NCBI GenBank assembly: GCA_964354495.1
Contig: CAYHAA010000014.1
Location: 9,361 to 41,360 of the forward strand
Direction of reading: 5' to 3'
Source of the DNA: an uncultured archaeon
GTDB taxonomy: Archaea > Asgardarchaeota > Thorarchaeia > Thorarchaeales > Thorarchaeaceae
Length of the DNA stretch: 32,000 nt
The notes below the pieces were generated by a model. The model was given only the letters and a program-made list of their open reading frames with translations. It did no database searches and was not told where the DNA came from. A program made the position numbers and the translations under genes. Below, in pieces: positions 1 through 32,000 of the stretch. How positions within the stretch are numbered: position 1 is the stretch's first letter; each line of letters begins with the position of its first letter.

Positions 1-896
1 TGAATCTGCGCTCCAATGCCTTCCCACACCTTTACAGATGTGTCTGCCTTGAACGCATTGATCTGTAGTGCTGTGAGCTGTCTGTACGCAATGTCAATCT
101 CGCCTGCACTCATTGCTAACGCAAGTGCAGTGTTGCTTGCATACATCTTGACGATGATTCTGTCCATCTTTGGATAGCCTGCAGCAGCATTCCAGTAGTC
201 TGGATTCTTGACGAGGGTGATGTGGTCATCACTTCCACCTATCCTGACCCATTCCTGCAGGAGAAATGGTCCAAGCGCACATGGTGTCTGAGCAGTTGCA
301 TTGTAGCCGACAAGCTCATCCATAGGAGCAACCGCTCTATCTACCATATACGATGCAGCACATGACAGGAGCTGTAAGAATGGTGCAAATGCGATCTTCA
401 GGTAGAAACGGACCTCGAACTCGCTCAAGATGGTCACGTTCTTGATGACTCCTTGGTAATCCATGTTGAGCTGCGGCCCATCTTCCTCATAGAGACCTAC
501 TCCCGTGAGGTTGCAGTTCCTATCGAATGTATACTTAACATCCGTTGCATTGAACTCACGACCGTCAGGGAATGTCACATTTTCTCTAAGTGTGAAGTCC
601 CAAGTTGTTCCTCCAGCACTTGATTCCCAGCTCGTTGCTAGGGCAGGTTCTATATCGTCTGCCCCGGCTTCCGACCCGGGTTCTATTTCTACTAAGCCTG
701 AGCTCAGTGAAATAATCATCTCCCATCCGAAGTAGTCGTATGCCTGCGCCATGTCTATGCTAGATTCGACCGAGTCCGTTGTACCCATAACAATTGTGGG
801 TACAGCTGGTGCTTGTCCCATGAATAGATAGACACCGGCAGCGCCGACTACGATGATAACGATGAGAGCTATTGCAATAGTCTGATTCTTATTCAT
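1..896 (-). CDS. ABC transporter substrate-binding protein, family 5 (oligo/dipeptide/nickel), runs off the window edge
   Basis: Translated by hand because the ORF track omits it. ATG at 896-894 follows a GGAGGAGG SD. MNKNQTIAIALIVIIVVGAAGVYLF is an N-terminal anchor. Family-5 motifs are present: PALATSWE..WDFTLRENVTFPDGREFNATDVKYTFDR and GPFLLQEW..ITLVKNPDYW. Confidence 0.92.
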   Translation of the reverse strand, partial: MNKNQTIAIALIVIIVVGAAGVYLFMGQAPAVPTIVMGTTDSVESSIDMAQAYDYFGWEMIISLSSGLVEIEPGSEAGADDIEPALATSWESSAGGTTWDFTLRENVTFPDGREFNATDVKYTFDRNCNLTGVGLYEEDGPQLNMDYQGVIKNVTILSEFEVRFYLKIAFAPFLQLLSCAASYMVDRAVAPMDELVGYNATAQTPCALGPFLLQEWVRIGGSDDHITLVKNPDYWNAAAGYPKMDRIIVKMYASNTALALAMSAGEIDIAYRQLTALQINAFKADTSVKVWEGIGAQI

Positions 897-969
897 CAGT
901 AGTTGTCCTCCTCCTTGCACAGCGAATGAATCGCAAATTCAAGAAGTAGCTCTTTGTAGTTGCTCTCAC

Positions 970-977
970 CTATATAA
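970..977 (-). promoter_or_regulatory. Candidate archaeal TATA box (TTATATAG) for the ABC substrate-binding gene
   Basis: The minus strand reads cagcTTATATAGgtg about 75 nt upstream of the ATG at 896. Position and consensus only. Confidence 0.4.
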
Positions 978-1168
978 GCTGGACCCTTTTGGTGTCCTTT
1001 GTGCGAGCCCTGACACAAGGACTATCGCATATCAATGAACTGAGCTTTTTTTTTAACTTGAACTGCATCTACGTCGCATGCACTTTCCAGTTCTATGCTC
1101 TCTAGCAAGCTAACTTGACTTCACTGAATAGACTTGTTACTCTTCTTTACCTAGCTCACGGTCTAGGT

Positions 1169-2053
1169 CTAGCTTGATGGTTTCATATCCTTTTCAAAGA
1201 GCAGGATTGTGAATTTCTGCACCCACTTTGGGATCCATCGTTGCTCAAGGAGTGTTTCCCTAAATCGCATCTGGTAAATACCCATCACGAAGGGGCTGAG
1301 TCTCTCTTTGGCAAGCAGCATCTGTGAGTAGACTGCTTGGAGGAAGGCTTGTTGAGATTCCGCGTATATTGAGATTGACCACCCGCTCTCGCCGCCCTCA
1401 TTCCTCAGGGTTCCGAATGTCACCGAGTCGACTTTTCCTCCGTTCTCTCCTATGAAGACTTCTGTTTGCTTCACAGATTGGGCAATACCTTCTGGACTAA
1501 AGTCGTAAGCCTTCCAGTCATGGATAATCACATCGTCAGAGAATAGCCTCCCTGCGCCCGCGAGCAGAGTTCTTGCGGCTGCTGGCTTGACCGGTATTGG
1601 TGGTTGTCTCACGCCTCCACGTTTTACCCTCTTCAGGCTCCCTTTCCAGAAGACTCCCATCTTGGCCCTGACGCTCATTCCTATTCCGTGCGCGAGGCTT
1701 ATCGAGGCTGAGTTTGTCGCGTCAGTTGTGTATCTCAACCTATCCACACCTGCCTTGATGCCTTCGTTCACGAGGGCTTGTGTCAATACTCGAGCTAGTC
1801 CTTTTTTTCGATACTTGGGATGGACTCGGAGCCCTTCCATCCAGCCTGTCTTTCCTGAGTCAATCAGGTGGAGGTTCGCCATTCCTACGAGGTGTTCTTT
1901 TACTTCGATGCCCACAAGACGACACTTGCGGCTCTTCAGCCAGCTGTCAAGCTGGGATGGCATGTAGTCATGACCGCCCCATGTCCTTCTCGCCATCTCA
2001 AGTATGTCTGCTCTATCAGACTCAACCACTCGACGGACTCTGTACTCTAACAT
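1169..2053 (-). CDS. GNAT family N-acetyltransferase
   Basis: YRVRRVVESDRADI..GWMEGLRVHPKYRKKGLARVL (acetyl-CoA binding motif A) ..NSASISLA..GM, plus an uncharacterised C-terminal half. Confidence 0.88.
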   Translation of the reverse strand: MLEYRVRRVVESDRADILEMARRTWGGHDYMPSQLDSWLKSRKCRLVGIEVKEHLVGMANLHLIDSGKTGWMEGLRVHPKYRKKGLARVLTQALVNEGIKAGVDRLRYTTDATNSASISLAHGIGMSVRAKMGVFWKGSLKRVKRGGVRQPPIPVKPAAARTLLAGAGRLFSDDVIIHDWKAYDFSPEGIAQSVKQTEVFIGENGGKVDSVTFGTLRNEGGESGWSISIYAESQQAFLQAVYSQMLLAKERLSPFVMGIYQMRFRETLLEQRWIPKWVQKFTILLFEKDMKPSS

Positions 2054-2247
2054 TGGCTCACCTTTGAGAAGCTGGTTTCTTTTGGATAATTATTGAGATT
2101 TCCAAACCAGCCAAAGCACGTATAATGCCTTCTGTTTGAGCTGCGGAGAACAAGTCAAGGCGAATGGGACTGGATGAGAACTGCGAAAGCCGAAAAGGTC
2201 AAATTCGAAAGGAGAGGCCAAATTATGGATGTCCTCCGAGTTTGGAT

Positions 2248-2307
2248 TCACCTTCTGACTGGCCATGGCCTCTGTGTAGCATAGACTTGCCGCCAATCAG
2301 AAGGTGA
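2248..2307 (-). repeat. 16-bp inverted repeat / stem-loop in the methyltransferase-GNAT spacer
   Basis: TCACCTTCTGACTGGC (2248-2263) and GCCAATCAGAAGGTGA (2292-2307) are complementary. The single difference is a G-U wobble in the minus-strand RNA. Confidence 0.85.
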
Positions 2308-2352
2308 TTACATTCGAGCGATTTCCTGAAACTCCTTCTCCACCTCGATACA

Positions 2353-3156
2353 TCAACTTTTCCTGGCAGAAACGATTATTGTGAATGGTATTCGCTGTAT
2401 GAGATCTAGGAACTTCTCACTGGGATATGCATCCCGATATGGTATGGATTCCACGCCAATCTCCTCTGCCTCACTTTCGTCGTATCCACGAGGTTCAACG
2501 ACGCGATCAATATGCAGGCCTGATTGGATGACTCCATTGATGATTTGCTCGAATCGCCAAGGGGAGGTTTCAAACTCACCGATGGATTGTCCATCAGATG
2601 TTGTCCAAGACCATTTCTCTGCTTTTTCCCCGAAGTATGCTTGAACCTTCGCAAGGTCTTCGCTTTCCAATGCCGTCCCAACCACACTCCAGACCGGGTT
2701 GAGCATGCAGAATACAAACCGGCCACCCTTGCTGAGCACTCGTGCAGTTTCCTGAAAGACTCGGTCCAGATTTTCAGAGTAGTCGAATGCATGTGAGGAC
2801 ACAACTAGGTCGAATGTCGAGTCTTGAAAGACATGCAAATCCTCCATGTCTGCTTGCAGAAAACGAACAACGACATCTTCCTTCTGAGCCAACTTCTTCG
2901 CGTACTCTAGCTGGGCTTCTGACTGGTCAATGCCCGTTACACTTCTTGCGCCCCACTTTATCAACACTATGGAGTTCTGTCCTCCGCCGCATCCAATCTC
3001 AAGCACATCGAAACCGCTCACATCTCCGATTAGACCTAAACTCCTTTCCCCAGGAGCATGCGGTCCGTAGTGCACATCCTCAACGGATATGATATGTTCT
3101 GACTGGTAACACTTGCTGAGAGTGTCCCAGGACTTGCGGTTTCTTTCCTTTGACAT
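2353..3156 (-). CDS. Class I SAM-dependent methyltransferase
   Basis: Motif I VLEIGCGGGQNS, VTGIDQSEAQL, ADMEDL..FQDSTFDLVVS and LSKGGRFVF. Confidence 0.92.
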   Translation of the reverse strand: MSKERNRKSWDTLSKCYQSEHIISVEDVHYGPHAPGERSLGLIGDVSGFDVLEIGCGGGQNSIVLIKWGARSVTGIDQSEAQLEYAKKLAQKEDVVVRFLQADMEDLHVFQDSTFDLVVSSHAFDYSENLDRVFQETARVLSKGGRFVFCMLNPVWSVVGTALESEDLAKVQAYFGEKAEKWSWTTSDGQSIGEFETSPWRFEQIINGVIQSGLHIDRVVEPRGYDESEAEEIGVESIPYRDAYPSEKFLDLIQRIPFTIIVSARKS

Positions 3157-3309
3157 GAACTGTCACAAGGCGAGCATGAGGTTGTCCTCTAATCAAGGCT
3201 TCGAATTGCTGCACCATCAAACACGGTTAAAGGAGGGTGTGATTAGCCTTATTGGGAAACCCGAATTGGGTCTACAATGTTTATTTGAGATTGATGGCAT
3301 TTAGCAGTC

Positions 3310-3594
3310 ATGATTGAGATCCACCTCTATGGAATTCTGAGGGAGATGGTACCGGGGAGTAGAGTGGATGAGGATACGGCTCTCTATACTGATTTCAGAG
3401 AAGGAGAGGAATTTCATCAGCTCGTCAATAGACTAGGACTGAAGATATCAGACATTGGAGACTGTTTCATAAATGGCACCATAGCAGGTCAATCTGAGTA
3501 TGTGAGGGACGGTGATAGAATCGGACTATTCCCATATAACATGCGCCTAGTCGATGGCGGCATGGAGTTGAAATACAGCCCTCACAGACGATAG
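3310..3594 (+). CDS. MoaD/ThiS (ubiquitin-fold) family protein with an internal GG and a C-terminal extension
   Basis: MIEIHLYGILRE..FINGT..VRDGDRIGLFP is the typical MoaD/ThiS pattern. GG at 3556-3561 is followed by MELKYSPHRR. Confidence 0.8.
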   Translation: MIEIHLYGILREMVPGSRVDEDTALYTDFREGEEFHQLVNRLGLKISDIGDCFINGTIAGQSEYVRDGDRIGLFPYNMRLVDGGMELKYSPHRR

Positions 3595-3712
3595 GTTCTG
3601 ACATGAGAATCGCAGGTTTGCTCGGACCGGCTAGAGCGCTGCTATGGCTTCAAACTGCGCACAGTATTAGTCGTGTTCTGATGATGAGTTTTGGACGAGT
3701 TGAGAATCTCTT

Positions 3713-4335
3713 TTAGATTAGCTGCGCCACATGATGGCCCACTGGCCGAACAACAACAGAGTCACGATTCTTTGGAGAGTTCACATATGTGGATACTTCA
3801 TACGACTCCAAGAGGTCAGATTCAACTGGTTCCAGTAGGTCATCAATCTCCGCGATCTCCTGTAGCACAGGGTCGAGCCATCTATCCTCATTCTCCGGTC
3901 TGAGGATGACAGGCTTTATATCATGAATTGGTTTCATGAAGTCATTCGCGGCTGTGGTCACAATGGTACAGCTCTCTAAGGTCTTGCCTGACTTCATTTT
4001 TCAATACTCATAGAGCCCCGCCATAGCAAAGGGTTGCTCGGACTTCAGTCGAATGAGCATGGGTGTCTTGATATCTCCGCTCTTCTGCCACTCGAAGAAG
4101 CTGTCCGCGAGAATGAAACATCTCTGCCTCTTGAAGGCACTCCGGAAGGCAGGCTTTGTGACAGCAGTTTCTGCGCGAGCATTGATTAGCGATTACCAAT
4201 CTTGGAGTCCTTCGCCCATGAGGGAACCAATCCCCACTTCATTTCAACAACCTGCCTAGTTTCGTGCTGCACCACGGTACCGACTCTTTGCGCTGGCGCG
4301 ATGTTGTACGGATATTGCGAAATCGCTGATTACAG
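3713..4335 (-). pseudogene. SOS response-associated peptidase (SRAP/YedK/HMCES) pseudogene
   Basis: YNIAPAQ..MKWGLVPSWAKDSKIGNR, then a 1-nt frameshift near 4187, then INARAET..AFKRQRCFILADSFFEW..AMAGLYEY, then TGA (4003-4001) at a conserved Trp, then CTIVTTAAN..IHDIKPVIL..VSTYVNSPKN. The N-terminal MCGR motif is absent. The 5' boundary is approximate. Confidence 0.88.
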
Positions 4336-4341
4336 TTTGAT

Positions 4342-4965
4342 TCATTCACTAGATTCAGGGATACTTAGCTTCTCCAGAACTCTATCAATTTCCACTTCAG
4401 TATTGACACAACCCGCTCTGCTAAGCAAGACTGCTTGAGCAGGTATACCATATTCAGCGATCTTGTCGGCAGCCATTGTGGCCTCATCAAAGCATGCAAT
4501 TCCAAACACTGCTCGAGGACGTGCATTTTTAACAATTTGAATTGCTTGAGAACCTCCGCCAACCATATACCATTTGATTCCTCTATCTTCTGCGGCTTGG
4601 GTGATTTCTGCAATGACGCAGGCACCACATTTCTTGCAGTGATAACCTTCTTCATCGATTGGTGCTATGCATTTCTCTGCGTTTCTCAGACAATGAGGAA
4701 TTAAGACAATCCTGTCTTTTTGTTTTACATATTCATATGCACTCCGATTGATGACATTTCGTGCTTCGATGAATGTAAAATTGACAAGGTCTTCATCTTC
4801 AATATCTAGCTCGGATCTGGCCTTTTCAGCGAGTTCTTCGTGCGTGAGAAGAGTTTCAGTCGCTTCATAGGTCTCTAAAAGCTGTCGTATCTTTGCACGG
4901 ATATTGATTGAAGCAGATTCCTCTGCTTCTTCCGCAGTTTCTTGTCCGTTTAGCAATATACTCAT
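4342..4965 (-). CDS. DUF116-family protein (Cys-rich, putative metal/Fe-S binding)
   Basis: VLIPHCLR..C..CKKCGAC..GGGS..GIAC..GCVNT matches the DUF116 pattern. Confidence 0.85.
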   Translation of the reverse strand: MSILLNGQETAEEAEESASINIRAKIRQLLETYEATETLLTHEELAEKARSELDIEDEDLVNFTFIEARNVINRSAYEYVKQKDRIVLIPHCLRNAEKCIAPIDEEGYHCKKCGACVIAEITQAAEDRGIKWYMVGGGSQAIQIVKNARPRAVFGIACFDEATMAADKIAEYGIPAQAVLLSRAGCVNTEVEIDRVLEKLSIPESSE

Positions 4966-5243
4966 CCTAACTCGAGAGTTATGAGTTCCCAGATTGCCTT
5001 GTTAAATGGTTATGCATCAGGGAAATGCTCTGTGAGTTCCAAATTTGCTTCTGAGATGCCTCTGATTCCATTATGAAAAGAAGATTAATCCAATTGGAAA
5101 TTGAAGAAGTATTTCGTGAAAGTGAAGAGCTTCACAAGTCAATCCGTTGTTTTGGGAACGATCCCTGATACAGGCATCATAATGGAAAGGATTTCAGTAC
5201 ACCTGACCCTGTTCCATTCTTCAGGAAAACGAGACGGCATATA

Positions 5244-6851
5244 CTAAAACTCGCCCAACTCTGGAGATAGTTGAGTTGCACGATAGAAGAGGGTTTCGAA
5301 TTCGGGAGTACTAGCAAGTTCAATGTATTCTGCTGCTGCTGCGATTTGCTCCATCTCTTTCCTCATTCTTGATGAAAGTAGGATAAGCTTCGCTCCTTCT
5401 CCTGCTGCATTTCCAACAGGTTGTATTCTATCTAGATCGATTGGTGGCAAGAGTCCAATCCGTAAGGCGCTCTCTGGCCGCAGGTAGTTGCCAAAGGCTC
5501 CGGCCAGATAGAGGGTCTCTATCTGTACAGATGGCACCATCATGTATGCCGCCAGTATTTCTACTCCTGCTCGAATTGCTGCCTTTGCCAGCTGGACTTG
5601 TCTGATATCCTTCTGTGTTAGGAAAACACTCCGGTTCGATTTGGTTTCTTCGACGGTTCTAACGAGGTAAGAGCGACCGTAATCCTCAAGTTCCACGATC
5701 CTCTCACCTTCGAGAAGCCTCCCCGTTTTGTCCAAGAGTCCCACTTTCCGCAGCTCTGATACGACATCCAGAATTGCAGAGCCACAGAAACCTTCTGGAG
5801 TTCTACTTCCAATGACAGAAATCTCAGGTGGTTCATCAGGAGAATCGATTTTGACATATTCAATGGCTCCATCTTGAGCTCTCATCCCTTGTGTGATTCT
5901 CGCTCCTTCAAATGCAGGGCCAGCAGCGGCTGAGCAACACACCAGTCTCTTGTTCTTCGCTGCCACGATTTCGCCATTCGTACCTACATCAATGGCAACT
6001 GTGAACTGGGTCTTTTCATGGATTCCCTGTGAGAGAATGAATCCCAGAGCATCGCTACCAACATATCCAGCAATGTTTGGAGCGATGTAGAAGTCTGTTT
6101 CTGCAAAACTCGTCAAACCAAGTCTGTCTCCCGATGTCTGGTATGACTCCTTCATCGTTGGAATATATGGTGATAGTGCAAGCGACTTCACATCCAATCC
6201 TAGAGCTAGGTGGTGCATCGCAGTATTGCCAACGACAGCCACTCGACGCAGGTCCCTGTAGTCGATACTACGGTCATCGAAGAAGGATTCGATTAGATCT
6301 GTTATTCTGGACCAAAGACGCACTTGTAGATCCTTCTTTCCATTGACATCTCGGAGGACATGAGTCAGACGACTAACTACATCCTCACCGAACATGATCT
6401 GGGGATTCAGGGTGCTTCTTGACCCAATCTGAATTCCCGACTGCAGGTCTAGGAAGTAACAGACGATTGTTGTTGTTCCAATATCGATTGCGACTCCGAA
6501 TCCATGTTCTTGATCATGCTCGAAGAGATGGTCTGATGTCACAGATTCTGTCAGTATCTTGGTCTCTGTTTTCGCAGTGGGCACACTGATACGAGAGTCA
6601 CATTCTACTGAATGCTGACAGGAAAGCCTCAATCCAAGCTTGACATCTCCTGAAGTGAGGTGTTGCCGATCGCGTCCACCCGGCGCGGGTGCAGGATTAA
6701 TGGAGATTCTGCATTTCCCGCATGTTCCTTGACCTCCACAATCAGCTTGGATGAATCTCCCAGAGTCTCTTAATGCCGATAGGTAGGATGTCCCTTCAGG
6801 TACTTCTATCCTGACTCCCGATGGCTCAAGAACAAGAATCCATTTCTTCAA
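5244..6851 (-). CDS. ASKHA-domain [2Fe-2S] protein (DUF4445; RACo/RamA-type corrinoid reductive activator)
   Basis: N-terminal CGGQGTCGKC..RLSCQ ferredoxin. Downstream motifs AIDIGTTTIV, FGEDVVSR, DVGTNGEI, AGPAFEG, CGSAILD, TQKDIRQVQLAKAAI and LAGAFG. TTG start. Confidence 0.93.
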   Translation of the reverse strand: MKKWILVLEPSGVRIEVPEGTSYLSALRDSGRFIQADCGGQGTCGKCRISINPAPAPGGRDRQHLTSGDVKLGLRLSCQHSVECDSRISVPTAKTETKILTESVTSDHLFEHDQEHGFGVAIDIGTTTIVCYFLDLQSGIQIGSRSTLNPQIMFGEDVVSRLTHVLRDVNGKKDLQVRLWSRITDLIESFFDDRSIDYRDLRRVAVVGNTAMHHLALGLDVKSLALSPYIPTMKESYQTSGDRLGLTSFAETDFYIAPNIAGYVGSDALGFILSQGIHEKTQFTVAIDVGTNGEIVAAKNKRLVCCSAAAGPAFEGARITQGMRAQDGAIEYVKIDSPDEPPEISVIGSRTPEGFCGSAILDVVSELRKVGLLDKTGRLLEGERIVELEDYGRSYLVRTVEETKSNRSVFLTQKDIRQVQLAKAAIRAGVEILAAYMMVPSVQIETLYLAGAFGNYLRPESALRIGLLPPIDLDRIQPVGNAAGEGAKLILLSSRMRKEMEQIAAAAEYIELASTPEFETLFYRATQLSPELGEF

Positions 6852-6874
6852 CGAATCACTTCCGAGCTGATGTC

Positions 6875-7270
6875 TTATCGCAAAGATGGCCGAATGAGCG
6901 CTTCAAGAATAGCTGGTGGAGTTTCAATAGGGACATCACATCCGCTGCTCAATATAAAGCCCCCTCCGCTAGCCGCATTTTCTATGCATCTTTCTGCAGT
7001 AGAGAATACTTCTTGTGGCGACCCTTGGAGACGCATGGTAGTATCTACGTTTCCAAAAAGTGCTGCTCGTCCTTCTGCCTTCTGCTTTGCTGATAGAAGA
7101 TTCACCGCTGAGTCAATGCTGAGGGCATCTGCTCCAGTCTTGCACGTTGCCTCGATTATTTTGTTCGTGTTACCGCAGATATGCAGAGTGCCGTAGGCGC
7201 CCGATGAGTGAATTCTATCTATCATCTTTGTTACATATGGCTCTGAAAAAGATTCGAAATCCCCGGATTC
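6875..7270 (-). pseudogene. C-terminal fragment of a uroporphyrinogen decarboxylase/MtaA-family methylcobalamin:thiol methyltransferase
   Basis: In-frame FESFSEPYVTKMIDRIHSSG..LHICGNT..GADALSID..GNVD..GGFILSSGCDVPIETP. Similarity fades near 7270, an in-frame stop lies near 7316, and the N-terminal ~two thirds of the family fold are missing. Confidence 0.8.
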
Positions 7271-8160
7271 CTGAAGGATTAAAACTGCAGAAGATTCTCG
7301 CTCGTCTTTATGCCATTATTGCTTCTGATGGTCACATTAGCAAGGACGGCTACAAACTCGTATACAATAAAAAAGATCCTGCGAGGCAATTAAGGGTTCG
7401 ATCTGTACTGGCCGATCTGGGAGATGTTTGGATACATAGACTTCACTACCTCAAGAGAATTGATACGTTCCAATTACCTTCGGTATTAGGTCGACTTTTG
7501 CACAGACTTGGAATTCCATCTGGCGACAAAGTGCTGCAAAGTGCTAGAATCCCATTTTTTGTAATGAATGGACCTCCAGAGGTTCAGTCCGCATACCTTC
7601 AGGAGTTGATTCCCGAGGAGGGAGCAATTACCTATGGTGTATATGGTGGCCTAAAGATACTCTGGGGTCGTTCGGTCGTACTGCATGAGGAGCGAGCAAC
7701 CAAGGAATATGCTGCGCAGAGACACCTCGACGGAAGCTTGATTCAATTCATTAAGAAGCATGGAGTGTATGAGGAGGGACGGAAGTGCTATCGTCTTTCT
7801 GCTGGGCGGCTGCGCGAACTAAAGAAATCGAAAGACTCGTCAGTAGCACACCTCGCCTCGAAACTAGATACCATTGCTAGATCCCATAAGAACGCACTCC
7901 AACTCGATGAACCGAAATTGTGCAGTAATCTGGGAATCAACACAGGACGGCATTTGTGTTACGTCAGATACTACAATACATCTGGTCGTGTTTCTGCACA
8001 TTGGGAGGCTCACACTCGTTCGCAAAAGGATGTAGAAATGTGGTGGAGAAAGGCTCCTCCAAATAACGTGAGAAAACTAGGTAGGTTGGACAGATACTTC
8101 TCCGGTCAGGAAAACTATGACAAGGAGCCTCAAGACGAAACTCCTAACAGAAGTGTTTAA
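7204..8160 (+). CDS. LAGLIDADG (DOD/intein-type) homing endonuclease-like protein, probably 5'-truncated
   Basis: Two helix-plus-acidic motifs: LARLYAIIASDGHI (D at 7327) and ARIPFFVMNGPPEVQSAYLQELIPEEGAI. No Hint/splicing motifs are visible. The start codon is uncertain (7147, 7204 or 7237, all antisense to the UroD remnant). Confidence 0.65.
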   Translation: MSEFYLSSLLHMALKKIRNPRIPEGLKLQKILARLYAIIASDGHISKDGYKLVYNKKDPARQLRVRSVLADLGDVWIHRLHYLKRIDTFQLPSVLGRLLHRLGIPSGDKVLQSARIPFFVMNGPPEVQSAYLQELIPEEGAITYGVYGGLKILWGRSVVLHEERATKEYAAQRHLDGSLIQFIKKHGVYEEGRKCYRLSAGRLRELKKSKDSSVAHLASKLDTIARSHKNALQLDEPKLCSNLGINTGRHLCYVRYYNTSGRVSAHWEAHTRSQKDVEMWWRKAPPNNVRKLGRLDRYFSGQENYDKEPQDETPNRSV

Positions 8161-8164
8161 TTGA

Positions 8165-8329
8165 TTAGCTATCTATCAATTCAAAATCACTTTTCGCGGC
8201 TCCGCACATGGGGCACACCCAGTCATCAGGCACATCCTCCCACTTGGTGCCAGGATCAATTCCGCCGTCAGGGTCACCCACGTCCTCGTCATAGATCCAG
8301 CCACAGACCATGCATTCATACTTTGCCAT
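8165..8329 (-). CDS. rub: Rubredoxin (54 aa)
   Basis: Translated by hand (below the ORF-track cutoff): [54 protein letters not shown], with two CxxCG motifs. Confidence 0.97.
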
Positions 8330-8450
8330 TTTAGTCTCTCCGCAGATGTTCTATTGAATTCGGATACTATCGAAGTTGTACCGCGTATCGACTGTAACTA
8401 ATCCTCACGGGTTAAAAAACTTCGCTTAGACATGCGGAGAGAAGTGGATG

Positions 8451-9734
8451 CTAGTGTTCATCTTCACTCGATGACTTGGAATCCTCTTCAGATGCCTCTG
8501 TTGTATCCTCTTCCAGCACCTCTGCTGATGAAGCCTCTGAATCCTCTGGAAACTCTGAGTCCTCAGGTAACATCTCTTGAGAATTGTCAACTTGAGGTTG
8601 CTGAATCTCTGGTTCTTCTTCAAGCTGCTCCTCATCCTCAATCGGGGTAGCAGGCAGGGCCTCAGGCATAGGTGCTTCCTTGAGCATCTTCCTCGATTTC
8701 CTAATGAAGTTCAACTCCATGATGAATGCAACGAACGGGAAGATGATCAGTTTTATGATGTCTCCGACTACGCCTGCTAACGCAGGATTCGTGTCAGCAA
8801 GGATCACAGTAAACATGGCATCCGTGAACATATAACCTGAAGCCAGGAAGAATGTGAAAGTCGCGGCCAGTTCCTTGCTCAGTTTCCATCTTGTATCTAA
8901 TTCAGCTCGACTAGCCAGTGTCCGGCCAATATTACTCATAGTATAGATGATGAAGAAGATAGAAATCCCCATCGCTAAGAGGTCTAAACTTGCATCAAAC
9001 CCTTTCAAGACATTGTATATGAAATAGGCAGAGTAGGATGAAATGAACAGACCTAGGAATGCTATGCTGCTCGCTGTTGATTTGTTACGTTCCGCTAGCA
9101 AGACCCAACCATTCAGGAAGTTGAAGCCGGCCGCAAGCAGTACTCCTAGGATTGCCAGGAACCATGTCGCTGTGAAGATGATTGACACATTGAGAACTGA
9201 TGTAACGATGAAAGAGCCAACAATCAGCACATAGTTCAGAATGTACAAGAATCCATAGAGCAGACCCACTAGCTTTGATTTGCTTTCAATTGCAGCACTC
9301 TCTGCATACCCTAGCGAAGCTCTCGTAGAGAAATATGACTGGAAACCAATCCACCCAAGAAAGGCAACGCCGATGAACATGATGTTGAAGAAATCCCGAA
9401 TTACGAAGATCAGTAGTAGTAAGACAACAACGCTAGCCACCATCCAAATGATTGTGAAGAAGACTGACCTTGCGTATGATTCATCACTGGCTACGAATCT
9501 TGCGAGTCCCACCAAGGACAAGAAGGCTGTGAACATGAAGAATGTCGGGAATATGCCACCAGTGAGCAAGGCTAGCAGATACGTCACTTGGGAGGGGATG
9601 AGAACCACAACTCGTTCCATGAGCGTGATTAGGACCGCGCCGAGCGCGAATACCAGTGTCAACCACTTCAGTCTCTTCGATGAAAAGAAGAGCTTCAGAC
9701 CTTCAACGAATTTTGACAGCATTGGAATCTCCAA
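8451..9734 (-). CDS. Multi-pass membrane protein of unknown function with an acidic low-complexity C-terminal tail
   Basis: About 10-11 hydrophobic segments followed by a ~70-aa E/D/S/P-rich tail. No family recognised. Start is TTG 9734 or the ATG four codons later. Confidence 0.8.
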   Translation of the reverse strand: MEIPMLSKFVEGLKLFFSSKRLKWLTLVFALGAVLITLMERVVVLIPSQVTYLLALLTGGIFPTFFMFTAFLSLVGLARFVASDESYARSVFFTIIWMVASVVVLLLLIFVIRDFFNIMFIGVAFLGWIGFQSYFSTRASLGYAESAAIESKSKLVGLLYGFLYILNYVLIVGSFIVTSVLNVSIIFTATWFLAILGVLLAAGFNFLNGWVLLAERNKSTASSIAFLGLFISSYSAYFIYNVLKGFDASLDLLAMGISIFFIIYTMSNIGRTLASRAELDTRWKLSKELAATFTFFLASGYMFTDAMFTVILADTNPALAGVVGDIIKLIIFPFVAFIMELNFIRKSRKMLKEAPMPEALPATPIEDEEQLEEEPEIQQPQVDNSQEMLPEDSEFPEDSEASSAEVLEEDTTEASEEDSKSSSEDEH

Positions 9735-9776
9735 AGTCCTTTCCTCCGTGTGAATGAACTCCTACGCGATACATCA

Positions 9777-10244
9777 CTATTTATTCTTGAGCATGTACAC
9801 AATCTCTTCTTCGAGTGTATCTTTCACTATTGGTTTCTCAATAAGAGTACCTATCTTGTTTCCCTTAGCATCAAAGAATTCGAACCAGGGGATTGCAGTC
9901 ACTCCCCACTTGTTCATCTCTGGAGGCGAAGGTGGCACTCTCCACTTAGAAGTCCTGCTCAGAGGATCCGTCTTGATGTCTCCAAAAACCATGACATCAA
10001 TGCCTGTCTGCTCCTCAAGATGGAGCATGACTGGCATAGCTCTCTTGCAGTCACCGCACCAGGCAGCACTAAACACGACAAACTTCAGACCCTTTGTCAG
10101 GACCTTCAGCTCCCCAAGTGCTGCTTCATTGAGTCTGTATCCCTTGTATGCTTCCATTATGATGTCTTTGTCCTTCTCAAATAAGGCGTCAATGTATCCC
10201 CTGACATTTGTTGTTCTTTTCCTGATGTCTTTGAAGTCAATCAT
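9777..10244 (-). CDS. Thioredoxin-family protein (WCGDC)
   Basis: VVFSAAWCGDCKRAMP..WGVTAIPWFEFFDAKGNKIGTLIEKP. The ATG at 10244 (MIDFKD) is preferred over the longer ORF start at 10304. Confidence 0.9.
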   Translation of the reverse strand: MIDFKDIRKRTTNVRGYIDALFEKDKDIIMEAYKGYRLNEAALGELKVLTKGLKFVVFSAAWCGDCKRAMPVMLHLEEQTGIDVMVFGDIKTDPLSRTSKWRVPPSPPEMNKWGVTAIPWFEFFDAKGNKIGTLIEKPIVKDTLEEEIVYMLKNK

Positions 10245-10358
10245 ACTCTGAAGGTGAGCTGGTGAGTCTTCTAAAACTCTTCGATTGGTGTTTCTGCAAG
10301 ACATCAGTAATCCTGATAAGTGATAGACTCACATTCTCCAGTAGGAACTAGTCAATAG

Positions 10359-10907
10359 GTGGAGTGCTTGGCAGCAGAGCTATACAAGACAATCATTGTT
10401 GGCGCACCAAGTGTGGGCAAATCAAGTCTTGTTAGACGCTATCAGACTAATGAGTTTAGGGAAGACCACACTGCCACCGTTGCTGCCGACCTCAGTGCCA
10501 TAGTCTTCAACTTCCCAGAAGGAAAAGTCGTTCTGACCATCATCGATGTTGGCGGTCAGGAAACCTTTGCAGGCCTTCGGAATAGATTCTATGAGGGCGC
10601 TCATCATCTAATCATGGTCTATGATATGACCAATAAGGAGACCTTCAAACGAATCACGCCTCTCTATGAGGCACTTACAGAAAAGATATGCATCCAGAAG
10701 GACAAGTTCCTCAGCGGTTCACTTGTTGCCAACAAAGCCGACCTCAAGAATGAAGCTGTCATTTCTGAACAGGAAGGCAGATCACTGGCAAACCTGCTTC
10801 AGCTTGAGTACTTTGAAACCTCAGCACGAACAGGTTACAATGTATCAGAGATGTTCCTGCATGCAGCAGCGGAGTCACGACGACTTCGTCATGCCGCCAA
10901 GGTATAG
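10359..10907 (+). CDS. Ras-superfamily small GTPase, Rab-like
   Basis: G1 GAPSVGKS, G2 T (ATVAAD), G3 DVGGQ, G4 NKAD and G5 ETSAR, plus Rab-like RFYEGA. No C-terminal Cys prenylation motif. Confidence 0.95.
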   Translation: MECLAAELYKTIIVGAPSVGKSSLVRRYQTNEFREDHTATVAADLSAIVFNFPEGKVVLTIIDVGGQETFAGLRNRFYEGAHHLIMVYDMTNKETFKRITPLYEALTEKICIQKDKFLSGSLVANKADLKNEAVISEQEGRSLANLLQLEYFETSARTGYNVSEMFLHAAAESRRLRHAAKV

Positions 10908-10922
10908 ACTTGAGGTGCTAAC

Positions 10923-11522
10923 ATGAACCTCACTGGGGATTTTCGGAAGGCTCTCAGTCTGGTGTTGCATCCTGACGTAGTGTTCGAAGGTGAACGAGAG
11001 AGTCAAGGATATTGGCCTGTGCTGCGTTTCTTCTTAGTTCTGAGTGTGATCTTGGCATTACTAACCCCTTTTGTAAACTGGTTCCACATTCCTTGTGATA
11101 TAGTTCACGCAGGTACGAATGCACAAGTGGGAGCCTACCTGCAGGCTCCTCTCCTTGAAGCATCTACAGGGATAAGCCGCTACTTTTGGGTTGGCATCCT
11201 GACCTATTTTGGCAATGTACTGAAGATACCCCTTCTGGGTCTATTGTTCCACATTATTGCGAAGGGATTGCGGGGAACTGGAACTATTCTTGACTCCTTG
11301 AAGATTGGTGTGTTTTCGGCTTCACCAGTCCTGCTGTTCGGATGGATTTCGTACTTTGGACTCATATCCGGTCTCTGGGTGGGATATCTATATGTAATGG
11401 ATTTCTGTAGACTTCACAACACCTCTCTTGGGGCGACTATTTGCTTGGTGAACCTCCTGATAGGAGTCCAAGTCGCTTCAGCTTTCCTATTTGGTTGGCT
11501 GGGTAGTTCAGAACCATGGTGA
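10923..11522 (+). CDS. Yip1-family membrane protein
   Basis: N-terminal LVLHPDVVF..E followed by about 5 TM segments, with LFHIIAKGLRGTGTILDSLKIGVFSASP. This resembles the Yip1 pattern (l.P..fF; lh...k.lgG.g.f..t.k...ya..P). Confidence 0.7.
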   Translation: MNLTGDFRKALSLVLHPDVVFEGERESQGYWPVLRFFLVLSVILALLTPFVNWFHIPCDIVHAGTNAQVGAYLQAPLLEASTGISRYFWVGILTYFGNVLKIPLLGLLFHIIAKGLRGTGTILDSLKIGVFSASPVLLFGWISYFGLISGLWVGYLYVMDFCRLHNTSLGATICLVNLLIGVQVASAFLFGWLGSSEPW

Positions 11523-11570
11523 GGTAGTACCCGCCTTCATCAAGTCATATAGTAGCTAAATGATGACTGC

Positions 11571-12950
11571 TCACTGCGTTGCTGCTGTCATTCTGCAATC
11601 ACGAATCCTCATGGTCGGAATGACCGTTGGGGTCTGAACCTCCCACCAGAAGATTTGCGAACGGTCGCTACCGAGAGCATCGATATTCGCAAACATTCTC
11701 ATTGTGTTATCACTGATGCGCATGTTTTTGATGGGCTTCATTTCGCCCTTCTTAACGAGGAACATGGCGTCCCTTGGAATCGTCGAGAAATCGCCTGACT
11801 GGTAATTCTGGAATCGTGAGTACCAGTTGCATGTCACATAGATCGTTGGTCTACTGACATCCAGAAGTTCTTCCAAGCTATGATCTCCATTCTCGAACAC
11901 AGTGTTTGTCGGACCGGGGAGAAGCATTTTCATTCCCATGCCTAGAACTGCCATTCTTGAGCTTCCAGTGCTCTCGGACTCAAAGAGCTTGCCTGTAGTA
12001 GTATTGTGTACCAGAGCCTTGAGCACTCCTCTCTCGGTAATGGTTACGGTCTTGCTCGGAGTGCCCTCCCAGTCAAATGCGGTGCTTTCAAGGCCCCCAT
12101 CGAATAGGGGGTCCTCATAGGCTGTAACGAATTCAGGCGCTATCTGTTCTCCCATGCGGTCCTTCAGCGGCGATAAACCCATCATGATCAGAAATGGATT
12201 CGCTTGAACCGGGATCTGGCCGATGACATCAGCTGCCACAGTCGGTGACAGGATGAGGTCGTATTTGCCCGGTGTGCCTTGAATTGCTCCGACCGCCTGT
12301 TTCGATAGTCTCCCGGCTTTTCCACCTGCAGCGAGCATCTTCTTCTTCGACTTTGTTGGCATAGTTCCACACTCTAAGCCTTGCCCCGAGTAGTCCAATT
12401 CATCCTGAAGTGCTCTGACATTGAGGTCGAACGAAGTCATTCTGCCCGTGCCCTCTGGTCCCTGACTCGAGCGAAAGAAGAAGTTCTGCTCTTTGACCAT
12501 GAGTGCACCGGCCACTCTCTTGGCTCCTTCCTGCAAGGCTTGGTCCACAACGGAGTTGACGATTCCCGGAGCTTCTTCAACAAACTCGTCAATTCGACTA
12601 TCATACTGCCCCTTCAATCGAGGATAGGCTCCTTTCCTGTCTTCCAGTCCTGCAAAGAACATGGAATCAGGAAGAATCTCTGTGAAGGTGACAGCATCAT
12701 TAACAGTCTTTCTAACATCCTCGATCGAAGTCACGGGTCGCTCAGTAGATCCCGTCTTCTTGCCTTTCACCAAAACGAAGAGCTCCAGTTGCATGCTATT
12801 CCATCGATTGCTGATGTCAATATCACTCTGCGAGAATCGGATCTGTGAGTCCTTTCTCTTTGTAACCCGTGCAATGATTGCATCAGTCCTACGCGCACCA
12901 TAGTCGACAGCCTCGTCAACAAATATCTTGAACTGGTCGTCGTTCTTCAT
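11571..12950 (-). CDS. pmbA: TldD/PmbA family protein, PmbA/TldE-like non-catalytic subunit
   Basis: QIRFSQS, FDWEGTPSK, WYSRFQNYQSGDFS and MRISDN are present and there is no HExxxH. The ATG at 12950 overlaps the tldD stop (TAATG). Confidence 0.88.
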   Translation of the reverse strand: MKNDDQFKIFVDEAVDYGARRTDAIIARVTKRKDSQIRFSQSDIDISNRWNSMQLELFVLVKGKKTGSTERPVTSIEDVRKTVNDAVTFTEILPDSMFFAGLEDRKGAYPRLKGQYDSRIDEFVEEAPGIVNSVVDQALQEGAKRVAGALMVKEQNFFFRSSQGPEGTGRMTSFDLNVRALQDELDYSGQGLECGTMPTKSKKKMLAAGGKAGRLSKQAVGAIQGTPGKYDLILSPTVAADVIGQIPVQANPFLIMMGLSPLKDRMGEQIAPEFVTAYEDPLFDGGLESTAFDWEGTPSKTVTITERGVLKALVHNTTTGKLFESESTGSSRMAVLGMGMKMLLPGPTNTVFENGDHSLEELLDVSRPTIYVTCNWYSRFQNYQSGDFSTIPRDAMFLVKKGEMKPIKNMRISDNTMRMFANIDALGSDRSQIFWWEVQTPTVIPTMRIRDCRMTAATQ

Positions 12951-14380
12951 TAGCCAACACCTCCAAGTCTGATGCCTCTGAATCTGATATCCCCGCCTCC
13001 TGCATAGACAGGTATTCCTTGCATCGGGTCGCTTTTTCCGCACGTTCCTGGGAAATCAAAGACCAAGTTCTTTGAGACGGCATCCACTGCACTCAACATT
13101 CCAACACTCGTTGTTTCCATGACAGGTCTCTTTACCATTGTCTCTGTTATCTCACCTTTTCTGATCAGATAGGCCTCAGAGCCTGTATATTTGGCCTGGT
13201 ATCGTCTGTCATCGATGTTCCACTCTTGGAAGCTTCTCATGAAGACTCCCAATTTGACGTCCTCAACGAGTTCTTCGAAGGAGTGGTCGCCTGGTTCGAA
13301 ATAGGTGTTCGCCATCCTGATTATTGGTTCTCTATCGTACGCTGAAGCACGTGCTGCTGCGTTTGAGCCGCTTCCAAATCTCGTACCAAACTCTCTGTTC
13401 AGGAGCGGTTCGTTGATGATCCCCTTCTTGATAAGTTGCCGCTTCCGCGACTTCACTCCTTCATCATCATAGAGATAATACCCAGAGGTCTTCTCGATTG
13501 TCGGATTCTCACTGACGTTGACGGCATTAGAACCGACACGGGATTCCCCAATCTTGAGGTCTCGCCAGAAACTCTCTCCTGCCTGTGCTCCCTCTCTGCC
13601 CATGATACGGTCCCCCTCACTAGGATGACCAACGTTCTCATGTGCCATGATACCTGCTACCTCGGGTCCAACAATCATGTCAATTGGCTGGCTCAACAGC
13701 TCATCGACCTTAATGGCAGTCTCGGCCGCTTTCTTCAATCTCGCAACCTCGTCTTTGAGATGCTCAAGGAAATCGGACTCTCGGATTCGTTCCCATCCTC
13801 CAGCAAGTGTCAGGTCAAGGTATTTTTGTTCTGAACCTCCTGGTGCCTGTGCGGTCATAATCGAAGACATGAGAATATAGGACGATTGGCTCTCAATCTG
13901 AGTGCCTTCATTTGTGACAAAATACTTATCGATCACCTTCGGATTGAACATGAACACATAGGATGCAAGCCCTTCCATCTGTTCATTTGCATCTGCAGCT
14001 AACCGCATCATTGTATCCAGGTCAACATCATTGAGTGGCTCCTTTGTCTTCATTTTCCATTTTGCTCTATTGGAAACTGACTGTCCGAGATCAATGGGTA
14101 TCTTTCTCTTTGCATTCTTTGCGATTCTGAAAGCAGTAGTGATAGACTCCTCAGCCAAACCTTTCTCCAGTCTGTCAAAAGATGCAAAACCCATATTCCC
14201 ATTCACAAGGACGCGCACACCAATGCCAGACGAGGGCGAATAGCCTCCTGACACTGGCTCTCCGTTCCTAAATGCCATCCCTCTAGTCATATCTCTGACA
14301 TACCTGGCTTCAACATAGCTGCATCCGAGACCCTGTCCGAACTCGATGCAGTAATCTGCTAGATCCATCCCATCTTTCAT
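12950..14380 (-). CDS. tldD: TldD metalloprotease subunit
   Basis: HENVGHPSEGDR Zn motif, GYYLYDDEGV, IIRMANTYFEPGD and C-terminal CGKSDPMQ. Confidence 0.93.
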   Translation of the reverse strand: MKDGMDLADYCIEFGQGLGCSYVEARYVRDMTRGMAFRNGEPVSGGYSPSSGIGVRVLVNGNMGFASFDRLEKGLAEESITTAFRIAKNAKRKIPIDLGQSVSNRAKWKMKTKEPLNDVDLDTMMRLAADANEQMEGLASYVFMFNPKVIDKYFVTNEGTQIESQSSYILMSSIMTAQAPGGSEQKYLDLTLAGGWERIRESDFLEHLKDEVARLKKAAETAIKVDELLSQPIDMIVGPEVAGIMAHENVGHPSEGDRIMGREGAQAGESFWRDLKIGESRVGSNAVNVSENPTIEKTSGYYLYDDEGVKSRKRQLIKKGIINEPLLNREFGTRFGSGSNAAARASAYDREPIIRMANTYFEPGDHSFEELVEDVKLGVFMRSFQEWNIDDRRYQAKYTGSEAYLIRKGEITETMVKRPVMETTSVGMLSAVDAVSKNLVFDFPGTCGKSDPMQGIPVYAGGGDIRFRGIRLGGVG

Positions 14381-14492
14381 TATAGACGCCTAGGTATTCC
14401 AAATGAAGCCTAATGATAAATGCTATGGGGTCACCGCAGGATTCAAATGATGATCTTCTGAGTGCCTCTCTGTGCAATCCATATAATTCCGG

Positions 14493-15833
14493 GTGCCACC
14501 CATGATTGAAGATGTTTCACATGAGAAGTGGAATGCAATCCATGCATTCCTGATAATGGACCTCATTCAGATACTCATCGTATCTCTACTATACCTTGAT
14601 GATAATACGCTCTTTGTCGTAGGCATCAACTTCGCCCAGACAAATCTCCTTGTTTCTGCAGCGCTGTTTCTCAGTATCGCACTTCTGCAATTCATACTAC
14701 TGTATTCCTCTGTTGCTCAGATGATGCGAAGCCCCGATTTGATGGAACTCTACCCACGATTCAATAAGGACATTCCTTGGAGACGTAGATACAGCCGAGA
14801 CAGCATCGTCAAGTGGACACTCGATTTAGCAAAGAAAAGCGAAGTTTCAGTCAGTAAGATCTGTTTGATGGCATCGCCTATTCCAAATGCCTTCACATTC
14901 AGTCTTCCCCTTCTAGGCTCCACTGTGGTCGTTTACAGTAACACTCTAGAGATTCTGAATGAGGAAGAGATGCAGGCCGTTATAGCACATGAGATTGGTC
15001 ACATAAAGAACCGGGACTCGATTGTCACGATCTTTGTTCGAATGCCTTCCATTTTCGTTGACCTCATCTACCTGTATATCTATGTCCGACTTGTCTTGGC
15101 TATCGCGAATTCTCTCTTAGTTGATTACTCCCTGTCTACCATGGCAGTCAGGGCATTCGTGTTGTTAGCATTCTTCATTCTCTCAAGATTACTTACCCTG
15201 CTCTCAAACTACTTCATGCAGAGAGCATCAAGAGCTGCGGAGCTTATGTCTGACTATCACGCCGCCACAGTGCTCGGTCATGAGGCTACGATCAACTCTC
15301 TGATACGAATGGGACAACGCGTTGAAGCTATAACTGTTCTTGTGGATGAAATTCGCTGGCTTGAGTCTCTCAATCCTGAGAGAGTTGGCCCGATATCCAA
15401 CCCTGAGCTCATGAGGATGATTAGTCAGTACCCTCTGGACGGTATTGACGAGCGAAATGCTCGCGAGATTTCGCCATGGGTCTTCCTATCAACAAAGCTC
15501 AGGCATCTGAGAGAGGTGTATGGTGTTCGGCTGAGTGACGAGCAGGTCAAAGATGCTGTGGAGCCTACTATTCAGTCCCTCCTCAAGCTTCGAAGTGACG
15601 CTAAACCGATTTCAGAAACAACAAGGGACATGAATGTTGTTGACTGGAGGAAAGTCGATTACGACCAAGACCGCCGCCTCTCTTCGGAAGAGCTCGCAGA
15701 ACTCCTAAAACTGCTGCGTTCTCATCCGAAGAAAATGCTGTTTGACAGTGAGGTGGGTGTCAACATGTTGGCGCTAGACCATCCAGACTTTCGCCGAAGA
15801 GTCTTATTCATTGCGGACGAGTTTGGGCTCTGA
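14493..15833 (+). CDS. M48 (HtpX/Ste24-like) membrane zinc metalloprotease with an EF-hand-like insertion
   Basis: PNAFTF, EMQAVIAHEIGHIKNRD (HExxH), RAAELMSD and C-terminal HPDFRRRV, with several TM segments. The start is uncertain. Confidence 0.9.
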   Translation: MPPMIEDVSHEKWNAIHAFLIMDLIQILIVSLLYLDDNTLFVVGINFAQTNLLVSAALFLSIALLQFILLYSSVAQMMRSPDLMELYPRFNKDIPWRRRYSRDSIVKWTLDLAKKSEVSVSKICLMASPIPNAFTFSLPLLGSTVVVYSNTLEILNEEEMQAVIAHEIGHIKNRDSIVTIFVRMPSIFVDLIYLYIYVRLVLAIANSLLVDYSLSTMAVRAFVLLAFFILSRLLTLLSNYFMQRASRAAELMSDYHAATVLGHEATINSLIRMGQRVEAITVLVDEIRWLESLNPERVGPISNPELMRMISQYPLDGIDERNAREISPWVFLSTKLRHLREVYGVRLSDEQVKDAVEPTIQSLLKLRSDAKPISETTRDMNVVDWRKVDYDQDRRLSSEELAELLKLLRSHPKKMLFDSEVGVNMLALDHPDFRRRVLFIADEFGL

Positions 15834-15844
15834 AGGAGCATGCT

Positions 15845-17293
15845 CTAGACAGCCCGCGCTTCAACTCGCTCTTCTTCGGCCTTGTTCAATCCCCTGATTG
15901 TAGAGGTAATTGCTGCAATCAGCGTAAGCGCAGAGAAGATCCAGATACTGGATTGGAAGGCTTGACTGTAGCCTACGACAAAGAGTGGACCTGACTCGAA
16001 TCCCCAAGGGTTGTAGGTCAGGAAGAAGACTCCGAAGACTGTCGTGACTAGTGCAGTAGCAATCGAGAATCCAGTCGTTCTTGCCAAATTCGTGAGTGCG
16101 CTAACGACACCCATGTACTTCTTGGGTGCTGACGTCATGATGAAGTTGCCATTCGCCACGCTGAAGAACGACAGGCCTGTCCCCATGACTGCAACTCCGA
16201 TGCCCATCCCGAGAACATTCGGAATCATTAGTGCAAGGATTACGAGTCCAGCCAACTGAACAATAAGCCCGACGGTTGTCTGGACTTGAGCATTCATTCT
16301 CTCTGAAACAAGACCCGCAAATGGCCCTGTCACAGAGATCATGACGGGCTGGATGACAAGGAAGACCCCTGCGATTATCTGGCTGAAACCCAACGCCTCT
16401 TGAAGATAGAACGGAAGCAGGAATGAAACAGGAACCATCGACATGTATGCTAGGAGAGCAGAGAATATACTGACTGAGATTCTCTTGTCTGTGAGAACGT
16501 CTATCGAGATCACTGGTGATTCAAAGGTCTTTTCTCTGATTAGGAATCCTACAAAGGCAATGAGTGCTCCAGCGATGAGCACCAAACGAGTGGCTATTTC
16601 CGATGTAGTGGCTACTGTGACATAGTAGATGATTAGGAACAGGAAGCTGAAGAATAGCCCTGCACCAATCACATCAAAGCGAGTCTCGTGAACCTTCTCA
16701 GTCAGAGGGACTGCTATTTGAACTATGAAGAGACCGATGATTCCCACTGGAATATTCACTAAGAAGATGCTTGGCCAGCCAAGCAGCTGGGTCAGAATTC
16801 CGCCAAGAACCGGCCCGCTACCAAGGGCTGCAGCGAGAACGACTGAGTTGAGGCCAATCGCTCTGCCTCTGTTTTGAGGTGTTGTGAAATATGTCACCAA
16901 TGCCAGTCCGTTAGCTGTAATCATTGCTGCGCCAAGTGCCTGAAAAACACGAGCTAGAATGAGCATCACTAGTCCGATAGATATGGCACAACCAAAGGAT
17001 CCCAGTGTAAACACGAGCATGCCCATTTGGAAGATTCTCTTCTTTCCAAAACGGTCTCCGAATTTGCCCATGAGAGGCATCGTGGACGTCAAGACCAAGA
17101 GATACGCGACAACGACCCACTGAATTGCGTCAATTGTTGTTTCGAAGATGTCCATCATGGTCACAAGCGATACATTGACAATTGAGGCATCTAGCCCACC
17201 GAGGAAGACCCCGAAACTTGTCGCACCTACTACTCTGTACGGACCAGGTGCCTTTGCAGCAACTTGTTCAGGAGAAACAGTAGTCGGTGTCAT
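15845..17293 (-). CDS. MFS transporter, DHA2 (EmrB/QacA, 14-TMS) family
   Basis: LDASIVNVSL, WVVVAYLL, GKFGDRFGKKR (motif A), ARVFQALGAA, RGRAIG, GPVLGG and W.SIFLVNIPVG. Confidence 0.93.
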   Translation of the reverse strand: MTPTTVSPEQVAAKAPGPYRVVGATSFGVFLGGLDASIVNVSLVTMMDIFETTIDAIQWVVVAYLLVLTSTMPLMGKFGDRFGKKRIFQMGMLVFTLGSFGCAISIGLVMLILARVFQALGAAMITANGLALVTYFTTPQNRGRAIGLNSVVLAAALGSGPVLGGILTQLLGWPSIFLVNIPVGIIGLFIVQIAVPLTEKVHETRFDVIGAGLFFSFLFLIIYYVTVATTSEIATRLVLIAGALIAFVGFLIREKTFESPVISIDVLTDKRISVSIFSALLAYMSMVPVSFLLPFYLQEALGFSQIIAGVFLVIQPVMISVTGPFAGLVSERMNAQVQTTVGLIVQLAGLVILALMIPNVLGMGIGVAVMGTGLSFFSVANGNFIMTSAPKKYMGVVSALTNLARTTGFSIATALVTTVFGVFFLTYNPWGFESGPLFVVGYSQAFQSSIWIFSALTLIAAITSTIRGLNKAEEERVEARAV

Positions 17294-17444
17294 CTAGCGC
17301 ATCATCACACGATCAGTAGTCAGCTGACTACGCTGGAAGTTCTTTGAATCGGCAGACAGCCCCTTAATTGTTCTTGTGGTGTGTGACCAAAACCTACAGA
17401 AAGCAACCGTAACGGTCTTCTTCAATTTGAGAATTTTGGTATCT

Positions 17445-18179
17445 GTGTTTGACTGGGATACGTTGGCAAAGAAGGCAAGGGATGACATCAAGGCATGTCT
17501 CGATTCTTGGGTATCCGTATTGATCGAGACACTAGGTGACCGCGTGAAGTGCGCGTATGAGAAGGGTTCCGCGGTGAAACCATGGGAATCCCCTATTGAC
17601 TACGTGCCAACAATCAGCGACGTCGATATCCACATCAAGCTCGATGATGAAGCAGATCTGTTTCCGCACTCGGAAGATTCTTTTCAAGATTCCATGTGCC
17701 TGTCCAAACATTACGAAGACAGATTCATAGAGCTGAAACCTGACCATCTTCACATCCCTCGAAGCCTGCTGAGCTTGGTCGACAAGTTGATTGAGCTCCT
17801 GGAATATGGTCCACCCCGCAAGCGTGATGTGAGAGTCCTGATCGGTCGGATCTCTGAACCTGTGTTCCCATCGACTGAGAGGATACGAAGCATCGACCTA
17901 GAGAATCTTCTCTCTCTTTCAGAATTTGTGGCCAGGATACCATCTAGGGTGGCGGACAGGTCTGGATTGGATTTCTGGGCAATCATCCGTGAAATGACTT
18001 GGAGAGTATCCCCTAGTCCGGTTCGACTGCTCACACAAACTGCAGACGACCCACTAGATGTCTGGTCTTGGAATCGGACTCATATTGCACGGGAGCTATG
18101 TGTACAGGGCTACAATGAGATTGCCCGCCGGTCAACTTCTACTTCCATGCCTCATCAGAAGCTGGGAGCGTGTTCTTAG
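17445..18179 (+). CDS. Hypothetical protein with a nucleotidyltransferase-like GS..DxD motif, 3' end probably truncated
   Basis: YEKGS-x16-DVDIH. The last 41 nt overlap the convergent AOR gene. The GTG start at 17445 is inferred. Confidence 0.55.
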   Translation: MFDWDTLAKKARDDIKACLDSWVSVLIETLGDRVKCAYEKGSAVKPWESPIDYVPTISDVDIHIKLDDEADLFPHSEDSFQDSMCLSKHYEDRFIELKPDHLHIPRSLLSLVDKLIELLEYGPPRKRDVRVLIGRISEPVFPSTERIRSIDLENLLSLSEFVARIPSRVADRSGLDFWAIIREMTWRVSPSPVRLLTQTADDPLDVWSWNRTHIARELCVQGYNEIARRSTSTSMPHQKLGACS

Positions 18180-20325
18180 GTGGAGAAGTTCTTCCATACC
18201 TCTTCACAATGTCGACCACTTCTGGAATCCAATCGAGTCCCAGTTTCTTGATCTTATCCATGGTTGGCACGCCATTTCGCGTCCAACCCCGCCTCTTGTA
18301 GGTTGCATCTGTGAGAAGCCTGTAACGTTCCTCCCTGTACTCACGGAGCTTCTTGTTCTTCTCGGTTATACTCAATCCTGAGATGTCAACACGAAGCTCC
18401 TTCAACTGGGCATCATAGCGTTCTGCTCTGGACTCATATTCCCAGTCAGTGACCGGCCCTGCACTTCTATACGGAATGAAGGAGTCATTGATTCGAAGAC
18501 CCTTGCCCTGTCTGATATTGAAGATTCTCTGGAAGTTGTACACTCTCTCGCTCATCGCAATGAGGTCTTCGCTCCCTACCTTCTTGCCACTCATTGCTGA
18601 GTAGAATCTGACATAGAACTCCACGTGTCCTGGTACCTTTGCAGGCTCAGATGTCTGTCTGTTGTCTGCAGGGACAATGTCATTCCACGGTAGTTTGCAC
18701 AGTCCGTTAAGTCCGAACCAAGTGCGCCACATTGGGAAGTAATGCAATGCCTCGGCCTTCTGGTCAAATGTAGGCATGTACTTGTGAACCATATCCATGA
18801 AGATGAGCCAGGCTTCATCGTGTTGTGGGCCTTTTAGTGTGAGGCCGTAACCTCCCTGCTGTGCAAGGCTCTCCTTGGTAACGTACTCCGAATACTCCAG
18901 ACCTTTGTGCTCCATGCCGATGTCGTGCATGAGGTCACGGTCGACCTCATGCTTGTCACTGAAGTAGCTCTTAAGGTAGTGAACACCTCTTCCTAGATGC
19001 TGCCCACCGAATCCCTTGCCATCAGCAATCTCATGAAGAACTGAGAGCGCCTCCTCAGCAGCACCCCACTTGAGCTTGTGACCTCCAGTGGCCTTTTCAT
19101 CGATATAGCCTCCCTCGAAGAGCTCCATGACGAACGCCATTGTTGTGCCAAAGGAAATAGTGTCGATACCATAGGCATCACAGTAGAAGTTCAGCTCTGC
19201 AATCCAAAGTGGGTCGAAGACACCGATGTTTGACCCGCATGCTGCGATTGTTTCATACTCTGGTCCATCGACAACCACCTGTTTTCCCTTGAAGGATCCT
19301 GTCTTAGGCACGAAGCCTTCTATGCAATGACTGCAGTTGATGGCGCAGGGTCTCCAACAGCCATCCCAGCCTTTCCCACCATTGGTGAAGATCTTCTCCC
19401 AGACTACTCCAAATACCCCCTTTGCCGCAGGATCGCCGCCCGTTCTGAAATTACGGGTTGGTAGGAGGTCAAACTCATCCATGATTGATGGAAGGTGTCC
19501 TGTTCCGATGGTCCTCATTCTATTCTGTTTGAGATCTAGTTCCAGGATCTCTCCCGAGTGTTCTCGTCCTACGGCCTTTATCTCATCGGGATCTGCGGGG
19601 TTATTCATTTCGAGTGTAATCTTTTCCCGCTTGACCGCAATTGCCTTGATCTTCTTATTTCGGAAGACGGTGCCAATGCCGCCACGTCCTGCTTGCTTGT
19701 ATCTTGGCATGTTTCTCCGCATATCCCACCACGAGAAGTTCAGGCACCCCATCCATGCATGCTCTGCCCCAGGTCCCGCAGCTGCAATCGCTATGTCTTT
19801 GCCTTCCGATGCCGTATGACGTTCACTGAGCACCCGAGTGATTTCATAGGCAGTACTCGGCAGGTCTTTAGCATCGTGAATCTCTACTCTACCTGTATCT
19901 CCATCGATGAGGATATAGACATCCTTCTTTGCCTTGCCCTGTATCTCCAACGCATCAAAACCAGAGAACTTCAGATTGGGCCCCACATAGCCGCCAACGT
20001 TGCTATCGATTGGAATGCCGGTCATTGGAGAAATCGAGGTGACAATCGATTTGCCAGCTCCTGGATACTGTGTCACTCCTCCTAGAGGACCAGTGGCAAT
20101 GCAGATCTCGTTCTCCGGGTCATCCCATTTCACGACCCTGTCCTTTGGGAGACCGTTCCACATCAACCAGAGGTCAAACCCCTTGCCGCCTGTGAAGGTG
20201 TCCTTCATCCTTTGGTCAACGGGCTTGATTCTAATCGTGTTGTCTGAGAGATTGATGTACAGGGTCTGATTTGCATATCCTCTCTCAATCATTGGAACTG
20301 TGTACCTGAACTCCTTCAATGTCAA
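18139..20325 (-). CDS. aor: Tungsten/molybdopterin aldehyde:ferredoxin oxidoreductase family protein
   Basis: SNVGGYVG, GFDALEIQG, AGRGGIGTVFRNKKIKAI, DGPEYET, CDAYGIDTISFG, NGLCKLPW and RGWTRNGVPT. TTG start. Confidence 0.93.
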   Translation of the reverse strand: MTLKEFRYTVPMIERGYANQTLYINLSDNTIRIKPVDQRMKDTFTGGKGFDLWLMWNGLPKDRVVKWDDPENEICIATGPLGGVTQYPGAGKSIVTSISPMTGIPIDSNVGGYVGPNLKFSGFDALEIQGKAKKDVYILIDGDTGRVEIHDAKDLPSTAYEITRVLSERHTASEGKDIAIAAAGPGAEHAWMGCLNFSWWDMRRNMPRYKQAGRGGIGTVFRNKKIKAIAVKREKITLEMNNPADPDEIKAVGREHSGEILELDLKQNRMRTIGTGHLPSIMDEFDLLPTRNFRTGGDPAAKGVFGVVWEKIFTNGGKGWDGCWRPCAINCSHCIEGFVPKTGSFKGKQVVVDGPEYETIAACGSNIGVFDPLWIAELNFYCDAYGIDTISFGTTMAFVMELFEGGYIDEKATGGHKLKWGAAEEALSVLHEIADGKGFGGQHLGRGVHYLKSYFSDKHEVDRDLMHDIGMEHKGLEYSEYVTKESLAQQGGYGLTLKGPQHDEAWLIFMDMVHKYMPTFDQKAEALHYFPMWRTWFGLNGLCKLPWNDIVPADNRQTSEPAKVPGHVEFYVRFYSAMSGKKVGSEDLIAMSERVYNFQRIFNIRQGKGLRINDSFIPYRSAGPVTDWEYESRAERYDAQLKELRVDISGLSITEKNKKLREYREERYRLLTDATYKRRGWTRNGVPTMDKIKKLGLDWIPEVVDIVKRYGRTSPPKNTLPASDEAWK

Positions 20326-20529
20326 GAATGTTCACCATTCCTGTTGGCAATCTGCTTGAACTATGCTACGTAATAGCAGAGATATAGGCTCCAAACGAGT
20401 CTTGCATATGAGTCTTGCCTTAGCTGACGTGCACAATTATGCATATGGGTTGAATTTTATAGAGGACAACTCAGGAAGGCATACCTCCAGAGTTTTTCTC
20501 TGAAAGGTCGATTTCCTCTCCGAGACTAC

Positions 20530-20550
20530 ATGGTTACATTTTTTAACCAT
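20530..20550. promoter_or_regulatory. Palindrome ATGGTTA-N7-TAACCAT, candidate operator in the divergent aor/hdr spacer
   Basis: Perfect 7-bp inverted repeat with an AT-rich spacer, read directly from the sequence. Function is inferred. Confidence 0.45.
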
Positions 20551-20871
20551 ATGACATTGCCCAATGAGACCCTACATCATGTCCACGTTACAAGATGTAC
20601 GGTTTCTTACGTTTGCAGCGTCCATATGTAAGAGATAAATAGCAGATTCATTCCGCGAGTGACGTTATCATACACGGCAAGTATATTGTCGTCGAGATTG
20701 TAACAAAAGATACCGCAAAGCCGATTTGATGAACTTGAATGAGAAGACCTTGACAACTAACGAAGTGGAGATTTCAATGATAGGAGACCAAAGCACATCA
20801 TCCGACCGGCATCTGGGCTTTTTCTTTCACCTTTCAAAATCCTTTTCTTGTCTGGCAATGGAGGTCGTTTC

Positions 20872-23625
20872 ATGACCACAGAAAAACAGCACAAATCCAA
20901 GGGCGGCGGAGGTAGCACCGCAATCAAATCGAATGAAGCTCTTGTTGTTGGCGGTGGCGTTGCAGGAATGCAGGCAGCAATTGACATAGCTAACCAGGGC
21001 TTCAAAGTGACTCTGCTCGAAAGATCCTCATCAGTCGGCGGAGTTATGGCGAAAATTGATAAGACCTTCCCCACTCTTGATTGTAGTGCTTGTATTCTAA
21101 CTCCGCGACTCAGTGAGGTTTCTCGTCATCCCAATATTGATCTTCTTACATACTCTGAGATTAAGTCAGTAAGTGGAGCGTCTGGGGATTTTCGAGTCAG
21201 AGTCCATAGACACGCACGCTACGTGGACGAGAACAAATGTAACGGTTGCGGAGATTGTATTTCAGTCTGCCCTGTAGAAGTGCCGAATGAGTTCGATGGC
21301 AAACTAGGATTTCGAAAGGCGATCTATACACCTTTTCCACAGGCAACACCCAATGTCGTTACTGTCGACAAGAGGGGTGAACCTGCTTGCAGATCAACGT
21401 GCCCTGCTGAGGTAAATGCTCAGGGTTTTGTGACAATGATGCGTCATGGCAAGTTTGATGAAGCGCTCGAGATTGTCAGACGATCTATTCCATTTCCTGG
21501 GGTTCTCGGAAGGGTGTGTATTAGTTTCTGTGAAGCAGAATGCGAGCGAGGAATGCTTGATGAGAGTATGAGCATAAGAAATCTTCACAGATATCTTGCT
21601 GATTACGAACGGTCTCATGGAGCTGCTCCTGTAGTTGCAGACATCAATAAGAAAGAGCGAGTGGCTGTTGTGGGCGGCGGACCTGGCGGGATCAGTTGTG
21701 CCTATCATCTTGCCCGTATGGGTTATCCAGTCACGGTCTTTGAACGGCAGCAGAATGCGGGCGGGATGCTACGATACTGCATACCTGAGTATAGACTACC
21801 ACGTGACATTCTGGATGAGGAAATTCAGCGTGTTGTTGACATGGGAGTGAAAATCAAGACAGGAACAGACGTCAAATCCCTTAATGATCTGCTTAACAAG
21901 GGCTTCAAGGCTGTCTTCGTGGCTACTGGGGCTTGGGAAAGCAATAAGTTAGGAATTGCCGGTGAAGATGTCGAGGGCGTTGTCCATGCTATCAGATTCC
22001 TCCAGGATGTTAATACTGGCGAGAAGGTGACCGTCGGAGTGCGTGTCGTCGTTGTTGGTGGTGGAGATGCTGCCGTCGACTCTGCGCGTGTTGCAAGGCG
22101 ACTTGGAGCAAAGGAAGTGACTCTTGTCTATAGGCGTTCCCATGTTGAGATTCCGGCTATTCCAAGTGAAGTCGAGGATGCGAAGGCTGAAGGTGTCAGG
22201 TTCATGCTTTTGACAAACCCTGTTGAGATCCTATCTTCAAAGGGTCACATCACAGGAGTTCGATGCATCAAGATGCGTCTGGGTGAGCCTGACCACTCCG
22301 GACGGCGTCGAGCTGTTCCGATTCAGAATTCTGAGTTCACGATGGCTGTAGATGAGATGATTGTTGCAGTTGGTCAGTCAGCAGACCCGAAAGGTGTGCA
22401 GGCTGAGCTGGAATGCACTGAATGGGGGACTGTCAAATGTGACCCAATTACTCTTGCAACAAACGTTGCTGGGGTTTTTGGGGGTGGAGATATTTTCACC
22501 GGGCCGAACACAGTCGTTAAGGCTGTCGGTGCTGGTAGGCAGGCTGCTATCTCAATTGACAAGTACATTCGCGGCGTTGACTTGATGGAGGGTCGTGCAA
22601 ACGAACTCCACAGAGTACAGTCCTATGAAGTGGATAAGAGCAATATCCCTGTTGAGCCTCGTGCGATAATGCCTAAGCACATCCTTGAGGGCAGAAAACC
22701 TGACTTCTCTGAAGTCGAGCTCGGATTCAGTGATGCCCAAGCTATTCAAGAAGCTGAACGATGTTTCGGTTGTGCAGTCTGCTGTGAGTGTGCGAGATGC
22801 GTTGAGGCATGTACTCGGGAGGCTATCAATCATCATATGACTGATGAGGTGGTGGACCTGCATGTCGGTGCCATTATTCTGGCTACAGGGTACAGGCTCT
22901 TCGATGTTACGAAGTACCCACAGTATGGGTATGGCAAGTTGCCAAACGTCATAACAGCAATGGAGTTCGAGAGGCTGATTAATGCGGCAGGCCCCACACA
23001 TGGGCATCTTATTCGACTCACAGATGGCAAGATACCTGAGAGTATTGGTTTTGTTCAGTGTGTCGGTGCAAGAGATGTCCAGAAGGGTGTCCCGTTCTGT
23101 TCCAGAGTGTGCTGCATGTATGGTATAAAGAACGCTGTCATGGCGAAAGAGCACCGCCACGACGCAAAAGTGACTGTGTACTATGCGGATATTCGCGCCT
23201 TCGGAAAGGGATTTGAGGAGTTCTACGAGATGGCGCGTACACGCTTCGGTGTGAACTTCGTTCGAGGTCGTGTTGCAGAGGTCATGGAGGATAAGAAGAA
23301 TGAGAAGCTCATCGTCCGCTTTGAGGATACTGAAACGGGTGAGCTGCACGATGTAACTCATGACCTTGTCATTCTTAGTCCTGGAATCCAGCCTCCGGAG
23401 GGACTTGAGGACCTGGCAGTGGAACTCAATATGGATCTTAGTGATGAAGGCTATGTCCAAGTTCAAGATGCTGTCCTCACACCTGTTGATACCGATGTGC
23501 CTGGTGTGTTCGTTGCAGGATGTGCAGATGGACCCAAAGATATTCCCGATTCTGTGAGCGCGGGAAGTGCAGCTGCGATGAGAGCAACTATCATTCTGTC
23601 GAAGGTGGACAGGGAGGAGCAATAG
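20872..23625 (+). CDS. hdrA: HdrA-like flavoprotein with an inserted GltD/NfnB-like NAD(P)H module (HdrL type)
   Basis: SD GGAGGT then ATG 20872. GGGVAG..KTFPTLDCSAC. Inside the ferredoxin domain sits an insert: CRSTCP..GRVCISFCEAEC..GGGPGG..GGGDAAVD..YRRS..EAERC. The HdrA core then resumes (MEFERL, CVGARD, CSRVCCMY, GPKDIPDSV). Confidence 0.93.
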   Translation: MTTEKQHKSKGGGGSTAIKSNEALVVGGGVAGMQAAIDIANQGFKVTLLERSSSVGGVMAKIDKTFPTLDCSACILTPRLSEVSRHPNIDLLTYSEIKSVSGASGDFRVRVHRHARYVDENKCNGCGDCISVCPVEVPNEFDGKLGFRKAIYTPFPQATPNVVTVDKRGEPACRSTCPAEVNAQGFVTMMRHGKFDEALEIVRRSIPFPGVLGRVCISFCEAECERGMLDESMSIRNLHRYLADYERSHGAAPVVADINKKERVAVVGGGPGGISCAYHLARMGYPVTVFERQQNAGGMLRYCIPEYRLPRDILDEEIQRVVDMGVKIKTGTDVKSLNDLLNKGFKAVFVATGAWESNKLGIAGEDVEGVVHAIRFLQDVNTGEKVTVGVRVVVVGGGDAAVDSARVARRLGAKEVTLVYRRSHVEIPAIPSEVEDAKAEGVRFMLLTNPVEILSSKGHITGVRCIKMRLGEPDHSGRRRAVPIQNSEFTMAVDEMIVAVGQSADPKGVQAELECTEWGTVKCDPITLATNVAGVFGGGDIFTGPNTVVKAVGAGRQAAISIDKYIRGVDLMEGRANELHRVQSYEVDKSNIPVEPRAIMPKHILEGRKPDFSEVELGFSDAQAIQEAERCFGCAVCCECARCVEACTREAINHHMTDEVVDLHVGAIILATGYRLFDVTKYPQYGYGKLPNVITAMEFERLINAAGPTHGHLIRLTDGKIPESIGFVQCVGARDVQKGVPFCSRVCCMYGIKNAVMAKEHRHDAKVTVYYADIRAFGKGFEEFYEMARTRFGVNFVRGRVAEVMEDKKNEKLIVRFEDTETGELHDVTHDLVILSPGIQPPEGLEDLAVELNMDLSDEGYVQVQDAVLTPVDTDVPGVFVAGCADGPKDIPDSVSAGSAAAMRATIILSKVDREEQ

Positions 23626-23627
23626 CA

Positions 23628-24152
23628 GTGTCAAAAGATGGTGTCCGGCAAAAGTCAGTAGTCAATAATGTCCCAAGTTCAAACTTTGCTAAGGAGGTCG
23701 AGAAGGAATTCGGTGGGGAAGGGATTATGAAATGCATCCAGTGCGGTATGTGTACAGCTTCGTGCATGGTTGCGAGCATGACTGACCGTTATCGTCCTCG
23801 AAAGCTCATCCAGAAAGTCCTTCTTGGCAAACGCGAAGAGGTTCTCTCAAGCGAGCTCCCTTGGCTCTGCATGACCTGCAGACTATGTGAAGAGCGATGC
23901 CAAGAGGATGTCAACCTTGCAGAGATATTCCATGCGGTGCGCGAGATTGCTGCACGTGAAGGCTACGTTCCCAAGGTCTTTCAAAACACGATTAATAAGG
24001 TCCTAGAAGATGGTTGGCTGCTCAAAGATGCCTATACTGATTTTGTTGAGGATGACCGATCGGATCTTGGACTCGATCCCAGACTTGACTGGAACAATGA
24101 GTTCGTGAAGAAGGTCAAGAAGCGTTACTTTGACAGAGGCGATAAGAAGTGA
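23628..24152 (+). CDS. hdrC: Heterodisulfide reductase subunit C
   Basis: CIQCGMCTASC and WLCMTCRLCEERC. GTG start at 23628 after a GGAGG SD, in frame with the listed ORF. Confidence 0.93.
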   Translation: MSKDGVRQKSVVNNVPSSNFAKEVEKEFGGEGIMKCIQCGMCTASCMVASMTDRYRPRKLIQKVLLGKREEVLSSELPWLCMTCRLCEERCQEDVNLAEIFHAVREIAAREGYVPKVFQNTINKVLEDGWLLKDAYTDFVEDDRSDLGLDPRLDWNNEFVKKVKKRYFDRGDKK

Positions 24153-25015
24153 AAGAGTTCGTTCTCTACACAGGATGCACAACTCCTGTTCGATTACCCG
24201 GCTATGAAGCAGCGGTCACTGTTGTTCTTGAGAAACTTGGTGTTCGTCTGATTCCAATGAAGGATGCCAATTGTTGTGGCGCACAGTATGTCGAATCAGT
24301 AAGCCACACTGCCTTTGCAGCAATGAGTGGAAGAATCCTTGCTATTGCTGAGAGTATGGATCGTAACATCCTAGCAGTCTGTGGCGCCTGCTCAGGTTCA
24401 CTCAAGGCGGTGAAGCATGACCTCGATCATCACCCTGACCTGCGTGCGGAGGTCAATGATCTTCTTGCTGAAGAGGGCCTGAAGTATACAGGCACTGTAG
24501 AGGTGAAGCATCTTCTTCAGATCTTCAATGAGGACATTGGCTATGATGCGATAAAAGCTGCGATTGTAAAGCCCTATCATGGTGTACGTCTCGCTGCACA
24601 CTATGGTTGCCATGTGACGCGCCCTCCAGAAATCGTCCATGTTGACGATCCTGAAACTCCAGTCATTATCGACAGAATCATTGAGATTGCTGGCGCAACA
24701 CCAGTGGACTACACTGGAAAAACCCGTTGCTGTGGAGGCCCCATGCTGGCAATGGATCAAGAAGTCGCAAACAAGATCGGCCTTGACAAGATCAAGAATA
24801 TTCGAAATGAGAGAGCTCAAGGTATTGTTACAGCCTGTGTCTTCTGTGATATACAGCTGACTCAAGTGCAGTTCGGGGACACGGCTGGAAGCGAGCCGAA
24901 GATACCTGTGTTGACTCTTCCGCAGTTCTTGGGTCCCGCGTTGGGTATCAACTTCGATGAACTAGGCATTCAACTGAATAAAATCAGCCCAGAGGCGATT
25001 CTACAAGTAACGTAG
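24149..25015 (+). CDS. hdrB: Heterodisulfide reductase subunit B
   Basis: Two CCG domains: YTGC..CCGA..CGAC and HYGCH..CCGG..CVFC. GTGA overlap with hdrC. Confidence 0.95.
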   Translation: MKEFVLYTGCTTPVRLPGYEAAVTVVLEKLGVRLIPMKDANCCGAQYVESVSHTAFAAMSGRILAIAESMDRNILAVCGACSGSLKAVKHDLDHHPDLRAEVNDLLAEEGLKYTGTVEVKHLLQIFNEDIGYDAIKAAIVKPYHGVRLAAHYGCHVTRPPEIVHVDDPETPVIIDRIIEIAGATPVDYTGKTRCCGGPMLAMDQEVANKIGLDKIKNIRNERAQGIVTACVFCDIQLTQVQFGDTAGSEPKIPVLTLPQFLGPALGINFDELGIQLNKISPEAILQVT

Positions 25016-25026
25016 AGGAATAGAGA

Positions 25027-26328
25027 ATGACGGAGAAGAAAGCACAAGCAGCACTCATCATCGGTGGCGGTGTTGCCGGGATGCAAGCCGCGCTTGACAT
25101 TGCGAACCAAGGATTCAAGGTCTATCTAGTCGAGAGGACCCCTTCAATAGGAGGTAGAATGGCACAGATAGACAAGACATTTCCAACACTCGATTGCAGC
25201 GCATGTATCTTGACACCCAAGCTCAGTGAGGTCTCTCACCATAAGAATATCAATCTGCTGACATATTCGGAAGTGGGTAGCGTGACGGGGAAATCTGGCG
25301 ATTTTCGTGTGCGTATAAGACGCAAGGCTCGTTTTGTGAAGGAAGACCTCTGTTCTGGCTGCGGTGATTGCGCCGCTGAATGTCCAACCGAAGTTCCTAA
25401 TGAGTTCGATATGAACATTGGATTCAGGAAAGCTATCTACGTTGGATTCCCGCAGGCGACACCTAATGTCTACACTGTTGACAAGGAGAATTGCATCAAC
25501 TGTGGAAGGTGTGTGAAAGCATGTCAGCGGAATGCTATTGATATGGATATGGCCGATAAGACCCTAGACATTCATGTTGGTGCGATCATTGTCGCTACTG
25601 GATTCGAGCTATTCGATGTAAGTCAATATCCACGGCTAGGTTATGGTCATTATGCAAATGTCATTCATGCGATGGAGTTTGAACGGCTCATTAATGCAGC
25701 AGGGCCGACTCACGGCCATCTTGTTCGCCTGAGCGACGGGAGGAAACCCCACAGCATTGGCTTTGTGCAGTGCGTTGGTGCGAGGGATGTTCAGAAGGGT
25801 GTTCCCTATTGCAGTCGTGTTTGCTGCATGTACTCTATCAAGAACGCCGTAATGACACTCGAACATTATCCCGATGCTGAAGTATGGGTGTACTATGCAG
25901 ACATTAGGGCATTTGGCAAGGGATTCGAGGAATTCTATGAGATGGCCAAGAATCGGTTCGGTGTGAAGTTTGTTAGGGGCCGTGTGGCCGAGGTGATGGA
26001 AGGCAAGAATACAGGCAACCTGGTTGTAAAGGTCGAAGATACCGAGAGCTCAACAATTCGCCTTGTTGAGCATGACCTGGTGGTGATCAGCCCTGGTATC
26101 GTTCCTCCTGAAGGAATGGATACCTTGGCAACAAAGATGGGAATCGCCAAGACTGATGACGGCTATGTTCAGATTGATCACTCCTTCTTCGGCCCCACCT
26201 TGACGAAGGTCCCGGGTGTGTTTGTATGTGGATGTGCAGATGGGCCTAAGGATATTCCAGACTCTGTTAGCGCGGGAAGTTCAGCCGCAATGAAGGCAAC
26301 CATCATCCTGAGCAAAGGAGGAACATAG
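25027..26328 (+). CDS. hdrA: Partial HdrA: FAD core plus inserted 2x[4Fe-4S] domain, lacking the N- and C-terminal Fe-S domains
   Basis: GGGVAG, FPTLDCSAC, CSGCGDCAAECP, CINCGRCVKAC, CVGARD and CSRVCCMY. Close paralogue of the 20872 gene without its GltD insert. Confidence 0.93.
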   Translation: MTEKKAQAALIIGGGVAGMQAALDIANQGFKVYLVERTPSIGGRMAQIDKTFPTLDCSACILTPKLSEVSHHKNINLLTYSEVGSVTGKSGDFRVRIRRKARFVKEDLCSGCGDCAAECPTEVPNEFDMNIGFRKAIYVGFPQATPNVYTVDKENCINCGRCVKACQRNAIDMDMADKTLDIHVGAIIVATGFELFDVSQYPRLGYGHYANVIHAMEFERLINAAGPTHGHLVRLSDGRKPHSIGFVQCVGARDVQKGVPYCSRVCCMYSIKNAVMTLEHYPDAEVWVYYADIRAFGKGFEEFYEMAKNRFGVKFVRGRVAEVMEGKNTGNLVVKVEDTESSTIRLVEHDLVVISPGIVPPEGMDTLATKMGIAKTDDGYVQIDHSFFGPTLTKVPGVFVCGCADGPKDIPDSVSAGSSAAMKATIILSKGGT

Positions 26329-26331
26329 AGT

Positions 26332-28086
26332 TTGTCAGACGCAAAGGAAGAACCACGAATCGGCGTATTCGTTTGTCATTGCGGTCATAACATAGCAGGT
26401 ACTGTTGATGTGGTTTCAGTTGCAGCAATGGCCAGGGAACTACCAAACGTCGTATTCTCAACAGATGAGATGTTCATGTGTTCGGATGCAGGACAGACCC
26501 TGATCAAGGAGAAAATCAAGGAACTCAACCTCAATAGAGTAGTTGTTGCAAGCTGTTCACCAAGGATGCATGAGCCAACTTTCCGTCGTGTTGTTGAGGA
26601 GGCTGATGTCAACAGATATCTGTTCGATCAAGTGAACCTCAGAGAGCACGTTAGCTGGTGCCATTCGAGGGAACCCGAGAAGGCAACAGAGAAGGCAAAG
26701 GACCTTGTTCGCATGTCAGTAGCCAGAGCTGCAAAACTGGAGAGTCTGCCAATTAAATCGGTGGAAGTCATTCCGAAGACACTTATCATTGGGGGTGGAA
26801 TTGCCGGTCTCAGGGCATCTCTGGACATAGCAGAGCGTGGCTTTGACGTGATTCTTGTGGAGAAGGATAGACAGCTTGGAGGCAATGTAGCCAAATGGAC
26901 CCATCTCTTCCCCACGGATGACTCGGGCGCTCAGGTCATCGGGCCTCTCATCAGTGATGTGAAGAAGCACAAGCGCATCAAGATTCACACGCGAAGCAAG
27001 GTGTCCGACTTTGATGGATTCGTTGGGAACTTCGGTGTCAAGATTAAGAATCTAGACACTGAGAAAAAACGTCGATATGAGGTAGGCGCTGTCATAGTTG
27101 CCACTGGGTTTGAGCCCTTCAAGCCTGTAGGCTATTATGGCTACGGAACTCATCCTGATATCATCACGCTTGCAGAGCTCCAGGAGATGAAACCAAATGA
27201 AATGCTGCTCAGACCAAGCGATGGCAAACCTGTCAAGAAGCTCGTCTTCATTGGCTGTGTTGGATCTCGAGAACCTGGCAAAAAGGGGCATGAGCATTGC
27301 TCAAGACACTGCTGCTCCGCAACAGCCAAGGCTGCAGGAGACCTCAGAGATCGTGTTGATGAGGCGCTCGTCCTCTATCAGGACATTAGGACCTATGGAA
27401 AGGGTCACGAGGAATTCTACAGGCTTGCGCGGCAAAAGCATGTGATTTATAGCAAGTTTCCGCAAGATGCAAAACCAGAGGTCACAATAAAGAGGGGCAA
27501 AGTACACCTGAGGTGGTTCGATGTGCTTGCCGGTGTTGAGCTTGAGTTCGAACCTGATTTGCTTGTGCTCGCATCAGCGATGATTCCACCTGCGGATATG
27601 GATGAAACGGCAAAGATGTTCAGTCTCACAAGAAGCGGTGACGGGTTCTTCAATCCGGAGCATATCAAGCTTGCACCACTGACGACCCACACAGCTGGTG
27701 TGATGATAGCTGGTGCTGCTCAAGCTGCAAAGAATGCATCTGAATCAGTGATCGATGCGAGTGGCGCCGCAGCGAAGGCTGTGAGCCTCATGGCTCAGGG
27801 AAAGGTTGAGATTGAGTCTACTGTTTCACACGTGATCTCAGAGCTCTGCTCATCCTGTCGCACCTGCGTCACTGCGTGCCCATATGGCGCAATTTCAATG
27901 GATTCGGAGCATGACCCACCTATCGCATTTGTTACAGAGGCGAAATGCAAGGGCTGCGGGACATGCGCTGCTGCCTGTCCTAGCAGTGCAATCATCATGT
28001 ATCATTCCACGGATGAGCAAATCATGGCCATGGTGGAGGCATATCTATGCACGACACCAGAGGCTCAGGGAGGTGGTTCAGCATGA
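26332..28086 (+). CDS. hdrA: Partial HdrA: N-terminal domain plus FAD core plus C-terminal 2x[4Fe-4S], lacking the inserted ferredoxin
   Basis: RIGVFVCHCG..FMCS..SCSP..NLREHVSWCH, GGGIAG, CVGSR..CSRHCC, and CSSCRTCVTACP / CKGCGTCAAACP. TTG start. Confidence 0.93.
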   Translation: MSDAKEEPRIGVFVCHCGHNIAGTVDVVSVAAMARELPNVVFSTDEMFMCSDAGQTLIKEKIKELNLNRVVVASCSPRMHEPTFRRVVEEADVNRYLFDQVNLREHVSWCHSREPEKATEKAKDLVRMSVARAAKLESLPIKSVEVIPKTLIIGGGIAGLRASLDIAERGFDVILVEKDRQLGGNVAKWTHLFPTDDSGAQVIGPLISDVKKHKRIKIHTRSKVSDFDGFVGNFGVKIKNLDTEKKRRYEVGAVIVATGFEPFKPVGYYGYGTHPDIITLAELQEMKPNEMLLRPSDGKPVKKLVFIGCVGSREPGKKGHEHCSRHCCSATAKAAGDLRDRVDEALVLYQDIRTYGKGHEEFYRLARQKHVIYSKFPQDAKPEVTIKRGKVHLRWFDVLAGVELEFEPDLLVLASAMIPPADMDETAKMFSLTRSGDGFFNPEHIKLAPLTTHTAGVMIAGAAQAAKNASESVIDASGAAAKAVSLMAQGKVEIESTVSHVISELCSSCRTCVTACPYGAISMDSEHDPPIAFVTEAKCKGCGTCAAACPSSAIIMYHSTDEQIMAMVEAYLCTTPEAQGGGSA

Positions 28087-28529
28087 CTGCTGAAACAACC
28101 GTACCTGCTACAACAGAAAAAGAGTGGGAGCCCCGTATTGTTGCATACTGCTGCAACTGGTGCAGCTATGCAGGGGCCGACTTGGCTGGAACAAGTCGAA
28201 TACAGTATCCAACGAACGCAAGAATCGTTAGAGTGAACTGCACTGGCAGGCTGACCCCGGAGTTTGTTCTTGCCGCTCTGGACATGGGTGCTGACGGCGT
28301 TCTTGTTTCTGGGTGCCACCCCGGAGACTGTCACTATACAAGCGGCAATCTGAAGGCTCGCGCTCGGTGGGCACTAATGGAGATGGCGCTTGAACAAGCT
28401 GGAGTAGACCCGCGTAGGGTTCGCTTGCAGTGGGCCTCAGCCTCTGAGGCTCAAATCTTCGCTGATGGTGTAAAGGCGATCACAAAACAAGTAAAAGAAC
28501 TGGGTCCAATCAGGAGTGAATGGAAATGA
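28083..28529 (+). CDS. mvhD: MvhD [2Fe-2S] hydrogenase delta subunit
   Basis: YCCNWCSYAGAD..RVNCTGR..GCHPGDCHY..WASASE. ATG 28083 overlaps the hdrA stop (ATGA). All ligands are Cys, with no TGA. Confidence 0.96.
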   Translation: MTAETTVPATTEKEWEPRIVAYCCNWCSYAGADLAGTSRIQYPTNARIVRVNCTGRLTPEFVLAALDMGADGVLVSGCHPGDCHYTSGNLKARARWALMEMALEQAGVDPRRVRLQWASASEAQIFADGVKAITKQVKELGPIRSEWK

Positions 28530-28762
28530 GTAAGATGTTTGTTAACTTCTTCAGTCAGAAGCGCGGAGATGTAAGAAAGCAGCGCAAAGCGATCGAGGAT
28601 GTCCTGAAAGCGGGACCTTCCACAGTATCCAAGCTCGCAGAAGCCACGGGATTCGAGAAGAACTTGGTCGTCTGGAACCTCATGGGTATGCTGCGCTGGG
28701 GTGCTGTTGAGGTCGCCAGTGAAGAGGGCGTTGAGCTCACTTACGTCTTGAAGGAGGCTTAG
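28526..28762 (+). CDS. Small winged helix-turn-helix protein inside the hdr-mvh operon
   Basis: AIEDVLKAGPSTVSKLAEATGFEKNLVVWNLMGMLRWGAVEV fits an ArsR/MarR-like wHTH pattern. ATGA overlap with mvhD and an SD for the next gene at its end. Confidence 0.75.
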   Translation: MSKMFVNFFSQKRGDVRKQRKAIEDVLKAGPSTVSKLAEATGFEKNLVVWNLMGMLRWGAVEVASEEGVELTYVLKEA

Positions 28763-28764
28763 TT

Positions 28765-29688
28765 CTGGCCAATCCTGTTTCCATCGCCATGGGTCAGGGC
28801 AGCTCCTGTTGGGGCTGTTTCCAGAGCCTGGTCGATATCCATATGAATCTGGCCACAGTTCTGCCAGCCTTGGATATCAAGTACTGGCAATGTGTCGTGG
28901 ACTACAAGCTCTCAGACCTTGAGAATTATCCCGAAAAATCGATTGCTCTGGGCCTGTTTGAAGGCACTGCTCGGACTGAGGAAGATGTCCATCTTCTGAA
29001 GGTCATGAGAGAAAAGTGCCAGACACTGATTTCCTTTGGGTCTTGCTCATGTTTTGGCGGCATTCCTGGACTTGCCAATTTCTATGACATTGAAGAATGT
29101 CTTGATGTCAAGTTTCGTGAGAATAAGACGGTGACTGGAGGACAGGTTCCATCAGAGAACGTGCCCGGTATCGAACCTGTGGTTCGACCAAACTCAGATA
29201 TCGTTGATTTCGATATATACCTCCCTGGGTGTCCCCCTACTTCGAAACTCATACTCGCTGCAGTGACTGCATTGCTTGAAGGAAAGCCAATCGAGCTGCC
29301 GCCTCATACCGTCTGTCACTACTGTGCTCGCGAGAAGAAAGAGACCCCAATTACTGCCATCAAGCGTCCCTATCAGGGAATAGCCGACCCAGACAGGTGT
29401 CTGCTTGAGCAGGGCTACATTTGCCTTGGCTCAGCGACCTGGGGCCTATGCGAGGGGCAGTGTGTAAACAAAGGAGCGACATGTCGTGGATGCTTTGGGC
29501 CTCCGCCTCCCATAATGCAGGACCACGGAGCGAATTCAATGTCAATGCTAGGCACTTATGCTCCTCTGACACCTGAAGAACTCAAAGAACAAGTGAAGGA
29601 CCCACTTGGACTATTCTATAGATTCACCTATGCAACAAGCCACCTTGGTTCAATACGCATCAAACGTGAGGAGGCGAAGAACAAGTGA
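28765..29688 (+). CDS. mvhG: MvhG/VhuG [NiFe]-hydrogenase small subunit (group 3c)
   Basis: SSCWGC, FEGT, FGSCSCFGGIPGL, LPGCPP, VCHYC, CLLEQGYICLG..C..QC..CRGCFGP. The proposed start is CTG 28765; the first ATG is at 28789. Confidence 0.93.
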   Translation: MANPVSIAMGQGSSCWGCFQSLVDIHMNLATVLPALDIKYWQCVVDYKLSDLENYPEKSIALGLFEGTARTEEDVHLLKVMREKCQTLISFGSCSCFGGIPGLANFYDIEECLDVKFRENKTVTGGQVPSENVPGIEPVVRPNSDIVDFDIYLPGCPPTSKLILAAVTALLEGKPIELPPHTVCHYCAREKKETPITAIKRPYQGIADPDRCLLEQGYICLGSATWGLCEGQCVNKGATCRGCFGPPPPIMQDHGANSMSMLGTYAPLTPEELKEQVKDPLGLFYRFTYATSHLGSIRIKREEAKNK

Positions 29689-31001
29689 CGGATGAGAAGA
29701 CGATTAGAATCGACCCAGTGACCCGACTTGAAGGACATGGCTCACTCACGATCAAGCTTGGCAAAGACGGAAAAGTCAAGGATCTCCAGTTCAATGTCAA
29801 CTCGACGAGATTCTTCGAGAAATTCTTGGAGGGTCGTCCCATGGAGGAGGCTCCGAGAATCGCTCCACGTATCTGTGGTATCTGTCCTATCCCCCATCAC
29901 CTTGCGTCTGTGAAGGCAGTCGAGGCTGCATGGGATGTCACACCACCCCCTGCTGCTGTGAAGATCAGAAGGCTGATGATGGAGGCTAAGCAGCTCTCGA
30001 GCCATGCGATTCACTTCTATGCTCTTGCTGCTCCCGACTTCGTCTTTGGTCCCTTTGCTGATCCAGCAGTAAGAAATGTTGCAGCTGTCTTGAAGTATTT
30101 GCCTAATGTAGCAGTACAAGCCATCAAGCTAATGGAGTTCGGTCAAGAACTCATTAAGACTGTTGGAGCCAAGGCAATCCACCCAACAACAGCCATCCCC
30201 GGTGGTCAACTGACTCCTATGAAGGAGGAGGACCGTGATTACTGGCTTGGCAAAGTTCCTGAGATGCTTGAGAATGTCAATAAGACAGTAGAACTGGCAA
30301 AGACTGTTGTCAACGCCTACATTGACGTTGTGACCAAGATCGCTGTTGTCCCGACATACTACATTGGACTGGCGAACAAAGGCGCTCTGGACATCTATGA
30401 TGGAACAGTTCGTGTCATGGACCCGAAGGGCAAGATTGTCGCTGACTTCGAGCCCAAAGACTACACCAAGTACTACGGAGAGCACGTATCAGAGCATAGC
30501 TATGCAACTCATATCTACTACAAGCCTGCAGGATACCCTGAAGGCATCTGGAGAGCCAACACTCTTGCACGATGCAATGTCGCAGACAAGATGGCAACTC
30601 CCCTTGCTGATACGGCACTGAAGGAGATGAGAGGACTTATCGGAAGACCTTCGCACCACACCTTTGCGTATCACTATGCGCGAATAGTGGAGCTGGTGCA
30701 AGCTGCTGAGTCGATCAAGAAGCTATTGGAAGACCCAGAGATTGTGAGCACCGATGTGAAGCTCTCAGATGTTGAACCGAAGGCCGGTGATGGTGTTGGC
30801 ATTGTAGAGGCTCCACGAGGGACTCTTCTGCATAACTATGTGAGTGATGACAAGGGTATGCTTGTGAAGGCGAACCTTATCGTAGCTACAAACAACAACA
30901 TCGCAGGTATTGAGAAGAGCCTCATGGTGGCTGCAAAGCAGATCTTTGAGGACAAGGCTCACGAGAGTCTGAAACTACCTGACCCAATGGTGAAGACCTA
31001 G
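29685..31001 (+). CDS. vhuA: MvhA/VhuA [NiFe]-hydrogenase large subunit, N-terminal polypeptide lacking the C-terminal L2 motif
   Basis: IDPVTRLEGH, L1 motif RICGICPIPH and VEAPRGTLLH are present. It ends at TAG 30999-31001 with no DPCxxCxxH. GTGA overlap with mvhG. Confidence 0.95.
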   Translation: MTDEKTIRIDPVTRLEGHGSLTIKLGKDGKVKDLQFNVNSTRFFEKFLEGRPMEEAPRIAPRICGICPIPHHLASVKAVEAAWDVTPPPAAVKIRRLMMEAKQLSSHAIHFYALAAPDFVFGPFADPAVRNVAAVLKYLPNVAVQAIKLMEFGQELIKTVGAKAIHPTTAIPGGQLTPMKEEDRDYWLGKVPEMLENVNKTVELAKTVVNAYIDVVTKIAVVPTYYIGLANKGALDIYDGTVRVMDPKGKIVADFEPKDYTKYYGEHVSEHSYATHIYYKPAGYPEGIWRANTLARCNVADKMATPLADTALKEMRGLIGRPSHHTFAYHYARIVELVQAAESIKKLLEDPEIVSTDVKLSDVEPKAGDGVGIVEAPRGTLLHNYVSDDKGMLVKANLIVATNNNIAGIEKSLMVAAKQIFEDKAHESLKLPDPMVKT

Positions 31002-31052
31002 AAAATGACCATACCTCAGGATTATAAAGCGGAGAAGGAAATGTGAAATATA

Positions 31053-31205
31053 GTGTCAGAAGAAATCCCTGAAGGAGTACTGAACCTCCTGGAAATGGTG
31101 GTTCGGTGCTATGACTGCTGACTATCATGCGGCGCTCATCTGGTCGTCGTCGACGATGAGGGTCGCGAGATAGTCAGGAAGGAGCTTGTGACCGGCGGCG
31201 GATGA
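31053..31205 (+). CDS. vhuU: VhuU-like selenoprotein: separate C-terminal peptide of the hydrogenase large subunit (50 aa, Sec at TGA 31119-31121)
   Basis: Translated by hand: MSEEIPEGVLNLLEMVVRCYDC-U-LSCGAHLVVVDDEGREIVRKELVTGGG. It matches the missing L2 motif (NLxEMxxRAYDPCLSCxxH) with TGA at the first Ni-ligand Cys. An alternative in-frame ATG lies at 31005. Confidence 0.92.
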
Positions 31206-31239
31206 AGGCACGGCCCCAAAATCATGGGCCGAGTCTAAC
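31202..31239 (+). promoter_or_regulatory. SECIS-like RNA hairpin (AUGA / 11-bp helix / AAAA loop)
   Basis: ATGA-AGGCACGGCCC-CAAAATCAT-GGGCCGAGTCT-AAC. Ten of 11 positions pair (one G-U, one A.A mismatch) and the apical loop is A-rich. The 3' core reads AA instead of the canonical GA. Confidence 0.65.
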
Positions 31240-31249
31240 ACACCCTGCA

Positions 31250-31291
31250 AAGGTGCGCTGGTCGCACTCCTTCCATCCTTTGTCCTTTTCC
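31250..31291 (+). terminator. Hairpin plus pyrimidine tract, possible terminator of the hdr-mvh operon
   Basis: GTGCG-ctggt-CGCAC (31253-31267) flanked by AAG/CTT, followed by ccatcctttgtccttttcc. Confidence 0.4.
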
Positions 31292-31378
31292 AGAGAGTTC
31301 TCAGCCATTATCCCCTATTTCCGTCTAGATTAATAGTAAGCTCGCGGCTAGATACCGACAGCATCAAGGGTGATAGGA

Positions 31379-32000
31379 TTGGATGCTATCGACAAGCAAC
31401 TCTGGATAGAACTAGGTCGGAATTGCCGGCACTCCTACAGGTATCTAGCTGACAAGATTGGGATTAGTTCAAATGCAGTCATGCAACGTGTTGCGAAGTT
31501 GCTGGAAACCGGTGTCATTCGGAAGTGGTATCTGGCATTCCGTCCTGCAATGATTGATGCCCAGTTCGCCTTCATCGAAGTGAAAACGGATGGAAGCCAA
31601 GACGAAGACGGGCTCCTCAAGACCCTTGGCACCAATCCAATGATCTTTTGTCTTCTTCCCTTAACGACTGGAGACTTTGCCCTGCATGCGTTCTACATAG
31701 GCGCCGCCTCTTTGCTTGAATTGACGTCTTTCATTCGTTCCGTGGATGGCGTCATTGATGTCAAAGTGCATCCGACAACAGCCAATGCTGGGAGGAAGAT
31801 GAAGTTGGGACCATTGCACCTGCGGATCCTTCCATGGCTAGCAAGAGACCCGAGGGCGAGCATCTCTGATATTGCTAGGGATTCAGGGCTCACAGCTCGG
31901 AGAGTCAAAAGGCTGGTCGATGAGCTTGTCGAGAGTGATGCGTTTGACTTCTCTTTCGTCTGGAATCCAAACGCTGGAGAAGGTATGGCGTTTATTTCTA
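31379..32000 (+). CDS. Tandem (double) Lrp/AsnC-family transcriptional regulator, runs off the window edge
   Basis: Translated by hand from TTG 31379, open to the window end. First HTH: DAIDKQLWIELGRNCRHSYRYLADKIGISSNAVMQRVAKLLETGVI. Second HTH: HLRILPWLARDPRASISDIARDSGLTARRVKRLVDELVESD. Confidence 0.88.
   Translation, partial: MDAIDKQLWIELGRNCRHSYRYLADKIGISSNAVMQRVAKLLETGVIRKWYLAFRPAMIDAQFAFIEVKTDGSQDEDGLLKTLGTNPMIFCLLPLTTGDFALHAFYIGAASLLELTSFIRSVDGVIDVKVHPTTANAGRKMKLGPLHLRILPWLARDPRASISDIARDSGLTARRVKRLVDELVESDAFDFSFVWNPNAGEGMAFIS

Follow-up and report, generated by a model that had tools for sequence, protein, structure and literature searches.

Hydrogenases in which the large subunit is divided into a long protein and a short selenopeptide, encoded by vhuA and vhuU, are already known from both Methanococcales and Asgard archaea. 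In Methanococcales, the VhuA part has ~420 amino acids, and the tiny VhuU part carries the motif U-x-x-C-x-x-H. We take chains g and M of the solved structures 9sfi and 9t1s to be this Methanococcales enzyme, the F420-non-reducing [NiFeSe] hydrogenase VhuA/VhuU. Its partners are a small subunit, an MvhD-type subunit and Hdr. In the same fold family are unsplit Cys-type MvhA proteins (5odc chain F and 9sw2 chain F), which are single chains with the metal-binding motif at the corresponding C-terminal position.

The SECIS element for selenocysteine (Sec) insertion is, in Methanococcales, of the archaeal GAA-bulge type and not the AUGA kink-turn type (PMC4989117, PMC11227280). The Lokiarchaeota protein VhuU.1 has ~50 amino acids with one Sec, and an element called lokiSECIS is located directly 3' of its gene (Mariotti 2016, PMC4989117). 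This element consists of AUGA, a stem of ~9 bp and an 11-nt A-rich loop, and the UGA within AUGA is at the same time the stop codon of the gene (PMC4989117). Sec is used by 77.4% of Thorarchaeia, and the FrhA/MvhA/VhuU selenoprotein family is present in 68.3% of Sec-using Asgard genomes (Huang 2024, PMC11227280), in which a type I eukaryote-like SECIS is the major form for the FrhA/MvhA/VhuU gene (PMC11227280). VhuU proteins of ~50 amino acids were also found in wetland Atabeya- and Freyarchaeia (Valentin-Alvarado 2024, PMC11291895). VhuU and this SECIS type, including the stop codon within AUGA, have thus been described in Loki-, Thor-, Frey- and Atabeyarchaeia (PMC4989117, PMC11227280, PMC11291895).

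In this report, we describe a vhuA/vhuU locus within a window of 32,000 nucleotides (the whole stretch of DNA that was analyzed) from a Thorarchaeia metagenome-assembled genome (MAG) of 3.3 Mb, with a completeness of 97.7%. Because the gene, the SECIS type and the stop-codon overlap have all been published, Thorarchaeia included, the locus establishes no new principle, and the novelty implied by an earlier sequence-only reading was overrated. That reading had also proposed that a hydrogenase large subunit in this window is completed by an unannotated VhuU-like selenopeptide, and this proposal is well supported by the genome's Sec machinery, an invariant TGA codon, a SECIS hairpin and the match to the split enzyme 9sfi. 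We consider it highly probable that VhuA and VhuU form a split group-3c [NiFeSe] hydrogenase, in which UGA is read as Sec by means of the SECIS, the VhuU tail is cleaved, and the product belongs to an electron-bifurcating complex.

Organization of the hydrogenase locus

All genes described here are on the + strand. HdrA-like genes begin at 20848, 25027 and 26332, and HdrC-like (Fer4) and HdrB-like (CCG-domain) genes occupy 23520-25015, between the first and second of these. The HdrA-type gene at 26332-28086 is an unbroken ORF of 584 amino acids with Pfam domains Pyr_redox_2 and Fer4, and the MvhD/VhuD-type gene at 28047-28529 is an unbroken ORF of 160 amino acids (Pfam FlpD, E 1.6e-50). Both encode Cys forms and stop at TGA. 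An 80-codon ORF lies between the MvhD/FlpD gene and the gene for the MvhG/VhuG-type small subunit (28789-29688; Pfam Oxidored_q6), whose stop codon TGA overlaps the start of vhuA (GTGA).

The vhuA gene (29685-31001, stop codon TAG) is an ORF of 438 amino acids that matches Pfam NiFeSe_Hases. It encodes the N-terminal RICGIC motif and ends before the second Ni-binding motif, D-x-C-x-x-C-x-x-H, as the sequence-only reading had stated. Alignments with solved full-length MvhA chains (472-475 residues) end at about residue 411-420 of those chains. Among solved chains, the best match is to 9sfi chain g (418 amino acids, E 1.4e-133), the larger component of a split enzyme. By comparison, unsplit MvhA chains and the group-3b-like large subunit encoded on contig C40 of this genome are single proteins of 435-475 amino acids that carry D-P-C-x-x-C-x-x-H and need no recoding. 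The RICGIC motif in the large subunit, together with Oxidored_q6, FlpD and HdrB-, HdrC- and HdrA-like genes within 20848-29688, assigns the predicted enzyme to the split group-3c (Mvh/Vhu-type) hydrogenases coupled to heterodisulfide reductase.

A gap of 51 nt separates the vhuA stop codon from the GTG start of a vhuU-type gene (31053-31205; 50 codons plus stop), which was recognized by its translation with TGA as U, by its relatives and by alignment with solved chains. The translation has 50 residues, of which U is residue 23, in the motif RCYDC-U-LSCGAH; the residues that follow are LVVVDDEGREIVRKELVTGGG, and then the stop codon TGA (31203-31205). On both sides of the in-frame TGA (31119-31121), VhuU aligns with the C-terminal ~30 residues of MvhA and FrhA chains of known structure, such that U takes the place of the initial Cys in DPCxxCxxH, where D-x-[C/U]-x-x-C-x-x-H has its first Ni ligand. 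The segment U-L-S-C-G-A-H is aligned with C-L-S-C-A-T-H in solved chains and with X-Y-S-C-A-A-H in 9sfi chain M. The latter chain, of 27 residues, is the best solved match to VhuU, aligning to residues 5-30 with X at the position of U. These alignments bear out the earlier description of the frame, which was correct in all its coordinates, in the similarity on both sides of the TGA and in the placement of the TGA on a Ni-ligand Cys.

Conservation of the TGA and of the frame around it

A search of 40 related genomes with the VhuU peptide found the version with an in-frame TGA in 13 further congeners, at 86-94% identity, and in three genomes from more distant members of the phylum, at 48-66% identity. 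In all, 14 of the 25 genomes at genus level and 3 other Asgard genomes carry this form of vhuU. Additional loci were fetched from named records by a match to the large subunit, yielding 67 loci from MAGs of Thor-, Frey-, Jord-, Hel- and Lokiarchaeia ('Promethearchaeota'). A vhuU gene encoding D-C-U-x-x-C-x-x-H follows in 59 of them, the nearest being in Thorarchaeota MAGs, several of which are from wetlands. Judged from these sequences, recurrence of the TGA-containing frame in relatives is far beyond what would be expected by chance.

The earlier reading had called for a check that the TGA is conserved or alternates with TGY in relatives. Among 50 distinct nucleotide sequences, the TGA at 31119-31121 is invariant, and TGY occurs in none. 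The six codons 3' of the TGA (L-S-C-G/A-A-H) vary in none of their first positions, in one of six second positions and in all six third positions. Since change past the UGA is thus concentrated in third positions, translation evidently continues past the UGA under protein-level selection.

The reading had also named TGC or TGT in reads at 31119 as an observation that would contradict it. Contigs from three public runs (wetland metagenomes and one sediment metatranscriptome) cover 31119-31121, and the differences listed for them (all but 10 rows) include no change at these positions; these contigs are assemblies, not raw reads, and those from DNA that span the TGA represent relatives 5-9% divergent, so minor TGY variants are possible. 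The metatranscriptome contigs extend over 31062-31224 with the TGA unchanged, in an RNA library that may contain DNA. Because of the use of assemblies, the possible DNA in the RNA library and the limit to the differences listed, we regard this support as weak.

Stop codons of vhuA were also compared among related loci. When vhuU is downstream, vhuA ends in TAA (29 genes) or TAG (19 genes) and never in TGA (n = 48), whereas TGA terminates 2 of 5 genes that lack a downstream vhuU. Owing to the relatedness of the loci, these counts do not amount to statistical proof. Nevertheless, an apparent avoidance of TGA at this stop codon lends indirect support to a functional SECIS downstream.

SECIS hairpin, Sec machinery and proposed maturation

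Immediately downstream of vhuU, and sharing its stop codon, is a hairpin at 31202-31239 of the eukaryote-like (Asgard type I) SECIS form, as supported by its fold, its covariation and its score with a covariance model. It consists of AUGA (31202-31205), whose UGA is the vhuU stop codon, a stem formed by 31206-31215 with 31227-31236, and a 3' core, AA-C (31237-31239). The stem comprises 10 positions, one of them an A-A mismatch, and encloses an A-rich loop of 11 nt. The published characteristics of the type I element are a 5' core AUGA (or GUGA) just 5' of the upper stem, a stem of 7-15 bp in which no more than 2 mismatches are allowed, an apical loop 8-20 nt long that has unpaired adenines toward the 5' side, and a 3' core [G/A]A opposite AUGA (PMC11227280). 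The vhuU hairpin exhibits the 5' core, the stem (with covariation), the loop and the 3' core, the last in its minor form, AA. Its layout is that of Lokiarchaeota VhuU.1, from which this Thorarchaeial copy differs in the 10-position stem with an A-A mismatch, the CCAAAA start of the loop and the AA core.

Evidence for the hairpin comes from both folding energy and covariation. As an isolated segment of 46 nt, it folds with -15.8 kcal/mol (z -2.7) and stands out from the 3' region, whose fold as a whole has an energy that is not significant (z -0.74). When 14 congeners are aligned, 90.6% of cells pair, compared with at most 47.5% after a shift of the partner by 1-3 columns, and 4 of the 10 stem pairs have changed on both sides in a compensatory manner. 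AUGA and the AAA of the loop are invariant among these congeners, and the loop has 9-11 nt and contains AAAA. Position 31237 is A in this copy alone and G in the 13 others, giving the core AUGA_AA, and the loop begins with CCAAAA here versus GUAAA in congeners. The AA-type 3' core also appears in several Lokiarchaeial loci, and AUGA_AA cores are described as natural variants (PMC11227280), although the AA core of this copy could weaken the kink-turn.

A covariance model built from the hairpins of congeners scores this copy at 59.7 bits. Applied to the whole genome, it matches only the vhuU hairpin and one site after cysS; the model represents one gene in one genus, and other forms (for example, type II) would escape it. 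A pattern scan for AUGA-stem-loop-[GA]A gave 11 matches, of which those besides vhuU are mostly intragenic and none is convincing. An Rfam scan of 31000-31400 yielded no match to a SECIS family, a result that is uninformative because Rfam seems to have no Asgard-type model.

The sequence-only reading had proposed a search for the Sec machinery and for a HycI/HybD-type maturation protease, and both were found. The genome encodes a tRNA-Sec, which scores above the Rfam cut-off (54.8 bits) and is called SeC with anticodon tca by ARAGORN. It is clustered with SelB/EFSec, SepSecS and PSTK at positions 70434-74679 of contig C7, and SelD is on contig C15. The PSTK score (143 bits) is below the strict NCBIfam cut-off, yet the protein is full-length. 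A HycI-family protease gene is located on contig C6.

The C-terminal extension of VhuU, 21 residues after His29 (31140-31202), was described in the earlier reading as looking like a maturation tail. It resembles the 19-residue C-terminal extension of FrhA and aligns with residues 387-403 (of 405) of 3zfs_A, whereas the mature chain 4ci0_A has 386 amino acids and ends at the homologous His. Given this likeness to the FrhA precursor and the HycI-family gene, cleavage of the tail after His29 by a HycI-type protease is the likely last step of maturation.

Other candidate selenoproteins were sought in the window and in the rest of the genome. A genome-wide comparison for TGA codons aligned with Cys in paralogues was dominated by repeats and by matches out of frame. 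Within the window, there is no further TGA that connects two long frames of a known gene. Across the genome, paralogues of HdrA and MvhD have no in-frame stop codon at conserved positions, and the HdrA, MvhD, AhpC-type and SelD homologues that were tested in this genome are Cys forms. This agrees with the earlier view that MvhD and the HdrA proteins use Cys and that VhuU is the sole selenoprotein of the operon. Among the known Asgard selenoprotein families tested in this genome, VhuU appears to be the only carrier of Sec.

Alternative readings and the proposed enzyme

We considered that the large-subunit gene might be a decaying pseudogene, in which a nonsense mutation or frameshift removed the C-terminus and left the TGA-containing frame as an untranslated remnant. 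Standard translation does yield a large subunit that lacks the second metal-binding motif, and decay has occurred in some congeners, since two of them (G024 and G007) retain only the tail and hairpin. However, the same split with TGA recurs in five Asgard classes, the codons 3' of the TGA change synonymously, and the start codon and its Shine-Dalgarno-like GTGA/GGTG block are conserved. With a complete Sec machinery in the genome and a solved split enzyme as precedent, a pseudogene is very improbable. Only slightly less remote is the idea that the gene is intact but its UGA does not specify Sec: near-cognate read-through might insert Cys or Trp and thereby create a [NiFe] site, or translation might end there with a product of 22 residues. 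Although this copy has the less common AA core in its SECIS, a UGA that was not used for Sec would be hard to reconcile with a dedicated tRNA-Sec and EFSec, with the protein-level constraint on the frame past the UGA, or with a third base that is never C, T or G in the 50 distinct sequences while neighboring third positions all vary.

The extent of the reading frame can also be questioned. The frame of 31053 also contains an ATG further upstream, at 31005, and the sole intervening stop codon is a TGA (31044-31046), so a longer VhuU with two Sec residues could be imagined, reading through this TGA and that at 31119. Such a product is disfavored because three congeners (L027, L030 and L033) have TAA in place of the upstream TGA. 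Moreover, the upstream block is kept as nucleotides and is shifted by one base in L029, such that no frame is conserved there. This TGA is inside the ATGTGA block (31041-31046) that holds a Shine-Dalgarno-like GTGA 6 nt 5' of the start codon and that reads ACGTGA or GGTGTAA in relatives. Relatives carry ATG exactly at the position of GTG 31053, preceded within a few bases by a block GTGA or GGTG, and we therefore regard the start of vhuU as fixed. The TGA at 31044-31046 is thus, as judged by comparison among relatives, not a second Sec codon, and we give the two-Sec protein scarcely any credence.

For the split selenoenzyme that we favor, we propose the following mechanism. The vhuA gene would encode a large subunit that lacks its last ~30 residues, and vhuU would supply these as a precursor of 50 residues. 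UGA 31119-31121 would be decoded as Sec by tRNA-Sec and EFSec, as directed by the eukaryote-like SECIS that begins ~80 nt downstream at vhuU's own stop codon. The stop codon UGA is presumably too near the hairpin to be recoded itself. The Ni-Fe center would be bound by Sec23 and Cys26 of VhuU and by two Cys residues of RICGIC in VhuA. Once the metal is inserted, a HycI-type endopeptidase would clip the 21-residue tail after His29, leaving a selenopeptide of ~29 residues on VhuA within a VhuAGU-MvhD-HdrABC electron-bifurcating complex. In this scheme, the structure of the genes, their conservation, the coding constraint past the UGA, the Sec machinery and the covariation of the SECIS are established from sequence, whereas Sec insertion itself, tail cleavage and the composition of the complex are inferred.

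One feature sets the Asgard proteins apart. All 59 Asgard vhuU loci examined encode Cys immediately before Sec (DCU, not DPU) and a further extra Cys in R-C-Y-D, whereas VhuU in 9sfi has D-P-X. Pro directly before Sec is otherwise near-invariant, and vicinal Cys and Sec in the GCUG end of thioredoxin reductase form a reversible selenenyl-sulfide. By analogy, the Cys-Sec pair might form a reversible selenenyl-sulfide that guards or gates the Ni-Fe-Se site, and Asgard enzymes might then be a chemically distinct [NiFeSe] variant. We offer this chemistry as a speculation that is rather unlikely to be correct.

The main value of this analysis is a correction of annotation, to which the small variants in the motif and in the SECIS may be added. 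If the gene containing the UGA codon is overlooked, the sole Mvh/Vhu-type hydrogenase encoded by this genome seems to be catalytically inactive. With vhuU, the locus would encode a complete, HdrABC-coupled, selenium-dependent H2-oxidizing module, which is relevant to how hydrogen metabolism and syntrophy are modeled for Asgard archaea.

Ni-binding motif and SECIS variant of vhuU

All 59 Asgard vhuU loci seen (within L051-L117) encode D-C-U at the Ni-binding motif (window 31104-31139), which gives a vicinal Cys-Sec pair, and the same 59 loci encode an additional Cys, as R-C-Y-D. This arrangement differs both from the solved VhuU (9sfi_M), which has D-P-X, and from the unsplit paralogue of the same genome (contig C40, 435 aa), which has D-P-C.

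The eukaryote-like SECIS hairpin of the window's vhuU (31202-31239) also departs from its relatives. Position 31237, in the 3' core, is A in the window copy and G in 13 congeners, such that the core reads AUGA_AA instead of AUGA_GA; this A is known from assembled contigs, and may be genuine variation or an artefact of the assembly. The loop sequence of the window copy is likewise unlike that of the congeners.

Copies and remnants of the vhuU 3' end

A covariance model of the vhuU SECIS hairpin, based on the congener alignment, was run on the whole genome and detected a second intact SECIS-like hairpin at G000:C1:677396-677441 (minus strand, locus L125; 29.9 bits, E 4.8e-4). It lies approximately 25 nt past the end of a cysteinyl-tRNA synthetase gene that stops at TAG and contains no in-frame TGA. 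Upstream of the hairpin is a remnant of the ..T-S-G-G-stop tail, and downstream is the same CCCCGCAAGGG hairpin that is found 3' of the SECIS in the vhuU 3' regions of relatives. The L125 hairpin appears to derive from a duplicated 3' end of vhuU.

The 3' end and UTR of vhuU (31143-31290) recur as a decayed direct copy about 1170 nt downstream, past the window end (window numbering 32311 onward; G000:C14 about 41671-41830), and the hairpin stem of this second copy is gone. An AsnC/Lrp-type regulator gene (from 31370 on) precedes the second copy and is thereby bracketed by the duplication. In two congeners (L038, G024:C279; L039, G007:C297), vhuU is reduced to its last ~20 codons, while the SECIS is intact. 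Because the sequence upstream of each is AT-rich and unrelated, L038 and L039 are, as judged from their sequences, leftovers of a hydrogenase locus that was lost or disrupted.

Truncated vhuA paralogues and SelD

Five paralogous truncated vhuA genes (L093, L094, L095, L111 and L115) are 57-72% identical to the window's vhuA. No vhuU was found in the ~330 nt translated downstream of these genes, nor was a match to the motif found in their ~1.5-kb flanks. Two of the five end in a TGA stop. A vhuU at another site may supply their metal-binding end, or the paralogues may be inactive.

The only good SelD in the genome (G000:C15:38288-39208, minus strand, locus L007; 391.6 bits) is a Cys form, with G-L-G-C-A-C-K. 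Asgard SelD proteins are mostly reported as selenoproteins. The gene resides within an open frame of 743 codons. The N-terminal portion of that frame resembles a NifS-type cysteine desulfurase or selenocysteine lyase, so this SelD is a fusion.

Operon frames and the reach of the SECIS

Three HdrA-like genes lie within window 20848-28086 (+); a GltD/Fer4_20-type insert is present in the first of them (925 aa). The second and third share one frame, and a Sec fusion of the two is excluded because the intervening stop is TAG, not TGA. Between mvhD and mvhG is an 80-codon ORF (28520-28762, +) that textbook mvh operons are not known to include. A 13-codon frame, ATG .. ATG TGA (31005-31046, +), is in frame with vhuU. 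Among congeners, this block is conserved in its nucleotides but in neither frame nor stop, and a role as RBS or leader is more probable for it than a coding one.

TGA is the stop of hdrA (28084-28086), mvhD (28527-28529) and mvhG (29686-29688). All three stops share the strand of the SECIS and precede it by 1.5-3.1 kb. Among these genes and vhuA, only vhuA, which adjoins the SECIS, avoids TGA as its stop. If the operon is a single transcript, then either the SECIS has only a short reach here, or a degree of read-through is tolerated.

Follow-up and report, generated by a model that had tools for sequence, protein, structure and literature searches.

The probable Asgard type I SECIS at the vhuU stop codon of a Thorarchaeote, and the predicted RNA folds that surround it

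The short gene vhuU, located near the end of the window (the whole stretch of 32,000 nucleotides analysed here), contains two in-frame UGA codons, and a SECIS-like hairpin begins at the second of them. This locus raises the question of how the first UGA can be decoded as selenocysteine (Sec) while the second one ends the protein, and which RNA structure is responsible for the difference. Here, the gene, the hairpin at its stop codon, the relatives of this hairpin in other Asgard genomes and the structured RNA between and around the two codons are described, and the competing explanations are weighed.

The vhuU gene and the hairpin at its stop codon

Based on the ORF list, an hdrA-mvhD-(small ORF)-vhuG-vhuA operon lies at the window end and is followed by vhuU. 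The features of the gene pair and of the hairpin are as follows:

29685-31001, plus strand: vhuA/mvhA, large subunit of a [NiFe] hydrogenase, without the C-terminal Ni-binding motif (ORF; orthologs)
31053-31205, plus strand: vhuU, a 50-codon selenopeptide gene with a GTG start and the motif CYDC-U-LSCGAH (sequence; orthologs)
31119-31121, plus strand: Sec UGA codon at the Ni-ligand position (sequence; orthologs)
31198-31201, plus strand: GCGG, 5' strand of a short lower stem beside the core, pairing with CUGC at 31245-48 and alternative to a small hairpin at 31242-31254
31202-31205, plus strand: AUGA core of the SECIS, of which 31203-31205 is also the vhuU stop (sequence; orthologous loci)
31206-31236, plus strand: SECIS helix II (31206-16 with 31226-36) and A-rich apical loop (31217-25) (fold; covariation)
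31237-31238, plus strand: 3' core dinucleotide AA (sequence; GA in all sampled Thorarchaeota relatives)

Orthologs of VhuA with 57-91% identity (and one partial match of 98%) were found in Thorarchaeota and other Asgard genomes. The closest of them (78-91%, together with the partial match) are nearly all Candidatus Thorarchaeota, and the more remote ones come from Jord-, Frey-, Hel- and Promethearchaeota. At four loci of relatives (L023, L024, L025, and L028), second vhuA copies of 60-72% identity end at the same position without an adjacent vhuU, so that they supplied no Cys-type vhuU genes as controls; these copies either share the single VhuU or have a small partner encoded elsewhere.

VhuU reads ...RCYDC-U-LSCGAH..., with the first in-frame TGA at 31119-31121 and the second at 31203-31205. 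A TGA occupies the Sec position in 58/58 of the vhuU loci compared below, which were chosen by a motif requiring an in-frame stop there. The GTG start at 31053 aligns with the ATG of the orthologs, and contigs of a relative in public sequencing runs carry an A at 31053, which makes an ATG start; therefore, no second Sec codon has to be assumed at the in-frame TGA that precedes it at 31044-46. The two vhuU UGAs are separated by 28 codons, among them those that follow the CxxH motif. What follows this motif in [NiFe] hydrogenases is normally removed by a maturation protease, and the tail of VhuU may be largely a spacer.

The hairpin at 31198-31248 had been noticed in an initial annotation of the sequence, and its anatomy was confirmed in every element. 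Of the 11 positions of helix II, one is an A.A mismatch and one a G.U, the apical loop CAAAAUCAU at 31217-31225 is 9 nt long, and AAC follows at 31237-39. The AUGA core does coincide with the vhuU stop, whose UGA shares the reading frame of the Sec UGA. The distance between the two, given there as about 83 nt from the Sec codon to the element, was measured as 84 nt from UGA to UGA. Read-through of the stop would indeed add RHGPKIMGRV up to the TAA at 31236-38; a conserved read-through extension was considered and rejected, its length varying from 2 to 99 codons between genomes. The weak lower helix GCGG/CTGC that had been thought possible is paired in 93% of cells of the ortholog alignment (as GCGG/CYGC) with no double-sided covariation, and it fits the consensus [U/C]GG_C[C/U][A/G] published for the lower stem of frhA, the name under which vhuU appears there (Huang et al., 2024; PMC11227280).

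The isolated hairpin folds with -17 kcal/mol, and 8/200 shuffled sequences fold equally well (z = -2.0). Since the z-score is only -2.0, the folding energy is modest evidence, and the case is carried by position and conservation. Searches with general models and descriptors gave the following results. No Rfam SECIS family gave a match, either in the whole window at the gathering score or in 31000-31400 at E <= 10; the Rfam matches obtained (STnc420, mir-200, and sR51) were only at chance level, and no tRNA was found in the window. A descriptor of the GAA_A bulge of euryarchaeal SECIS elements returned 0 matches over 31000-31400, and this candidate type was rejected. A strict descriptor of the form AUGA, stem, A-rich loop and [GA]A gave 8 matches on both strands of the 3.3-Mb genome, one of which is the vhuU site.

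Conservation, Sec machinery and class of the element

Regions downstream of vhuA were taken from the genomes of 30 relatives and from 67 public contigs, and 58 loci with a Sec-type vhuU were obtained. In 57/58 of these Asgard loci the vhuU stop is a UGA within NUGA (AUGA in 53, UUGA in three and GUGA in one), and the Sec UGA and the stop UGA stand 84 nt apart in 46 loci and 96 nt apart in 11. The overlap of stop codon and core and the 84-nt spacing are thus near-universal in the sampled Asgard vhuU genes.

The check for conservation and covariation in orthologous 3' regions that the initial annotation had called for came out in favor of the element. In an alignment of 22 elements, compensatory double changes occur at 8/9 pairs of the upper helix, in which pairing is kept in 89.7% of cells. 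The value for the whole tested structure is 87.6%, as against 29-48% when the partners are slid along each other; the observed covariation score was reached by 0/500 shuffles, a count that is not to be read as a probability because the sequences are related. No variation was seen in this alignment at the AUGA, at the 3' core A or at two of the loop adenines. The conserved stem consists of 9 bp and a flanking A.(U/G) position, closed by an 11-nt loop; the 11th pair (C-G) and the 9-nt loop are particular to the genome of the window. A covariance model was built from 23 orthologous elements and run on the whole genome, where it found two matches only, the vhuU site with 70 bits and an orphan copy on contig C1 with 54 bits.

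These data bear on the simplest reading of the hairpin, namely that it is merely a transcription terminator or a 3'-end stability hairpin with no role in recoding. It does stand at the 3' end of the operon, with a U/C-rich tract within about 30 nt. However, AUGA, [G/A]A and the two loop adenines stay invariant or nearly so while the stem covaries, the element occurs at the stop of Sec-type vhuU across the sampled Asgard classes at a fixed distance (57/58 loci), a separate hairpin with a pyrimidine tract follows downstream, and the sole other match of the covariance model is a relic of a vhuU 3' end. We regard this reading as extremely improbable.

A tight cluster of Sec genes is present on contig C7 (G000:C7:70434-74679) of the genome (3.3 Mb, 47.7% GC). 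It contains an EFsec-like ORF from 70434 onward, SepSecS (71980-73101), tRNA-Sec (73844-73934) and PSTK (73948-74679, minus strand); an AIR-synthase-related gene lies near this cluster. The EFsec-like ORF encodes 488 aa and matches positions 2-273 only of the 581-position bacterial SelB profile, and no match to the bacterial SECIS-binding C-terminus was seen in it with this profile. SelD is a fusion of a NifS-like cysteine desulfurase with SelD, has Cys at the Sec/Cys position and is encoded at G000:C15:38288-39208 (minus strand); four weaker SelD-like matches were set aside as HypE/ThiL/PurM-like proteins without Sec. No SBP2-like protein was found in the genome, and the only L7Ae-domain proteins are encoded by two small ORFs of 125 and 112 aa; L7Ae of this genome maps to C3:170893-171171. 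SBP2 was not found in Loki either (Mariotti et al., 2016; PMC4989117).

The initial annotation had proposed to look for the same fold behind other TGA-containing genes, such as selD, hdrA and vhuD, and no such gene was detected. The HdrA, MvhD and VhuG paralogs found by tblastn in the genome are all Cys-type or ordinary proteins with no selenoprotein among them, and a crude genome scan for a loose SECIS with an upstream TGA returned 41 hairpins but no credible gene in front of any of them. No selenoprotein other than VhuU was detected in the genome by these non-exhaustive scans, and the whole Sec machinery may serve one 50-residue peptide.

SECIS elements of eukaryotic appearance were described in Lokiarchaeota as lokiSECIS, which consists of AUGA, a 9-bp stem and an A-rich loop of 11 nt with a G at its end (Mariotti et al., 2016; PMC4989117; Huang et al., 2024; PMC11227280). 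In VhuU the 3' core is AA, and in VhuU.1 the AUGA is the UGA stop; it was also proposed, in a minimal-distance model, that a UGA too near the SECIS is not recoded (Mariotti et al., 2016; PMC4989117). In a survey of more than 400 Asgard genomes the class was extended to Thorarchaeia, with a type I model of GA_[G/A]A, a 7-15-bp stem and an 8-20-nt loop, with frhA loops of the form G[U/G]AAA in Thorarchaeia and with stop codons that often overlap AUGA (Huang et al., 2024; PMC11227280). In the window, the element stands 3' of vhuU, carries [A/G]UGA and [G/A]A, agrees in the sizes of stem and loop, stays within the two mismatches allowed in the stem, covaries in orthologs, and is accompanied in the genome by tRNA-Sec, EFsec, PSTK, SepSecS and SelD. 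Since every testable defining feature was found, the vhuU element belongs to the published Asgard type I class.

The resemblance to lokiSECIS and the other Asgard type I elements covers AUGA, a stem of about 9-10 bp, an A-rich loop closed by G, [G/A]A, the overlap with the stop, the lower stem CGG_CYG, and an archaeal/eukaryal Sec machinery without SBP2. The element of the window differs in its loop, CC-AAAA as compared with G[U/G]AAA of Thorarchaeia, in the extra C-G pair and in the 9-nt length of the loop. In addition, AA was reported for Loki/Hel and Sif/Borr and not for Thorarchaeia, whereas the window comes from a Thorarchaeote with AA; the AUGA_AA core variant is hereby shown to arise within Thorarchaeia as well. 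With the eukaryotic type I SECIS (Rfam SECIS_1) the element shares an AUGA...GA-type quartet, unpaired apical adenines, the 3' position and a minimal distance between UGA and SECIS, but it has no Rfam match, a shorter helix II, an AA core and no SBP2 homologue to accompany it, and its core overlaps the stop, so that the element is partly coding. The euryarchaeal SECIS of Methanococcales and Methanopyrus likewise lies in the 3' UTR close behind vhuU and serves the same selenoprotein, but it is characterized by a GAA_A bulge, in place of which the window has an AUGA_AA core. The description as a eukaryote-style Asgard SECIS distinct from the methanogen type is supported.

Several features first regarded as peculiar turned out to be known. 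The use of the stop UGA as core was present as described, but as a novelty it was preceded by both earlier studies (PMC4989117, PMC11227280). The idea that proximity to the element explains why one UGA is recoded and the other stops agrees with the minimal-distance model and had already been proposed with it (PMC4989117). Likewise, AA in place of GA is real and sets this element apart from its Thorarchaeota relatives, but AA in VhuU had been published (PMC4989117). The vhuU SECIS, including its overlap with the stop, is therefore of an already published kind and is not new.

Taken together, the element is very probably the Asgard type I ("lokiSECIS") SECIS of the Thorarchaeota vhuU mRNA, serving the UGA at 31119 (probability about 0.87). 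This reading is built on the anatomy, position, conservation, covariation and fixed spacing of the element and on the presence of the Sec machinery; counted against it were the missing Rfam match, the z-score of -2.0, the AA core with the CC-AAAA loop, the duplicated and rearranged locus and the want of an SBP2-like protein in the genome.

The AA core and the copies of the vhuU 3' end

In every Thorarchaeota relative sampled, the core is GA and the loop starts with G[U/C/A/G]AAA, as against AA and CC-AAAA in the window; GAC is also seen in the closest relative found, whose VhuA is 98% identical over the available portion of the gene. The C at the start of the window's loop is the source of the extra C-G pair. 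In run X1, a 154-nt contig spans 31133-31286 and carries the AA allele and the loop with one difference elsewhere, and this run may be the source sample. In X17, an RNA-library run, a contig spans 31133-31224 and carries most of the window-type loop, though not the AA; RNA libraries can contain DNA. Because contigs of these two public runs carry it (X17 without the AA), the window allele is not an assembly slip. Uncovered stretches in X2 and X17 and the contig depths were left out as evidence.

Further copies of this region were observed in the genome and in its relatives. The orphan element (G000:C1:677387-677445, minus strand, outside the window; 54 bits) is of the vhuU type with a GA core, lies about 25 nt past the TAA of a cysteinyl-tRNA synthetase-like gene (cysS), and follows a relic of the C-terminal codons of VhuU (KQYQTSGG*), with no Sec gene close by. 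On contig C14, the vhuU 3' end and UTR (window 31185-31279) recur just beyond the window end, at the window-equivalent positions 32353-32447, as a decayed direct repeat of 72% identity, and the two copies bracket an Lrp/AsnC-like gene. One or two additional copies of the vhuU 3' module lie on the same contig in several relatives, and in one relative (G012) a 1.8-kb insertion is flanked by 26-nt repeats of window 31254-31279, which is the terminator part. A relative in run X4 has G at 31237 and a GAC element after vhuU, and about 4.1 kb downstream of this GA-type SECIS the strain has a stretch identical to window 31200-31279. That the 3' module (small hairpin, terminator hairpin, and CUCCUUCC) might be a generic genome repeat was also considered and was rejected because the module is unique to the vhuU locus.

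Such rearrangements suggest another explanation, that the hairpin of the window is a decayed or weakened SECIS in which the G-to-A and loop changes came with the rearrangement of the locus, and that vhuU is nearing loss or is poorly decoded. The GA core and G[U/C/A/G]AAA loop of every sampled Thorarchaeota relative and the GAC of the closest one would agree with this, as would the arrangement in the X4 strain, with its GAC element and the downstream window-type copy, and the decayed or duplicated copies in this genome and its relatives. However, vhuU retains an intact ORF and the Sec gene cluster is complete and intact, and the machinery would otherwise be useless, VhuU being the only selenoprotein detected. 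The element has also kept its helix, the AAAA run and the G that closes the loop, and AA is the normal state in Loki-type vhuU elements. We consider decay of the element unlikely.

The AA core can also be examined in terms of kink-turn nomenclature. On a reading of the sequence, G.A is allowed at 1b.1n, and 2b.2n is A.A instead of A.G. In one structural study, Kt-23 of Thelohania solenopsae is described as having adenine at 2n, its crystal structure with archaeal L7Ae was solved, and an RNA with adenine at this position still folds into a kink-turn and is bound by archaeal L7Ae (PMC3985660). A at 2n is compatible with a kink-turn and with L7Ae binding, which speaks against decay, and the AA-core variant is plausibly functional.

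Predicted RNA folds between and around the two UGA codons

Predicted structure is not confined to the SECIS. The additional features are as follows:

31118-31177, plus strand: H1, an intra-CDS hairpin of about 60 nt whose basal part pairs the Sec UGA (folding; synonymous recodings)
31177-31197, plus strand: 5' strand of helix I, GGAAGGAG and GUGACCGGCG, in the last vhuU codons (RNAfold MFE and centroid; RNAalifold)
31242-31254, plus strand: small hairpin ACCC/(A/G)GGU, third arm of the predicted junction, mutually exclusive with GCGG/CUGC (97% of cells paired, one compensatory pair)
31256-31274, plus strand: 3' strand of helix I, CGCUGGUCGC and CUCCUUCC, in the 3' UTR, or a local terminator-like hairpin (RNAfold, RNAalifold)
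31268-31290, plus strand: pyrimidine/U-rich tract after the hairpins, a likely transcript end (sequence; conserved in orthologs)

The fold of 31100-31370 has z = -4.1, and the upper part of H1 begins 6 nt past the Sec codon. An upper hairpin starting 6 nt after the codon is the usual geometry of recoding stimulators. The MFE of native H1 is -40.5 kcal/mol, as compared with -17.5 kcal/mol for 300 synonymous recodings drawn with local codon usage (z = -5.9). Such excess stability was found in 19/19 family-level orthologs (z of -3.2 to -5.9) and in most of about 60 Thorarchaeota loci (z of about -1.7 to -6.9, mostly -4 to -6). Within 57 further loci, those of Thorarchaeota mostly have z between -3.5 and -6.9, those of Jord/Freyarchaeia have z of -3.1 to -4.3 and the Loki-/Hel-type genes are mostly above -2. 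In the consensus fold 92% of cells are paired, and at locus L007 a synonymous change in a Cys codon is matched by a change of an Arg to a His codon on the opposite strand. Synonymous differences within H1 disrupt pairing less than a random placement would (89% paired as compared with 84%, in 33/35 sequences), a comparison that is supportive but not a formal test since the sequences are related. Where the spacer is 12 nt longer, the hairpin is retained and is at least as stable, and a Cys-type hydrogenase gene on contig C40 has no H1-like hairpin (z = +1.0).

H1 resembles the eukaryotic SRE (SEPN1) and the bacterial SECIS in being a stable stem-loop directly 3' of the Sec UGA and within the CDS. 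It differs from both in that there is no sequence relation, that H1 pairs the UGA in its base, and that it occurs only in some lineages (Thor, Jord/Frey). H1 could be seen as the primary recoding signal, acting in the manner of a bacterial SECIS, with the 3' hairpin as an accessory or a terminator. It is very stable, is strongly selected against synonymous decay in Thorarchaeota, and lies immediately at the UGA as in bacteria, so that its position agrees with a bacterial SECIS. On the other side, H1 is weak or absent in Loki-/Hel-type vhuU genes, which keep the Sec UGA and the 3' SECIS, its apical loop is variable, unlike that of a bacterial SECIS with its conserved G, and the EFsec-like ORF has no seen match to the SECIS-binding C-terminus of SelB. 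A primary role of H1 is judged highly unlikely.

Downstream of H1, the predicted helix I of 18 bp pairs the last vhuU codons with the 3' UTR, with 95% and 91% of cells paired in its two parts. In the predicted fold it encloses the SECIS and the small hairpin at 31242-31254, giving a three-way junction. The alternative for its 3' strand is a local, terminator-like hairpin (GUGCG at 31253-57 with CGCAC at 31263-67; 88% paired, two compensatory pairs), and the substitutions observed fit both structures. The 3' strand of helix I reads CACCUCCUU in many orthologs and resembles the 3' end of 16S rRNA.

If the element is the type I SECIS of vhuU, its action may be pictured as follows. The putative kink-turn-like AUGA..AA core, the helix of about 10 bp and the A-rich loop would recruit the EFsec/Sec-tRNA(Sec) machinery, probably through a protein of the L7Ae class or some other binding protein. 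The UGA at 31119, 84 nt upstream, would be decoded as Sec while the SECIS is intact, and this Sec would be the Ni ligand of a split [NiFeSe] hydrogenase. With the stop UGA in the A site, the mRNA channel would have opened helix I and would cover the 5' strand of helix II; because the SECIS would then be unfolded, the release factor would win and translation would terminate.

H1 and the long-range helix probably belong to the same recoding module. A more specific proposal, which we put forward tentatively and hold to be possible though doubtful, is that vhuU of Thorarchaeia, and apparently of Jord/Freyarchaeia, contains a composite recoding module made of an SRE-like H1, the 18-bp helix I and a kink-turn SECIS on a three-way junction. 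H1 would pause the ribosome at the first UGA, and translation would then dismantle helix I and the core, so that the second UGA could only terminate. In such a module helix I would adjoin H1, folding would leave no more than one or two nucleotides between the Sec UGA and the SECIS foot, and the last codons would probably encode a cleaved C-terminal extension. No description of H1, the long-range helix and the SECIS copies was found in the literature searched.

The SECIS at the vhuU stop is one more confirmed case of a published class, and it gives a clearer view of how constant the overlap and the spacing are. Compared with the SECIS itself, H1 is the more interesting addition, and together with the junction it matters for the question of how an archaeal or proto-eukaryotic SECIS reaches a nearby UGA without SBP2. 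The module of about 170 nt and its natural variants (GA and AA cores, 84- and 96-nt spacers, with and without H1) are suited to the existing Methanococcus reporter system. If the composite module is real, it would represent an archaeal UGA-proximal stimulator that cooperates with a eukaryote-like SECIS.
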